Below are positions 1 to 64,000 of a stretch of DNA of 64,000 nt, piece after piece. This DNA is from Lachnospiraceae bacterium (GTDB lineage: Bacteria; Bacteroidota; Bacteroidia; Bacteroidales; Bacteroidaceae). The DNA lies in the NCBI GenBank assembly GCA_963588155.1, contig CAVAGT010000002.1, positions 8,091-72,090 on the forward strand. The letters run 5' to 3'. The notes under the pieces are model-generated. The model was not told the origin of the DNA and did no database searches. It saw nothing but the letters and a program-made list of their open reading frames with translations. The translations under genes were made by a program, and so were the position numbers. Numbering within the stretch: the stretch's first letter is position 1; each line of letters opens with the position of its first letter.

Positions 1-2
1 CG

Positions 3-731
3 CTCAACGTGCCGCTCAACGACGTGGCTCACCACGGCGACAACATATTCCAGATAGAGGCCATCTTCATGGGACAAGCCGGTCTGCTCGACCCCATGTC
101 GGTGCCTGAGAGATACCGCGACGACGCTCTTGCCGACGAATACTTGTTCAAACTCAGCAGGGAGTATAAATACCTGGCACATAAATACTCGCTCACGCCA
201 ATAGACTTCCACCTATGGCGATTCCTGCGGCTGCGACCGCAAAACTTCCCACACATAAGAATATCGCAACTCGCCAACCTCTACTTCCATCGCAAGGCGA
301 CCCTTTCGCGAATCATCGACTGCAAGGACGTAAAAGCGGCGAAAGAAATGCTCGCGACGGAGGTGACGGAATATTGGCAAAACCACTATGCCTTCGGACG
401 CGAGAGCAAGGCAAACCGCAAGCACCTGTCGGAAGCGTCGCTCAACCTCTTGTTGATAAACACCGTGGTGCCAATGCTGTTCGCCTATGGCAGACACAAG
501 CAAGAAGACTCGCTCGTGGACAGGGCGTTCGACTTCCTTGAACAACTGAAGGCAGAGGACAACCACATAACAAGGACATGGAAAGACGTGGGGCTGGATG
601 TTGACAACGCGGGCGACAGCCAGGCATTGATACAACTGAAAAACGTATACTGCGACCGTCGCGACTGCCTTCGCTGCCGCTTCGGCTATGAATATCTTAA
701 AGGGAAAAGGGAGGCTGACAGAATACAATAA
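3..731 (+). CDS. DUF2851 family protein, C-terminal part (5' end outside window)
   Basis: Frame is open from the window edge. Motifs WRFLRLRPQNFPHIRI, LLLINTVVP and the C-terminal YCDRRDCLRCRFG Cys cluster are typical of Bacteroidetes DUF2851. Confidence 0.8.
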   Translation, partial: LNVPLNDVAHHGDNIFQIEAIFMGQAGLLDPMSVPERYRDDALADEYLFKLSREYKYLAHKYSLTPIDFHLWRFLRLRPQNFPHIRISQLANLYFHRKATLSRIIDCKDVKAAKEMLATEVTEYWQNHYAFGRESKANRKHLSEASLNLLLINTVVPMLFAYGRHKQEDSLVDRAFDFLEQLKAEDNHITRTWKDVGLDVDNAGDSQALIQLKNVYCDRRDCLRCRFGYEYLKGKREADRIQ

Positions 732-743
732 AAAACAACATCC

Positions 744-1175
744 ATGAAAAAATACTTATTCACCACACGCATGGAAGTGCGCGACTACGAGTGCGACATC
801 GAGGGCATCGTAAACAACGCCAACTACCTGCACTACACCGAACACACACGTCACCGTTTCATCAACAGTCTGGGCATAAGCTATGCCAAGCTTCACGAGG
901 AGAAACACGTTGACCCCGTGGTAGCGAGGATGAACCTTAAGTTCAAGGCCCCACTCCGCTGCGACGATGTCATGCTGTCGTGCGTCAACGTGCGAAAGGA
1001 AGGATTGCGCTACATCTTCAGCCACGACATCTACCGCGAAGCCGACAACAAGCTATGCTTCCACGGCGACGTGGAGCTTGTCATGCTCATCAACGGCAGA
1101 CTCGGCAACAGCGAAGACTACGACAACGCCTTCTTGCCTGTAATAGAGAAGTTTGACAAGGAAAATGCAGAATAG
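744..1175 (+). CDS. acyl-CoA thioesterase (YbgC/4HBT hot-dog fold)
   Basis: VRDYECDIEGIVNNANYLHY thioesterase signature; 143 aa. Confidence 0.88.
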   Translation: MKKYLFTTRMEVRDYECDIEGIVNNANYLHYTEHTRHRFINSLGISYAKLHEEKHVDPVVARMNLKFKAPLRCDDVMLSCVNVRKEGLRYIFSHDIYREADNKLCFHGDVELVMLINGRLGNSEDYDNAFLPVIEKFDKENAE

Positions 1176-2295
1176 GGAAGAAAGGCTCAACACCGCCATA
1201 CTCACACGGCTCAGCTATTTCCACCTCAACACCATGGTTGAGCTATATCGGAAGTTAGGCTCCGCCACCACCATAATGGAACACGCGAAGGAGCTTGCCT
1301 CGATGTTTCCGGGTCTTCCGACACGCGTTGTCAATGAACTCAACGACACGTCATGCATCCGCGACCGCGCCGAAGAGGAGTTGGCTTGGGATGAAGACCA
1401 CGGGGTGAGGGCGTTGTGCCTCAACGACGACGAATATCCACGCAGGCTGAAGGAAGCCCCCGACGCGCCGCTGATGCTTTTCTACAAAGGCAACGCCAAC
1501 CTCAACGCACGCCACATAATAAACATCGTGGGAACACGCCACTGCACACGCTACGGCGAAGACCTGATAAGGGCCTTCGTCAGAGACTTGCATGCCATGG
1601 TGCCCGATGCCATCATCGTTAGCGGGCTGGCTTACGGAGTGGACATCCACGCGCATCGCGAGGCATTGGGCAACGGCATGAAGACCGTGGCAGTGCTAGC
1701 CCACGGCCTCGACACGCTCTACCCTACCACGCACCGCGACGATGCCAACCGCATAGTGAACCAAGGCGGGCTCGTGACAGAATACATGACGCACACGAAA
1801 CCCGACAAGCTCAACTTCGTGAGGCGGAACCGCATAACCGCCGGACTGTGCGACGCTACCATACTCGTGGAGAGCGCACGAAAAGGCGGCGGACTGATAA
1901 CGACCCGCATTGCCAAAGAATACAACCGCGACGTGTTCGCCTTCCCCGGTCCCGTGGGCGCGCCCTACAGCGAGGGCTGCAACAACCTCATCCGAGGTTG
2001 TGGAGCGGGCCTCATCACATCTGCCGAGGATTTCGTGCAAGACATGGGATGGGAGAATGAGGCAACGTTGGAGAAAGCGAGAAGCAAAGGAATAGAAAGG
2101 CTTTTGTTCCCCGATTTAACCGAAGACGAGCAAAAGGTCGTAGGCTTGCTCCAACGCGCCAACGACCTGCGCCAAGACATGATATCGGTGAAGACTGGCA
2201 TCAACGCCGGAGCCCTCACCGCCCTGCTCTTCCAACTGGAGATGAAAGGCATGGTAAAGGCTTACGCCGGCGGCACCTACCATCTAATGGCGTAA
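1165..2295 (+). CDS. dprA: DNA-processing protein DprA
   Basis: IVGTR, IVSGLAYGVD, VLAHGLD, RRNRI and VFAFPG motifs plus a C-terminal winged helix. ATG at 1165 is preferred over the TTG at 1153. Confidence 0.95.
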   Translation: MQNREERLNTAILTRLSYFHLNTMVELYRKLGSATTIMEHAKELASMFPGLPTRVVNELNDTSCIRDRAEEELAWDEDHGVRALCLNDDEYPRRLKEAPDAPLMLFYKGNANLNARHIINIVGTRHCTRYGEDLIRAFVRDLHAMVPDAIIVSGLAYGVDIHAHREALGNGMKTVAVLAHGLDTLYPTTHRDDANRIVNQGGLVTEYMTHTKPDKLNFVRRNRITAGLCDATILVESARKGGGLITTRIAKEYNRDVFAFPGPVGAPYSEGCNNLIRGCGAGLITSAEDFVQDMGWENEATLEKARSKGIERLLFPDLTEDEQKVVGLLQRANDLRQDMISVKTGINAGALTALLFQLEMKGMVKAYAGGTYHLMA

Positions 2296-2459
2296 GCCTT
2301 CTTACTATAAAGCAACCACAAAGCAAGGCCAGTATTAGCATCGGGGACAAGCGTTTCAGAGGTTGCGCGCCATTCTTAATAAATATCGAAAAAACCTTAT
2401 TATTCTTTCAAAGACCATGAAATTTACGGATGCCATCCATAAATTGCACTAAATTTATG

Positions 2460-2467
2460 TAACTTTG
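2460..2467 (+). promoter_or_regulatory. Bacteroidetes -7 promoter element (TAACTTTG)
   Basis: Matches TAnnTTTG about 35 nt upstream of the P-type ATPase ATG. Confidence 0.6.
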
Positions 2468-2501
2468 TACCTGTCTCTTATACATAACATTATATAGAAA
2501 C

Positions 2502-5078
2502 ATGACAAAAGAAATCAACCATGATGGACTTAACAGCGAGCAAGTCGTAGCCTCGCGCGCCAAATATGGCGAGAACGTGCTTACACCGCCAAAGAAAACT
2601 TCCATTTGGAAACTCTACATTGAAAAATACAACGACCCCATAATCCAGATTCTCCTTGTTGCCGCAGCCGTGTCTTTCGGCTTGGCGTTTGTCAACCACG
2701 ACTTCATGGAGACCATTGGCATATTCCTCGCCATATTCCTCGCCACTACCGTTGGGTTCTATTTTGAGCTCGACGCGGCAAAGAAGTTCAACGTGCTCAC
2801 CGCCATGAACGACGACCAACCCGTGAAAGTGCGGCGCGAGGGCAAGGTGACAGAGATTCCGCGACGCGAGGTTGTAGTGGGCGACATAATAATAGTGGAA
2901 CCCGGCGACGAGGTGCCAGCCGACGCACGACTCATCGCAGCCACCAACCTGCAAATAGACGAGTCGACTCTGACAGGCGAGACTCTTACGACAAAGAGCG
3001 TCAACAGTGACGGCAATCATGCGACCACCTATGCACCAAACATCATCCTGCGTTCCACGATGGTCATGAACGGTCACGGCGAGGCGGTGGTGGAGAAAGT
3101 GGGCAGCATGACCGAGATAGAGAAGGTAGCTCAAAAAGCCACAGAGGCCACAAACACCAAGACACCGCTCAACATCCAGCTCACGAAGCTTGCCAAGCTG
3201 ATATCCAAGGTAGGTTCCTTCGTGTCTGTCGCGGCTTTCGTCATCTTCCTTGTTCACGACATCCTCACCAACGACCTTTGGCACACCACCAACTATCTCG
3301 GCATGGCACAAACCGTGCTCAACTACTTCATGATGGCGGTCACGCTCATCGTCATGGCTGTGCCCGAAGGATTGCCCATGGCCGTGAATCTCGCCTTGGC
3401 CCTAAACATGCGACGCATGCTCAAGAGCAACAACCTCGTGCGCAAATTACAAGCATCCGAGACTATGGGTGCCGTGACCATAATATGCACCGACAAGACG
3501 GGCACGCTTACACAAAACAAGATGCGGGTGAGCGAGATTTTCAAGTCATCGGCAGACAACAGTGACGCGACGGCCAATCTGCTCGACACCGCCATGGCTA
3601 TCAACTCCACCGCCGAGCTCGATGGAGACAAGGTGGTGGGCAACCCCACAGAAGGCGCGTTGCTGCTTTGGCTCAAGGACCAAGGCCACGATTATAACGC
3701 GATGCGCTCCATATACACAATCGTAAACCAGATACCATTCTCTACCGAGAAAAAGTTTATGGCAACAGTGGTGACGGTCAGCGGCAAGACCCTGACATTC
3801 GTGAAAGGCGCGCCAGAGATATTGCTCAACATGTGTGGTTGCGACGCAGCCGAGCGCGAGACATACGAAAAGAAACTCCTTCACTACCAGCAACAAGCAA
3901 TGCGCACGCTGGCTTTCGCCTATGCTGAAGGCGACCTCACCAACGAGCTTTTGGAGGGCAACGCCTCTAGTCTGTCGCTTCAAGGCGTTTGCGCCATCTG
4001 CGACCCCGTGCGCGACGATGTGCCAAAGGCCGTAGACGAATGTCGCACGGCTGGAATACGCGTGAAGATAGTAACGGGCGACACCACGGCTACCGCCTTG
4101 GAGATTGCAAGGCAGATTGGTGTCACCGAAGGCGAGGCCATCACCGGACCAGAATGGGCGGCACTCTCCGACGAGGATGCCTATAAGCTTTGCGAGAACA
4201 TATGCGTGATGAGCAGGGCACGTCCCGACGACAAGCAGCGACTCGTGGAGATGTTGCAGAAACACGGCGAGGTTGTAGCGGTGACAGGCGACGGCACCAA
4301 CGACGCTCCGGCACTCAACTACGCACACGTTGGCCTGTCGCTTGGCTCCGGCACTTCGGTGGCGAAGCAGGCTTCCGACATAACACTCCTTGACGACTCG
4401 TTCAGCTCCATCGCCGCCGCGGTGATGTGGGGACGCTCCCTTTACAAGAACATCCAGCGATTCCTCTTCTTCCAGCTCGTGGTCAACCTGTCGGCTTTGC
4501 TGCTCGTACTCGGAGGCTCGGTGATAGGCACGGAAATGCCACTCACGGTGACACAGATCCTATGGGTCAACCTCATCATGGACACCTTTGCCGCCCTCGC
4601 CCTTGCCTCGCTTCCACCTTCCCACGAGGTTATGCGCGACAAGCCTCGAAAGGCATCGCAGTTTATCATAACCAAACCGATGGCAAGAGGAATATTGTTC
4701 ATAGGCACCATCTTCTTCATCATCATGTTCGCCTTCCTCGTTTGGTGTGAGCGACATGGTGCCGGAAGTGTCATCGACGTGCATGAGCTGACGTTGTTCT
4801 TCACCACGTTCGTGATGTTGCAGTTCTGGAACCTCCTGAACGCCAAGTGCCTGGGAAGTGTCCACAGTGCCTTCCGCCATTTCTGGCGCGACCGCGGTCT
4901 CGTGCTCGTGTTAGCGCTGATACTTGCAGGTCAATGGATTATCGTCACCTTTGGAGGCAGGATGTTCCGCACGCTCCCATTAAGCCTAACGGAATGGGTC
5001 ACCATAACGGTGGTCACGGGCGTGCTGGTTCTCGGAGGTGGAGAACTGTACCGAGCAATTAAAAGATGTAGAAAATAA
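2502..5078 (+). CDS. calcium-translocating P-type ATPase (PMCA-like, type II)
   Basis: DKTGTLT phosphorylation site, PEGL, TGE, KGAPE and TGDGTNDAPAL motifs, multiple TM helices. Confidence 0.93.
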   Translation: MTKEINHDGLNSEQVVASRAKYGENVLTPPKKTSIWKLYIEKYNDPIIQILLVAAAVSFGLAFVNHDFMETIGIFLAIFLATTVGFYFELDAAKKFNVLTAMNDDQPVKVRREGKVTEIPRREVVVGDIIIVEPGDEVPADARLIAATNLQIDESTLTGETLTTKSVNSDGNHATTYAPNIILRSTMVMNGHGEAVVEKVGSMTEIEKVAQKATEATNTKTPLNIQLTKLAKLISKVGSFVSVAAFVIFLVHDILTNDLWHTTNYLGMAQTVLNYFMMAVTLIVMAVPEGLPMAVNLALALNMRRMLKSNNLVRKLQASETMGAVTIICTDKTGTLTQNKMRVSEIFKSSADNSDATANLLDTAMAINSTAELDGDKVVGNPTEGALLLWLKDQGHDYNAMRSIYTIVNQIPFSTEKKFMATVVTVSGKTLTFVKGAPEILLNMCGCDAAERETYEKKLLHYQQQAMRTLAFAYAEGDLTNELLEGNASSLSLQGVCAICDPVRDDVPKAVDECRTAGIRVKIVTGDTTATALEIARQIGVTEGEAITGPEWAALSDEDAYKLCENICVMSRARPDDKQRLVEMLQKHGEVVAVTGDGTNDAPALNYAHVGLSLGSGTSVAKQASDITLLDDSFSSIAAAVMWGRSLYKNIQRFLFFQLVVNLSALLLVLGGSVIGTEMPLTVTQILWVNLIMDTFAALALASLPPSHEVMRDKPRKASQFIITKPMARGILFIGTIFFIIMFAFLVWCERHGAGSVIDVHELTLFFTTFVMLQFWNLLNAKCLGSVHSAFRHFWRDRGLVLVLALILAGQWIIVTFGGRMFRTLPLSLTEWVTITVVTGVLVLGGGELYRAIKRCRK

Positions 5079-6028
5079 TGTTGGACGACAGTTACTATAC
5101 TTTAAACAGCAACTCGCAGCCTTGCGTTGCCACGATAGGATTCTTCGATGGCGTGCACCGCGGTCACCAATTTCTCATCGCCAATGTCATGGAAGAGGCG
5201 AAACGCATGGGGTTGGCATCGCTCGTCATCACCTTCGACCGTCATCCGCGGCAGGTACTCAACCAAGACTACCAGCCTCGGCTGCTGACCCCTCTCGAAC
5301 GCAAACTGCAACTCATCTCGCTCACGGGTGTTGACAACGTGGCAGTGCTGCGCTTCAGCAAGGAGATGGCCTCACTCACGGCTAAGGAATTCATGAGGCA
5401 GGTACTTGCCGAACGCCTGAATGTCAAGGTGCTTGTCATTGGCTATGACAATCGGTTCGGCCATGACCGCACGGAAGGTTTCGACGACTACGTGGCTTAC
5501 GGCCGCGAGCTCGGCATAGAGGTAGTGCAAGCAAAGTCGTACACCCTCGACAACATGAAGGTTAGCTCATCACTCATCCGCTCTTTTCTCGAAGGTGGCG
5601 AGGTAGAGATGGCAACCCATTGTCTCAACCGGCCTTACGAGTTGTCCGGCAAGGTAAAGAAGGGCTTCCAGGAAGGTCGCAAGCTCGGCTTTCCCACGGC
5701 GAACCTTGACCTTGGCGACAACAGCCTGCTCATACCCAAGGAGGGCGTATACGCGGTTTGGGCGGCAGTGGATGGGCATTCACGCCTCATGCCAGCCATG
5801 ATGGACATTGGTTTCCGCCCCACCTTCGGAGGGTCACGGCTCTCCTTGGAGGTTAACATCATTGGCTTCCAAGGCAACCTCTATGACAAGCATGTCAAGG
5901 TGCAGTTTGTAAGCCGGGTGAGAGACAACCGCAAGTTCGACAGTGCCGACAGCCTTGCCGAGCAATTGAGGAAAGACCAAGAACATATTATGAAGAAACT
6001 CCATAAGGATAGTAAACGAAACCAATAA
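5078..6028 (+). CDS. ribF: bifunctional riboflavin kinase/FAD synthetase
   Basis: GFFDGVHRGH, VSSSLIR, GRKLGFPTAN and RPTF motifs. Confidence 0.95.
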   Translation: MLDDSYYTLNSNSQPCVATIGFFDGVHRGHQFLIANVMEEAKRMGLASLVITFDRHPRQVLNQDYQPRLLTPLERKLQLISLTGVDNVAVLRFSKEMASLTAKEFMRQVLAERLNVKVLVIGYDNRFGHDRTEGFDDYVAYGRELGIEVVQAKSYTLDNMKVSSSLIRSFLEGGEVEMATHCLNRPYELSGKVKKGFQEGRKLGFPTANLDLGDNSLLIPKEGVYAVWAAVDGHSRLMPAMMDIGFRPTFGGSRLSLEVNIIGFQGNLYDKHVKVQFVSRVRDNRKFDSADSLAEQLRKDQEHIMKKLHKDSKRNQ

Positions 6029-6043
6029 AAAATATTCTTATTC

Positions 6044-6853
6044 ATGACAGATAATAAAAACACCTTGCGCAGCAGCCTCGACATTCTTTGGTATGTCATA
6101 GTCTTCTTGCTTTTGCAGCTAGGCATTGGCGCCATATTCCAGTATGTCAAAATCCCCGGCATCACTACCATCACTGCCACCATTGCCACCACCTCGCTCA
6201 GCAGTGTTGCCACGCTTTTCATCTTTCTGAAATGCAAATGGACACGTGTGTCAAACTCTTGGATGCAGACGCGTCCATGGGATGTAATCGTTTGGGCTGC
6301 GCTCATCGCCGTTGGCAGCATCATTCCCTCTGAGCAACTCATAGAGTGGATGCACTTCCAGATGCCCGAGCAGATGATGAAGTTGATGGAAGGTGTCATG
6401 AAGAAACCCATTGGCTATGTCGCCATAGGCATCCTCGCGCCATTTGCCGAAGAGGTGGTCTTCCGCGGAGCCATACTGCGCAAGCTCCTCGGCATGATGC
6501 CAAACAGGCATTGGGTGGCCATCGCCATATCTGCCCTGCTCTTTGGCATTATCCATTTCAACTTGGCGCAAGGCACTCATGCCTTTCTCATAGGCTTGCT
6601 TTTGGGATGGATGTATTATCGCACAGGCTCCATCATCCCCGGCTTCGTATTCCATTGGATCAACAACACCATTTCATATATCTTGGTCAACCTCTTGCCA
6701 CAATGTATCGACAGAAACCTCATCGACATTTTCAATGGCAACGAGCGAATGGTGGTCTTCTCAATAGTTTGCTCCCTCCTCATCTTCGTGCCAAGCCTCT
6801 TCCAGCTCAATATCAGAATGAAAATGGCAAAAGATGGAAAACCTGGCAAATAG
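6044..6853 (+). CDS. CPBP (CAAX prenyl protease-like) intramembrane metalloprotease
   Basis: EEVVFRG, FGIIH and HWINN motifs; hydrophobic throughout. Confidence 0.9.
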   Translation: MTDNKNTLRSSLDILWYVIVFLLLQLGIGAIFQYVKIPGITTITATIATTSLSSVATLFIFLKCKWTRVSNSWMQTRPWDVIVWAALIAVGSIIPSEQLIEWMHFQMPEQMMKLMEGVMKKPIGYVAIGILAPFAEEVVFRGAILRKLLGMMPNRHWVAIAISALLFGIIHFNLAQGTHAFLIGLLLGWMYYRTGSIIPGFVFHWINNTISYILVNLLPQCIDRNLIDIFNGNERMVVFSIVCSLLIFVPSLFQLNIRMKMAKDGKPGK

Positions 6854-6948
6854 GATAACACCATGCCATTTTTTAACACTTTATCCATGCAAATAGTAAC
6901 AAATTGTATTTTTAACATAACAAAAAGGTAAAAAACCCTAACAAAGAC

Positions 6949-6979
6949 TTTGCAGGAGTCGATATTTTACTTATCTTTG
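6949..6979 (+). promoter_or_regulatory. sigma-A type promoter for susC1 (TTTG-N19-TATCTTTG)
   Basis: TTTG 6949-6952 and TATCTTTG 6972-6979 at the canonical 19-bp spacing. Confidence 0.75.
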
Positions 6980-7052
6980 CAATTGACAAGGGATTAAGAT
7001 ACGTTTCTTGAGACAATCCAACAGTCACTAACACACTTTAAGTTATGTCATT

Positions 7053-10000
7053 ATGAGTGAAAGCAATTGCAAAAGAACGCTGAATGCGAAGTCATTTTTG
7101 GCAGCCACGGCGTTGACCACCATGTTTCTCGGAGGCAATGCTCTTTCTGCTAATGCTTCAGCAACAACGGGCACAACCCCGAAACCGTCGGCTGAGCAAC
7201 AGAAGAACACCGTCAGAGGAACCGTAACAGATCAGGCTGGAGAGCCTATCATTGGCGCAAGTATCGTAATCAAAGGAACCACGAAAGGTGTCGTGACCGA
7301 CACTGATGGTCGTTTTGCCATAGACGTATCAAATGGCTCTACGCTCGAGATTTCATGCATAGGCTATGAGAAGCGAATGGTGAAGGTAGGAGCGCAAAGA
7401 AACGTCAGCATTACCCTTGCCGAAGACACAAAATCGTTGAGCGACGTGGTGGTGACTGCCATGGGCATCAGGAAGGAGCGCAAGGCATTGGGATATGCCG
7501 TCACCGACATGAAGGCCGACGAGCTCATGAAGAACAAGAACACCAATGTCATCAACTCCCTGCAAGGCAAGGTTCCCGGACTCAACATCACACAGAGCAG
7601 TGGCGCGGCCGGCGCTGGAGCATCTATCGTGATGCGTGGTGCCAACTCCACAGCCGAGGGACGCAGCAACCAACCTCTTTTCGTGGTAGACGGTATCATC
7701 TACGACAACTCCACAAGCGTGGTGGGCAACTCCGGCACCGACGGCATGACGCGCAATGCCACCACTTTTTCCAACCGCGTGATGGACATCAACCCTGAGG
7801 ACATCGCCGACATCTCCGTGCTGAAGGGTGCTGCCGCTGCAGCCCTCTACGGCTCGCGCGCTGCCGATGGTGCCATCATCATAACCACCAAGAAAGGTGC
7901 CGAGGGAACGGTGAAGATCGACTACTCGGGCAAGATAAGCGCATCGTCGGCAACAAAACTGCCCGAAGCGCAAAAGCAATTTGGACGAGGATACTATGCC
8001 GACAACGGCGTGTTCAACGACCAGACCTACAACTCATGGGGCAAGGCTTACGACGGTTCGGAGACGCTGTATGACAACATTGGCAACTTCTTCCGCACGG
8101 GTACGGTGCTCGACAACAACGTCAGCATCTCGGGCGGCTCAAAGAACCAGAGCTTCTTCCTCTCCCTGTCAAACTACGACCAGCAAGGCATCGTGCGCAA
8201 GACGGGCTACAACAAGACCACCGTGCGCTTCAACGGCGAGCAGAAGTTTGGCAAGCTGACCGTCAGCGCGAACATGACCTACTCGCTCTCCAAGACCGAC
8301 AAGACCCTCACCTCTGGCGGACTGTATGGCAGTGGCGGCACGGGTACCATGACGGCTCTCTACAGCTGGCCGCTGCAAGAAGACATGTCGCATTATATCA
8401 ACGAGGACGGCACCAAATATCGCCTCTTTGACGGCATTTGGGAGCTGGCAAACGACATGGAGAACCCTTACTGGATAATAAACAAGGACAAGATGTATGA
8501 CAAGACTCACCGCTTCACGGGTGCCTTGTCTGCCAACTTCAAGATAACAAACTGGTGGGACGTTACCGCACGCTTCGGCTACGACAACTATACTACCGAT
8601 GCCTACACTTATATCGCACCGGGCTCCGTGGTCAAGGAACTGTACCAGAACGGCCGCCTCTCAAAGAGCGACTACCGCTATGAGTATTGGTCTACCAACG
8701 TGATGACAAACCTGCACAAGACCTTCGGCGACTTCGACCTTGGCCTTATGCTTGGTACGACCGCTGAGGGCACCGAGCGCCTCAACCAGACTCACTGGGG
8801 CTACGACTTCGTTACGCCTGGAACCGTTAGCTTTACAAACATTGCCACAAGCAACAAGTTCTTCACCGACGCTACCACACAGAAACGTATGGTGGGTGTC
8901 TATGGAGAGGCCCGCGCCTCCTACAAGAGCCTTGCTTACCTCACCTTCACGGGACGTAACGACTGGTCGTCTACGCTTCCTCTCGACAACCGTTCTTATT
9001 TCTATTCTTCAGTGAGCGGTGCTTTGGTATTCACCGAGTTGCTTCCGAAGAACGACATTCTCTCATTCGGCAAAATTCGTGCCAGCTGGGCGCAAGTCGG
9101 TAAGGACGCTGACCCGTATGCCACTCTGACATATCTCACGTCACCCATCAACTACGCAGGATTCACCGGCGTGGGCAACGTCTACACCAAGGGTAACAGC
9201 AGCCTGAAGCCTGAGATTCAGACCGCATGGGAAATTGGTGCCGAGCTGCGTTTCCTGAAAGGACGCTTGGGCGTTGACTGGACATATTACCACAGCTCCA
9301 CAAAGAACCAGATAGCACAGCCTCGTCTCTCCAACGCTGGCGGATACATCCTGATGTCGATCAACTCCGGCTCCGTCATCAACAAGGGTATGGAGGTTAG
9401 CATCACAGGCAAGCCTTTCGACGGCAAGGACTTCAAATGGGAGTCTACGCTCAACTTCTCTTACAACAAGGGTCGCCTGGGCGAATTCCTCGATGGCGTG
9501 GGAATGTTCTACCCCACCGACGCGCAGTTCGGCAGCGTGAAGTCGGCATCCGTGCCTAACGGCGGCAACTTCATGGCTCTCGTGGGCACACGATTCGAGA
9601 CCGAGCACGATGCCGACGGCAACGAAATAGAAGGTGGCAAATACCTCGTTGACCCATCAACAGGATTGTACAAGGTGCATAGCGGCTCTAACGACGTGGT
9701 GGGCAACCGTGAGCCCAAGCTCATCGGCGGTTGGAACAACACCTTCACCTACAAGAACCTCTCCCTTTCGTTCCTGCTCGACTTCCGCCTTGGCGGCGAC
9801 GTGTTCAACGGCACAGAGCAATTCATGGTCAGCAATGGCTTGAGCAAGCTCACCACGCAAAACAATCGCCAAAGCGTCACCGTGGACGGCATAAACGCTA
9901 CCACAGGCGAGGCTTACACGCAGACCTACGAGGCAGGCAAGACCTACACCTTCGGCAAGACCACTTATTCGGGCGAGGCCATGATCCAGAAATACTGGAG

Positions 10001-10289
10001 CAACTACGCCAACAACTCTTACAACTTCATACAGAGTGTCAACTGGCTGAAACTGCGTTCAATCTCGCTGAGCTACGACTTCACGAGCCTCCTGCGCAGC
10101 CACACCATCATCAAGAGGCTCTCTGCCAACATCACCGGACAGAACCTGCTCACATGGACCAACTACAAGGGCATGGATCCTGAGGTTTGCACAGCAGGCG
10201 GAACAGGCGGTTCTGGAGCCACGGGCATCGACTATTGCAGCGTGCCTTCCGTGCGCACCTTCACCTTTGGCGTGAACATTACGTTCTAA
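7053..10289 (+). CDS. SusC/RagA family TonB-linked outer membrane transporter
   Basis: N-terminal carboxypeptidase-like domain, plug motif DINPEDIADISVLKGAAAAALYGSRAADGAIIITTKKG, C-terminal Phe. Confidence 0.95.
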   Translation: MSESNCKRTLNAKSFLAATALTTMFLGGNALSANASATTGTTPKPSAEQQKNTVRGTVTDQAGEPIIGASIVIKGTTKGVVTDTDGRFAIDVSNGSTLEISCIGYEKRMVKVGAQRNVSITLAEDTKSLSDVVVTAMGIRKERKALGYAVTDMKADELMKNKNTNVINSLQGKVPGLNITQSSGAAGAGASIVMRGANSTAEGRSNQPLFVVDGIIYDNSTSVVGNSGTDGMTRNATTFSNRVMDINPEDIADISVLKGAAAAALYGSRAADGAIIITTKKGAEGTVKIDYSGKISASSATKLPEAQKQFGRGYYADNGVFNDQTYNSWGKAYDGSETLYDNIGNFFRTGTVLDNNVSISGGSKNQSFFLSLSNYDQQGIVRKTGYNKTTVRFNGEQKFGKLTVSANMTYSLSKTDKTLTSGGLYGSGGTGTMTALYSWPLQEDMSHYINEDGTKYRLFDGIWELANDMENPYWIINKDKMYDKTHRFTGALSANFKITNWWDVTARFGYDNYTTDAYTYIAPGSVVKELYQNGRLSKSDYRYEYWSTNVMTNLHKTFGDFDLGLMLGTTAEGTERLNQTHWGYDFVTPGTVSFTNIATSNKFFTDATTQKRMVGVYGEARASYKSLAYLTFTGRNDWSSTLPLDNRSYFYSSVSGALVFTELLPKNDILSFGKIRASWAQVGKDADPYATLTYLTSPINYAGFTGVGNVYTKGNSSLKPEIQTAWEIGAELRFLKGRLGVDWTYYHSSTKNQIAQPRLSNAGGYILMSINSGSVINKGMEVSITGKPFDGKDFKWESTLNFSYNKGRLGEFLDGVGMFYPTDAQFGSVKSASVPNGGNFMALVGTRFETEHDADGNEIEGGKYLVDPSTGLYKVHSGSNDVVGNREPKLIGGWNNTFTYKNLSLSFLLDFRLGGDVFNGTEQFMVSNGLSKLTTQNNRQSVTVDGINATTGEAYTQTYEAGKTYTFGKTTYSGEAMIQKYWSNYANNSYNFIQSVNWLKLRSISLSYDFTSLLRSHTIIKRLSANITGQNLLTWTNYKGMDPEVCTAGGTGGSGATGIDYCSVPSVRTFTFGVNITF

Positions 10290-10344
10290 TGCCACCGCCC
10301 CGTGTGAATAAGCATTTGTTTAAACATCAAAAACAAGATTATAT

Positions 10345-12330
10345 ATGAAGAGTTTAAAATATATGATGGCAGCCGGATGTCTGCTCACGCTTGGACTTAC
10401 ATCATGCAGCGACTTCCTCGACGTGAACGTGGACCCCGACAAGCCAAACAACACCACTGCTGAGGTGGCCAACCGCGTGCCATGGATTCAGCGCATGTAC
10501 ATGTACTCGGCTGGTGTCACCAACTACCGCACTGCAATGATCGCTGGCGCGTACTACTCCACCAACGCCACTCAAGGCACAGCCGCCGTGACATGGAACT
10601 TCGCCAACGGAATCACCACTACGCCATACCAGACATGGTTCGTGGAATCGGCGTCCAACCTCAACGACCTCTACGACAAGGCAAAGGCTGAGAACGCATA
10701 CCACTACATGGCGGTGGCAGACATCTACCACGCACTCGGCTTCATGCAGATGCTCGACCTCTACGGCGAAATGCCATACACCGAGGCTCTCGGCAACTCT
10801 CCCGTGCCTGCCTACGACGACGGCAAGACCATCTTCAACGGCTGCATAGCCAAGATCGACGAGGCCATCGAACTGCTCAGCAAGGCGCAGCCAAGCACTG
10901 CCACTTCCCTCTCCAAGGGCGACCTCATGAACGGCGGCGACACGCAGAAATGGCTCAAGTTGGCTTATGGCCTCAAGGCCCGCTACCTGCTCAAGCTCTC
11001 TAAGAAGGCTGAGTTCGCACCAGACGAGATTCTCGACTGCCTGTCGAAAGGCCCACAGAGCATAGACGACAACTCCGTGATGCCTTGCTACAACAGCGGA
11101 CAGGACGTTACCGACTATCTCCTGGGCGACCCCATCATGACCAACGGCAACTGGAACTGCGTGGCTTATGGCACAACCCAACGCATTACCAAATACTATA
11201 CCGACCTGCTCACCAACATGCGCGACGCTGGCATCGAAGATCCTCGCTACACCAAGATCGTGCCAGCCGTGATGACCAACATCAAGTTGGTTGACGGCAA
11301 GGTACAGTCGTACGACTGGGCACGCTCCAAGGGCGTCGACTGCCATGGCGACTGCGAGCGTCTGAAGGCTTTGGGATGGAACAGCATCGTGGCTCCCACT
11401 TGGGCAGCCACCGACAAGACGTTGAAATACAACATTGCCGATGCTACGGCACGCGATAAGTTCGCCGCCGAGATTGGCAAGATTCACAAGACCGTAGTCG
11501 ATAAAGACACCGTCAAGGTGACCTACCAGGCTGGCTCCGTCTATGTCAACAGCACCAACTACGCCTACGCTGGCGACACCGCATACGTCTCTCTGCGCAG
11601 CAACTCCAAGCTCACGGGCAACCAGACAAAGGAAGAGACAGACGTGTATTGGTACTTTAGCACCAACGACGCGCTCAACGCAGGAGCCGTGGGTTCCACA
11701 GGCTCGTTCCAGACACGCCCAGTCAGCGACTTCGAGATCATGACCTATCACGAGGCTTGCTTCATCAAGGCGGAGGTGCTCTTCCGCAAGGGCGACAAGG
11801 CTGGCGCGCTCGCCGCTTACAAGGCTGGTATCAAGGCACACCTCGACTATATGCAGAAGAAGCTCACCGCTTGGAAGGGCCAGGGCTACACCAATCCAGA
11901 CATGCTGCCTATGGACGACGCGCAGATTTCGGCTTACCTCGCCAGCGATGCCGTATGCCAAAACTCTGGCGACTTGAAGATGAGCGACATCATGCTGCAA
12001 AAGTATGTGGCCATGGGTTGCAGCCTTGAGAACTGGAACGACATGCGCCGCTTCAACTACAGCGCCGGCAACATCAAGGACTTCGGCGTGGTGTATCCAG
12101 GCATGGATCGCTCCGTGCTCTTCACCGGCACCGACAAGCTGAAAGGCACTTCAAAGACTGATCCAAAGTATTGGCCACGCCGTTATCGCCTGCCCGCAAC
12201 GCTCGAGCTCTCCTACAACGAGACTCAAGCCCTGGCAGCCAACAAGCACGCCGAAGACACCGACATTTGGAGCTACCCAGTGTGGTGGGACTGCGAGACA
12301 GACGCCGAGTATGAAGGCTATGTCAAATAA
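10345..12330 (+). CDS. SusD/RagB family lipoprotein (SusD-like_2 type)
   Basis: Lipobox LTSC, DLYGEMPYTEA, QKYVAM...WNDMRR; directly downstream of susC. Confidence 0.88.
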   Translation: MKSLKYMMAAGCLLTLGLTSCSDFLDVNVDPDKPNNTTAEVANRVPWIQRMYMYSAGVTNYRTAMIAGAYYSTNATQGTAAVTWNFANGITTTPYQTWFVESASNLNDLYDKAKAENAYHYMAVADIYHALGFMQMLDLYGEMPYTEALGNSPVPAYDDGKTIFNGCIAKIDEAIELLSKAQPSTATSLSKGDLMNGGDTQKWLKLAYGLKARYLLKLSKKAEFAPDEILDCLSKGPQSIDDNSVMPCYNSGQDVTDYLLGDPIMTNGNWNCVAYGTTQRITKYYTDLLTNMRDAGIEDPRYTKIVPAVMTNIKLVDGKVQSYDWARSKGVDCHGDCERLKALGWNSIVAPTWAATDKTLKYNIADATARDKFAAEIGKIHKTVVDKDTVKVTYQAGSVYVNSTNYAYAGDTAYVSLRSNSKLTGNQTKEETDVYWYFSTNDALNAGAVGSTGSFQTRPVSDFEIMTYHEACFIKAEVLFRKGDKAGALAAYKAGIKAHLDYMQKKLTAWKGQGYTNPDMLPMDDAQISAYLASDAVCQNSGDLKMSDIMLQKYVAMGCSLENWNDMRRFNYSAGNIKDFGVVYPGMDRSVLFTGTDKLKGTSKTDPKYWPRRYRLPATLELSYNETQALAANKHAEDTDIWSYPVWWDCETDAEYEGYVK

Positions 12331-12371
12331 GACAGGCACAATATAGCCATACAAATAAAACCATATAGACT

Positions 12372-12419
12372 TCTCTCCATGCGAATAAACCAAAAGTTTA
12401 CGCATGGAGAGATTTTTTT
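12372..12419 (+). terminator. intrinsic terminator after susC1/D1
   Basis: TCTCTCCATGCG...CGCATGGAGAGA stem followed by T7. Confidence 0.85.
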
Positions 12420-12453
12420 ATTTTCCACGATGGTCTAAGTCATCAAAATGAGC

Positions 12454-12461
12454 TACCTTTG
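12454..12461 (+). promoter_or_regulatory. -7 promoter element (TACCTTTG) for GH3-EamA
   Basis: TAnnTTTG between the terminator and the GH3 ATG. Confidence 0.65.
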
Positions 12462-12503
12462 CAATAGCCCATAAGGTATCCAATTAAACTAAAATAAGTT
12501 GAT

Positions 12504-14768
12504 ATGAAACAACAGTTTGTGATGGCCTTTGCCTTCATGCTGACGGCTTTTGCGCCTGCCGCGCAAGCGCAGAAGCAATGTTGTTGCGCCAAGACGGCAT
12601 TGCCCGTCTACCTCGACGACACCAAGGACATAGATCAACGTGTGGAAGACGCGCTCTCGCGCATGACTCTCGACGAGAAGATTGGCGTGATCCACGCACA
12701 AAGCAAGTTCTCCGCCCGTGGCGTGCCACGCCTCGGCCTTCCCGACTTCTGGACCGACGACGGCCCTCACGGCGTGCGCCCCGACGTGCTTTGGGACGAA
12801 TGGGAGCAAGCCGGCCAGACCAACGACTCGTGCGTGGCATTCCCCGCGCTCACCTGCCTCGCCGCCACATGGAATCCCGAGTTGGCATGCCTCTACGGCA
12901 GGAGCCTTGGCGAGGAAGCGCTGTATCGCGGCAAGCACATGATACTAGGCCCCGGTGTCAACATCTACCGCACGCCTCTCAACGGCCGCAATTTCGAGTA
13001 CATGGGCGAGGATCCATGGCTCACCTCCACCATGGTGGTGCCTTACATCAAGGGATTGCAAAGCAATGGCGTGGCGGCGTGCGTGAAGCATTTCGCAGTC
13101 AACAACGACGAGGAGTATCGCTTCCAAGTCAACGTCAAGGTCTCCGACCGCGCCCTGCACGAGATTTACCTGCCCGCCTTCAAGGCTGCCGTGGAGAAAG
13201 GCCACACGTGGGGGCTCATGGGTGGATACAACCTTTACAACAACGAGCACAACTGCCACAACAACATCCTGCTCAACAAGATTTTGAAACACGACTGGAA
13301 GTTCGACGGAGTCGTGGTGAGCGACTGGGGCGGCACTCACGATACCGACCAAGCCGTGAAGAACGGGCTCGACATGGAGTTCGGCACGTGGACTAACGGT
13401 CTGAGCGCGGGCGTGTCAAACGCCTACGACAACTATTATCTCGCCGTGGCATACAAGAAGGGCATCCTCAGCGGCAAATACACCGAAAAGGAGCTCAACG
13501 ACAAGGTAAGACGCGTGCTCCGCCTCTATTTCCGCACCTCCATGGCAAAACGTGGCCACGGCTTCCTATGCAACGAGGCCCACTATGAGGCGGCAAAGGA
13601 GATTGCCGAGAACGGAATTGTGCTCTTGCAAAACAAGGGCAACGTGCTGCCGCTGCAACTCGACGGCAACACCAAGAAGAAGGTGCTCGTGGTTGGCGAG
13701 AACGCCATAAAGATGATGACCGTGGGCGGAGGCAGTTCCTCGCTGAAGGTGCAACGCGAGATCTCGCCGCTCCAAGGCTTGCGCGAAAGGCTGAAGGGCA
13801 TTGCCGAGGTAGAATATGAGCGCGGATACGTGGGCGACACCACGGGCAACTACAACGGCGTGACCACAGGACAAGACCTGAAAGACTCGCGCACGGAGCA
13901 GCAGCTCATCAGCGACGCCGTGGAGAAAGCCAAGGGTGCCGACTATGTGGTGGTGTTCGGCGGATTGAACAAGAGCGACTACCAAGACTGCGAAGGTCAC
14001 GACCGTAAGCAATACGGCCTGCCCTATGCGCAAGACGACCTTGTTAAGGCTCTCGCCAAGGCAAACAAGAACGTGGTGTTTGTCAATATCTCGGGCAATG
14101 CCGTGGCCATGCCTTGGAAAGACACGGTGCCTGCCATCGTGCAAGGATGGTTCATCGGCTCAGAGGCTGGCGAGGCTCTCGCCTCCGTGCTCTGCGGCGA
14201 CGCCAACCCTTCGGGCAAGCTGCCGTTCACGTGGCCTGCCTCGCTCAACGACGTGGGCGCGCATGCCCTCGGCACGTATCCCGGCACATGGCGCGACGGC
14301 CACAAGATCATCGACGAGGACTACAAGGAAGGCATATACGTGGGCTACCGCTGGGCAGACGCCCACAAGACCCGTCCGCTCTTCGCCTTCGGCCATGGCT
14401 TGAGCTATACCACGTTCAAGCTCTCCAACCTTAGCCTCTCTTCCGCCACCATCACGCCAACCGACACCTTGAAAGTGAAGGTCAGCGTGACCAACACAGG
14501 CAAGCGCGCCGGCACCGAGGTGGTGCAACTCTACATCCACGACGACAAGGCAAGCGTGGACCGCCCATACAAGGAGCTGAAAGGCTTCAAAAAGGTGTTC
14601 CTGCAGCCTGGCGAGACGAAGGACGTGGAGATGACAATAGCCAAGGACGCGCTCAGCTTCTACGACGAGACCACGTCTTCATGGAAGGCGGAGCCCGGAA
14701 CGTTCACCGTGCTCGCTGGCAACGCCTCAGACAACTTAACTCTCAAAAAGGGCTTCACGCTCAAATAA
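12504..14768 (+). CDS. glycoside hydrolase family 3 (beta-glucosidase), exported
   Basis: Signal peptide, GRNFEYMGEDP, ACVKHF, catalytic VVSDW, C-terminal Fn3-like EVVQLY...KELKGFKKV. Confidence 0.93.
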   Translation: MKQQFVMAFAFMLTAFAPAAQAQKQCCCAKTALPVYLDDTKDIDQRVEDALSRMTLDEKIGVIHAQSKFSARGVPRLGLPDFWTDDGPHGVRPDVLWDEWEQAGQTNDSCVAFPALTCLAATWNPELACLYGRSLGEEALYRGKHMILGPGVNIYRTPLNGRNFEYMGEDPWLTSTMVVPYIKGLQSNGVAACVKHFAVNNDEEYRFQVNVKVSDRALHEIYLPAFKAAVEKGHTWGLMGGYNLYNNEHNCHNNILLNKILKHDWKFDGVVVSDWGGTHDTDQAVKNGLDMEFGTWTNGLSAGVSNAYDNYYLAVAYKKGILSGKYTEKELNDKVRRVLRLYFRTSMAKRGHGFLCNEAHYEAAKEIAENGIVLLQNKGNVLPLQLDGNTKKKVLVVGENAIKMMTVGGGSSSLKVQREISPLQGLRERLKGIAEVEYERGYVGDTTGNYNGVTTGQDLKDSRTEQQLISDAVEKAKGADYVVVFGGLNKSDYQDCEGHDRKQYGLPYAQDDLVKALAKANKNVVFVNISGNAVAMPWKDTVPAIVQGWFIGSEAGEALASVLCGDANPSGKLPFTWPASLNDVGAHALGTYPGTWRDGHKIIDEDYKEGIYVGYRWADAHKTRPLFAFGHGLSYTTFKLSNLSLSSATITPTDTLKVKVSVTNTGKRAGTEVVQLYIHDDKASVDRPYKELKGFKKVFLQPGETKDVEMTIAKDALSFYDETTSSWKAEPGTFTVLAGNASDNLTLKKGFTLK

Positions 14769-14772
14769 AACC

Positions 14773-15663
14773 ATGACACAAAACAACAACAAGGCAGCCG
14801 CCCACGGCGCGCTGTTCATCGCCAACCTCATATTCGGCTTGGGCGTGCCCGTTACCAAACTCCTGCTTGACAACTGGGTGTCACCCATGGCATGGATGGC
14901 GACCCGCTGCATTGGCGCGGCTCTGATATTTTGGGGCATCTCGCTCTTCATGCCCAAGGAGAAGGTGGTGGCGAGAGACCTCTTCGTCATAATGATTGGC
15001 GGCTTGATAGGCTTCCTCGTGTCGCAGACGTTCACGGCATGGGCCATAGACTACAGCACGCCGACCTACGTGTCGCTCATCTTCACGCTCACGCCGGTCA
15101 TGACCATGCTCTGCGCCACGCTGTTCATAGGCGAGCGGTGCTCATGGAAAGGATTCGCCGGGATAATAGTCGGCATCCTTGGCGCGATGCTCATGGTGGC
15201 AATGAACTGGCAAGGCGGCTCCGGCAAGAACAACGTGCTCGGCATAGGATTCGCATTGCTGAGCTTGCTGACCTGGGCCATCTATCTCATCATCACGCGC
15301 AAGGTGTCGGCAAGATACTCTGCCGTGACACAGATGAAATGGATCTTCCTCGCCTCTTCCATCGCCATACTGCCATTCTCGTGGAGCGACCTCACCCACT
15401 CCACCCTCTACAGCGCCGCATGGCAATGGAGCGGCGTGTTGGAGATGGCATACATCGTGGTGCTTGCCACGGTGGTCGGCTTCTTCGCCATCCCGTTCGC
15501 CTCACGATACCTCAAGGCCACCACGGTGAGCGTCTACACAAACCTCCAGCCCATCGTCACGGCCATAGCCGCCATTTGCCTTGGGCAGGACCACCTGACG
15601 TGGGACATCCCCGTGGCGCTCGTCCTGGTGTTGCTGAGCGCCTATCTCGCGGGAAAGAAATAA
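14773..15663 (+). CDS. DMT/EamA family transporter
   Basis: 296 aa, about 10 TM segments, two EamA-like halves (LTPV...GE; NLQPIV). Confidence 0.88.
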   Translation: MTQNNNKAAAHGALFIANLIFGLGVPVTKLLLDNWVSPMAWMATRCIGAALIFWGISLFMPKEKVVARDLFVIMIGGLIGFLVSQTFTAWAIDYSTPTYVSLIFTLTPVMTMLCATLFIGERCSWKGFAGIIVGILGAMLMVAMNWQGGSGKNNVLGIGFALLSLLTWAIYLIITRKVSARYSAVTQMKWIFLASSIAILPFSWSDLTHSTLYSAAWQWSGVLEMAYIVVLATVVGFFAIPFASRYLKATTVSVYTNLQPIVTAIAAICLGQDHLTWDIPVALVLVLLSAYLAGKK

Positions 15664-15682
15664 CACTCAACATTAAACGCTT

Positions 15683-15707
15683 GCAGGGGCGGGCCCTGTG
15701 CCCGTCC
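15683..15707. repeat. REP-like unit GCAGGGGCGGGCCCTGTGCCCGTCC (single copy)
   Basis: 25 nt identical to the reverse complement of 43918-43942; internal GGGC...GCCC hairpin. Confidence 0.8.
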
Positions 15708-15747
15708 CTGCTAACGTTTGAAATTTTGCCTACTATCAATAAGTGTT

Positions 15748-16128
15748 TTATTTCATTTGCACAACATCGCAATAGTTGTCCCAGTCTATCTCTGCCAAGT
15801 ATTTTTCCGCTTGTGTTTTTATCTCCGGTATGTTTTCCTTTGCCGTAGCCCACAATATCTTTGGCAGCACTTGCGAATAACCATGAACGAGAACATGCCG
15901 CATACCCTCAACTTGTTTCCATGGAATTTCGGTATGCTCCGACTTAAATTCTTTTGTAAGCATATATGCTGCTTCACCTACTATTTCTATGTTTTTCATC
16001 GTAGAAAAATAAACAAGTATGTTGCTCTCAAATTCCTCGAAAGCAATACCGTCTATTATTTTCAAGACATTGGCAGAATACTCTACAATGTCTTCCAATC
16101 TTCCCTTATCCCTAGCTAACTCTCTCAT
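15748..16128 (-). CDS. HepT-like HEPN (DUF86) ribonuclease toxin
   Basis: EIVGEAA, IPWKQVEGMRHVLVHGY = RX4HXY motif. Start at 16128 (MRELARD) overlaps the end of the MNT gene. Confidence 0.9.
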   Translation of the reverse strand: MRELARDKGRLEDIVEYSANVLKIIDGIAFEEFESNILVYFSTMKNIEIVGEAAYMLTKEFKSEHTEIPWKQVEGMRHVLVHGYSQVLPKILWATAKENIPEIKTQAEKYLAEIDWDNYCDVVQMK

Positions 16129-16414
16129 AGACCAGAAGTTTATCACGTTCTGCGCTTTCCTTAGCATAAGGACGCAAAGAGCCATCAACTACAAGATCAA
16201 CTTCTCTGCCCAACAATTGTTTTAAGTCCTCATACATTCCTCCATGGGTAAGCAATGTAAAAGAGCCATGATTGAAATCGGGCACAAATAATATATCAAT
16301 ATCACTCGTCGGCCTTTCTTCCCCACGAGCAAAAGACCCGAAAACCCAAGCTTTCACGACAGGCTGCCCCATCATGTAGTCATGTATTGCCTGTATAGTT
16401 TGTTGCCTATCCAT
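16112..16414 (-). CDS. MntA-like minimal nucleotidyltransferase antitoxin
   Basis: FGSFARGEERPTSDIDIL = GSX10DXD; LLGREVDLV; 100 aa, upstream of the HEPN gene. Confidence 0.92.
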   Translation of the reverse strand: MDRQQTIQAIHDYMMGQPVVKAWVFGSFARGEERPTSDIDILFVPDFNHGSFTLLTHGGMYEDLKQLLGREVDLVVDGSLRPYAKESAERDKLLVYERVS

Positions 16415-16448
16415 ATATACATCCTCCTTGATTTAAGTTTTCTGTTGG

Positions 16449-16480
16449 TAAAGGTAGTAGTATTTTTACAAATAGACAAA
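16449..16480 (-). promoter_or_regulatory. candidate promoter of the MNT-HEPN operon (TTTG-N20-TACCTTTA)
   Basis: On the minus strand, TTTG (16480-16477) and TACCTTTA (16456-16449), one mismatch to the -7 consensus. Confidence 0.5.
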
Positions 16481-16493
16481 TATTACATTAAAA

Positions 16494-16527
16494 ATAATTC
16501 ATGTAGGTAAAATCCCACATGAATTAT
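16494..16527 (-). terminator. inverted repeat downstream of pfkB-like gene (terminator, or TA operator)
   Basis: ATAATTCATGT...ACATGAATTAT 11-bp arms; followed on the minus strand by a short T run. Confidence 0.55.
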
Positions 16528-16549
16528 GTCACCATGACTCAATACTGCC

Positions 16550-17473
16550 TTACTTACAAAGGGTCGAGTCGTTGGGTATGTAGTTGAAGATGGTCTTGCA
16601 AGCCTCGGCAGAGAAACGCTGGCCAGAGGCCACGCAGTCGTCCCACTGCTGCTCCGTCAACCCCTTGTCAATATCGGCACGCGTGATGTTGTTTTTCAAC
16701 AATCCATAGATAAAACCGGCATTGAAGTTGTCGCCCGCGCCCACCGTGCTCACGGTCTCCGTAGGCACCACGGCGTACGACTTGCGCAAGCCGTTGTCCG
16801 CGTAAAGGCTCACGGGGTTAGCGCCCGCGGTATAGATAAACTTCTTGCAATAGAAACTTATCTCGGCTTGATAAATCTTGTCGGGGTCTTTGAGCTTGTA
16901 TAGCACGTCAAAGTCCTCGCGAGAGCCACGCACTATGTCGGCATACTCAAGGTTCTCAAGATAATTGGGCGTGATCTTCATCACTTCGTCCTTATGCGAC
17001 ATGCGATAATTCACGTCATAATAGATTATCGCCCCGTGGGCACGGGCATAATCGAGCAATCCCACTATCTGGGGCCTTACCACGGGGTTCACCGCGAAGA
17101 AAGAGCCAAAAAGCACGATGTCGCCGGGCTGGATGTCGGGATAGATGAAGTCGAGCTGATCGAGAGGATGGTCTTTATAGAAGATGTATTCAGCATCGTT
17201 GTTGTCGTCGAGAAACGCCAACGACACTGGCGACTTCGAGCCAGGGAAAGCCGTCACGTTGGACGCGTCTACCCCATTGTCCTTCAAAAACTTGACCACA
17301 TTCTGCCCCACGCGGTCGTGACCAGCCTCGCCTATGAAAGCCGTGGACACGCCGGCCCGTGCCAACGATATGATGGCATTGAACGCTGACCCGCCGGGAT
17401 AAGCGCCTATGGGTTGCTCGTTCTTGAAGATGATGTCGAGAACTGTCTCGCCGATACCTATTACTTTGCGCAT
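16550..17473 (-). CDS. PfkB family carbohydrate kinase (fructokinase-like)
   Basis: MRKVIGIGETVLD start, PGGS, STVGAGDNFNAGF PfkB signature. Start moved to 17473 because the -7 element lies at 17504-17511. Confidence 0.92.
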   Translation of the reverse strand: MRKVIGIGETVLDIIFKNEQPIGAYPGGSAFNAIISLARAGVSTAFIGEAGHDRVGQNVVKFLKDNGVDASNVTAFPGSKSPVSLAFLDDNNDAEYIFYKDHPLDQLDFIYPDIQPGDIVLFGSFFAVNPVVRPQIVGLLDYARAHGAIIYYDVNYRMSHKDEVMKITPNYLENLEYADIVRGSREDFDVLYKLKDPDKIYQAEISFYCKKFIYTAGANPVSLYADNGLRKSYAVVPTETVSTVGAGDNFNAGFIYGLLKNNITRADIDKGLTEQQWDDCVASGQRFSAEACKTIFNYIPNDSTLCK

Positions 17474-17503
17474 GATTATATTGACTTTGTTAAAATTCGA
17501 AGG

Positions 17504-17511
17504 CAAAGATA
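17504..17511 (-). promoter_or_regulatory. -7 promoter element (TATCTTTG) for pfkB-like gene
   Basis: CAAAGATA on the plus strand, 30 nt upstream of the ATG. Confidence 0.65.
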
Positions 17512-17616
17512 ATGCAATTTTTAAAGACGACGCAAGACTCGGCTCCTTTTTTTTGAAGTGGCGGCCTTCATTCAAAATCATTATTTTTAGGTATTACACA
17601 GAATCTGAAATAGTAG

Positions 17617-17624
17617 TACTTTTG
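17617..17624 (+). promoter_or_regulatory. -7 promoter element (TACTTTTG) for the TonB receptor operon
   Basis: TAnnTTTG match; predicts a TSS near 17631 and a ~210-nt leader. Confidence 0.65.
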
Positions 17625-17630
17625 CATTCG

Positions 17631-17844
17631 CTAGATGTGACGTTTCCATTTCATGGAATGTTGGAATAAAGGCAACGGATAAGCGAGAAACAGTCATTGC
17701 CCATATCATTACCAAGGTTTATGATATATAATAAGGTGAAGAGCCTTATTGTATTTTTATATTCCCCAAGAATGTGCTAGGCCCGACGTACAATACTCCT
17801 TATGGTACCACAATTATTACCCATCAAACGGCAATAACTTTGAT
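17631..17844 (+). ncRNA. candidate structured cis-regulatory leader RNA (four-way junction)
   Basis: Stems read by eye: GGAATA 17663-68/TATTCC 17760-65 encloses GGCAA/TTGCC, ATATCAT/ATGATAT and AATAAGGT/GCCTTATT hairpins. Lies between the promoter and the receptor ATG. Confidence 0.55.
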
Positions 17845-20046
17845 ATGATAAGAAGCAACTACGTGCGTAGGGGTTTGGGGACGCTATACATACTGACGAT
17901 TTCATCGTTGGCAGTGGCGCAGCATAGCACAGACTCCATTGAAAATGATTTTAAGAAAAGGTCACACGTTCAGGGTGACAGGTTTAGGAAAACCCAGCAA
18001 CTGGGCGAAGTGGTGGTTCGTGGCAACCAGGTGAAGCGTGTCAACTCGTCGGCTTTCAATGTGACAGCGGTGGACACACGACGCTTGCGCAACACCAACC
18101 TCGACTTGGCGCACGTCCTGGACCGTGTGTCGGGCGTAAAAGTGCGCGAGGACGGCGGACTGGGCTCCGGTGTGAGCATCAACCTCAACGGTTTCACGGG
18201 AAAGCACGTGAAGCTATTCATAGACGGTGTGCCGATGGACGGTGCCTCGCCCAGCTTTGGCATCAACAACATTCCCGCGAGTTTCGCCAACCGCATCGAG
18301 GTATATAAGGGTGTGGTGCCCGTGGATTTCGGTGGTGATGCCCTCGGCGGTGCCATCAACATCGTGACCGACCACTCGCCCCATACCTATGTGGATGCCA
18401 GCTACAGCTATGGCTCCTTCAACACCCATCGCAGCAACCTCTCGCTGGGATGGACCGGCAAGCAGGGACTGACCATTCGACTGAATGCCTACCAGAACTA
18501 CTCGGACAACGACTACAAGGTAAAGACGCAGTGGACCGACCTGCAGACCAATGCCGTGAGCGAGGAGGAGGGATGGTTCCGCCGCTTCCACGACCGTTAC
18601 CACAACGAGGCGGTGATCTTCCAGATTGGGGTGGTGGACAAGAAGTGGGCCGACAAGTTGATGCTCGGACTGAACTACACCCACGAATACGCACAGATAC
18701 AGAACGCCAACCTGATGAAAATCGTGTTTGGCGGAAAATACCGCACGGCGCAGGGCTTGGCTCCCTCGCTCCTTTACGAGAAGCGCAATCTTGGTGTCCC
18801 AGGTTTGAACTTCCGATTGTCGGCACGTTACGACATGGTGAAGACCAATAATGTGGACACGCTCAGCCGTACCTACAGTTGGACGGGGGAGTATAAGGCG
18901 AACGCCTATCAGGGCGAGGGAGTGCCTACGCTTGCGGAGTTTAAGGGCTACACCTTCGCGGGGGTGGCCAACCTGACTTATCACATCGGTGACCAGCACT
19001 TTTTCACGCTCAACGACACCTACACCCACTATCGCCGCCGCACTACCAACAGTGCCGCCAACAGTGTGCAGCAGACGGCTGCCACATTTATGCGTCGCGT
19101 CAACAGGAAGAACGTATTGGGATTGTCGTACAAGTTTATCCCCGATGACCATTGGAACCTCGTGGCTTTCCTGAAGTATTACGACTCACAGGTGCAAGGC
19201 CCCGTGAACGTGGCCTCCTCTGGCCGTGCCGACTATGAGGAGCAGAAGCGCGGCACAGATGCCTTGGGTTGGGGAGCGGCAGGCACCTATTTCCTTTTGC
19301 GGAAAGACCTGCAAGTGAAACTCTCGTATGAGCGCACCTATCGTCTGCCCACCGACCGCGAACTCTTCGGCGACGGCGACTATGAGGACGGCAACGCCAC
19401 CCTTCGCCCCGAGAAGAGCGACAACGTGAACCTGAACTTAGGTTATCAACACACTTTTGGCGAAGACCATACGCTGAGCCTCGACGCAGGGATCAACTAC
19501 CGCAACGTGCAGGATTACATCATCCGTACCATCGGGCAGAAAGGCGTGGCGGTGAGCACCAACCACGGCAAGATCTTAGGATTGGGCATCGACCTCGGCG
19601 CACATTATTATTATAAGGACGCGGCGAGCATCGGCGGCAACTATTCCGTGCAGAACACCCGCAACAAGGAACGCCTTAACTCCATCGGCGCGGAGTCGGT
19701 GACTTACAACGACCGTGTGCCCAACCTCCCGTATTCCTTCGGCGGCGCAGATGCCAGCTATACCTTCAAGCACGTGCTGGGCAAGGCAAACCGACTCACC
19801 ATAGGGTGGAACATGAGATATGTACACCGGTTCTTCCGCTCCTGGGCGAGCGAGGGAGCGAAGCTATATGTGCCCAACCAGTTGAGCCACGATGCCAACA
19901 TGGTGTATGCCATACACGGCGGACGGTACAACATCTCGGTGGAGGCCAACAACTTCACCGATGCCTTGCTCTACGACAACTACAGTCTGCAGAAGCCCGG
20001 CAGGAACTTCGCCGTCAAGTTCCGCTATGTATTCTACAAACGATAG
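17845..20046 (+). CDS. TonB-dependent receptor (non-SusC, siderophore/metal type; XusA-like)
   Basis: Signal peptide from ATG 17845; plug motif RIEVYKGVVPVDFGGDALGGAINIVT; LRPEKSDN; C-terminal LQKPGRNFAVKFRY. Confidence 0.9.
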   Translation: MIRSNYVRRGLGTLYILTISSLAVAQHSTDSIENDFKKRSHVQGDRFRKTQQLGEVVVRGNQVKRVNSSAFNVTAVDTRRLRNTNLDLAHVLDRVSGVKVREDGGLGSGVSINLNGFTGKHVKLFIDGVPMDGASPSFGINNIPASFANRIEVYKGVVPVDFGGDALGGAINIVTDHSPHTYVDASYSYGSFNTHRSNLSLGWTGKQGLTIRLNAYQNYSDNDYKVKTQWTDLQTNAVSEEEGWFRRFHDRYHNEAVIFQIGVVDKKWADKLMLGLNYTHEYAQIQNANLMKIVFGGKYRTAQGLAPSLLYEKRNLGVPGLNFRLSARYDMVKTNNVDTLSRTYSWTGEYKANAYQGEGVPTLAEFKGYTFAGVANLTYHIGDQHFFTLNDTYTHYRRRTTNSAANSVQQTAATFMRRVNRKNVLGLSYKFIPDDHWNLVAFLKYYDSQVQGPVNVASSGRADYEEQKRGTDALGWGAAGTYFLLRKDLQVKLSYERTYRLPTDRELFGDGDYEDGNATLRPEKSDNVNLNLGYQHTFGEDHTLSLDAGINYRNVQDYIIRTIGQKGVAVSTNHGKILGLGIDLGAHYYYKDAASIGGNYSVQNTRNKERLNSIGAESVTYNDRVPNLPYSFGGADASYTFKHVLGKANRLTIGWNMRYVHRFFRSWASEGAKLYVPNQLSHDANMVYAIHGGRYNISVEANNFTDALLYDNYSLQKPGRNFAVKFRYVFYKR

Positions 20047-20086
20047 AGGACACATTATAATTCATCTATAACTACACATTTCAAGA

Positions 20087-21412
20087 ATGGAAACTACTTT
20101 TTTATCACTGCCCCGAAAGGCAGCGACGGGGGTACTCTTATGCCTTTTCGCGGCAACCGTGGGGTTTACTGGCTGTAGCAGCAGCGATCCTGCTACCGAC
20201 GACACTTCGCAGAAGGACGACCCCGACAGTGGCGTGAAAAACGGCAAGGGCCCTTATTTCCTCGCCGTGAAAACCGACAACGGCACGGAGTATATCATGC
20301 AGACCAACAGTCTGACGGCCGGCGACCTCGACATCAAGAACAACATCATGGAGTTGCCGCAGACGGAATACACGTGGGTGTTCAGCGGTCATGACGCCAT
20401 CGGCATGGTCTATCAGCAGCAGTTCGCCGGCTTGGGCTATGGACTGCGCTGGACATCCGACGAGGCACAGTTCGCCAAGCTCGGCGAGTTCCGCATCGAC
20501 ACCCGTTTCTCCAACTACGGATTCTTCAACGGCCAGTTGCTTACGAGCGTGGGCGGTCAGGTGTCTGCCGATGGCACACGCAACGACGGAGCCACTTTTG
20601 GTTTCTGGAACGTGACCGCCGACGGCGTGAAGCTCGACCATACCAAGACCATCTGGACGGAGGACATCACGGGCAACGGTCAGCAGATCACCTTCTCCAG
20701 CATCATCGACAACGGCGACGGCACCTTCCTCACCGCCATGGTGCAGTCGGCTTTCCACCAGACAGGCACGGGCGACGGCTCCAGCGTGGGCGAGGTGAAA
20801 TATCCCGACAGCTGCTGGGTGGCGAAGATGGACAAGGATCTGAACGTGCTGCACGTATACCGCGACAATCGCATCAGTTATGCCGCCGGCCAGTATCGCT
20901 CGCAGGTGCTGCACGAGGTTCACAAGGCGGATGATGGCACCGTGTATGTCTTCTCCAACGCCTTCAACGCGGCAACGACCCTCAAGGCAGGAGCCTTGCG
21001 CATCAAGAAGGGAGCCTCGGAGTTTGACAAGGACTACTACTTCGACCTCCAGACCCCAGCCGGCGGCTATAAGTTCCGCCGCGTGTGGCACATGACGGGC
21101 AACAAGTTCCTGCTTGAAATCTACAACGAGAAGACCATCAATACCATGACCGCCGGCCATCAGTTTGCCCTCATCGACATGGAGAGCCAGACGTTCACTT
21201 GGCTCAGCGGCATCCCCACGAAAAACCTCATCACCTCAGGCTCGGAGACGGGCGGCGTGCCGATGTATGCCGACGGCACCATCTACCTGCCCCTCACCCA
21301 GTTTGGTCAGGATGCCAGCATCTATCTCGTGAATCCCAACACGGGCGTTGCCACCAAGGGCATCACCATCAAGGGAGCGACGGAAATAAGAACCATCGGT
21401 AAGCTCAATTAA
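20087..21412 (+). CDS. DUF4374 family surface lipoprotein (XusB-like), copy 1
   Basis: Lipobox FTGC followed by an acidic stretch; YPDSCWVA, DNRISYAAGQYRSQ and GALRIKKGASEFDKDYYFD motifs. Confidence 0.8.
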   Translation: METTFLSLPRKAATGVLLCLFAATVGFTGCSSSDPATDDTSQKDDPDSGVKNGKGPYFLAVKTDNGTEYIMQTNSLTAGDLDIKNNIMELPQTEYTWVFSGHDAIGMVYQQQFAGLGYGLRWTSDEAQFAKLGEFRIDTRFSNYGFFNGQLLTSVGGQVSADGTRNDGATFGFWNVTADGVKLDHTKTIWTEDITGNGQQITFSSIIDNGDGTFLTAMVQSAFHQTGTGDGSSVGEVKYPDSCWVAKMDKDLNVLHVYRDNRISYAAGQYRSQVLHEVHKADDGTVYVFSNAFNAATTLKAGALRIKKGASEFDKDYYFDLQTPAGGYKFRRVWHMTGNKFLLEIYNEKTINTMTAGHQFALIDMESQTFTWLSGIPTKNLITSGSETGGVPMYADGTIYLPLTQFGQDASIYLVNPNTGVATKGITIKGATEIRTIGKLN

Positions 21413-21478
21413 AGTAACAAGGAGTTTCTACGCTGATTTCAGAAAAGAATATTCATCAAAACAAATACAAGAGAAAAA

Positions 21479-22738
21479 ATGAAAAAGTTTATCTTTTCAG
21501 CCGCGCTCATGGCGCTCACGGCTTGCATGACCTTCACTTCATGCTCTAGTGATGACAACGAAGACAACGGTGGCGGTGCTACAACCATCGACCCCAAGGA
21601 AATGAGCTTCGTGGTGACATCTGGCGACCCTTCCAGCGACCTCACGGGCGGTGTGTACATGAAAGTGTATAGCGACCTCTCCACTGCCAAGACAGGGCAG
21701 AGCGTGTATGGCGCCAGCGATGCCGTGAGAAGCTACGACAGTTTCACCCAGGTGACCTACAACAAGACCAGCGGCATTTTCACCGGCTACATCTACGCCC
21801 GCGGTGCCTCGGAGCAAGGTCTCGGAAGCAAGAAGGCTGGGTTGCGCAGCTATAAGGTTGAGAACGGCAAGATGGTGGAGGCAGCCTCTCCCGTATTGGT
21901 GGACGCCTTCGGCAACACCGGCACCTTCGGCACCTTCTCGTATGCCGCACAGATCAGCAAGCCCTACGCCATGGTCATCGACCAGACGGGCGCGGGAAAC
22001 AACATCGCCGTGGGCTTGACACAGTATGCCATAGACGAGGTGAATCCCAACATCTCCAACATCGTGGACTTAGGCGACAACAAGGTGGCAATGGTCTTGA
22101 ACTACAGCAATCGCGACTCTGCCGTGGTAGCCATCTGCGACTATAGCCTCAACATCCAAAAGATGATCTACGACAACCGTATCGGCAAATCCGTGGGAGC
22201 CATGCGTTCCGTGCGCTACACCCAGAGCGGACTGGACGACAACGGCAACGTGTATGTGTTCTCCGGTTCCAGCGCCACCGACAGCAAGGTGGGTGCCCTG
22301 CGCATCAAGAAGGGCGAGACCGAGTTTGACAAGAGCTACAAGTTCGACATCCTCAGCAAGGCCGACGGCTACCGTTTCCGCAAGGCGTTCCACATCAGCG
22401 GCAGCAAGTTCCTCTTGGAGTTCTACACCGACAAGACGAAGTATGGCAACATGGATGCCTCCGGCAAGATGGCAGTGGTGGACATGGACGCACAGAGCCT
22501 GACATGGGTAACAGGCTTGCCCGATGCCTCTACCGTATCCTTCGGATGGGGTGACGGCTATGCCGGAGCTTACTATTTGCCAGTGGCTGCTCCCACGAGC
22601 ATGAGTGGCGGTTCGGGCAGTACAACATCCGTAACTCCCACCATCTACAAGATCGACGCCACCACTGGCGTGGCAACCGCATTCATGACCTTTGCCACAA
22701 GCGACTTGCTCAAGGCTGTGACCATTCTTAAGAAATAA
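21479..22738 (+). CDS. DUF4374 family surface lipoprotein (XusB-like), copy 2
   Basis: Lipobox FTSC plus SSDDNED; DNRIGKSVGAMRS and GALRIKKGETEFDKSYKFD align with copy 1. Confidence 0.75.
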   Translation: MKKFIFSAALMALTACMTFTSCSSDDNEDNGGGATTIDPKEMSFVVTSGDPSSDLTGGVYMKVYSDLSTAKTGQSVYGASDAVRSYDSFTQVTYNKTSGIFTGYIYARGASEQGLGSKKAGLRSYKVENGKMVEAASPVLVDAFGNTGTFGTFSYAAQISKPYAMVIDQTGAGNNIAVGLTQYAIDEVNPNISNIVDLGDNKVAMVLNYSNRDSAVVAICDYSLNIQKMIYDNRIGKSVGAMRSVRYTQSGLDDNGNVYVFSGSSATDSKVGALRIKKGETEFDKSYKFDILSKADGYRFRKAFHISGSKFLLEFYTDKTKYGNMDASGKMAVVDMDAQSLTWVTGLPDASTVSFGWGDGYAGAYYLPVAAPTSMSGGSGSTTSVTPTIYKIDATTGVATAFMTFATSDLLKAVTILKK

Positions 22739-22761
22739 TCATAATGTGTTCATTCAAGTTT

Positions 22762-23406
22762 ATGAGTAATCTCAGAACTTTGCTTGTGGCTGCCATGGCA
22801 GCCGCGAGCTTTGCTTCGGCAAATGCGCAAACCTCCCTGCCCGGAAAGATGGCAGAGGCGGTGAAAGGCGACGCACAGGCCGAGACCGTGTTGCAAAACA
22901 TCATGAGCCGCACGAGCGTTCGCAAGTTCAAGCAGCAACCCGTGGAGGATGCCAAGATAGAGGCTTTGCTCCGTGCTGGCATGGCTTCGCCCACGTCGGG
23001 CGACATGCAGCCCTGGCACTTCGTGGTGTTGAAGGACAAGAAAGACATCGAGCGATATGCGGCGTCCAACAAGTATCACGCCGAGGACATCAAGAAGACA
23101 CCGCTCTTCATCTTCGTCTGCGCCGACACCACGCGCATGACAGAGGGGCAGGGCAAGGAACTTTGGGTGCAGGATCTCTCAGCCGTCTCAGAAAACATCC
23201 TCCTTGCCGCCCACGCCATGGGCTTGGGCGCATGCTGGACAACCATCTATCCCATCCAGAAGAAGGTGAACGGCATTTCAAGGACGCTGAAGCTGCCCGG
23301 CAACCTTATTCCGCTCAACGGCATAATCATCGGTTATCCCGACGAGCCATTGCAGCCAAAGGACAAGTGGGACGAGAAAAAAATAACCTTTGGCATAGCC
23401 CAATAA
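22762..23406 (+). CDS. nitroreductase family flavoprotein with N-terminal signal peptide
   Basis: IMSRTSVRKF, ASPTSGDMQPWHFVV, ENILLAAHAMGLGACW, IGYP; N-terminus MSNLRTLLVAAMAAASFASANA-Q. Confidence 0.9.
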   Translation: MSNLRTLLVAAMAAASFASANAQTSLPGKMAEAVKGDAQAETVLQNIMSRTSVRKFKQQPVEDAKIEALLRAGMASPTSGDMQPWHFVVLKDKKDIERYAASNKYHAEDIKKTPLFIFVCADTTRMTEGQGKELWVQDLSAVSENILLAAHAMGLGACWTTIYPIQKKVNGISRTLKLPGNLIPLNGIIIGYPDEPLQPKDKWDEKKITFGIAQ

Positions 23407-23414
23407 GGTGGCTA

Positions 23415-23525
23415 TTTTAGGCGCGTCGGCTTTGCACTGAAAAGGCATCGGGATTCCAGTGCAAAGCCGACGGGATTCCAGTGCTATGCCGACGAGATTC
23501 CAGTGCTATGCCGACGCGCCTGAAA
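23415..23525. repeat. intergenic 4x22-bp palindromic tandem module, copy A
   Basis: Units start at 23427, 23449, 23471, 23493 (e.g. CGGGATTCCAGTGCAAAGCCGA); ends are inverted (TTTTAGGCGCGTCGGC/GCCGACGCGCCTGAAA). Confidence 0.85.
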
Positions 23526-23614
23526 TATAGTCTCCAAAATGTGCGGCTTTGTCTTATTCTTTGTCAAAATAAATGTCTACCTTTGCCCAAAATGCTGGAT
23601 TTTACAGAAAAGAC

Positions 23615-24847
23615 ATGACAACTGACAATTGCTCCACAATGGTCTTGCCCTGCGGCCTACGCGCCATCCACATGCCATCAAGTTCGCCCGTGGTCTACCT
23701 TGGCTACCAGATAGCGGCAGGCTCTCGCGACGAGCAAGAAAACGAGGAGGGACTCGCCCACTTCTGCGAGCACATGACCTTCAAGGGCACTGAGCGCAGA
23801 AGCGCACTGAACATACTCAACTGCCTTGAGGCGGTTGGCGGAAGCCTGAACGCATACACCACGAAAGAATGCACGGTGTTCTACGCCGCCGTGCCGGAAC
23901 GCTACACACGGCGCGCCGTGGAACTCTTGACCGACATAGTGTTCCACTCCACATATCCGCAGAAGGAGATAAACAAGGAGGTGGAGGTGATTTGCGACGA
24001 GATAGAGAGCTACAACGACTCCCCTGCCGACCTCATCTACGACGACTTAGAGAACATAGTGTTCAAAGGGCATGCCTTGGGCCACAACATCCTCGGCACC
24101 ACGGAGAGGGTTCGCTCGTTCACCACCGACGACGCGCTCAGGTTCACCAAGCGTCTTTACACTCCCGACAACGCCGTCTTCTTCATGTACGGCGGCAAGA
24201 ATATACCAAGCATCCCAATAGATTCGGACCTGCACGCCGAGCCTCGCTTGCAAAAAATGCCGATTTCATCGGCACTGACACTCAACGCCCACGGCGACAT
24301 CGTTCGCGACAAGGACACCCACCAAGCCCACGTGATGATTGGCAGCCCGTCGTATGGCGCGGGCGACGAAAAGACGCGCGATCGCATGAGCCTTTACCTG
24401 CTCAACAACATCATAGGCGGCAGGGGCATGAACTCAAGGCTCAACGTGGTGTTGCGAGAGCGACACGGACTTGTTTACACCGTGGAAAGCTCCATGATAA
24501 CCTATGGCGACACGGGGCTGTGGTGCGCTTATCTCGGGTGCGACAAGGACGACATTAAGCGCTGCCTACGCCTCGTGAGGCGCGAGCTCGACAAGTTTAT
24601 GAAAGCCCCCCTTTCGGAGCGCCGACTCAACGCCGCGAAGAAACAACTTAGGGGGCAGCTTACGATAGACTGCGACAACCGTGAGAACTTCGCGCTCGAC
24701 CTCGGCAGCGTGTACCTCTTCCGCAACAAGGCGCGCGACGTGGAGAAGACGTGCATGGAGATAGACGCCGTGACCGCCGAGGACATTCAGCGTGTGGCGC
24801 GCCACATTTTCGAGCCTGCAAAAATGACCACCCTTATATACAAATGA
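23615..24847 (+). CDS. M16 (pitrilysin) family zinc peptidase
   Basis: GLAHFCEHMTFKGT inverzincin HXXEH motif; SRLNVVLRERHGLVY. The -7 element TACCTTTG at 23578-23585 favours the ATG at 23615. Confidence 0.92.
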   Translation: MTTDNCSTMVLPCGLRAIHMPSSSPVVYLGYQIAAGSRDEQENEEGLAHFCEHMTFKGTERRSALNILNCLEAVGGSLNAYTTKECTVFYAAVPERYTRRAVELLTDIVFHSTYPQKEINKEVEVICDEIESYNDSPADLIYDDLENIVFKGHALGHNILGTTERVRSFTTDDALRFTKRLYTPDNAVFFMYGGKNIPSIPIDSDLHAEPRLQKMPISSALTLNAHGDIVRDKDTHQAHVMIGSPSYGAGDEKTRDRMSLYLLNNIIGGRGMNSRLNVVLRERHGLVYTVESSMITYGDTGLWCAYLGCDKDDIKRCLRLVRRELDKFMKAPLSERRLNAAKKQLRGQLTIDCDNRENFALDLGSVYLFRNKARDVEKTCMEIDAVTAEDIQRVARHIFEPAKMTTLIYK

Positions 24848-26115
24848 CCATGAGAATCACCGATGAAACCGCCGATTTCGTACGCCTCCACCGTCTTGAC
24901 GACGTGAGGACTCTCGCCTTGAAAGGCGGTGCCAAAGGCAACGTGGACATGGCGTTCGCCCTCAACCAAATACAGGGTTGGCAGACGGCAAGGCAGAAAC
25001 TGCCGTCGTGGGCGGCGGCAGACGGCATTGTGTATCCTCCGCATCTCAACATGGAGCAATGCTCAAGCGAGGCCACGGCAAGGTATAAAAGCGAGTGCCT
25101 GGCACAGTGCCACGACCTATCGCAAGCCACGCTCATAGACCTGACGGGCGGCTTCGGCGTCGACTTCTCCATAATGTCACAATCGTTTGCCAAGGCCATA
25201 TACGTGGAGCGCAACGCGCAGCTCGTGGAAGTGGCACGCCACAACTTCGACGTTCTCGGACTGAGCAACGTCACCGCCATCTGCGCCGACGGTACGGAGT
25301 TTCTAAGTTCGCTTCCACCGAAGACCGACGAAGAGCCGTTGACCGTGATCTATCTCGACCCGGCACGAAGAGACGGCAACGGCAAGAAGGTGTTTCGCAT
25401 AGAGGATTGCAGCCCCGACATCATAGGCATACGCGACACGCTGCTCAGCCGCGCCGACGTGGTAATGATAAAGTTCTCGCCGATGCTCGACTGGCACATG
25501 GCGCTCAGCCAGCTCGACCACGACGTGCCTGCGGTGTTGGGAGAAACAAGCCACGAGGTTCACATAGTATCCACCAAAAACGAGTGCAAGGAACTGTTGA
25601 TAGTAATAGCTCGGGCGCAAGGCGAGAAGGCGCCCACAAGGATAGTATGCTCTAACGACAGTCAACGGTTCCAGACATCAGCCTCACATTGCAAGCCGAC
25701 CCTTTGGCAGGGCGACACGGAAGATGCCAAGGGCATGAGCCTTCTCGTGCCAAACGCCTCGATAATGAAAGCCGGCGTGTTTGGCGAGCTGTCACGAGAA
25801 TATGGCATCGACATGCTCGACCACGACTCACATCTTTATATAAGCGACCATGACCTGCCTGAATTCCCGGGCAGGCGGTTCATGATAGACCGCGTGAGCA
25901 CGATGAACAAGAAAGACTTGAGAAAGGCATTGGAAGGCATAAGCCAAGCCAACGTGGCGGCGCGCAACTTCCCCTTGTCAGCCGACGCGCTGCGAAACAA
26001 ACTGCGGCTGAAAGACGGCGGCGACACCTATATTTTCGCCACGACAGTGGGCGCGAAGCACCTTGTATTCGTGTGTCATGCCACGCTGGCACAATGCCCC
26101 ACTGACAAGAATTGA
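24844..26115 (+). CDS. class I SAM-dependent methyltransferase with THUMP-like C-terminal domain
   Basis: EQCSSE, DLTGGFGVD SAM-binding motif, YLDPARR, RNFPLS...LKDGG; ATGA overlap with the peptidase stop. Confidence 0.85.
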   Translation: MTMRITDETADFVRLHRLDDVRTLALKGGAKGNVDMAFALNQIQGWQTARQKLPSWAAADGIVYPPHLNMEQCSSEATARYKSECLAQCHDLSQATLIDLTGGFGVDFSIMSQSFAKAIYVERNAQLVEVARHNFDVLGLSNVTAICADGTEFLSSLPPKTDEEPLTVIYLDPARRDGNGKKVFRIEDCSPDIIGIRDTLLSRADVVMIKFSPMLDWHMALSQLDHDVPAVLGETSHEVHIVSTKNECKELLIVIARAQGEKAPTRIVCSNDSQRFQTSASHCKPTLWQGDTEDAKGMSLLVPNASIMKAGVFGELSREYGIDMLDHDSHLYISDHDLPEFPGRRFMIDRVSTMNKKDLRKALEGISQANVAARNFPLSADALRNKLRLKDGGDTYIFATTVGAKHLVFVCHATLAQCPTDKN

Positions 26116-26181
26116 CCATCGTCAAGCCAGTTGACAGCCGTCAAGAAAGAACACATCTGAGCCATTTTTCCTTTGACATGC

Positions 26182-26212
26182 TTTGCCACAAACCGCAAAG
26201 GCATTACCTTTG
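26182..26212 (+). promoter_or_regulatory. sigma-A type promoter (TTTG-N19-TACCTTTG)
   Basis: TTTG 26182-26185 and TACCTTTG 26205-26212 at the canonical spacing; upstream of the small ORF. Confidence 0.75.
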
Positions 26213-26262
26213 CAGTGCAATTGCAGGATAACAAATAATAAATTCAGGAAAGGATAACAAAA

Positions 26263-26355
26263 ATGACAATTAGTACTTTTATCGCTACAACAGCATTGAT
26301 GTTCGGTCTTATCGCTTTCGTAGGCGTTCACACAGACAAGAGCGCAAGAGCCTAA
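26263..26355 (+). CDS. unannotated 30-aa hydrophobic small protein MTISTFIATTALMFGLIAFVGVHTDKSARA
   Basis: ATG preceded by A-rich AACAAAA, flanked by a promoter and a terminator; one TM-like stretch; below the ORF-track length cut-off. Confidence 0.65.
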   Translation: MTISTFIATTALMFGLIAFVGVHTDKSARA

Positions 26356-26409
26356 GACCATGAAATGAAGGAGGAAAAAGAATAAGAGTTAGCATAGAAA
26401 TTAGAATAT

Positions 26410-26452
26410 AAGAAAGCCGCAAGTGGAATTTTCCGCCTGCGGCTTTCTTGTT
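26410..26452 (+). terminator. intrinsic terminator after the small ORF
   Basis: AAGAAAGCCGCA...TGCGGCTTTCTT stem with T-rich tail. Confidence 0.75.
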
Positions 26453-26532
26453 GCGCATTGTCGGTTGCGCAATGTCGGTTTTTATTCTTATCTTTGCAGA
26501 AGATAAGAAACGACAACAGAGAAGAGAAGAAG

Positions 26533-27750
26533 ATGACTGATGCCATAACATATTTGGAAAACTCCCACGAGCTGCGCCGCAACGTGTTGACAGGCGAGCT
26601 GCTCTATGCCGACGCCGACGGATGGCACAAGCTCTCGAAAGAGGGACGCAACACCATTATCTTGAACGCCATGCGCGACGGCGTGAGCCTGGATGAGGAG
26701 ACGCTGGACCGTTTTGTACACTCCACGCTCATCGAACAGTGGAACCCCGCGAGGCAATGGCTTGACGGGCTGCCCGAATGGGACGGCGAGGATCACGTGC
26801 TGGATCTCTCGCAACGCGTCATAACATCGAACCCCGATTGGGCGGAGCGCTTTCATAAATGGATGCTGCAGACCGTGGCACGCTGGATGGACATGGACGT
26901 GCCCCACAGGGACGTGATAGTGCCGGTAATAGTGGGGCAATGGGGCTATGGCAAGACGTCGTTCTGCTACCAACTCCTTCCGCCGGAGCTACGACTTTAT
27001 TATACCGACAAGATAAAGCTCAGCAACTCGGCAGAGGTTTACGAGCTCTTGACCACTAACCTGCTTGTCAACATAGATGAGTTTTACCAAGAAAGCACCC
27101 TACAGGAGCCGCTCGTGAGGTATCTCTTCTCACGCTCCACGCCTGTGTTTCGCCGACCATACGGCACCACGGAAGAGCCGCGCCGCCGATATGCCGGTTT
27201 CATAGCCACGACGGGAAACCTTCACCCCATGACCGACGCCGCAGGTGCCGCCCACCTCTTTTGCGTGGAGGCAGGGCGAAAGATAGACCTCTCGCCCATC
27301 CCCTACGAGCAGCTTTACGCGCAACTAAAGGAGGAGCTGGAGAGCGAGATGGACTTCACGCTAAGCGATGAAGAGCGCGAGCGCATGGCAGGGCAGAACT
27401 CGCCATTCGAGGAGGCAGACAACCTCGTGAAGATGGTGCGGCTGCTATACGCCAACCCTCCCAAGGGACAGAAAGCGAAAGCCGTGTACATAGACACCAT
27501 CATAGACAGGCTGATGCAGGAATACCCTTATTGGACCCCTGGCGAACACGTGAACCAGGACGTGGGCTTCGCCCTGCAAGACGCGGGATTCACGCGAAGC
27601 CGCATCCACGGACGCTCGTGCTACCGCATAGTGCCACGCGACCCGCGACGGCTCGACTTCACCGACGACAGCGCGGAAGAGAAGAAGAAAGACGAGTTTG
27701 CCGACAACCCATTGGCGCAGGCATTGCTGGCTGGACTAGGGAAAAGATAA
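26533..27750 (+). CDS. VapE/VirE-like P-loop NTPase domain protein
   Basis: WDGEDHV, Walker A GQWGYGKT, Walker B LLVNIDE, RRPYG, EQLYAQL. Own -7 element TATCTTTG at 26489-26496. Confidence 0.82.
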   Translation: MTDAITYLENSHELRRNVLTGELLYADADGWHKLSKEGRNTIILNAMRDGVSLDEETLDRFVHSTLIEQWNPARQWLDGLPEWDGEDHVLDLSQRVITSNPDWAERFHKWMLQTVARWMDMDVPHRDVIVPVIVGQWGYGKTSFCYQLLPPELRLYYTDKIKLSNSAEVYELLTTNLLVNIDEFYQESTLQEPLVRYLFSRSTPVFRRPYGTTEEPRRRYAGFIATTGNLHPMTDAAGAAHLFCVEAGRKIDLSPIPYEQLYAQLKEELESEMDFTLSDEERERMAGQNSPFEEADNLVKMVRLLYANPPKGQKAKAVYIDTIIDRLMQEYPYWTPGEHVNQDVGFALQDAGFTRSRIHGRSCYRIVPRDPRRLDFTDDSAEEKKKDEFADNPLAQALLAGLGKR

Positions 27751-27796
27751 GACTCGCACAACTTGACAAACAAGAAAGAACAGACAAGAATACATA

Positions 27797-30463
27797 ATGA
27801 AAAGCTCAGACAAATCCCTCACACCGATGATGCGCCAGTTTTTCTCGATGAAATCGAAGCATCCTGACGCGTTGCTGCTATTCCGCTGTGGCGACTTCTA
27901 TGAGACCTACTGCGAGGATGCCGTGGAAGCGGCGAGGGTTCTTGGCATTACCCTCACCAAACGCAACAACGGCGCGTCGGCTGGAGCCGAGATGGCAGGA
28001 TTTCCGCATCATGCACTCGACACTTACCTGCCAAAACTCATAAGGGCGGGAAAGCGTGTGGCGATATGCGACCAACTGGAGGATCCGAAGAAGAAACGCG
28101 CCATGATAAAGGGCAAGAAGGGCCTCACGGAGATGGACAAGATGGTGAAGCGTGGCATAACGGAACTCGTCACGCCGGGCATAGCCATGAGCGACAACGT
28201 GCTCAACTACAAGGAAAACAACTTTCTTGCCGCCGTACACTTTGGCAAGGCATCGTGCGGCATAAGCTTTCTCGACATTTCCACAGGAGAGTTTCTCACG
28301 GGACAAGGCACCTACGACTACGTGGAGAAGCTCATCGGGAACTTCTCACCCAAGGAGGTGCTCTACGACAAGACGCGCCGCAAGGACTTCGAGAAATATT
28401 TCGGCACCAAGCAGACCATATTCGAGCTCGACGACTGGGTGTTCACCGAACAGAACGCGCGGCAGAAGCTGCTGAAACACTTCGGCACGAAGTCGCTGAA
28501 GGGATTTGGCGTGGAGCATCTCAAGGACGGCATCGTGGCATCGGGCGCGATAATGCAATACCTGGAGCTGACGCAGCACACCAACATAAACCATATCACC
28601 GCCCTGAAACGTATCGAGGAAGACAAGTACGTGCGGTTGGACAAGTTCACCATCCGCTCGCTGGAGCTCCTGCAGCCAATGCAGGAAGACGGCAAGTCGC
28701 TGCTCAACGTCATCGACCGTACCATTACCCCGATGGGCGGAAGAATGCTTCGCAGGTGGGTCGTGTTCCCTCTGAAGGACGTGAGGCACATCAACGACCG
28801 ACTCAACGTGGTGGAATACTTCTTCAAGGCCCCGAACTTCAGGCAGATAATAGACGAGCAACTGCATAGGATCGGCGACTTGGAACGCATTATATCAAAA
28901 GTGGCAGTGGGCAGGGTAACGCCGCGCGAGGTGGTGCAACTGAAGACGGCGTTGCAGGCAATACAACCTATTAAGTCGGCTTGCCTGTATGCCAACAACG
29001 ACAGCCTGAAACGCCTCGGCGAGCAGATGAACCTCTGCGAGAGCCTGCGCGACAGGATAGAGAAGGAGATACAACCCGACCCGCCACAACTCGTCTCGAA
29101 AGGCGATGTCATAGCCGAGGGATACAACCCGCAACTCGACGAGCTAAGGCATATATCGCGCGGCGGCAAGGACTACCTCTTGGAGATACAACAGCGTGAG
29201 GCCGAGGCAACAGGCATTTCGTCGTTGAAAGTGGGCTACAACAACGTGTTTGGCTACTACCTTGAAGTGCGCAACACTTTCAAGGAACACGTGCCGGCCG
29301 ACTGGATAAGGAAGCAGACCCTGGCGCAAGCCGAGAGATACATCACGCCAGAGCTCAAGCAATATGAGGAGAAAATACTCGGGGCAGACGAGAAGATACT
29401 GGAGCTTGAGTCGCAACTGTTCGCGGAGCTGATCGTAGACATGCAGGAGTTTATTCCGCAAATACAAATCAATGCCAACATCCTCGCCCATATCGACACG
29501 CTTCTCTCGTTTGCCAAAGTGTCGGAAGACAACGCATACGTGAGGCCCGTGGTCGACGACACCACCGTGCTCGACATTCACCAAGGCCGCCACGCCGTGA
29601 TAGAGACTCAGCTTCCCATCGGCGAGCGTTACGTACCCAACGACATGTACCTCGACACGGAGAAACAGCAGGTAATGATGATAACCGGTCCCAACATGGC
29701 AGGTAAGTCGGCACTCCTGCGCCAGACCGCCATCATCGTGCTGTTGGCGCAGATTGGCTGCTTCGTGCCTGCCGAGAGCGCGAGGACAGGACTCGTGGAC
29801 AAGATATTCACGAGGGTCGGCGCGAGCGACAACCTCTCGCTTGGCGAATCCACGTTCATGGTGGAGATGACCGAAGCTGCCGACATCCTTAACAACGTGT
29901 CGCCACGCTCACTAGTGCTCTTCGACGAGCTCGGCAGAGGCACATCCACATACGACGGCATATCCATAGCCTGGGCTATAGTGGAATACCTGCATGAACA
30001 CCATGGCTCACAAGCGCGCACGCTCTTTGCCACCCACTATCACGAGCTAAACGAGATGGAGAAGCATTTCCATCGCATAAAAAACTACAACGTGGCGGTG
30101 AAGGAAATAGACGGAAAGGTGATTTTCCTACGCAAGCTCATGCCTGGCGGATCGGAGCACTCCTTTGGTATTCACGTGGCAGAGATGGCGGGAATGCCGC
30201 GCTCAATCGTGAACCGTGCCAACGACGTGTTGAAAGAACTGGAGGCTGACAACGCAGAAGTGGGCAACGCGGGCAAGGCAAAGGTGGAAAACATTGGAAA
30301 GGACCGAGACGGCGTACAACTCAACATTTTCCAACTCGACGACCCTGTGCTAAAACAAGTGCGCGACGAGATTCTTGAACTTGACATCAACAACCTCACG
30401 CCTGTGGACGCGCTCAACAAGCTCAACGAGATAAAGAAGATCGTGACCGGAAAGTCAAGCTGA
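27797..30463 (+). CDS. mutS: DNA mismatch repair protein MutS
   Basis: [45 protein letters not shown]. Confidence 0.98.
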
Positions 30464-30513
30464 ATCCACGGCACAGAACAAAACGTGTCCTAAACACGGA
30501 CATCATGATGAAG

Positions 30514-30564
30514 ATAAATGAAAAATCCCTGTTACCGATATGGCAACAGGGATTTTTCATTTAT
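30514..30564. terminator. bidirectional terminator between convergent mutS and secDF
   Basis: ATAAATGAAAAATCCCTGTTACC...GGCAACAGGGATTTTTCATTTAT long inverted repeat with A/T tails. Confidence 0.88.
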
Positions 30565-30579
30565 ATATAAACAATGTGT

Positions 30580-33500
30580 TTATGCCTTGACTGGCTCGGC
30601 AGCTACAACCTCACCATTGTCGTGCATATGGTTGATCTTCTTGCCCAACACGATGTAAGCGATAGGTGAAGCAAGGAAGATAGAACTCAATGTACCAACT
30701 ACCACACCAATGATCATTGCGAACGAGAACGAACGGATAGAGTCACCGCCAAGGATGAAGATGGCGAGCAACACGATCAACGTAGAGAGTGAGGTGTTGA
30801 TAGTACGCGCGAGGGTCTCGTTGATAGAGTCGTTGAACAACTTCTGCTTGTCCTCCTTAGGATGCAAGCGGAGATTCTCACGAATACGGTCGAACACCAC
30901 CACAGAGTCGTTGATGTCGTAACCAATCACCGTAAGGATAGCACCGATAAACGTCTGGTCAATCTCAAGCGAGAAGCCTATCCAGCCGTAGCAGAGCGAG
31001 AAGAGACCGACGACAACCATCGTATCGATGGCCAAAGCCACGATTGAACCCACAGAGAAACCTACGTTGCGGAAACGGAGCAAGATATAGAGGAAGATGC
31101 AGATCAATGCCAAGCCAACGCTTATGATAGCGTTCCTCGTAATGTCCTTAGCCACCGAAGGTCCTACCTTTGAAGAGCTGATGATTGAGCCACCTTGACG
31201 GATGTCTGGGTTCTTGAACGCTACGACACTTGACTGGGTCACGAAGCCACTCTTGTGGAGTGCTGAGTAAAGTATAGTCTCGGCCTTGTCGTCAGCGTTA
31301 GGATCGTTGCTGTCAATGTCCCAGTTGGTGCTCACACGGATGGTCTTGCCATCTGTGCCAAGGGCGATAACCGTTGTCGTGGCAAGCTTACCCTTGTCAG
31401 AGCCTGTGGTATTGACGAAGGCATTCTGCAGCACAGGACGCACATCCTCAACAGGAACCGACTTGTTGAGTGTCACCACATAGTTGCGACCACCAGTGAA
31501 GTCGATGCTCTGGCTCAAGCCGCGGATTGCGAAGCTGGCAACACAAATGACGATTACCACAGCATACACGGCGAAGCTCACCTTGTACATCGACATGAAA
31601 CGATACTTGGTGTTCTGCATGAGGTTCTTTGAGAAACCAGTCCAGAACTTCAAGTGCATCCACTTGCCATGGTTGAGCTTGTACTCATAAAGCAGGCGAG
31701 TGAGATAAATGGCGGTAAAGAAGTTACAAACGATACCAATGATCCAAGTGGTGGCGAAACCACGGATAGGTCCTGTACCTACCACGAGAAGGATGATACC
31801 TGTAATCAATGATGTGAGGTTGGAGTCGAAGATGGCAGAGAAGGCGTTGCTATAACCCTCGGAAATAGCTTTCCTCATGTCCTTGCCCTTGCGGAGCTCC
31901 TCCTTGATACGTTCATAAACAAGCACGTTGGCGTCTACCGCAGTACCCAACGAAAGCACCATACCCGCAATACCGCTCATGGTCAATGCAGCCTGGAATG
32001 ATGTCAGGATGCCAAGCGTGAAGAACACGTTGATCAACAACGCACCGATAGCGATAGAACCAGGAATGATATTGTAGATTGCGAGCATGAAGACAATCAG
32101 CAACACGAAAGCCACGACGAAAGAGATGATACCCTGCTGGATTGACTGAGCGCCGAGCGTAGGACCTACGACCTCTTCCTGGACTATATGGGCAGGAGCC
32201 GGCATACGACCGGAATTAAGAGTGTTGGCAAGGTCCTTTGTGTCCTGCACTGAGAAGTTGCCGCTGATAGAGCTTTGTCCACCGCTGATCTCGCCATTTA
32301 CGCGAGGAGCTGAGTAAACAACGTTGTCGAGGGTGATGGCGATAGCCTTGCCCACGTTTGCCTTTGTCAACTCTGCCCAACGGCGTGCGCCCTCAGAGTT
32401 CATTGTCATGGAAACCTCTGGCTGGCCAGTGAGCTGGTTAAACTCATCCTTTGCCTGCACAACAACGTCACCCTCCAACGGAGCGCGACCGCTTGTCGTA
32501 GTGACCTTCAAGGCGTGCAACTCAAAGATGTTCTTAGCCTGGATGCCATCAGCTGGCTTCGCACTCCAAAGGAGCTTGAGGTCGCTTGGCAGGATTTGCT
32601 TGGCAAGGGCGCTATAGATAATCTTATTGATAGCAGCAGTGTCGCGCACGCTGGCATATCCGCAAACGCTCAGGCCCTGACCTGTGGTCTGCAGCATGGC
32701 GAGCAGCGGGTGCATTTTCTTTGCCTCCTCAAGCTGTGCGTCAGGAGTTGCCTTGATGTCCTTCTTGGCATCTTTGCCATTCTTGATTTGGAACTTTGGC
32801 TTCTCTTGCTTTGCCTGCTTTACCTCCTTCTCGGCAGTAGCCTTCGCTGCGGCTACTTCCTTCTCGGTCTCGGTAGAGTCAGAAACTGTTTTCTCGTCGG
32901 CATCGCCATTTGCGACACGCTGGTCGAGCTGAGTCAGATAAGGAAGCACCTCGTCGGCGTTGTAAGTCTCCCAGAACTCCAGGTTGGCAGAACCCTGCAA
33001 AAGCTTACGCATGCGCTCGGGCTCACGGATACCAGGCATCTCAACCGAGATGCGGCCCTCAGTTCCCTGTACCTTCTGGATATTGGGCTGCACCACGCCA
33101 AACTGGTCGATACGTGTGCGAACCACATTGAAAGAGTTGTCGATGGCTGCAGACACCTCTGAGCGAAGGGTCTTCTCCACCTCGCTGTCAGTGCTGGTCG
33201 GAGATACCTTACCTTGCAGCTCTGTTGTGGCGAACACCTCTGCAAGCTTATGGCCAGGGGCGTTCTTGTGGTAAGCGTTGATGAAAAGAGTGATGAAGTC
33301 GCCCTGTGTGGCTTGCAACTCCTTGCGAGCCTCTTCCATGGAACGAGTGAAGGCGATGTCGGTCTTGTGATCGGCAAGATTCTCCACCACGTCGGGCACA
33401 GAGATCTCGAGGATCACATTCATACCGCCCTTAAGGTCCAGACCCAGACCAATCTGAGTCTCGAGACACTTCTGGTAGCTGTAGATGCCAAGATACTTCA

Positions 33501-33651
33501 CAGAATCCTTGTAATCCTGCTGGGCAACGGCATCGGACCGCTTGGCCGCCTGACTGTCATAATAGCTTGTGGCAATCGGGAAGCTCAAATAGAAGAGGCT
33601 CACGAGAGTCAGAAGAACGGCTGTCGTGATTACGATTCCTTTGTTTTGCAT
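30580..33651 (-). CDS. secDF: protein translocase subunit SecDF
   Basis: LGLDLKGG, VGPTLG, AVDANVL, IDFTGG, GYDINDSVVVFDRIRE. -7 element TAACTTTG at 33707-33714. Confidence 0.97.
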   Translation of the reverse strand: MQNKGIVITTAVLLTLVSLFYLSFPIATSYYDSQAAKRSDAVAQQDYKDSVKYLGIYSYQKCLETQIGLGLDLKGGMNVILEISVPDVVENLADHKTDIAFTRSMEEARKELQATQGDFITLFINAYHKNAPGHKLAEVFATTELQGKVSPTSTDSEVEKTLRSEVSAAIDNSFNVVRTRIDQFGVVQPNIQKVQGTEGRISVEMPGIREPERMRKLLQGSANLEFWETYNADEVLPYLTQLDQRVANGDADEKTVSDSTETEKEVAAAKATAEKEVKQAKQEKPKFQIKNGKDAKKDIKATPDAQLEEAKKMHPLLAMLQTTGQGLSVCGYASVRDTAAINKIIYSALAKQILPSDLKLLWSAKPADGIQAKNIFELHALKVTTTSGRAPLEGDVVVQAKDEFNQLTGQPEVSMTMNSEGARRWAELTKANVGKAIAITLDNVVYSAPRVNGEISGGQSSISGNFSVQDTKDLANTLNSGRMPAPAHIVQEEVVGPTLGAQSIQQGIISFVVAFVLLIVFMLAIYNIIPGSIAIGALLINVFFTLGILTSFQAALTMSGIAGMVLSLGTAVDANVLVYERIKEELRKGKDMRKAISEGYSNAFSAIFDSNLTSLITGIILLVVGTGPIRGFATTWIIGIVCNFFTAIYLTRLLYEYKLNHGKWMHLKFWTGFSKNLMQNTKYRFMSMYKVSFAVYAVVIVICVASFAIRGLSQSIDFTGGRNYVVTLNKSVPVEDVRPVLQNAFVNTTGSDKGKLATTTVIALGTDGKTIRVSTNWDIDSNDPNADDKAETILYSALHKSGFVTQSSVVAFKNPDIRQGGSIISSSKVGPSVAKDITRNAIISVGLALICIFLYILLRFRNVGFSVGSIVALAIDTMVVVGLFSLCYGWIGFSLEIDQTFIGAILTVIGYDINDSVVVFDRIRENLRLHPKEDKQKLFNDSINETLARTINTSLSTLIVLLAIFILGGDSIRSFSFAMIIGVVVGTLSSIFLASPIAYIVLGKKINHMHDNGEVVAAEPVKA

Positions 33652-33753
33652 TGTGTTTGTTAGTTATTTTTTGTTGTTTTTATTTCACTAAAATATATAA
33701 TATGTGCAAAGTTACAAGTTTTTTTAGTTTATAATGAATAAAAGTATGGAAAT

Positions 33754-34821
33754 TTAAAGTTTAAGCCAGCACATTATAGGATAATGGTCTGAATTTTTAA
33801 TGGAATTGTCCACTTTGCAAGCATAGGGCTTAAAGTCAGGTGTGCAAAGTATGTTGTCGATCCTGACATATATCCTCGACTCATGGTAGCTTATGCCTGG
33901 GCCGTTGCCGCTCTCCACATAGCAGTCTACAAGTCCCTTGGATATGGTACGGTGCGCATAAGAGAGCGGCGTGTCGTTGAAATCGCCGCAAACAATCATC
34001 GGCACTCCACGATGATAGGCTATATATCTTGCCACGGCTTCAGCCTCTGGAGCGCGCTTCTTGGTTTGCCTGCCAAGGTGGTTTATAAGCCATTTCGACG
34101 TGCGGGTCACCGACTTTCCGCCAAGCTCGCCTTTAATGAGTTGCTGAAACTGCCCCTTGTCATCAAGAGACAATCCCGCGGTCTCAAGGTGGTTGTTCAC
34201 GACGATGATGTCACGGTGGCGCACCCTCAACTTGAAAGCGCAACTCATGTTGCCTTTCGATGGATAGCGTATGTGCTCCTTGGAGAGTATGGGATACTTG
34301 GAAAAGATTGTCATGAAATCGCTCTTGTTGGTGGCGGTGTCCTTATACTCGTAGAACTTTCCCAATATAGAGTCCACCTGCACGCTGCCGACCTCGTTCT
34401 CCGCCGATTCTTGTAGGCAAACGATGTCGGCATTCTGGCGTTTAATATATTGGAGAATGGCATTCGGCTTGTCTCGATCCTCCCATCCTGCATAACTAAA
34501 CACGTTATACGACAACACCTTGATGCTTCCCTCTGGTGGGTCGGAGGGGAAGTTGAAAGGGCAATATTTCCTCACCGGACCATGACACACGATGAAGCCC
34601 AGCAAAGGTATGATGACCATCTTGACCTTTACCAACGCCCAGAAAACGAGGAAGAAGACATTGATGGCAAGAACGACGGGGAAGAACAGTCCCATGGTGC
34701 TCAACTTAGGCCACACCGTGGGATCCACCTTGTCGGCGTTGCCAATGAGCAGCATCAACAGGATGGAAGCCACGTTGGCCCCACCTATTGCCTGAAAAGC
34801 TACACGCGAGATTTTATTCAT
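33754..34821 (-). CDS. endonuclease/exonuclease/phosphatase family protein, N-terminal membrane anchor
   Basis: KVLSYNV, DIVCLQE, CGDFND, RIDNI, SDHYP. Confidence 0.92.
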   Translation of the reverse strand: MNKISRVAFQAIGGANVASILLMLLIGNADKVDPTVWPKLSTMGLFFPVVLAINVFFLVFWALVKVKMVIIPLLGFIVCHGPVRKYCPFNFPSDPPEGSIKVLSYNVFSYAGWEDRDKPNAILQYIKRQNADIVCLQESAENEVGSVQVDSILGKFYEYKDTATNKSDFMTIFSKYPILSKEHIRYPSKGNMSCAFKLRVRHRDIIVVNNHLETAGLSLDDKGQFQQLIKGELGGKSVTRTSKWLINHLGRQTKKRAPEAEAVARYIAYHRGVPMIVCGDFNDTPLSYAHRTISKGLVDCYVESGNGPGISYHESRIYVRIDNILCTPDFKPYACKVDNSIKNSDHYPIMCWLKL

Positions 34822-35711
34822 TTTTTGCTTTGGTCGAAGAGCGTCTGCTTCTCGTCACGCGTCAAGCTATCGTAGCCGCTCTTGCGTATCTTGTCAAGAA
34901 TGCGGTCAACTTCCTCTTGCTTAGCCCTTTTGTTGGCGTTATAGTCCCAGTCTGGATTATCATTACGCTGACGTTTCGCCTTGTTTTGCTCCCACTTGTT
35001 TCTCATGTTGCTGAAAATCTGCGAGCCGCCTTGCATGCCACCACTGTAAGGATGACGCTGCCAATACTTTATCAAGAAGAAACCAAATATCATGCCACCA
35101 AGGTGTGCGATATGGGCAACCTGTGAACCGGGTTGTGCAAGGGCAGAGAAGAACTCCACGGCTATCGAGCCAAGCACCATCCATTTTGCCTTGATGGGGA
35201 TGGGAATGGGGATGATGAACATTCGCTCATCGGGGAACATCATGCCAAAGGCGAGAAGCAACGAATAGATGGCGCCGGAAGCGCCCACCGTGGTCCACTG
35301 GCTCAATGCCGAATCGTTGGCGGCTGCCAGTTGCAACAGTTGGGAAAAGCCAAAGCCCGCGTCGGAAGAGATGACATAAAACTGCACAAACTGGGCTATC
35401 TCTTGCATCAATCCCGCGCCAATGCCACAAAAAAGGTAATAGACCATGAAACGACGCGGACCCCACACGCGCTCCATCACAGAGCCGAACATCCACAACA
35501 TGAACATATTGAGGATGATATGCTCCCAACCGCCATGCATGAACATGTAGGTGACGAGCTGATAGACATGGAAGTCTGTGGCAAGCAGGAAGTGCAGTCC
35601 AAACAAGGAGTTGAGATCTGTCATTCCACCTTGCTTCAGAGCGAGCATGGCTACGAAACACAAGAAATTCACGATAATGAGGTTGCGCGTTAGCGCTGGC
35701 ATTCTAAGCAT
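34818..35711 (-). CDS. rhomboid family intramembrane serine protease with DUF6576-like C-terminal tail
   Basis: HGGWEHIILNM, GASG catalytic Ser, AHLGG His; tail EVDRILDKIRKSGYDSLT. Confidence 0.92.
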   Translation of the reverse strand: MLRMPALTRNLIIVNFLCFVAMLALKQGGMTDLNSLFGLHFLLATDFHVYQLVTYMFMHGGWEHIILNMFMLWMFGSVMERVWGPRRFMVYYLFCGIGAGLMQEIAQFVQFYVISSDAGFGFSQLLQLAAANDSALSQWTTVGASGAIYSLLLAFGMMFPDERMFIIPIPIPIKAKWMVLGSIAVEFFSALAQPGSQVAHIAHLGGMIFGFFLIKYWQRHPYSGGMQGGSQIFSNMRNKWEQNKAKRQRNDNPDWDYNANKRAKQEEVDRILDKIRKSGYDSLTRDEKQTLFDQSKK

Positions 35712-35860
35712 AATGACTATAATATTCTATTTTCCAACCACCTTATATCACCAAAGAGGCGGCACAGATGCAAAATTACGAAAAAAAGCCCTTAAACGCC
35801 CATCTCTCACGGCTTTTACCACTTTTTTAAGCCTTTTATGCCATTTTTCTTTTCTTTTTG

Positions 35861-35891
35861 TTTGCAGATTAAAACTATTGCATTATATTTG
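35861..35891 (+). promoter_or_regulatory. hup promoter (TTTG-N19-TATATTTG); a divergent -7 for the rhomboid gene lies at 35771-35778
   Basis: Canonical Bacteroidetes -33/-7 pair. Confidence 0.75.
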
Positions 35892-35941
35892 TCGCAGAAT
35901 AAGGTATTTAGGACAAATCACATATAAACTATATTACAATT

Positions 35942-36217
35942 ATGACAAAAGCAGATCTCATCAAGAAGATTTCAGTAGCTGCCGGTATCAACGCAACGGA
36001 GGCCAAGCAAGCCCTCGACGCTACCACGGAGGCCATCAAGCAGGCCCTCGCCGCAGGCGAAAAGGTTCAGCTCCTCGGTTTCGGCACTTTCTCTGTCAAC
36101 GAGCGTCCCGCACGTGATGGCAAGAACCCGCTCACTGGCGCGCCCTTACACATCGAGGCCAAGAAGGTAGCCAAGTTCAAGGCTGGCGCCGACCTCGAGA
36201 AGCTGCTCAACGCATAA
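35942..36217 (+). CDS. hup: HU family DNA-binding protein
   Basis: MTKADLI, GFGTFSVNERPARDGKNPLTG, KFKAG; 91 aa. Confidence 0.96.
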   Translation: MTKADLIKKISVAAGINATEAKQALDATTEAIKQALAAGEKVQLLGFGTFSVNERPARDGKNPLTGAPLHIEAKKVAKFKAGADLEKLLNA

Positions 36218-36252
36218 GCATCCGCAACAACCAAGAAAAGAATCAAACCAAA

Positions 36253-36290
36253 TACGCCCCGGAAAAGCCAAACGGCATTTCCGGGGCGTA
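36253..36290. terminator. GC-rich hairpin downstream of hup (possibly bidirectional terminator)
   Basis: TACGCCCCGGAAA...TTTCCGGGGCGTA perfect 13-bp arms. Confidence 0.75.
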
Positions 36291-36469
36291 GCGTTTTCGC
36301 ATCGGTGTTACTTTTGCCTCGCCACAAAGGCAAGGTACACAAGTTGCGTAAATTCAACAAATGATTGCAAATTTATGCAACTATTTCGCAAAAGGCATGA
36401 TATTACAGTTTAAAATACCTCCTGTCGTGCAAAAAAATCACACAAAAAAAGACGAAAGATGCTCAATTA

Positions 36470-36501
36470 TTTGCGCAATTCATCTGTAAGGCGTAATTTT
36501 G
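36470..36501 (+). promoter_or_regulatory. promoter for susC2 (TTTG-N20-TAATTTTG)
   Basis: -33 at 36470-36473 and -7 at 36494-36501; implies a ~195-nt leader. Confidence 0.65.
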
Positions 36502-36704
36502 CAGATGGGGAATTCGGCAAATCATCAAAACTATTAACAATAAAATAGTTTTATCCTTATCCTCGTCACGTGACATATCGTTGTAGGATAGAACGTTATA
36601 CCATTTGACGCACGTTTTTCTCGTTAAGACTTCATGTCGGCAAATGGTGAAAATAATTGCAGAACAATAATAAATATTAGATTCAGAAAATCCAAATTAT
36701 CAAA

Positions 36705-39704
36705 ATGTATAACTATAAAAGAAGCAGCAAGAGGAACTGGAGACGTTGTTTATTGGCAAGCTCACTCCTCATTGTTGGCTCCGCGGCTTTTGCCGAAAGC
36801 AACATCAAGGGCACCGTGGTCGACGCCAAGGGCAACCCCTTGGCAGGAGTGGTGGTGAGAGTGGAAGGCAGCAAGAATGGCACTATCACCGACGGCAACG
36901 GCCGCTACTCCATCGACGCGACACCAGCGCAACGCCTGCAATTCTCGTTCCTTGGTTTCACGAGCCAAACGGTCAGCGCCGCGAAAAGCGACCAAGTGGT
37001 ATTGCAGGAAGACGACAAGACGCTCAGCGAAGTGGTAGTAGTGGGCTACGGCACAATGCGAAGAAAAGACGTGACAAGCTCCATCACCACCCTGAAGCAA
37101 GACGACCTCAACCTTGGCGTGGTGACCTCGCCGGGCGAGCTATTGCAAGGCAAGGTACCGGGACTCGTGGTCACCACCACGGCGGACCCCAACGGCGAGC
37201 CTTCCGTGACCCTTCGCGGCGCCTCAACGCTCCGCACGGGCGAGGCCATGCAACCTTATTATATTGTGGACGGCGTGCCGGGAGTGGACCTCTCGCTGCT
37301 GTCGCCCGACGACATTGAAAGCATCGACGTGCTGCGCGACGCCACGGCAACGGCGATATATGGATCGAAGGCTGCCAACGGCGTCATCATAGTGACGACA
37401 AAGAAAGGCCGCAACGGCACCGCGCGAATAGCTTATCGAGGCTATGCCGCCATGGAAAGCGTGGCAAACGACCTTGAGCTCGCCTCTGCCACAGACCTGC
37501 GCAACTATGCCAAGGCCAACAACTTCACCCTGCCCGACGACAAGGGCGCCGACACCGACTGGCAGAAAGAGGTGGAGCGCACGGGCTTCAGCCACAACCA
37601 CAACCTCTCGGTGAGTGGCGGAACCAGCAAGTCGAGCTACAACGTCAGCCTCAACTACCTCAGCCACAAGGGCGTGATAAAAGGCACCGACAAGCAACGC
37701 TTCTCGGCAAGGGGACTGGCACAATCCAAGGTGCTGCACGACAGGCTCAACCTCGCGCTCGGCGTGAACTACAGCCGCACGGAGAGCAACGACGTGCCAA
37801 GCGGAGGCGACTGGGGAGAGGGCGTGACGGATGCCATGGCATATTATTCGCCGATACAGCCGGTGAGAAACGAGGACGGCAGCTGGTTCAGCTCGTCGAG
37901 CGTAACCCACTACTACAACCCCGTGTCGATGATCTACGAAGACATGATGAACTATGTGAAGAAGCGCGTCCAAGTAACGGGCAAGGCAGACCTCAACATC
38001 ACAAAGGGACTCACATGGAGCGCGCAGTTCTCCTACTCCGACAGGCAGAACATCACGTCCATCTACCACTCCACCCAATCGCAAATCACGCAAAGCAACG
38101 GACAGGCCACGCGCAGCACCTACTTCAGCAACAAGAAGTTGTTTGAGACTTACGCCAACTACCAAGCAAACATTGGCGACGACCACCGACTTGGATTCAT
38201 GGCGGGATACTCATGGGAAGAGTCCAACCAAGACGACGGCTTCGGGCTCACGGTGAAAGACTTCTACAACGACAACCTGAAATATTACGACCTCACCTTT
38301 GCCAACAAGATCGACGGCATCGACGCCGTGGAGAGCGGCAACCTGTCGACCCTGCGCATGATCTCCTTCTACGGACGCGCCAACTATTCCTTCGCCGACA
38401 AATACAGCCTGCAAGCCACCTTGCGTCGCGACGGCTCGTCGGCCTTCGGCAAGAACAACCGTTGGGCGACGTTCCCATCGGTGAGCGCGGCATGGCGACT
38501 GAGCGAGGAGAGTTTCATAAGGAATCTCAACATCTTCGACAACCTCTCGCTGCACGCCGGATATGGCGTGAGCGGCAACTCGCTTGGCTTCGACGCCTTC
38601 ACAGCCACGCAGACCTACGCAGCGACGGGATGGTTCCAATACACCGACTCGAAAGGCCAGACCTACAACATGCACACCATAGGGGCGACAAACAACTCCA
38701 ACCCCAACCTGAAATGGGAACGCACGGGAATGTTCAACATTGGCATCGACTTCGGCTTCTTCGGCGGCAGACTGTCGGGAACGGTGGAATACTACGACAA
38801 GCGCACCTCCGACCTCATTTATTATTACCCCGTGTCAACCAACCGCTATGCCTTTGGCACCATGACCGCCAACGTGGGCGACATAAGCAACAAGGGCGTG
38901 GAACTGAGCATCAACGCGGTGCCCGTGATGACAAAGGACTTCAAGTGGACCACGGCGCTTAACCTCTCGCACAACAGCAACAAGGTGGAGAAGCTCTCCA
39001 ACCAGACGTTCTCGGTGAACTATATCAACGAGGCCGACTGCAAGATCACCGGCAACAACGGCGTATGCGTGCAGCGCATCATGGAAGGATGCCCCATAGG
39101 GCAGTTCTACACCTACGAGTGGGCGGGATACGACGACAACGGCGTTAGCCAATTTTACGTTCACGACCCTGCCACGGGCGAGCGCACCGGCGAGACGACT
39201 ACCAAGCCACAAGACACCGACCGCGTGAAGACGGGCAGCGCGCAACCCAAGCTCACCTACGGATGGAACAACACGCTGTCTTACAAGCATTGGAGCCTGA
39301 ACGCGTTTTTCCAAGGCGTGCTGGGCAACAAGATCTTCAACGCCTTGCGCGCGCAAGGCAACTGCGTGAGCCTCATCTCGCAAGGAAAGAACGTGCTGAA
39401 GGAGTGTCTCACCAATCAGAAATACGGCGACGTGAACTCGCAGGCACCGTCAGACCGATGGATAGAGAACGGCAGCTACCTGCGCCTGTCAACGCTCACC
39501 CTGGCCTACGATTTCGGAAAGATAGGCGATTGGGTCAGCGCGCTCTCCGTGTATGCCACTTGCAACAACGTGTTCACCATCACCGCCTACAAGGGCACCG
39601 ACCCTGAGGTGGATCTCGGCGGACTGACGCCTGGCATACAATGGAGAAACAGTTATTATCCACACACCCGCACGTTCATGGTGGGCGTGAAAGTCAACTT
39701 CTAA
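36705..39704 (+). CDS. SusC/RagA family TonB-linked outer membrane transporter
   Basis: DIESIDVLRDATATAIYGSKAANGVIIVTTKKG, LKWE, C-terminal Phe. Confidence 0.95.
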   Translation: MYNYKRSSKRNWRRCLLASSLLIVGSAAFAESNIKGTVVDAKGNPLAGVVVRVEGSKNGTITDGNGRYSIDATPAQRLQFSFLGFTSQTVSAAKSDQVVLQEDDKTLSEVVVVGYGTMRRKDVTSSITTLKQDDLNLGVVTSPGELLQGKVPGLVVTTTADPNGEPSVTLRGASTLRTGEAMQPYYIVDGVPGVDLSLLSPDDIESIDVLRDATATAIYGSKAANGVIIVTTKKGRNGTARIAYRGYAAMESVANDLELASATDLRNYAKANNFTLPDDKGADTDWQKEVERTGFSHNHNLSVSGGTSKSSYNVSLNYLSHKGVIKGTDKQRFSARGLAQSKVLHDRLNLALGVNYSRTESNDVPSGGDWGEGVTDAMAYYSPIQPVRNEDGSWFSSSSVTHYYNPVSMIYEDMMNYVKKRVQVTGKADLNITKGLTWSAQFSYSDRQNITSIYHSTQSQITQSNGQATRSTYFSNKKLFETYANYQANIGDDHRLGFMAGYSWEESNQDDGFGLTVKDFYNDNLKYYDLTFANKIDGIDAVESGNLSTLRMISFYGRANYSFADKYSLQATLRRDGSSAFGKNNRWATFPSVSAAWRLSEESFIRNLNIFDNLSLHAGYGVSGNSLGFDAFTATQTYAATGWFQYTDSKGQTYNMHTIGATNNSNPNLKWERTGMFNIGIDFGFFGGRLSGTVEYYDKRTSDLIYYYPVSTNRYAFGTMTANVGDISNKGVELSINAVPVMTKDFKWTTALNLSHNSNKVEKLSNQTFSVNYINEADCKITGNNGVCVQRIMEGCPIGQFYTYEWAGYDDNGVSQFYVHDPATGERTGETTTKPQDTDRVKTGSAQPKLTYGWNNTLSYKHWSLNAFFQGVLGNKIFNALRAQGNCVSLISQGKNVLKECLTNQKYGDVNSQAPSDRWIENGSYLRLSTLTLAYDFGKIGDWVSALSVYATCNNVFTITAYKGTDPEVDLGGLTPGIQWRNSYYPHTRTFMVGVKVNF

Positions 39705-39717
39705 TGTTTAAGCTATA

Positions 39718-41349
39718 ATGGGAAAGACCAAATACCTGATGGCGGCCATTGCCACCATGACCACGATGTCGTGCACCGACCTCGACGTGGACGTGAAATC
39801 CAAGCTGACACAATATCCCACGGAGTCGGAGATTGCCCTGGAGGGAAAGATGGCGGACGCCTACTATGCCTTCCGCGAGCAGCTGGGCAACAACTACAAC
39901 CGCTACCAGACCTTCTCGTCCGACGAGGCTACGGGACTGAGCTTCGATGGCGACTATTACGACGGGGCGGAGAACATCAACCCTACCTTGCACACCTTCC
40001 TCGCGAGCGACAAGCCTCTCAACTGGTGGAGCGACGTGGCAGGAGGCATAACGAGGTGCAACAAGCTCATCGACGAGCTGGCGGAATCTGACAACGCCAC
40101 CACGAAGAGATACATCGCCAACCTGCGTGCCGTGCGCGCCTTCTACCACTTCATATTGATGGACAGCTATGGCGACGTGCCAATTCTGGACAAGATCTAC
40201 GACGACAGCGAGGCCATTGAGCGCAAGCCGCGCAAGGATGTGGCTGAGTTCATAGAGAAGGAGCTGAAGGAGTGTCTGCCCGACCTCTCCACGGCAAGCG
40301 ACGCCTCAACCTACGGCAAGCCAAACAAGTGGATGGCGGAGGCGCTCCTGGTGAAGCTGTACATGAACTGGGCGGTGTACACCTGTGGCAACGTCGCCGA
40401 CTACGACCCCAACACCACGGCGAACACCAAGCTCAACGACGCGGTTTACTATTGCGACGACATCATCAATAGCGGGCTTTTCAACCTATCGGACAGCTAC
40501 CGCAAGAAGTTCCTCTACGACAACGGGGCGCAGATAAAAGACTTCATCTACGCCATGCCCTACGACTGCGTGTCGGCACAAGGCATGCTCTACGGACGCT
40601 TCCGCACGTTCAGGAAGATAGACCAAGGCTCGCCCACCGGCTACTACAACGGACTGATGAAAAAGTCGTGCGCCGGCATTTGCGCCATGAACCCGGAGTT
40701 CAGCGACCTCTTCACCCTCGAAGGCGACGAGCGCAACAAGTGCGTGCTGATGGGCAAGGTGTTCATCCACGATGCCATAACAGGCGAGGAGACCCAGACG
40801 CCTTACGTATACAATGGCTCGCAACTGGAGTTTACCAAGACCATAACGCTGAAAAGCGGCGGCGAGGCTCAGCTCAATGCCGGAGCCACACCCGACGGAT
40901 GGCGACAAGGCTACAGGTCGATAAAGTTTTATCCCAACCCCAACGAGTTTGCCGAGCACGAACGCTATCAGAGCAACGACGTGCCTATATTCCGCTACGC
41001 CGACATATTGCTTGAAAAGGCGGAAGCCATACTTCGCGGAGCCAACGCCACCAACGGCGACACGCCGCAGAGCCTGTTCAACCAGATACGCGCCTATGTC
41101 AACGCGCCATTGATTGACCACGCGCCTTCGCTGAAAGAGCTCCTCGACGAGCGAGGCCGCGAGTTCTTCGACGAGAACTGGCGCCGCAACGACATGATAC
41201 GCTTCGGCACCTTCGAGAGCGAATACGGATTCCACAAAAAAGGATTCGCAAACGCCAACTTCGACAAGCAGCGACGCGTGTTCCCCGTGCCCACATCGGT
41301 AATGGAGGAAAACACCAACTGGAAGCAAAATGCCGGGTATGAAGAATAG
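39718..41349 (+). CDS. SusD/RagB family nutrient-binding lipoprotein
   Basis: Lipobox TMSC, YGDVPI, FRYADILLEKAEA, ERGREFFDENWRRNDMIRFG, QNAGY. Confidence 0.94.
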   Translation: MGKTKYLMAAIATMTTMSCTDLDVDVKSKLTQYPTESEIALEGKMADAYYAFREQLGNNYNRYQTFSSDEATGLSFDGDYYDGAENINPTLHTFLASDKPLNWWSDVAGGITRCNKLIDELAESDNATTKRYIANLRAVRAFYHFILMDSYGDVPILDKIYDDSEAIERKPRKDVAEFIEKELKECLPDLSTASDASTYGKPNKWMAEALLVKLYMNWAVYTCGNVADYDPNTTANTKLNDAVYYCDDIINSGLFNLSDSYRKKFLYDNGAQIKDFIYAMPYDCVSAQGMLYGRFRTFRKIDQGSPTGYYNGLMKKSCAGICAMNPEFSDLFTLEGDERNKCVLMGKVFIHDAITGEETQTPYVYNGSQLEFTKTITLKSGGEAQLNAGATPDGWRQGYRSIKFYPNPNEFAEHERYQSNDVPIFRYADILLEKAEAILRGANATNGDTPQSLFNQIRAYVNAPLIDHAPSLKELLDERGREFFDENWRRNDMIRFGTFESEYGFHKKGFANANFDKQRRVFPVPTSVMEENTNWKQNAGYEE

Positions 41350-41398
41350 CGACTCAAACACCTGAAAGACAACATTTTCACAACACTTCATACGCAAC

Positions 41399-41430
41399 AG
41401 GGCGGCCCATTTGGACCGCCCTATTTGTTT
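41399..41430 (+). terminator. intrinsic terminator after susD2
   Basis: AGGGCGG...CCGCCCT stem followed by ATTTGTTT. Confidence 0.65.
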
Positions 41431-41458
41431 ATATCCAGCACTGCGTTGCAGCAGTGTC

Positions 41459-41569
41459 AAAACACCCTTTCGGCTTTCCAGTGCTATGTCGATGACATTC
41501 CAATGCTATGACGATGGCTTTCCAGTGCAAAGCCGATGACATTCCAGTGCAAAGCCGAAACGGTGTTTT
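41459..41569. repeat. intergenic 4x22-bp palindromic tandem module, copy B
   Basis: Units start at 41471, 41493, 41515, 41537 (e.g. TGGCTTTCCAGTGCAAAGCCGA); 19-bp inverted ends with one mismatch. Confidence 0.85.
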
Positions 41570-41593
41570 TTAAAACGTTTTTGACCTACTGTC

Positions 41594-43870
41594 TTATTTT
41601 GTCAACGTGAGCTTTGCCGACTGCACGTCTGCGCTGTTGGCACCTATCATTATGTCGAAGTCGCCAGGCTCAAGCACCGCCTTGCCCTCGTTGTCATAAT
41701 AGCTGAGAGTTGTGGCGTCGATGTCGAACGACACCGTCTTGCTCTCACCCTTGGCGAGGTGAACGCGCTGGAAGCCTTTGAGCTCTTTCACCGGTCTTAC
41801 GATGCTCGCGAAACGGTCGCGTATGTAAAATTGCACGATTTCATCGCCATCACGAGTACCCGTATTGGTGATGGTAGCGGTTGCCGTGATCTTGCTACCT
41901 GCGGTCATCGTGGGAGAAGACAGCGTCACCGGACTGTAGCTGTAGGTGGTGTAGCTCAAGCCGTATCCGAAAGGATAAAGCGGACCCTGGGTCACGTCGG
42001 TATAGTTGCTTTGATATTTGCGGAACACCTTGCTGCCGTCTTCCACGGGGCGACCCGTGTTGAGGTGGTTGTAATAGATTGGCACCTGCCCCGTGTTGCG
42101 CGGGAAACTGTTAACCAGCTTGCCCGTAGGCACCTTGTCGCCAAAGAGCACGTCGCAAATGGCGTCACCTGTCTCAGAGCCAGCGAACCACACGTTCATG
42201 ATAGCCGCCACATTGTCGTTCTCCCACGAGAGCACGGTTGGACGGCCGGCGAAGTTGAGCAGCACCACGGGCTTGCCCGTCCTCACGAGCGCCTTCAGCA
42301 AGCGAGCCTCAGCATCGGGCATGGTAAGGTCGGTACGTGCCGAGCTCTCACCGCTCATTTCTGCCATTTCACCGAGGCAAGCCACGATGACATCGGCGTT
42401 TTTAGCCACTTTCAAAGCCTCAGCCAGCATTTGCTTGCCGTCGCCGCGTGGTATGGGGCGGCCAAAGTCGACCGATGCCTGACGCACGCTGTCGTCGTAG
42501 ATATTCGAGCCTTGGGCATAAGTCACCGTGGCCTTGTCGCCAAGATAGCGCTGCATGGCTTCCTTTATCGTGGTGTATTTCTCAGGCTTGTCGCCCGTGG
42601 ACCAGCATCCGGGAAGGTTGTTGCGAGTGTCGGCAAGAGGGCCTATAAGAGCGATGGAACCTTGCTTTTTGAGTGGCAAGACGTTGTTGGCATTCTTCAA
42701 CAACACGAAAGTCTGCGTGGCTATGTCGCGTGCCGTTTGGCGATGCTCAGCCGTGTAGAGCTCCTTCTTCTCGCGCTTTTGGTCGCAATAGCGGTAAGGG
42801 TCCTCGAAAAGCCCTAGCTTGTATTTTGCCTCCAAGACGCGTCTCACGGCTTGGTCGACCTGCGCCATAGTCACGGTGCCGTTATCGAGGCAAGCCTTCA
42901 GCTGGGCAAGATAAGCCGATGAGCACATGTCCATGTCGGTTCCTGCCTTCAATGCTTGCGCCGCGCTCTGCTGCTGGTCGCCGAAGCCCCAAGTTGTCAT
43001 CTCGCCGATAGAGCCATAGTCGGTGACAAGGAAGCCGTTGAAGCCCCACTGGTCGCGCAGGACATCGGTCAGCAGCCAACGGTTGCCCGTGGCAGGCATG
43101 CCGTCTACAACGTTGAACGACGACATCACCGAGCCCACGCCAGCCTTCACCGCTGCCTCGTAGGGCGGCAGGTATTGGTTATACATGCGCAGGTGGCTCA
43201 TGTCCACCGTGTTGTAGTCGCGTCCCGACTCCGACGCGCCATAGAGGGCATAATGTTTGAGGCACGCCATAAGCTCGTTCTTGGCATATCCGTTTTGCTC
43301 TCCTGAGCCTTGATAGCCACGTATGGCAGCAACGCCCATCACCGACGAGAGATAAGGATCCTCGCCATAGCCCTCCGCCACACGGCCCCAACGGGCATCG
43401 AGGGCGACATCGACCATGGGGCTGTAGTCCCAGCAAATGCCGCTCGCCGTGGCCTCCTCGGCAGCCATGCGCGCGCCAGCCTCTATCGACTGCGGATTCC
43501 ACGAGCACGCTTGCGCCAACGGAATGGGGAGCACCGTCTCGTAACCGTGAATCACGTCAAGACCGAAGATGAGCGGAATGTGCAGGCGGCTCTTCTTGAC
43601 CGCCACTTCCTGCAACGCCCTCACCTTGGACGCGCCTTTCGTGTTCAAGACCGCGCCAAGCTTGCCTTTCTCTATCAGGTCCACAAGCGGCGAGTTGGTC
43701 TTGGCGCCGGTGGTGAGGTCGGTTCCGGGCATGAGGTTGAGCTGGCCTATCTTCTCCTCAATGGTCATCTTCGCCATCAAGTTGTCAACAAACTCGTTCA
43801 TGGGCATCTTCTGCGCATGAAGTGATAGACAAGAAAGGGCAAGGGATAAACCCAATATTGTTTTCTTCAT
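41594..43870 (-). CDS. bglX: periplasmic beta-glucosidase BglX (GH3)
   Basis: Signal peptide, EEKIGQLN, DVIHGY, RWGRVAEGYGEDP, ACLKHY, catalytic VTDY, SGES, Fn3-like C-terminus. Confidence 0.92.
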   Translation of the reverse strand: MKKTILGLSLALSCLSLHAQKMPMNEFVDNLMAKMTIEEKIGQLNLMPGTDLTTGAKTNSPLVDLIEKGKLGAVLNTKGASKVRALQEVAVKKSRLHIPLIFGLDVIHGYETVLPIPLAQACSWNPQSIEAGARMAAEEATASGICWDYSPMVDVALDARWGRVAEGYGEDPYLSSVMGVAAIRGYQGSGEQNGYAKNELMACLKHYALYGASESGRDYNTVDMSHLRMYNQYLPPYEAAVKAGVGSVMSSFNVVDGMPATGNRWLLTDVLRDQWGFNGFLVTDYGSIGEMTTWGFGDQQQSAAQALKAGTDMDMCSSAYLAQLKACLDNGTVTMAQVDQAVRRVLEAKYKLGLFEDPYRYCDQKREKKELYTAEHRQTARDIATQTFVLLKNANNVLPLKKQGSIALIGPLADTRNNLPGCWSTGDKPEKYTTIKEAMQRYLGDKATVTYAQGSNIYDDSVRQASVDFGRPIPRGDGKQMLAEALKVAKNADVIVACLGEMAEMSGESSARTDLTMPDAEARLLKALVRTGKPVVLLNFAGRPTVLSWENDNVAAIMNVWFAGSETGDAICDVLFGDKVPTGKLVNSFPRNTGQVPIYYNHLNTGRPVEDGSKVFRKYQSNYTDVTQGPLYPFGYGLSYTTYSYSPVTLSSPTMTAGSKITATATITNTGTRDGDEIVQFYIRDRFASIVRPVKELKGFQRVHLAKGESKTVSFDIDATTLSYYDNEGKAVLEPGDFDIMIGANSADVQSAKLTLTK

Positions 43871-43911
43871 AAAATTATAGCATTAAAAGTCATTTTCGAG
43901 GTTGCCATTCG

Positions 43912-44007
43912 GGTTGCGGACGGGCACAGGGCCCGCCCCTGCACGTCAACCGCGATACCCTTTTTCGGATTGTATGGCAGGGGCGGGCCCAGTGCCCGTC
44001 CGCAACC
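43912..44007. repeat. inverted pair of REP-like units (REPIN-like) between GH16 and GH3
   Basis: 31-bp arms 43912-43942 and 43977-44007 with one mismatch, 34-bp spacer; same unit as 15683-15707. Confidence 0.85.
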
Positions 44008-44028
44008 ATTTTTCACCATTCTCCGTGT

Positions 44029-45129
44029 TTATTTTTTCTGGAACACCCTGACGTAGTCGACCTTCATCGTGGCTGGCAATGCTGTCTCGTCTACGCCTTT
44101 CAGTCCGCCCCAGCTACCGCCCCAGGCTAGATTGAGTATTACATAGAAAGGCTCGTTGAACGGCCAATAGGTCTTGGTCTTGTTGTCGGGAGTGTAAGAG
44201 TAGTATTTCTCGCCGTCGATATAATAGGCCAAGTAGTCCTCTGTCCACTCGCAAGCATAAGTGTGCCATCCGCCTTCGGCGTCGGCTACATATTTCTCCT
44301 TGTGTTCCTTCGCCGTTCCACCATTGTTGTACGCGTTGCAATGAATCGTTGACGACACGTAGTTGGGGTTATAGCCCACTTCCTCCATTATGTCGTTCTC
44401 GCCGTCTTCAGGCCAGTTCTTGAAGTTGACGGGCATCATCCAGAAGGCGGGCCAAGTGCCCCTACCCTTTGGCAACATGATGCGCGCCTCTATCCAACCA
44501 TACTTCCAACCCGTGTTTCGGCAAGCGTATAACCTGCCCGAGCAAACGCGTCCGGCATCGTTCTTGTAGCACGTGATGCTCAGCACACCGTCGGAGACGC
44601 TCGTGGTCTTTCCGTCGTTCACGTAATACTGCAACTCGTTGTTCACCCACCCGGCGTTTTGTATCTCATGCGTCCAGTCGGTGCCCAAGGTCTTTCCGTT
44701 GAACTCGTCGTGCCATGCCAGCTTGTATCCATCCGGAGCCTTTATGTCATCGTCCGACGGGTCGACCGTGGATGATGCTTGCTGTACTACCGGGATGGAG
44801 ACTGCCTGTACGCCGGAAACCAACTTCACGTTGCCGCTGCGCGCGTCCTTTGCCGTGTTGGCCTCTATCGTGACGCTCACGGAGCCGCTCTTCGAGGTCG
44901 TTCCCGTGGAGCTCACCTTTATCCAACTGTCCTCAGTGTAGGCACGCCATTCCTTCGGCGCGTCGGTGACTGCCACGGTAAACGTTCCGCCCTCAGCCGG
45001 ACAGCTTATGTTTGCAGGAGAAGCCGTGAGGCTCAACGTGGGCACGTTGTTTTCACCGCCGCCGTTGCCTCCACAAGCCGTCAACGACAGGAACATGAAG
45101 AACAATAAAAGCAAATTGTTTATTCTCAT
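44029..45129 (-). CDS. GH16 endo-beta-1,3-glucanase (laminarinase-like) lipoprotein with N-terminal BACON domain
   Basis: Lipobox LTAC, BACON-like WIKVS...ANT...RSG, WHDEF, GWVNNELQYY, GTWPAFWM, catalytic ENDIME (EXDXXE), VDYVRV. Confidence 0.92.
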   Translation of the reverse strand: MRINNLLLLFFMFLSLTACGGNGGGENNVPTLSLTASPANISCPAEGGTFTVAVTDAPKEWRAYTEDSWIKVSSTGTTSKSGSVSVTIEANTAKDARSGNVKLVSGVQAVSIPVVQQASSTVDPSDDDIKAPDGYKLAWHDEFNGKTLGTDWTHEIQNAGWVNNELQYYVNDGKTTSVSDGVLSITCYKNDAGRVCSGRLYACRNTGWKYGWIEARIMLPKGRGTWPAFWMMPVNFKNWPEDGENDIMEEVGYNPNYVSSTIHCNAYNNGGTAKEHKEKYVADAEGGWHTYACEWTEDYLAYYIDGEKYYSYTPDNKTKTYWPFNEPFYVILNLAWGGSWGGLKGVDETALPATMKVDYVRVFQKK

Positions 45130-45154
45130 GGTAAAAATTATATCCAATAGGTAT

Positions 45155-45191
45155 AAGAAAGGGTATGCCACGCCTTTAGCATGGCATACCC
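45155..45191 (-). terminator. intra-PUL stem-loop between SGBP-B and GH16
   Basis: GGGTATGCCA...TGGCATACCC 10-bp arms; minus-strand tail TTTCTT. Confidence 0.7.
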
Positions 45192-45206
45192 CATGGTTTC
45201 ATCGTC

Positions 45207-46607
45207 TTATTTCGCTGTTTTCTGAATGGTGATGTCGCTCAAGGTGACCACCGACCCGGCAGGCGCGCCACCAAAGTCGAACACCACGTTCACCGATGAG
45301 GCATCGGCAGAGAGAGCCTTTGCCGGAACCTTAATCTCTGTTTCCATGTCAGCGGTGATGTCGTGGCGGCCATCGGTGAAGAACACGTTGGCATCGTCAA
45401 CGCTCACCACCTTGAAGGTCATGCCAGAGATGTCGGTGGTGGAATGTACCTTCACTCGCACGTCATAGTTCTCGCCAGCCGCCACGGGCAAGAGCTTGCC
45501 GAGGGTCTCAGTGTGGAATATCACCTGGGCCTGCCACTGGTTGTTGCTCTCGTCGGGCAAGGTCACCTGGTACTTGCCGCCGCCGAGCGCCTTGAAGCCT
45601 ATCGGGTCGGCGTTGGTCTCCCAGCTGTCGCCATGGGCATAATAGAAGGTCATCATCGACTCGTCGAAGCTGTCGTCTATTTGTTTCCAGATGTTGTTTG
45701 GCGAGTCGTAGGTGTAGACAGTCGGGTCTTCCACCACTTCTGGCAACACTGTGCCGTCATCGTTGGCATGGTCTTTCAAGACGATGTTCTCCACGTTGAT
45801 TGTAGTGTTCTCGGCATTGCCGCCAAAGTCGAACACTATCTTAATCTGCGCTGCGTCGATGCCCTTCACGTCGCTCTTCCAGAAGCATACGGGCTCTCCG
45901 GCTTTCAGCGTGGCCTTTTCAGCGAAGAGGAAGTTGTTGTCGTCTGTGGCGTCGGTCACCTTGATGGTCACTCCGTTGTGGTCGGTGTTGGAGGTGAAGA
46001 TGACCGAGAAGTCGTAGCTCTTGTCGGCCGAGAGCGAGATGCTGGATGGCAAGTGCATCTGTCCCTGCCACTGGTCGGTGGTGGCTGAAGGCAGGGAGAT
46101 GCCCTCATAGTCGTAGCCATCCATGCTATACGTCGGGTCAGCTATCTGGCTCCATCCCGGGGCGTAATAGAACATGCTTGGCTTGTGGGCCGAGGCATCC
46201 TCGCTGCGCCAAAGGTTGAAGTCGCTGTCCGCCACGAAGCCGCCAAAGCCGGTCATCTTGGTCTTGTTGACATGGAACGTCTGCGTCAGGCTGCCGTCGG
46301 ATATGCCGTTGCGGTTTTTCACCTTGCACTCCACGGTGTAGTCGCCCGCCTTGCGATAATAGGCAGAATCCTTATAGGCCGTGGAATAACGCGAGCCGTT
46401 GATGATCCACACCGGCGTGACGCCTTGAACCGTCTGGTCGAAATCGAAGTGCGCCTGGTTTGTGTTCTGGTCTACAGTCACCTTGAAGGCGTTGGCGTAA
46501 TCGCCCACCTGCGGCAGACCGTTTGGGTCAGCGCCACTGTACTCCTCTGGCGAGCAAGCCACAAGAGCCAAGGCAGCGAGACATGTAACGAATATCTTTG
46601 TTTTCAT
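45207..46607 (-). CDS. surface glycan-binding lipoprotein (SGBP-B type; PKD/Ig-like domain plus two CBM-like repeats)
   Basis: Lipobox LVAC, position after susD, two internal repeats (MFYYAPGW...QWQGQM...VFDFGG and TFYYAHGDSW...QWQAQV...VFDFGG). Confidence 0.78.
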   Translation of the reverse strand: MKTKIFVTCLAALALVACSPEEYSGADPNGLPQVGDYANAFKVTVDQNTNQAHFDFDQTVQGVTPVWIINGSRYSTAYKDSAYYRKAGDYTVECKVKNRNGISDGSLTQTFHVNKTKMTGFGGFVADSDFNLWRSEDASAHKPSMFYYAPGWSQIADPTYSMDGYDYEGISLPSATTDQWQGQMHLPSSISLSADKSYDFSVIFTSNTDHNGVTIKVTDATDDNNFLFAEKATLKAGEPVCFWKSDVKGIDAAQIKIVFDFGGNAENTTINVENIVLKDHANDDGTVLPEVVEDPTVYTYDSPNNIWKQIDDSFDESMMTFYYAHGDSWETNADPIGFKALGGGKYQVTLPDESNNQWQAQVIFHTETLGKLLPVAAGENYDVRVKVHSTTDISGMTFKVVSVDDANVFFTDGRHDITADMETEIKVPAKALSADASSVNVVFDFGGAPAGSVVTLSDITIQKTAK

Positions 46608-46657
46608 GATTGTATTCTTTTTTATTCCCTTATTCTCTTATTTTCCTCCTCTTGGCG

Positions 46658-48208
46658 TTAGTAGTTGTTCTGTTGAAGATTTGGATCGGCTGATATTTCA
46701 CTTTGTGGTATGGGAAGATATTTCTTGTTTTCTGTCCATGAAGCCGTGCGGTTGCCTTCCTCGTCGGGTACGAGTGTCGTGGCGGCCTTGCCTGTGCGCA
46801 CGAGGTCCCAATAGCGTTTTCCCTCGCCAAGGAACTCCATGTGGCGCTCGTTGGCCACGGCATCAAGACTGACGCTCGTCAGGTTGGCGATGCCGGCGCG
46901 CTGGCGCAGCATGTTGACATACTTCATGGCGGTGGCGTTGTTGCCATTGGTGCGCAGCAGCAGCTCGGCGGCGTTGAGCAACGTCTCGGCATAGCGATAC
47001 ACTCGCAGGTTGTTGTTGAAGTTGAGGTCAGCGTCCCAGCCAGCGTCTTTCACGTTGTCGACCAATGGCAAGTACTTGCCCTGGAAGAGGCCCGTGTTCA
47101 TGTAACCAGCCGTATAGGTGATACCGTTTTCCGCGGCAACCTTGTCGGCGTCGAAGATGGACACGTCGCGGCGCACGTCTTGACCTGAGTACATGTCGTA
47201 AATGGAATGGCGCACGGGGCCGAAGCTCCAACCGTTGTCCACGCCTGCCACGCCAGATGTCCAGCCACGCGGACCAAGGAGACGCGGCAACACCGTGCCG
47301 CCCACGGCGAGAGGCGAGCTCCAGCCACGTTGGTGGTTGTTGTCGTCGTAGTTGACCTCGAAGATGCTCTCCGAGCACCACTCGCCACCCTCTGCCCACA
47401 GGGCCTTGAAGTCGGGGTTGAGCGCGTATTGTCCACTCTGGATAATCTCGTTCATGTATTCCAACGCCTTGGAATAGCGGCTCTCGTCGTTTTGGTACAT
47501 CACCAGCTCGGCATAAACCATGTAGGCGAAAGCCTTGGTCACGCGTCCCTCGTTGCCGGTGGAAGCCTTCATAGGCAGCACTGAGCCATATTTGGAGATC
47601 ACCTCCTCAAGGTCTGTGATGATGTTGCTGTATACGTCGTCGGCCTTGAGTTGCGGAGCCTTGTAGTCGCCACTGAGGTTCTGTGTGTAGTAAGGTATGT
47701 TGCCCCAGAACTTCCACAGTATCATGTAGTAGTAGTCGCGCAGCACGCGCGCCTGCGCCGTGTATGAGTCGGCATGCTCCTGCGTGAGGTTCGTGCCTTG
47801 CGTGGCGAGGGCCTTGTCCACATAGCTGATGAGGTCGTTGCATCGCTTCACGCCGCTATACTCATCTACCCACAACGATGCCAGCGTATTCTCTGACGTG
47901 GCCTTGTAGTTGAACATCAACTGCCAATTCAGCATGTCGCTCGCGCTTCCGCCACCAGGATAGCAGTCGTCGCTCATGATGTCGCTGCAAAAGGTTATCG
48001 GCGCATAGTTGCCGTTGCCCCAGTCTGCCCAGTGGAGAGGGTCATAAGAAGCCGTCAACGCCTCTTGTATATGCTCGTCGGTGGTATAGTATTCGTTGAC
48101 ATCATCTGAGGTCGGCGACTCCACTTCAAGAAAGCTCTCGCCACATCCCGTGAGTCCGACAGCGGCCAGACTCATGATGCCAAGAATGAATATATTTGAT
48201 TTCTTCAT
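46658..48208 (-). CDS. SusD/RagB family glycan-binding lipoprotein
   Basis: Lipobox LTGC, WGNIPY, ESIFEV, YRYAETLLNAAE, ERHMEFLGEGKRYWDLVR. Confidence 0.94.
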   Translation of the reverse strand: MKKSNIFILGIMSLAAVGLTGCGESFLEVESPTSDDVNEYYTTDEHIQEALTASYDPLHWADWGNGNYAPITFCSDIMSDDCYPGGGSASDMLNWQLMFNYKATSENTLASLWVDEYSGVKRCNDLISYVDKALATQGTNLTQEHADSYTAQARVLRDYYYMILWKFWGNIPYYTQNLSGDYKAPQLKADDVYSNIITDLEEVISKYGSVLPMKASTGNEGRVTKAFAYMVYAELVMYQNDESRYSKALEYMNEIIQSGQYALNPDFKALWAEGGEWCSESIFEVNYDDNNHQRGWSSPLAVGGTVLPRLLGPRGWTSGVAGVDNGWSFGPVRHSIYDMYSGQDVRRDVSIFDADKVAAENGITYTAGYMNTGLFQGKYLPLVDNVKDAGWDADLNFNNNLRVYRYAETLLNAAELLLRTNGNNATAMKYVNMLRQRAGIANLTSVSLDAVANERHMEFLGEGKRYWDLVRTGKAATTLVPDEEGNRTASWTENKKYLPIPQSEISADPNLQQNNY

Positions 48209-48240
48209 AATATTTTAGAGTTAGATTAGGAAGTGAGATG

Positions 48241-51200
48241 TTAAAGTGTGATGTTGAATCCTACTGTCCATGTGCGGGCTTGCGGATAGACACCATAGTC
48301 CACGCCAAGCGAAGTGCCGCCAGAGGCAATCTCTGGGTCGAAGCCATGATACTTGGTGAACGTGAACACGTTCTCGGCGCTGACATAGAAGCGCAGGCGC
48401 TCCACCATGAGCTTCATGGTGAGGTTCTTCGGGAGAGTGTAGCCCAAGGTGATGTTCTTCAAGCGGAAATATGAGCCGTCGAAGATGTAGAGGTCGCTCG
48501 ACTGCCAGTTGTTGGCGTCACCGTTGTAGAGGCGAGGAATCTTGTTGGAGGTGCCTGGGCCTGTCCAGCGTTCGAGCATCCATGAAGGATAGTTGCCGGA
48601 AGCGATGTCGGTGCGGTGTGTAGCGTCGAACACGTCGACACCAGCCACGCCCTGCCAGAACATGTTGAAGTCGAAGCCTTTCCATGAGGCGTTGAAGTTG
48701 ATGCCATAGGTCCACTTCGGCGTTCCGTTGCCAATGTCGGTACGGTCGTTGTTGTCGATCTGTCCGTCGCCATTGACGTCCACGAAGCGCACGTCACCGG
48801 GCTGCGCGTTTGGCTGGATGGGCTTGCCTTCTGAGTTGACGTAGCTGTTGACCTCATCCAATGTCTGGAAGATGCCGGCTGTCTTGTAACCATAGAAGAA
48901 GGGGAAAGGATGACCGTTCTCCGCACGGGTTATCGTGCCAATGCCCTGGAAGGAGTCGAGGTCGGCGTAGCCAGTGTCGTTGCCATATTCCAGAAGCTTG
49001 TTGCTCAAGTAGGAGGCGTTGCCCTTGACTGAGAAGTTGGCGTCGGCTACGTGCCATTTGTAACCAAGTTCAAACTCGACGCCGCGGTTGCGCATGTCGC
49101 CCACGTTGCCGATAGGCTTCGACTCGCCCACATATGAAGGAATGTTCATGGTCATCAGCATGCCGTTGGTGCGCTTGTTGAAATAGTCGACCGTGAAAGT
49201 GAGTGCTGAATGGAAGAACGCGAAGTCGAGACCAATGTCGGTTTGCTCGCTCTCCTCCCATTTCAGGTCGGGGTTGGCAAGGCCGCTTGCCTTGGAGCCA
49301 AGCGTGAGGTTGACAGGATTGCCGAAATAATAGTTGTTGCCCGACGCGGTGTTGACCGTGTAGCGGAAGTTACCGATGTTGTCGTTACCGTTCTTACCCC
49401 AAGAGAAACGAGCCTTGAGGATGTTAAGCCATTGAGGCATCTTGAGATATGGCTCGTTGGCAATGTTCCAACCCAACGACACGGATGGGAACGTACCGAA
49501 CTTATGGTTCGATCCGAAGCGGCTGGAACCGTCGCGGCGAAGGGTGACCTGAGCCATGTAGCGCTCCTGGTAGTTGTAAGACAGGCGCGCGAAGAGCGAA
49601 GTCATCTTGTAAGGATCGTAGGGGTAAGCGTTCACAGAGTGGTCTACCACGGCACCGTTAACCGTGCCGTCATCGGCGTAGGTCAGGCGATAGTTGCCAT
49701 TGGAATAAGCAATGGATGGCTTGTTGGAATTGACAAGGTATTTCTTGGAACCGTCAATCTGATAGCCACTGTAAGACAACGCGCTCTGGCCGAGCACCAC
49801 GTTGAAATGGTGGTCGCCGAAGGTCTTGTCGTAGGTCAGCGTGTTCTCCACCTGCCATGTGGTGTTACGGCAGTTGTTCACAGCTGCGCTGGTATACTGC
49901 GAGTTGTTGTTGGCAGAGTTGTAGTAAGTCTGCACCGTTGCCGTCTCCGATCCCCAGAAGGCCATGTCTGCCATGTATGAGAAGCGGTACTTGAGGTTGT
50001 CTATCACGCCAAGCTCGGCAGAGAAATTGCCAGTGAAGTGGTGGCTCCAACTTGGCTGCGAAGGCTCGAGGAGCAGGCCAAGCGGGTTGTTCATCTCGTT
50101 GTAAGCCGTGCCAGGAATCATCACGACGTTGCCGTTCTTGTCCTTCACGTCATCGTATGGAGTGAGCACGCCCTTGGGGTCTTTCGAATAATCGGTATAA
50201 GTATAGCGGTTGTGCTGCGCCGTGGCGGCATCGCCCGTGACGAAAGGCGGGAGGATTGGCGACAAGGCGAGTGCCGAACCAAGCACGGAACCCCATGTGG
50301 AGTTGGCGTCAATGCTTGTGCTCTTGATGCGAGCATAAGAAAGGTTGACGCTGAAGTCGAGCTTGTTGAGGAAGTTGCGTTCCTTAGTGGCATCGATGAC
50401 GTTCATGTTGGTGTTTGAGCGCAAAGTCAGACGGTTATAATTTGACTTGCCATAGTTTCCGCCAACGATACCTTCCTGGTCGTAGTAGCCCATTGAGAGG
50501 TAATACTTCACGCGGTCGTTTCCGCCATTGACGGAGACATCGTGCTTCTGCACCGGCGCGTTGTCGTTGAACACGAGGTCTTGCCAGTCGGTGCCAGTGG
50601 TTACGGCGTTGCCGTTGATGTCTGTCAGATGGTATGGGTCAGCGTAAAGAGGTGCCTGGCCGGAGTTGACATACTGCTCGTTTTGCAGTATGGCGTAGTC
50701 GGTGGCGTTGAGCACGTCGCGCTTGCGCCATTTCGACTGCCAACCATAAGAGAAGTCGTAGTTGATTTGCGCCTTGCCGCTCTTGCCTTGCTTGGTGGTG
50801 ACGAGCACCACGCCATTGGCGGCACGCGCTCCGTAGATGGCGCCCGAGGCAGCATCTTTAAGCACCTCTATGCTCTCAATGTCGTTGGGGTTGAGAGCGT
50901 CGATACCCGACGAGCCTTCATAAGGGATGCCGTCGATGATATAAAGCGGGTCGGAGTTGTTGATGGTACCCGTACCACGCACGCGAATGCGTGCCGCAGC
51001 GCCGGGCTGGCCTGAGTTTGACGTTACGTTGACACCGGCGGCGAGACCTTTCAAGGCGTTGTCAACACGCACGGGAGCCGCACTTGCCAAGTCAGACGCG
51101 TCAACCTTGGCAATGGAAGCCGTGACCACGCTCTTCTTCTGCACGCCATAACCTATGACCACAATCTCGGAGAGGCTCTTCTGGTCTTCAAGAAGCGTGA

Positions 51201-51468
51201 CGTGCATGTCGGACGTGCCTTTCTTTTCCTGCGTCACATATCCTATATAGGAGAAGACGAGTGTAGAACCAGGCTGTCCCTTGAAAGAGAAATTGCCGTC
51301 AAGGTCTGTGACAGTGCCACGTGAACTGCCTTTCTCCATGACGGAAGCGCCAACGATTGGCTCACCAGACTGGTCCATGACCGTGCCCTTGAACATCGCG
51401 TCCTGAGCCCACGTCACAACAGTACACAGCAGAGCCACCAATAGGGTAATTAGTCTTGCTTGTTTCAT
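48241..51468 (-). CDS. SusC family TonB-dependent transporter
   Basis: DIESIEVLKDAASGAIYGARAANGVVLVTTK, LKWEES, YPQAR. Confidence 0.95.
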   Translation of the reverse strand: MKQARLITLLVALLCTVVTWAQDAMFKGTVMDQSGEPIVGASVMEKGSSRGTVTDLDGNFSFKGQPGSTLVFSYIGYVTQEKKGTSDMHVTLLEDQKSLSEIVVIGYGVQKKSVVTASIAKVDASDLASAAPVRVDNALKGLAAGVNVTSNSGQPGAAARIRVRGTGTINNSDPLYIIDGIPYEGSSGIDALNPNDIESIEVLKDAASGAIYGARAANGVVLVTTKQGKSGKAQINYDFSYGWQSKWRKRDVLNATDYAILQNEQYVNSGQAPLYADPYHLTDINGNAVTTGTDWQDLVFNDNAPVQKHDVSVNGGNDRVKYYLSMGYYDQEGIVGGNYGKSNYNRLTLRSNTNMNVIDATKERNFLNKLDFSVNLSYARIKSTSIDANSTWGSVLGSALALSPILPPFVTGDAATAQHNRYTYTDYSKDPKGVLTPYDDVKDKNGNVVMIPGTAYNEMNNPLGLLLEPSQPSWSHHFTGNFSAELGVIDNLKYRFSYMADMAFWGSETATVQTYYNSANNNSQYTSAAVNNCRNTTWQVENTLTYDKTFGDHHFNVVLGQSALSYSGYQIDGSKKYLVNSNKPSIAYSNGNYRLTYADDGTVNGAVVDHSVNAYPYDPYKMTSLFARLSYNYQERYMAQVTLRRDGSSRFGSNHKFGTFPSVSLGWNIANEPYLKMPQWLNILKARFSWGKNGNDNIGNFRYTVNTASGNNYYFGNPVNLTLGSKASGLANPDLKWEESEQTDIGLDFAFFHSALTFTVDYFNKRTNGMLMTMNIPSYVGESKPIGNVGDMRNRGVEFELGYKWHVADANFSVKGNASYLSNKLLEYGNDTGYADLDSFQGIGTITRAENGHPFPFFYGYKTAGIFQTLDEVNSYVNSEGKPIQPNAQPGDVRFVDVNGDGQIDNNDRTDIGNGTPKWTYGINFNASWKGFDFNMFWQGVAGVDVFDATHRTDIASGNYPSWMLERWTGPGTSNKIPRLYNGDANNWQSSDLYIFDGSYFRLKNITLGYTLPKNLTMKLMVERLRFYVSAENVFTFTKYHGFDPEIASGGTSLGVDYGVYPQARTWTVGFNITL

Positions 51469-51509
51469 GTGAGTTTAAAATTTAGTTTTGGTTTTCATGG
51501 TTTCTGTTG

Positions 51510-51517
51510 CAAAGATA
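51510..51517 (-). promoter_or_regulatory. -7 promoter element (TATCTTTG) of the beta-glucan PUL
   Basis: CAAAGATA on the plus strand, about 40 nt upstream of the susC ATG; no clear -33 TTTG. Confidence 0.65.
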
Positions 51518-51576
51518 GTAAAAAACAACACACGAATTGAAGACATGTTCTTAAAAAGTGGATTACCGAACCATTT

Positions 51577-51621
51577 AAAAAAGCGTAAGCCGTTGATTTT
51601 CAAAATCAACGGCTTACGCTT
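51577..51621 (-). terminator. terminator after S41 protease (perfect 41-bp palindrome)
   Basis: AAGCGTAAGCCGTTGATTTT-C-AAAATCAACGGCTTACGCTT, followed by a T run on the minus strand. Confidence 0.8.
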
Positions 51622-51676
51622 ATCATTATTAAAAGTAGACGAAATTAAACTGTTTTATCTTGTCGGAGACTCCTTG

Positions 51677-53266
51677 TCAAGGTTTATTTATCACCTCCAA
51701 CGCCTTTCTCACGATGTCGCTCTGCTGGTTCATGACCTGGAAATATTGGCTCATGTCCCAAATGTCGCGGGCGATGAGCGCCTTAAGCTGGGCACGCAGG
51801 TAAACGAGGGTTCGATCAAGCTCTGCCTTGTCTTTGGGTTCTATCTTCTGCTTCTTTCCATCGCTGATGATGCTGTCGACAAGTTGTTGCGGAACCTCGT
51901 ACTGCTCGAGATAGGCGCTGAACTGTGGGTATTTTGCCTTGAGCTGCTTGCGATGCGAGTCCATGTATTTAAGGTCGTTGTCCAACACTATTCCCTTTGC
52001 CATCAACTTGCGGTGAAAGCTGGTATACCTCGTGGTGTCGAGAGGCACGAAATAGTCGGGCATGACACCGCCTCCGCCATACACCACGCGATGCTTGCGA
52101 ATGGTATAGTGCTTCAACGAGTCGGCAAAATGGATGCTGTCGGCGGAGTAAAGCTCTCCGTGTTTGTAGCGTGTGTCAAGCTCCATCTCATAGTCCTTGC
52201 GGTCGCCTTTCACGTAGGGCTTCTGTATGCAACGGCCAGACGGAGTGTAATAATGCGCTATGGTGAGCCTCATCATGGAACCATCGGGGAATTCCACGGG
52301 GCGCTGCACCAATCCCTTTCCAAAGGAACGCCTTCCCACGACCGTGCCACGGTCTTGGTCTTGCAAGGCTCCCGTGACAATCTCGGCGGCAGAGGCCGAG
52401 AACTCGTTTATCAAGACCACCACCTTACCGTCTACAAGCTTGCCGTCGCCCTTCGCCACGTATTCGGACCTTGGCACTTGGCGGCCTTGGGTATAGACAA
52501 TGAGGTCGCCTTTCCGCAAAAATTCATTGGCGATGCTCACGGCTGCCTGCAAATATCCGCCACCGTTGTCTTGCAAGTCGAGAACGAGGTTCCTCATTCC
52601 CTTGCCTTTGAGGTCTTCGACGGCGGTCATGAACTCATCGTAGGTCGTTGCGCCAAAACTTCCTATACGTATATATCCCGTGGAAGGACCAGCCATATAC
52701 CATCCGTCGATAGTCTTCACCGGAATCTTGTCGCGAACCACGGTGAAATGGAGCTTTTCTGCTATTCCGCGCCTTGCTATGGTGAGTTTGACCTTAGTTC
52801 CCTTGGGGCCTCTCAGCCTTCTCATTATCTCCTCGCGGCTCATTTTCACGCCTGCTATGGCCGTGTCGTTCACTTCTATGATGCGGTCGCCCGACATTAT
52901 GCCAACCTTCTCGGAAGGGCCTTTCGCCACGGGTTGTATCACGAGCAGCGTGTCTTCCTGCATGTTGAACTGTATGCCCACACCCTCGAAAGAGCCGTTT
53001 AGCGACTCGTTCATTGCCTTCGTCTCCTTGGCGGTGGTATACGATGAATGAGGGTCGAGCTTCTCAAGCATTCCGCGAATGCCGTCCTCCACAAGCTTGT
53101 TTTGGTCAACGGAGTCGACATAGAAACTGTTTATGGCTATTTCCGCAATCTGCAACTTGCGCAGAGGCGAGTCCTTGCCAAAGTCTAATTTCAACTGCGC
53201 TTGTGCCGGTAACGCAAAGAAAAGGGTCAACAGCAAAAGGGACAGGAAAACCTTGATGTGTTTCAT
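51677..53266 (-). CDS. S41 family C-terminal processing peptidase
   Basis: LDPHS, PDZ domain, LDLQDNGGGYL, SASAAEI, SFGKGLVQ, YYTPSGR. ATG at 53266 preferred over TTG at 53284. Confidence 0.93.
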   Translation of the reverse strand: MKHIKVFLSLLLLTLFFALPAQAQLKLDFGKDSPLRKLQIAEIAINSFYVDSVDQNKLVEDGIRGMLEKLDPHSSYTTAKETKAMNESLNGSFEGVGIQFNMQEDTLLVIQPVAKGPSEKVGIMSGDRIIEVNDTAIAGVKMSREEIMRRLRGPKGTKVKLTIARRGIAEKLHFTVVRDKIPVKTIDGWYMAGPSTGYIRIGSFGATTYDEFMTAVEDLKGKGMRNLVLDLQDNGGGYLQAAVSIANEFLRKGDLIVYTQGRQVPRSEYVAKGDGKLVDGKVVVLINEFSASAAEIVTGALQDQDRGTVVGRRSFGKGLVQRPVEFPDGSMMRLTIAHYYTPSGRCIQKPYVKGDRKDYEMELDTRYKHGELYSADSIHFADSLKHYTIRKHRVVYGGGGVMPDYFVPLDTTRYTSFHRKLMAKGIVLDNDLKYMDSHRKQLKAKYPQFSAYLEQYEVPQQLVDSIISDGKKQKIEPKDKAELDRTLVYLRAQLKALIARDIWDMSQYFQVMNQQSDIVRKALEVINKP

Positions 53267-53290
53267 CTTGATAGTGTGTTTCAAAAAGCG

Positions 53291-55258
53291 TCAGTCAATC
53301 AAATCGGTGTCTTGCGGCAAGTCTTCCTCAATGACAAGATTGTCGATGATGAAGTTTTGCCTCTCCATCGTGTTCTTGCCCATATAGTATTCGAGCAGCT
53401 TTTGCACCTGGTCGTTCTTGTGGAGCGTCACTTGCTCGAGACGCATGTCGGGACCGATGAAATGGACGAATTCGTCGGGTGAGATCTCGCCAAGGCCCTT
53501 GAATCGGGTAATCTCCGGGTCTGGTCCAAGGTCGCGTATGGCGTTGAGCCTTTCCTCCTCGCTATAGCAATAGCGAGTGATAAAGTCGCCCTTTCTCTCG
53601 TTCTCTGCCAAGCGCGCGTCGGCATTGGCAATGACCGTCTTGCTCTTTATCTTGGTGCGGCGGTTGCGCACGCGGAAGAGAGGTGTCTGGAGCACGTAGA
53701 CGTGGCCTTTCTTGATTAGCTCCGGATAGAACTGCAGGAAGAAGGTGATGAGCAACAAGCGAATGTGCATGCCATCGACATCGGCATCGGTCGCCACGAT
53801 GACCTTGTTGTAGCGCAGGTTGTCGAGACCGTCCTCTATATCGAGAGCAGCCTGCAAGAGGTTGAACTCCTCGTTCTCGTAGACCACCTTCTTGGTCAGG
53901 CCAAACGAGTTGAGAGGCTTTCCGCGCAGCGAGAACACGGCTTGCGTGTTTACGTCGCGGCTCTTGGTGATGCTTCCGCTCGCCGAGTCGCCCTCGGTTA
54001 TGAAGATGCTCGACTCCTCTTTCCTATCGTCCTTGGCGTCGCTGTAATGAACCCTGCAATCGCGCAGCTTGCGGTTGTGGAGATTAGCCTTCTTGGCACG
54101 CTCACGCGCCAGCTTGGTAACGCCAGCCATGGCCTTGCGTTCGTGCTCGCTTTCCTTTATCTTGCTTTCCAGCACGTCGGCGACATCCTCCTTGTGGATG
54201 TGGAGATAGTTGTCGACCTCACGTTTCACGAAGTCGCCAACATACTTGTTTATGGTCTCGCCGCCCGGTTCCATGAGCGTGGAGCCAAGCTTGATCTTCG
54301 TCTGCGACTCAAACACCGGCTCTTCCACGTTGATGGCTACAGCCGCCACTATGCCGTTGCGAATGTCGGTATACTCATAGTTCTTGTCGTAGTATTCCTT
54401 GATGGTTTTGGCTATATGCTCCTTGAACGCGCTTTGGTGGGTGCCGCCCTGCGTGGTGTGTTGGCCATTGACAAAACTATGATACTCCTCTCCATACTGG
54501 TTGGTATGGGTAAAGGCTATCTCTATGTCCTCGCCCTTGAGGTGGATGATGGGATAAAGCGAGTCTGTGGTCATGGTGTCTACCAGCAAGTCCTCAAGAC
54601 CATTGCGGCTCTTGATGCGCCTGCCATTATACATTATGGTAAGCCCACTGTTGAGATAGGTGTAGTTGCGGAGCATAGTCTCCACGAATTCGTCGTGGAA
54701 AGAGTAGTTCTTGAAAAGCGTGTTGTCGGGCTCGAAGAAGATATACGTGCCGTTCTCCTCGTTGGACGGTTCCGTCTTGTCGCTCTTGAGCTTGCCTTTC
54801 TCAAACACGAGGGCACGCACGTTGCCTTCACGATAGCTCCTTACCTCGAAACGCGAGCTGAGGGCGTTGACGGCCTTCACGCCGACACCGTTCAGCCCTA
54901 CGCTCTTCTTGAACGCCTTGGTGTCGTATTTTCCGCCAGTGTTCAGCATCGACACCGCCTCCACAAGCTTGCCTTGCGGGATGCCACGGCCATAGTCGCG
55001 AACAGACACGCGGAGATTGTCGTCTATGTCTACCTCGATGCGGTCGCCGGCATTCATCTTGAACTCGTCTATTGAGTTGTCGACAACCTCCTTGAGCAAC
55101 ACGTAGACGCCGTCCTCTGGCAAGTTGCCATCACCCAATCGGCCGATGTACATTCCCGGGCGCGTGCGAACGTGCTCCATGTCTGACAAGTGGCGGATAT
55201 TGTCATCGGTATACGATGGCGTGTCTGGTGATGCTGGAATGATATTTTCGTCTGCCAT
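53291..55258 (-). CDS. parE: DNA topoisomerase IV subunit B
   Basis: [53 protein letters not shown]. Confidence 0.93.
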
Positions 55259-55304
55259 TCTGTATAATCTATATTATGTAAATGTGGTTCAGCTCCCAAA
55301 TTTT

Positions 55305-55410
55305 ACAGGCTTTGGCTTTCCACTGAAAAGCAGTCGGCATTACAGTGGAAAGCCCGCGATATTGGTGAAAAGCCGGCGCCATTTCTGTGGAAAGCCGAAA
55401 CCGTGGTTTT
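55305..55410. repeat. intergenic 4x22-bp palindromic tandem module, copy C (degenerate)
   Basis: Units start at 55313, 55335, 55357 (20 nt) and 55377; GGCTTTCCAC/GTGGAAAGCC inverted ends. Confidence 0.75.
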
Positions 55411-56555
55411 CAGCCAATGTTTTTCCTGTAGCAACGCCTTCTCTTGTGGTTGATGTGCTCAAGGTTGCCCCATTGACTTTGCACGTTGCCGTTGGTCTCC
55501 ATCTCCACGTTGGTCTCACCCCACTTGAAGCCATAGCTGATATAGCGCGGTATAAGGTCGGCGAAGAGCAGCGCGTTGGCCCCCTTGCTGCGGTATTCGG
55601 GCAGGAAGCCTATGAGCAACAGGTCCACGCCTTCGGTCTTGTGCCATTTCAACGCTCTCAGCACGTGCCACCAGCCAAACGGGAACAGCCTTCCACGGCG
55701 GCACTTCTGCATGGCGCGTGCCATCGACGGCATGGTAATGCCCACGCCGATAAGCTTGTCGTCCTTGTTGCCATCCACCACTAGGGTGACAAGGTTGAGG
55801 TCGAGCATCGGCATGTACGACTTCACGTAGTCGTCAATCTGGCGCTTGGTGAGCTCCACGTAGCCATAGAGATCCTTGTAGGTTTCATTGATGAGGTTGA
55901 AGATGTCGTAGACAATAGTGCCATTCTTCACGTCTTTCTTCGTGACCTTCTTCACGTGAAGGTTGTAGCGCTTCTCTATCATGGCCGAGAGTTTAGCAAA
56001 CTTCTCCGGAGTCTCTGATGGCATGGGAAGGTAATACTCCACGTAGTCGTTGTCCTTGACCCATCCGCCGAGCTTCTCCATGTGCTCAGGATAATAGGGA
56101 TAATTGTAGATCGTTGGCATCGTGCTGAGCTTGTCGAAGCCCATGATGAGCATTCCCTCGGGGTCAAGGTCGGTGAAGCCGAGCGGACCCACCATGGAAG
56201 TCATGCCCTTGCTCTTGCCCCAGGCTTCCACAGCATCGAAGAGTGCCTTCGACACCTCTATGTCGTCAACGAAATCTATCCATCCAAAACGCACGTCTTT
56301 CCTGCCGAACTTCTCATTGGCGCGCTTGTTGATGATGGCAGCCACGCGTCCCACGATTTTGCCATCCTTATAAGCCATGAAATACTCCGCCTCGCAGAAG
56401 TCAAAAGCCACGTTCTTGTCACGGCTGAGAGTGTTCATGTCATCAAAAAACAAAGTCGGGGCATCGTAGGCGTTGCCCTTGTAAAGGTCATAGTGGAAAT
56501 CTATGAATTTGGCAAGACCCTTCTTTGTCTCAACCCTTTTAATCTCTATCGACAT
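55410..56555 (-). CDS. GNAT-fold N-acetyltransferase (tandem-domain Bacteroidetes family)
   Basis: GKIVGRVAAI, FGWIDF, YNYPYY, PEYRSKGAN, METN. Promoter TTTG-N19-TACTTTTG at 56639-56609. Confidence 0.8.
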   Translation of the reverse strand: MSIEIKRVETKKGLAKFIDFHYDLYKGNAYDAPTLFFDDMNTLSRDKNVAFDFCEAEYFMAYKDGKIVGRVAAIINKRANEKFGRKDVRFGWIDFVDDIEVSKALFDAVEAWGKSKGMTSMVGPLGFTDLDPEGMLIMGFDKLSTMPTIYNYPYYPEHMEKLGGWVKDNDYVEYYLPMPSETPEKFAKLSAMIEKRYNLHVKKVTKKDVKNGTIVYDIFNLINETYKDLYGYVELTKRQIDDYVKSYMPMLDLNLVTLVVDGNKDDKLIGVGITMPSMARAMQKCRRGRLFPFGWWHVLRALKWHKTEGVDLLLIGFLPEYRSKGANALLFADLIPRYISYGFKWGETNVEMETNGNVQSQWGNLEHINHKRRRCYRKNIG

Positions 56556-56691
56556 CTGGTATAATTATTATCTAATGCTAATATGTTGAAGTCTAAACAT
56601 TTAATGGACAAAAGTAATCAAAAACAAGGAAAAGACAAAGTGGATTTGCATTTTTAAGACAAAAAAAAACGCCTTGGCCAACTTCGCACAA

Positions 56692-57201
56692 CTATTTTGC
56701 CTCAAAATCGTTAATCCTTACAAACTTTTCCTTTATGGTCTTCCTTCCCCGGAAGATGTTTATTTTCACTTGCTCCTCGGTCATGTCGAGCAGCCTCGCT
56801 ATCTCCTTGTATGACATCCCCTCGAAGTCGCGCAGCTGTATGCACGACTTTTGCTTCTCGGGCAGCGAGTCGACAATATGGCGCACCATCGCCATTTGGT
56901 CACTGACAACGGTTCGCTGCGACGGAGTGTAGGAAGTGTCGGGGCGCTCGTTTTGGGCAACGTCGAGACTCTCGTTGCGTGAGCTCACGCTCCTGACGTA
57001 ATCGAGAGCCTTGTTGCGGCAAATGGTAAAACAGAAAGCCTCAATGTTGTCGATGTCGGTCCACGACTCACGGCGATCCCATACCTTTATCAGCGTTTCC
57101 TGCACAATATCCTCAGCCTCGGCACTGTCGAGCGTGATGCGCAGCGCCAAGCGATAAAGCTGGTTTTTCAGCGGGAGGATATCATTCTGGAAACTTATCA
57201 T
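56692..57201 (-). CDS. ECF-type RNA polymerase sigma-70 factor
   Basis: AEDIVQETLIKVW, RNKALD, LPEKQ...EGMSYKEIA; 169 aa. Confidence 0.93.
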   Translation of the reverse strand: MISFQNDILPLKNQLYRLALRITLDSAEAEDIVQETLIKVWDRRESWTDIDNIEAFCFTICRNKALDYVRSVSSRNESLDVAQNERPDTSYTPSQRTVVSDQMAMVRHIVDSLPEKQKSCIQLRDFEGMSYKEIARLLDMTEEQVKINIFRGRKTIKEKFVRINDFEAK

Positions 57202-57968
57202 TCTATAGTGGTGCCGCCATCGGAGCCTAACGCTTCCGCCTTTGTGATGATGACACGCCTCACGCCTTTATCCACGGCTGCAAGGGCGTTTTCTATCTTT
57301 GGTTTCATGCCGCCACTGATGGTGCCATTGGCGGTGAGCGCGGCGAAGTCGGCCTTGGTTATCACCGGTATCACGCTATTGTCGTCGTCGGGATTTGCGA
57401 GCACGCCAGCCTTCTCGAAACAATAAACAAGCGTAACATCAAAAAACGGGGTCAACGCCTTGGCCGTCTCCGCGGCTATGGTGTCGGCATTGGTATTGAG
57501 CAACGAGCCTTTGCCGTCGTGGGTAAGCGGTGCCATTACGGGTATGACCCCACGCTCAAGCAAGGAGGTCAAGGCCTGGCCGTCCACTTGGTCCACGTCT
57601 CCCACGAAACCGTAGTCGACGCCGTTTTTCAGCGGTCTGCGGTGACTGAGTATCACGTTCATGTCGGCTCCCGTCAATCCGAGCGCGTTGACGCCACGCG
57701 CCTGAAGGCGCGCCACCACGTTCTTGTTGACCAATCCACCGTAAACCATCGTCACCACCTCTAGCATGTCGGCATCGGTGACGCGCCTGCCATCCACCAT
57801 CTTCGTCTCTATGCCCAAGGCCGACGCCACTTTCGTAGCCCTTCTGCCTCCGCCATGGACAAGCACCTTGGGGCCGTCGATACTCGCGAAACGGCAAAGG
57901 AGATCGTTAAGGCGTGCCTCGTCTTCCACTATGGCTCCGCCAACCTTGATGACAGTAATATTCCGCAT
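57198..57968 (-). CDS. argB: acetylglutamate kinase
   Basis: VIKVGG, VHGGG, GRRVTD, LNTNADT, GGMKPK. Confidence 0.95.
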   Translation of the reverse strand: MRNITVIKVGGAIVEDEARLNDLLCRFASIDGPKVLVHGGGRRATKVASALGIETKMVDGRRVTDADMLEVVTMVYGGLVNKNVVARLQARGVNALGLTGADMNVILSHRRPLKNGVDYGFVGDVDQVDGQALTSLLERGVIPVMAPLTHDGKGSLLNTNADTIAAETAKALTPFFDVTLVYCFEKAGVLANPDDDNSVIPVITKADFAALTANGTISGGMKPKIENALAAVDKGVRRVIITKAEALGSDGGTTIE

Positions 57969-58029
57969 GGTCTTATTATTTTGATTATGGGATTGTGAAC
58001 AATGTTAAAGTGATAATCCAGCTATGCCC

Positions 58030-59922
58030 TTATTCGAGATAGGTGTAACCATAGAGCCCCGAGCGATAGGTGGCGAGGAACTCCTTGCCCTCGTCCAACG
58101 ACAACTTGCCTTCCTTCACGCCCTTGGTGACCCACTGCTCAAGCTGGCGCACGAGCTTCTTGGGGTTGTACTGCACATATTCGAGCACTTCCTCCACCGT
58201 CTCGCCGTCTATTATCTGGTCTATGTGGTAGCTGCCGTCTTTCACGGTGATATGAGCCGCCGTGGTGTCGCCGAAGAGGTTGTGCATGTCGCCAAGTATT
58301 TCCTGGTAAGCGCCCACAAGGAACGCACCGATATAGTATGGCTCATTCTTTCGCAGCACGTGTACGGGAAGCACATTGCTCTGTGAGCCTCCCACGGCGA
58401 AGTTGGCCACCTTGCCATCCGAGTCGCAGGTGATGTCCTGCAGGGTGCAGTTGCGCGTGGGCTGCTCGCCTAGCCGCTCGATAGGCATTATGGGGAAGAG
58501 CTGGTCGATGCCCCAACAGTCGGGTAGCGACTGGAAAAGCGAGAAGTTGCAGAAATACTTGTCGGCAAGCAGCGTGTTGAGCCCGCGAAGCTCGTCGGGC
58601 ACGTGCTTCATCCGCTTCGCCATGGAGTCTATCTCGTGGCAAACGCTCCAATACATTGCCTCCACCTCGGCACGCGTCTTGAGGTCCACCATGCCGTGGG
58701 CGAACATGTCGAGACAGTCCTCGCGTATCTGGTCGGCGTCGTGCCAATCCTCAAGCATCGACTTCGGGCTTATGTGACACCAAATCTCGTAAAGGTCGCG
58801 CACGAGCTGATGGTCCGACGGCTTGGCCTCAAACTCCTCGGGCATCTCCGGCAGCGACGCCACGCCAAGCACGTCGAGAACGAGCACCGAGTGGTGAGCT
58901 GCAAGCGAGCGTCCGCTCTCGGTTATGATATTGGGATGTGGAATGTCGTTCTTGTTGGCTATGTCTACGAAGGCGTACACGCAGTCGTTGATGTATTCCT
59001 GGATGGAATAGTTGACCGAGCTCTCCGAGTTGCTGGAGCGCGTGCCGTCGTAGTCGACACCAAGTCCGCCGCCACAGTCCACAAACTCTATGTTGTACCC
59101 CATCTTCCTCAGGTTGGCGTAATATTGCCCTGCCTCTGTCAAGGCGTTTTGTATGCGGCGTATCTTCGTTATCTGCGAGCCTATGTGGAAATGGATCAGC
59201 TTTATGCCTTCGTGCAAGCCATAGTCGTCGAGCTTGCGCAAGGCTTCCAACAGTTCGGACGGGGTGAGGCCGAACTTCGACGCGTCGCCGCCGCTCTCTG
59301 CCCACTTGCCTGAACCAGACGACGCCAGCTTGATGCGGATGCCAATGTTGGGCATCACCTTCAGCCGCTTGGCGGTCTTGGCTATGACATCTATCTCGTT
59401 GAGCTTCTCTACCACGATGAAGATGTGCTTGCCGAGTTTCTGCGCGAGTATGGCAAGCTCAATGTAGCTCTCGTCCTTGTAGCCGTTGCAGATGATGAGC
59501 GAGTCGCTCTTGCACTGTTGGGCTATCACGGCGTGGAGCTCCGGCTTGGAGCCAGCCTCCAGGCCAAGGTTGAACTTGCGGCCGTGAGACGTTATCTCGT
59601 CTACCACAGGCTGCATTTGGTTCACCTTGATAGGATAGATGACGAAGCTCTGGGCCTTGAAATCGTATTCCTTCTTGGCTTTCTCATAGCACGACGCCAT
59701 CTTCTCGATGCGGTTGTCGAGAATATCGGGAAAGCGCAGCAACACTGGAGGCGTGACATCGCGGAGCGCCAAGTCGTCCATGACCTCGCGCAAGTCTATC
59801 TTGACGTCGTTTTTCACTGGCGACACGTAGACGTGCCCTTTCTCGTTGATGCCAAAATATGAGGTACCCCAACCATTGATGTTGTAGAGTTCCTCAGAGT
59901 CTTCAATTGTCCATTTTTTCAT
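58030..59922 (-). CDS. speA: biosynthetic arginine decarboxylase
   Basis: YPIKVNQ, EAGSKPEL, HFHIGSQ, GGGLGVDYDG, TCDSDG, GAYQEILGDMHNLFG. Confidence 0.97.
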   Translation of the reverse strand: MKKWTIEDSEELYNINGWGTSYFGINEKGHVYVSPVKNDVKIDLREVMDDLALRDVTPPVLLRFPDILDNRIEKMASCYEKAKKEYDFKAQSFVIYPIKVNQMQPVVDEITSHGRKFNLGLEAGSKPELHAVIAQQCKSDSLIICNGYKDESYIELAILAQKLGKHIFIVVEKLNEIDVIAKTAKRLKVMPNIGIRIKLASSGSGKWAESGGDASKFGLTPSELLEALRKLDDYGLHEGIKLIHFHIGSQITKIRRIQNALTEAGQYYANLRKMGYNIEFVDCGGGLGVDYDGTRSSNSESSVNYSIQEYINDCVYAFVDIANKNDIPHPNIITESGRSLAAHHSVLVLDVLGVASLPEMPEEFEAKPSDHQLVRDLYEIWCHISPKSMLEDWHDADQIREDCLDMFAHGMVDLKTRAEVEAMYWSVCHEIDSMAKRMKHVPDELRGLNTLLADKYFCNFSLFQSLPDCWGIDQLFPIMPIERLGEQPTRNCTLQDITCDSDGKVANFAVGGSQSNVLPVHVLRKNEPYYIGAFLVGAYQEILGDMHNLFGDTTAAHITVKDGSYHIDQIIDGETVEEVLEYVQYNPKKLVRQLEQWVTKGVKEGKLSLDEGKEFLATYRSGLYGYTYLE

Positions 59923-60449
59923 TATACTCCCAATTCGCTGCGTATAGCGTCAACAGTTATTTTTATTTTTTCCTTATTGTCCATCAATGTCACGTCCACC
60001 ACGTGTTTCGCCTTTCCGTAGAATGGCTCGCGCTCCTTGAGCTGAGTCTCGATGAATGCCTTTACCTCATCGGGGGTCTTGTTGAGCAACAACGGCCTGA
60101 CGGTCTTCCCCATCTTGAGATGCTTGTAGAGCACGTCGGTGGAGCATTTCAGGTACACGGTCTCGCCCTGGCGGTTGATATAGTCGATGTTGTCGAAGAA
60201 GCAGGGCGTGCCTCCACCGCATGATATTATGACATTCTCAAACTCAGCTGCCTCGTGCAGCAGGTTGTGCTCTATCACGCGGAAGCCCTCCTCGCCCTTC
60301 TCGTCGAATATTTGCTTCACGGTGCAGTGCATGCGGGTCTCTATGTACCAATCGAGATCGTAGAATGGCAAGCCCAGCTCTTGGCTTAGGGCATGCCCGA
60401 CAGTCGTCTTCCCCGACCCCATGTATCCGATGATGATGATTCTCTTCAT
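59922..60449 (-). CDS. aroK: shikimate kinase
   Basis: GYMGSGKTT, DLD, GEEGFR, CGGG, RPLL. Confidence 0.95.
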   Translation of the reverse strand: MKRIIIIGYMGSGKTTVGHALSQELGLPFYDLDWYIETRMHCTVKQIFDEKGEEGFRVIEHNLLHEAAEFENVIISCGGGTPCFFDNIDYINRQGETVYLKCSTDVLYKHLKMGKTVRPLLLNKTPDEVKAFIETQLKEREPFYGKAKHVVDVTLMDNKEKIKITVDAIRSELGV

Positions 60450-60456
60450 GTCGCGG

Positions 60457-62790
60457 TCAGCTTCTGCGGCCCCTTCGTGGTTTTGGTTCCGGGGCGTTTT
60501 TCACGATGTCTGTGCACTCTTCATAAGACAGGTCTCCGGCGAGCGCGCGCTCATGAAGTTTCTTGTCTATGCGATAATTCTTGCCGTCGTAGGCAATATA
60601 TGGCCCGAAACGGCCCTTGAGCAACTCCATCTTGGCATCCTCGGCAAACGTCTTGATATGACGCTCTTTCTCCGCCTTGCGCTTGGCCTCGATAAGCTCT
60701 ATCGAGCGTTCGAGGGTTGTGGCCATGGGATCCTCGCCCTTGGGAATCGACACATACACCTTGTTGTGCAGCACGTAGGGGCCAAAGCGTCCCGCGCCGA
60801 TAGTAACGTCGAGACCCTCATACTTGCCCACCTTGCGCGGCAGCTTGAACAGTTCGAGCGCCTCGTCGAGGGTTATGGTCTCTATACTCTTGTCTTTTGG
60901 CATCTGCGCAAACTGGGGCTTCTCGTCGCCGCCAGCGGCGCCAATCTGCACCACGGGGCCGAAGCGTCCTATCTTCACGAACACGGGCTTGCCGCTCTTG
61001 GGGTCCACGCCTATCTGCCGTTCGCCTGCCTTATGCTCGGAACGCTGGTTGATGACCTTCTCCACTTGTGGCTCGAAATGGTCGTCAAACTTATGGAGCA
61101 TGTCTTTCCAGTCTTCCTTGCCCTCGGCAATGCGGTCGAAGTCGCCCTCCACCTTGGCAGTGAAGTTATAGTCCATTATCTCGGGGAAGTTGGTTTGCAG
61201 GAAGTCGTTCACCACGGTGCCTATGTCAGTGGGGATGAGCTTGCCGCGCTCCGAGCCGACGGACTCCACCTTTTTCTCCTGCGTCACGATGTCGCCCTCC
61301 AAGATGTCGATGATATAAGGGCGCTCCTTGCCTGGCTTGTCGCCCTTGACCACATACTCACGCTGCTGGATAGTGGAGATTGTTGGCGCATAGGTGGATG
61401 GGCGGCCGATGCCTAGCTCCTCCAACTTATGCACGAGGCTTGCCTCGGTGTATCGCGCCGGAGCTTGAGTAAAGCGCTCGGTGGCGGTGATGTTCTTGCG
61501 GTCGAGGCTGTCGCCAGCTTTCATGGCGGGCAGGGTGTTGGAGCCGTCTTGCTTGCCTTCCCGAGCATCGTCGTCGGTCGACTCGCGGTAAACCTTCAGG
61601 AAACCGTCGAACACCACCACTTCGCCGTTTGCCACGAAATGCTCAGGGCGGTTGTCGATGTTCACTACCGCCGTGGTCTTCTCTATCTTGGCCTCAGCCA
61701 TCTGCGAGGCTATGGTGCGCTTCCATATAAGGTCATAGAGCCGGCGCTCTTGCGTTGTCCACTCTCCGCCTTCGATATTGGCGAACGTCGGGCGGATGGC
61801 CTCGTGGGCCTCCTGCGCGCCCTTCGACTTGGTTTGGAACTCGCGGTTGTGGATGTATTTCTCACCAAAATCTTTCATTATCTCATCCTTGCAGGCGTTC
61901 AAGGCGAACGAAGACAAGTGCACGCTGTCGGTACGCATGTAGGTTATGCGTCCGCTCTCGTATAGCCTCTGGGCTATCATCATGGTCTGCGACACGGTGA
62001 AGCCGAGCTTGCGGGCAGCCTCTTGCTGCAAGGTGGAAGTGGTGAAAGGTGGCGCGGGCATGCGCTTCAGCGGCTTCTTGGTGATGTCGCCCACTACAAA
62101 CGTGGCGCCTTTGCAACTCTCAAGGAAAGCGCAGGCCTCATCATGGGTCTTGAAACGAGCGTCGAGCTCAGCCTTGACCTCGCTGCCGTCGCCAGGCACG
62201 CCAAACAGGGCGTTGACCCTGAAGAACGGCTCGCTCTGGAACTTCTGTACCTCGCGCTCGCGCTCAACAATGAGCTTCACAGCGACGCTCTGCACGCGAC
62301 CTGCCGAGAGGGCGGGCTTCACTTTGCGCCAAAGCACCGGTGAGAGCTTGAAGCCAACGATGCGGTCGAGCACGCGGCGCGCCTGCTGGGCGTCAACAAG
62401 GCTCATGTCGAGATGACGCGGATTGGCTATGGCCTTCAATATGGCGGGTTTGGTAATCTCATGGAAAACGATGCGTGATGTCTTTGCCTCGTCGAGGCCA
62501 AGCACTTCACACAAGTGCCAGCTTATGGCTTCTCCCTCGCGGTCCTCATCGGACGCAAGCCATACCTTCTTGGCACTCTTGGCGCTTTTCTTCAGTTCGG
62601 CGACAACCTTTTTCTTATCGTCAGGTATCTCATAGACAGGGGTCAACGTGTCTTTGCCCACGCTGAGCTCCTTCTTCTTCAAGTCGCGGATATGACCATA
62701 GCTGGACATCACTTTATAGTCCTTTCCAAGGAACTTCTCAATGGTCTTTGCCTTGGCCGGACTCTCTACTATTACTAAGTTGTCTTGCAT
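60457..62790 (-). CDS. topA: DNA topoisomerase I
   Basis: LVIVESPAKAKTI, DEDREGE, SAGRVQ, ITYMRTD, C-terminal GRFGPY repeats. -7 element TACTTTTG at 62834-62841. Confidence 0.97.
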   Translation of the reverse strand: MQDNLVIVESPAKAKTIEKFLGKDYKVMSSYGHIRDLKKKELSVGKDTLTPVYEIPDDKKKVVAELKKSAKSAKKVWLASDEDREGEAISWHLCEVLGLDEAKTSRIVFHEITKPAILKAIANPRHLDMSLVDAQQARRVLDRIVGFKLSPVLWRKVKPALSAGRVQSVAVKLIVEREREVQKFQSEPFFRVNALFGVPGDGSEVKAELDARFKTHDEACAFLESCKGATFVVGDITKKPLKRMPAPPFTTSTLQQEAARKLGFTVSQTMMIAQRLYESGRITYMRTDSVHLSSFALNACKDEIMKDFGEKYIHNREFQTKSKGAQEAHEAIRPTFANIEGGEWTTQERRLYDLIWKRTIASQMAEAKIEKTTAVVNIDNRPEHFVANGEVVVFDGFLKVYRESTDDDAREGKQDGSNTLPAMKAGDSLDRKNITATERFTQAPARYTEASLVHKLEELGIGRPSTYAPTISTIQQREYVVKGDKPGKERPYIIDILEGDIVTQEKKVESVGSERGKLIPTDIGTVVNDFLQTNFPEIMDYNFTAKVEGDFDRIAEGKEDWKDMLHKFDDHFEPQVEKVINQRSEHKAGERQIGVDPKSGKPVFVKIGRFGPVVQIGAAGGDEKPQFAQMPKDKSIETITLDEALELFKLPRKVGKYEGLDVTIGAGRFGPYVLHNKVYVSIPKGEDPMATTLERSIELIEAKRKAEKERHIKTFAEDAKMELLKGRFGPYIAYDGKNYRIDKKLHERALAGDLSYEECTDIVKNAPEPKPRRGRRS

Positions 62791-62940
62791 ATATAGCACA
62801 TTAATTAATAGCCTTCCTATCACAATTGGAGGGCAAAAGTAAACATTTCACTTGCCAATACATTATTATATACACAAGAATTTAGGTTTTTTAATATCTT
62901 CCTCACTTCATTCGTGTTCCATCGCCATCAAGACTTCCAT

Positions 62941-62970
62941 AAAAAACGCGCCAAGTTTCCACTTGACGCG
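62941..62970 (-). terminator. probable terminator after Nudix gene
   Basis: CGCG-CAAG...CTTG-CGCG stem followed by T6 on the minus strand. Confidence 0.55.
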
Positions 62971-62982
62971 CAATATATTGAC

Positions 62983-63504
62983 TTACTCTGACTGTCGCAG
63001 TATAACGGTTAGCGCATGGCGTATGGAGCGCATGCCAAACTGCTCGGTGTGAACTTCTTTCAATGGAATCCATTGGTAGGACGCGGCATCGTCGGCTGCC
63101 TTGAGGTTGGCATAGTCCTTGACCTTGCAACGGAAGAAGGAATCCATGGTGGGGATGTGGAAGCCCGAATAATAATATACGTTGGGGAAGCTGAAGAGAT
63201 ATTTCACCTCGGTCACTTCCAGGCCTGTCTCTTCCAAGACCTCGCGCTTCATGCCTTCCTCTGCCGTCTCGCCCATGTCGGCGAATCCGCCTGGAAGGTC
63301 AAGCGTTCCCTTTGCCGGCTCCTTCTTTCGCGTCAGCACGAGGAGCTCATTCTTGTCGTTAATGATAATCGCCGCGGTCGCCGCGCTAGGGTTGAGATAA
63401 TACTCAAAACCGCAATTCTCGCACTTCTTGCTCTTTTCGTCGTTATCGACAAAATGCTTGCTGCCACAAACCGGGCAGTACTTGAACTTTTCTAATGGAT
63501 GCAT
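62983..63504 (-). CDS. Nudix hydrolase with N-terminal zinc ribbon
   Basis: CPVCG...CENCG; Nudix box GGFADMGETAEEGMKREVLEETGL. Confidence 0.92.
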   Translation of the reverse strand: MHPLEKFKYCPVCGSKHFVDNDEKSKKCENCGFEYYLNPSAATAAIIINDKNELLVLTRKKEPAKGTLDLPGGFADMGETAEEGMKREVLEETGLEVTEVKYLFSFPNVYYYSGFHIPTMDSFFRCKVKDYANLKAADDAASYQWIPLKEVHTEQFGMRSIRHALTVILRQSE

Positions 63505-63637
63505 TGTTTATAAAAAGCAATAAATCATCTTTCACATCGCAAAGTTACTCAATTATCAAATAAAAACAAGGTTTTTATCCAACTATTTTTGGCAGGGTGC
63601 CCCACCGCGTGGCCTCCCGCATCCCGCGCGAGCGAGT

Positions 63638-64000
63638 TTATAACATCGACTTCAGTTCGGCGTCGATATTCTTTATCTGCGCGTCGCGCTTCTGAAGCAC
63701 GTTGTTCTTGTCGATGAGGAAGAACGTGGGCACCTGCTGCACGTTATACTCCGAAGCCGCCATGGCACTTCCGTTGGCGTCGCGCACGCATACCCAAGGC
63801 AATGCGGCAACCTGCTCCTTCCAGAAGTGCTCGTCGGAGTCGAGGCTCACCTGGTAAATCTCCAGGCCCTGAGCATGATACTTGTTGTAAAGGTCGCGAA
63901 GCCACATTATGCGCTGCGTGCTGTTCTTGGAGGCGAAGACGTGGAAATCGAGAAGCACCACCTTGCCCTTCAAGCTCGTCAGCTTTCTCGTGACACCCTC
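63638..64000 (-). CDS. TlpA/AhpC-TSA thioredoxin-like domain protein, C-terminal part (5' end outside window)
   Basis: LTSLKGKVVLLDF, GLEIYQVSLD, YNVQQVPTFFLID; frame is open to the window edge. Confidence 0.82.
   Translation of the reverse strand, partial: EGVTRKLTSLKGKVVLLDFHVFASKNSTQRIMWLRDLYNKYHAQGLEIYQVSLDSDEHFWKEQVAALPWVCVRDANGSAMAASEYNVQQVPTFFLIDKNNVLQKRDAQIKNIDAELKSML

Follow-up and report, generated by a model that had tools for sequence, protein, structure and literature searches.

The closest described counterpart of the locus examined here is XusABC of Bacteroides thetaiotaomicron (PMC13142918; PMC10434189). XusAB is a xenosiderophore importer (PMC13142918), and BT2063-65 are induced 489- to 676-fold under low iron (PMC10434189). 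RNA control of iron uptake in the Bacteroidota is barely described; according to the IroR preprint (10.1101/2025.09.08.672848) there was no earlier report from this phylum of a regulatory RNA acting in iron homeostasis. The promoter consensus of the Bacteroidota and their lack of Shine-Dalgarno sequences have been set out elsewhere (PMC7366714). Here we analyze the 5′ leader of a XusAB-type operon lying within a window of 64 000 nucleotides, the whole stretch of DNA under study. The leader contains a real and apparently undescribed cis-regulatory RNA, with a fold unlike the one first proposed for it.

The receptor operon and its promoter

The features of the locus are collected in Table 1. A XusA-like TonB-dependent receptor adjoins a DUF4374 lipoprotein, the arrangement that defines the XusAB type, and from its homology and operator motif the operon appears to be one of siderophore uptake. 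An earlier note on this sequence had placed the likely receptor ATG at 17845. The open reading frames and Pfam matches bear this out, with two DUF4374 genes and a nitroreductase gene coming next. Like XusABC, the operon combines a homologous receptor and DUF4374 lipoprotein with a common operator-like motif upstream. It differs from XusABC as described in those papers in having two lipoproteins, a nitroreductase in place of the PepSY protein and a shorter receptor, which by length comparison is without the N-terminal extension present in relatives of ~800 amino acids. No PepSY inner-membrane reductase (XusC) was found in the studied operon. The nitroreductase found there instead likely replaces it, and the two are mutually exclusive in the operons examined.

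The near-palindromic operator is likely bound by an iron-responsive repressor. Its spacing from the −7 box, which is indeed present at 17617-24 as had been noted, is identical in homologues, and transcription probably starts near 17631. Operator-like matches occur in 35 of the 51 distinct upstream regions of distant xusA-like genes. A scan of the organism's own genome with a matrix made from this motif returned seven sites above threshold, the top ones preceding the studied receptor, a non-coding unit, and flavodoxin and feoAB genes (these last read by eye). A sigma-70 promoter scan, of a type ill suited to this host, gave no terminator-like site in the leader. RNA-run contigs of a homologue of the S. 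copri type are uninformative on the start site or expression, since they reach upstream of the promoter.

The leader is non-coding, because the TTG at 17749, from which the earlier note allowed that translation might begin, is not conserved. It lies in frame in only 2 of 29 leaders, and a longer receptor starting there was rejected. We also rejected the idea that the leader is the coding remnant of a lost N-terminal extension; when a profile of 33 such extensions was searched against 29 leaders, each translated in its three forward frames, no match improved on E 1.

Table 1. Coordinates of the operon, its promoter and the elements of the leader RNA
Feature	Position	Strand	Basis and details
Near-palindromic putative operator overlapping the −33 region	17573..17597	+	Kept upstream of motif-bearing receptors
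Bacteroidota −7 promoter box TAnnTTTG	17617..17624	+	Sequence; consensus from PMC7366714
Segment X, the predicted partner of segment Y in the ON fold	17661..17672	+	Matched-duplex test
P1, 5′ strand (closing helix)	17675..17687	+	Pairs 17675-76/17805-06, 17679-83/17799-803, 17685-87/17796-98; bulge 17684
Internal loop, 5′ strand (candidate binding pocket)	17688..17692	+	Invariant in 27/27 leaders
P2a, P2b and P2c, 5′ strands	17693..17710	+	Split by 3x2 and 3x3 loops; P2a 17693-95/17785-87; P2b 17699-703/17778-82 (C.A mismatch); P2c 17707-10/17771-74
Variable apical insert with its own hairpin, outside the core	17711..17770	+	A few nt in several homologues
P2c, P2b and P2a, 3′ strands, and internal loop 3′ strand (17788-95)	17771..17795	+	Alignment
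Switch strand (3′ strand of P1)	17796..17811	+	Predicted alternative pairing over the AUG, 17799-803/17848-52 and 17805-07/17844-46
Segment Y and pre-AUG hairpin (17814-21/17830-37), predicted initiation block	17812..17837	+	Matched-duplex test
XusA-homologue TonB-dependent receptor	17845..20046	+	733 aa; Pfam Plug; PDB 9GBC chain A, E 1.2e-184
DUF4374 lipoprotein 1 (XusB homologue)	20087..21412	+	Pfam; similar to 9GBC chain B and to XusB-type chains
DUF4374 lipoprotein 2	21479..22738	+	Pfam
Nitroreductase-family flavoprotein with signal-like N-terminus	22744..23406	+	Pfam

The conserved hairpin and its distribution

The leader had first been drawn as a four-way junction, in which a helix P1 closes three hairpins P2, P3 and P4. 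All 26 base pairs of that fold are present in the sequence, as are the complementary strings at 17789-95, 17798-803, 17823-28 and 17839-44 that had been singled out for further pairing. Yet the junction is not the conserved fold. In 27 homologues 72.9% of its cells are paired (69.5% for P1 and 62.1% for P3), and junction arms are missing in several. P1, P3 and P4 are not kept among homologues; four of the five pairs of P2 are possible in most, though these never covary. The region of P3 and P4 is an insert of variable size, which several homologues have in short form or not at all, and holds a 10-mer occurring 33 times in the genome. The hairpin proposed for the 5′ end proved to be strain specific, the two closest relatives having an insert of ~75–80 nt at that place. 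As a single sequence the leader folds unremarkably (MFE z −0.82; 40 of 200 shuffled sequences fold equally well), and the proposed P1 to P3 are absent from the MFE structure of 17631-17847. When the leader is extended by 28 bases, the four-way fold lies no more than 1.6 kcal/mol from the MFE, alongside a hairpin that hides the start codon.

Comparison of homologous leaders, the check that the note had put forward, speaks against the junction and reveals covariation for a different structure. The conserved fold is a long, irregular and unbranched hairpin of 20 base pairs between 17675 and 17806. In 27 leaders it is 97.8% paired, with two-sided change at 7 pairs (18 cells); these counts are inflated by kinship, and represent ~6–8 lineage events as counted by eye. 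None of 500 shuffles was as high in percentage paired, two-sided pairs or two-sided cells, sliding the positions reduced pairing to 31–52%, and RNAalifold run on the alignment returned the same 20 pairs. The 27 leaders are drawn from 47 distinct ones, near-duplicates and the 7 most divergent being left out.

From here on P1 and P2 denote the helices of this hairpin. P1 is paired in 98.5% of cells in the 27 leaders and has two pairs with two-sided change, with which RNAalifold concurs. Covariation in P2 takes the form of U-A to A-U at 17694/17786, C-G to U-A or A-U at 17701/17780, and A-U to G-C at 17703/17778. The core internal loop 17688-92/17788-95 is almost invariant. Its 5′ strand is also invariant in 18 of 18 rows taken from both of the gene contexts described below, and varies in the divergent L036 class. 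The 3′ strand starts GUAYAA in 43/43 distinct main-class cores, with one to three variable bases following. The most conserved bases include unpaired loop positions, and there are invariant bases in the helices as well. The apical insert contains the 3′ arms of the P3 and P1 first proposed and all of that P4, together with an AT-rich repeat word found genome-wide. The motif has a compact core of ~70 nt, and short versions of it occur naturally (L228, L114 and L039). We have little doubt that the leader contains a real, structured cis-acting RNA.

How widespread is the element? At loci where the receptor is at least 60% identical the outer helix is present in 66 of 67 and the core in 63, counts that required at least 150 nt upstream and include many near-duplicates. 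The single miss (L142) has a mis-set start. In three leaders (L117, L139 and L140) the outer helix is present and the core is not. The element was found at none of 87 more distant xusA-like receptor loci, so that a long structured leader is a further point of difference from XusABC. All the motif-bearing receptors fall into one clade of 45 rows (SH-aLRT 96) in a quick tree of 94 rows. A covariance model recovers the divergent L140 (E 0.0003) and L139 (E 0.009), on which it was not trained; L117 is not recovered. The model matches in 4 of 149 other genomes of the genus, one of the matches preceding an FMN_bind+Fer4_5 gene and a nitroreductase gene, and in none of 149 other genomes of the family, and 94 genomes of the order gave only two weak matches, both within ORFs. 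A pattern search of 400 genomes of the genus yielded 19 matches in 17 of them: 13 before the receptor, 4 before an FMN/Fe-S gene and 2 within coding sequence. A core model matches 29 of 37 chosen genomes, and one carrier of the motif (L021) belongs to the Segatella copri group. Plasmids gave no match, and among viral contigs neither 10 loci nor 80 (of 88 matching) included any that score with the model. Among the genomes searched the motif occurs only in those of Prevotella type. The genome studied here has a single copy, its FMN/Fe-S and nitroreductase-fusion genes being without the motif.

The second gene context is that of FMN_bind+Fer4_5 (FMN-binding/4Fe-4S) genes, which the core precedes at five loci; the fifth, obtained with the core model, is close kin of one of the other four. 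FMN-binding NapH-like proteins have been placed in extracytosolic electron transfer (PMC8238504). The second gene of these operons encodes either a nitroreductase or a flavin reductase, or a protein in which the two are fused (judged by similarity for the fifth operon), and the nitroreductase of the receptor operon is 46–52% identical to those found here. In the three scored copies that have a promoter box the core begins 3–7 nt after the inferred start site, the fourth scored copy being at a contig end. Second-context copies are without the outermost pairs. Three genomes carry both contexts. In an alignment of 18 cores from the two, pairing reaches 93.3% and 11 cells are changed on both sides, values that none of 500 shuffles equalled; RNAalifold agrees on the helices. 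Since the core recurs before both receptor and FMN/Fe-S operons, it can be regarded as the element of a two-context regulon. Leader structure with covariation, conserved unpaired bases and an association with different genes of one theme are all features of the riboswitch kind.

Predicted alternative pairing around the start codon

Sequence comparison supports the hairpin, the invariant loop, the two gene contexts, and mutually exclusive pairing of segment Y with either segment X or the pre-AUG segment of the same leader (Z). The strand 17812-25 co-varies with two mutually exclusive partners. In 13 leaders the matched X:Y duplex has a mean of −4.6 kcal/mol, against −2.9 kcal/mol for unmatched duplexes (permutation p 0.0003). 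The matched Y:Z duplex has a mean of −4.4 against −2.9 (p 0.0004), with Y and Z overlapping in three short leaders. Both comparisons were made after the duplexes had been seen. The control, X against a coding stretch, gave p 0.98. In the studied leader the X:Y duplex is a weak one (−3.1), fifth among the 13. A 'triple covariation' in L034 did not hold on re-examination.

The 3′ strand of P1 is the predicted switch strand. For the studied leader the predicted probability of P1 is 0.78 in the nascent RNA, and that of the pairing between switch strand and start region is 0.99 at full length. This latter pairing has no covariation support. It lies only within the best 9–16% of start contexts in the genome, where 232 of 1824 pair as well, and is weak in L034, L039, L043, L117 and L135. 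In folding calculations, the start region becomes easier to open in 21 of 26 leaders when the core is forced, is unaffected in 3 and becomes harder to open in 2, in a set that excludes 7 divergent leaders without an exact core; in the second context the ON direction is found in only two of four, one being reversed. The median opening energy is 10.9 kcal/mol in 27 motif leaders and 6.2 kcal/mol in 24 motif-less receptors, where the rows are related by kinship and unmatched in G+C. Forcing the core in the full-length studied leader costs 7.5 kcal/mol, and because of this control would have to be kinetic. The leader probably acts on translation by alternative pairing. The suggestion that it controls initiation is upheld at that level, with a predicted direction of ON upon core formation. 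As the host is without Shine-Dalgarno initiation, the target of such a switch would be the AUG region itself.

The reading that we prefer, to which we give about even confidence, is a translational ON riboswitch: the hairpin would be stabilized, and the start codon uncovered, by a small ligand, for which a flavin or a cofactor related to one is the likeliest identity. During transcription the core and P1 are predicted to form before the rest. If no ligand is bound, the finished transcript would relax so that a hairpin covers the initiation region 17796-17855; if it is bound, P1 would persist together with the X:Y helix and the ribosome would load at 17845. Together with the putative iron-responsive operator this would create an AND gate, requiring low iron and the presence of the cofactor, on a xenosiderophore importer with a flavin-dependent reductase. 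The same core would control the stand-alone FMN/Fe-S flavoenzyme operons.

The considerations for and against direct sensing of a small molecule or ion are in balance. A flavin-type ligand is the first guess because of the association with nitroreductase and the flavoenzyme context, and as such it is tentative and doubtful. A nitroreductase is encoded at 39/39 core-bearing receptor loci that have enough downstream DNA, and the core is present at 0/13 PepSY-type loci (distant loci subsampled); this match lies within one clade and so amounts to about one evolutionary event. Other candidate effectors are iron, a fragment of a siderophore, a redox cofactor and a protein. New riboswitch classes are rare, and the fullest version of the proposal, in which a loop-B-like pocket binds a flavin or guanine-like cofactor, turns translation ON and couples iron piracy in Prevotella to flavin/redox supply as a new class, is unlikely.

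The main rival is that a regulatory protein, perhaps the nitroreductase-family protein of the regulon or another RNA-binding factor, binds this hairpin and stabilizes the ON fold. We regard this as a serious minority possibility. Like protein sites, the element has invariant bases both in its helices and in its loops; its distribution is narrow, and a related nitroreductase is present in both operon types. However, the nitroreductases are likely to be exported, because they have signal-like N-termini; one second-context operon carries a flavin-reductase domain only, and no conserved regulator gene adjoins the loci among the matches listed. Alternatively the hairpin could act at the 5′ end on the stability or processing of the mRNA and so set its half-life, in which case the downstream hairpin would do no more than damp translation. 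The position of the second-context copy at the extreme 5′ end of the predicted transcript would suit such a role, as would an AUG pairing without covariation, but a stabilizer has no need of invariant loops. In the receptor leaders, moreover, the element begins 13–121 nt from the inferred start, and segment Y has its two exclusive partners; we consider this explanation improbable. Less probable again is that the switch is flipped in trans, by an iron-regulated small RNA that binds to the leader. B. thetaiotaomicron has an sRNA that is induced by iron (10.1101/2025.09.08.672848). The genome studied here has an operator-preceded non-coding unit (C31), but the pairing of this candidate with the leader is not better than its pairing with other leaders, 29 of 60 being as good. 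A conserved fold with three loops is not usually needed in an sRNA target.

Most receptor leaders contain a short upstream ORF (Met-Val-Pro-Gln..., 17802-17837) whose second codon varies synonymously, and which might control the receptor by translational coupling. Yet its frame relative to the receptor can be 0, 1 or 2 and its length varies, its AUG is lost in the L036 class, L135 and L034/L035, and it is absent from the second context, all of which makes control of this kind very unlikely. Least probable of all is a ribozyme reading, in which the RNA would be a hairpin ribozyme that has degenerated, or else a loop-B module that cleaves the mRNA after docking with a loop-A partner. Its loop does match hairpin-ribozyme positions 20–26 and 36–40, including A22–A24, C25 and A38. 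However, position 41 is A rather than U in 43/43 cores and position 42 varies. Inspection by eye found no loop A with the invariant G8 and G+1, and places a C at the equivalent of G+1; in the second context the copies start where transcription is inferred to begin and the loop-A region is absent, and there is no Rfam hairpin match. With U41 replaced in those cores and no loop A, the element is not a member of the hairpin ribozymes.

Comparison with known RNAs

Rfam 15 gave no match at the gathering threshold across the 64 000-nt window, and for the leader and two short homologues there were sub-threshold matches only, with E 0.5 or worse. This check had been proposed in the earlier note, and its view of an unassigned, structured cis-regulatory RNA, in the leader of what appears to be a siderophore-uptake operon, stands. 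We found no published description of the motif in the literature searched, which was mostly without subscription papers and had supplementary motif lists outside its scope. No mention of TonB or of cis-regulatory elements was found in a preprint on the S. copri transcriptome (10.1101/2024.04.05.588293).

The analogy first drawn was with the NiCo riboswitch. The two are alike in being leader RNAs tied to metal physiology, but the comparison goes no further. The NiCo/czcD riboswitch is a four-way junction that controls metal export, whereas the fold conserved here is unbranched and without an Rfam match, and precedes uptake and redox genes, those of the second context being for flavin enzymes. 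A possible link to flavin is shared with the FMN (RFN) riboswitch, which precedes genes for riboflavin synthesis or transport. That RNA is far larger, however, and the present element has no Rfam match to it in sequence or structure, is predicted to act in the ON direction, and lies before enzymes that use flavin.

The sequence of the hairpin-ribozyme loop (PMC3672286) and its seven invariant nucleotides (PMC8216279) have been published. Compared with loop B as given there, the core agrees in its 7-nt 5′ strand and in the first five bases of its 3′ strand, and likewise lies between two helices. Five of the seven listed invariants (A22, A23, A24, C25 and A38) are present in main-class cores, and not in the L036 class. 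In contrast to the ribozyme U42 is variable, the 3′ strand of the loop is 8–10 nt long, and the element is encoded in a DNA genome, within an mRNA leader. The core may nonetheless use a pocket similar to that of loop B, and if so would be a natural use of such a module outside the ribozyme.

Translational riboswitches with anti-sequestrator platforms are the general kind to which the leader bears most resemblance. It differs from them in matching none of the 4227 Rfam families, and its ligand is a candidate only. The compact core is testable, and the two gene contexts narrow the list of ligands. If the proposal is true, it would show a leader RNA gating initiation in a phylum without Shine-Dalgarno sequences. 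Within a narrow range of genomes the leader RNA is a good riboswitch candidate, sharing with those switches a place in the 5′ leader, a core that is conserved and has invariant loops, an occurrence in several gene contexts within a single theme and, by prediction, mutually exclusive pairings around the start codon.

Iron-type operators and a candidate small RNA

The palindromic operator that overlaps the -33 region of the receptor promoter is conserved upstream of many xusA-like genes (homologous loci L080-L105), where a tandem pair of copies is often present. It is a candidate for the motif to which the Bacteroidales iron regulator binds. An operator of the iron-regulon type is also found on contig C31 of the window's own genome (G000), where this element and a -7 box precede a non-coding RNA of ~105 nt that ends at its 3′ side in a terminator-like hairpin. 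Such an arrangement is that of a candidate iron-regulated small RNA.

Coordinates of features in the window, its own genome (G000) and homologous loci
Feature	Location	Position
Nucleotidyltransferase and HepT-like genes	Window	15748-16414
Palindromic operator	Window, + strand	17573-17597
AT-rich 10-mer	Window	17727-17737
Operator, -7 box and non-coding RNA	G000, C31	~1157-1320
Short ORF	G000, C47	~14700-14900
Duplicated 3′ half of the element	L139	~3780-3997
Apparent receptor break	L129	4579

Variation and repeats within the leader

At one locus (L139) the 3′ half of the conserved leader element, comprising the switch strand and the downstream hairpin, is tandemly duplicated ahead of the receptor. 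In some strains the leader is retained and the receptor gene is seemingly shortened or broken (L129, with runs X5 and X9; L074; L042), a reading based on contigs that jump from the receptor interior straight to where the lipoprotein gene begins. The AT-rich 10-mer within the leader occurs 33 times in G000, at the window site and 32 others; these occurrences are mostly intergenic, and the 10-mer is frequently part of a longer TATA-rich word.

Other genes and record labels

The short ORF on contig C47, a likely RiPP precursor, combines Cys-rich NCG repeats with a leader of the double-glycine type. It matches the receptor's leader RNA in two short stretches, and both matches look like chance. The adjacent nucleotidyltransferase and HepT-like genes of the window are likely a bacterial toxin-antitoxin pair. 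The receptors of eight loci (L016, L017, L019, L022, L029, L030, L032 and L035) nest inside the Prevotella clade, and the record titles name Bacillota, Actinomycetota, Chloroflexota or Alistipes; these are likely mislabelled or mixed bins.

Neighbours of the motif-bearing operons

In the S. copri-type loci (L021 and L120-L130) a homologue of the FMN/Fe-S gene lies immediately upstream of the receptor operon, and the motif is absent from this homologue's own leader. At L357 (contig C22 of genome G723) a gene of the CobN/Mg-chelatase family is divergently transcribed from a motif-bearing FMN/Fe-S operon.
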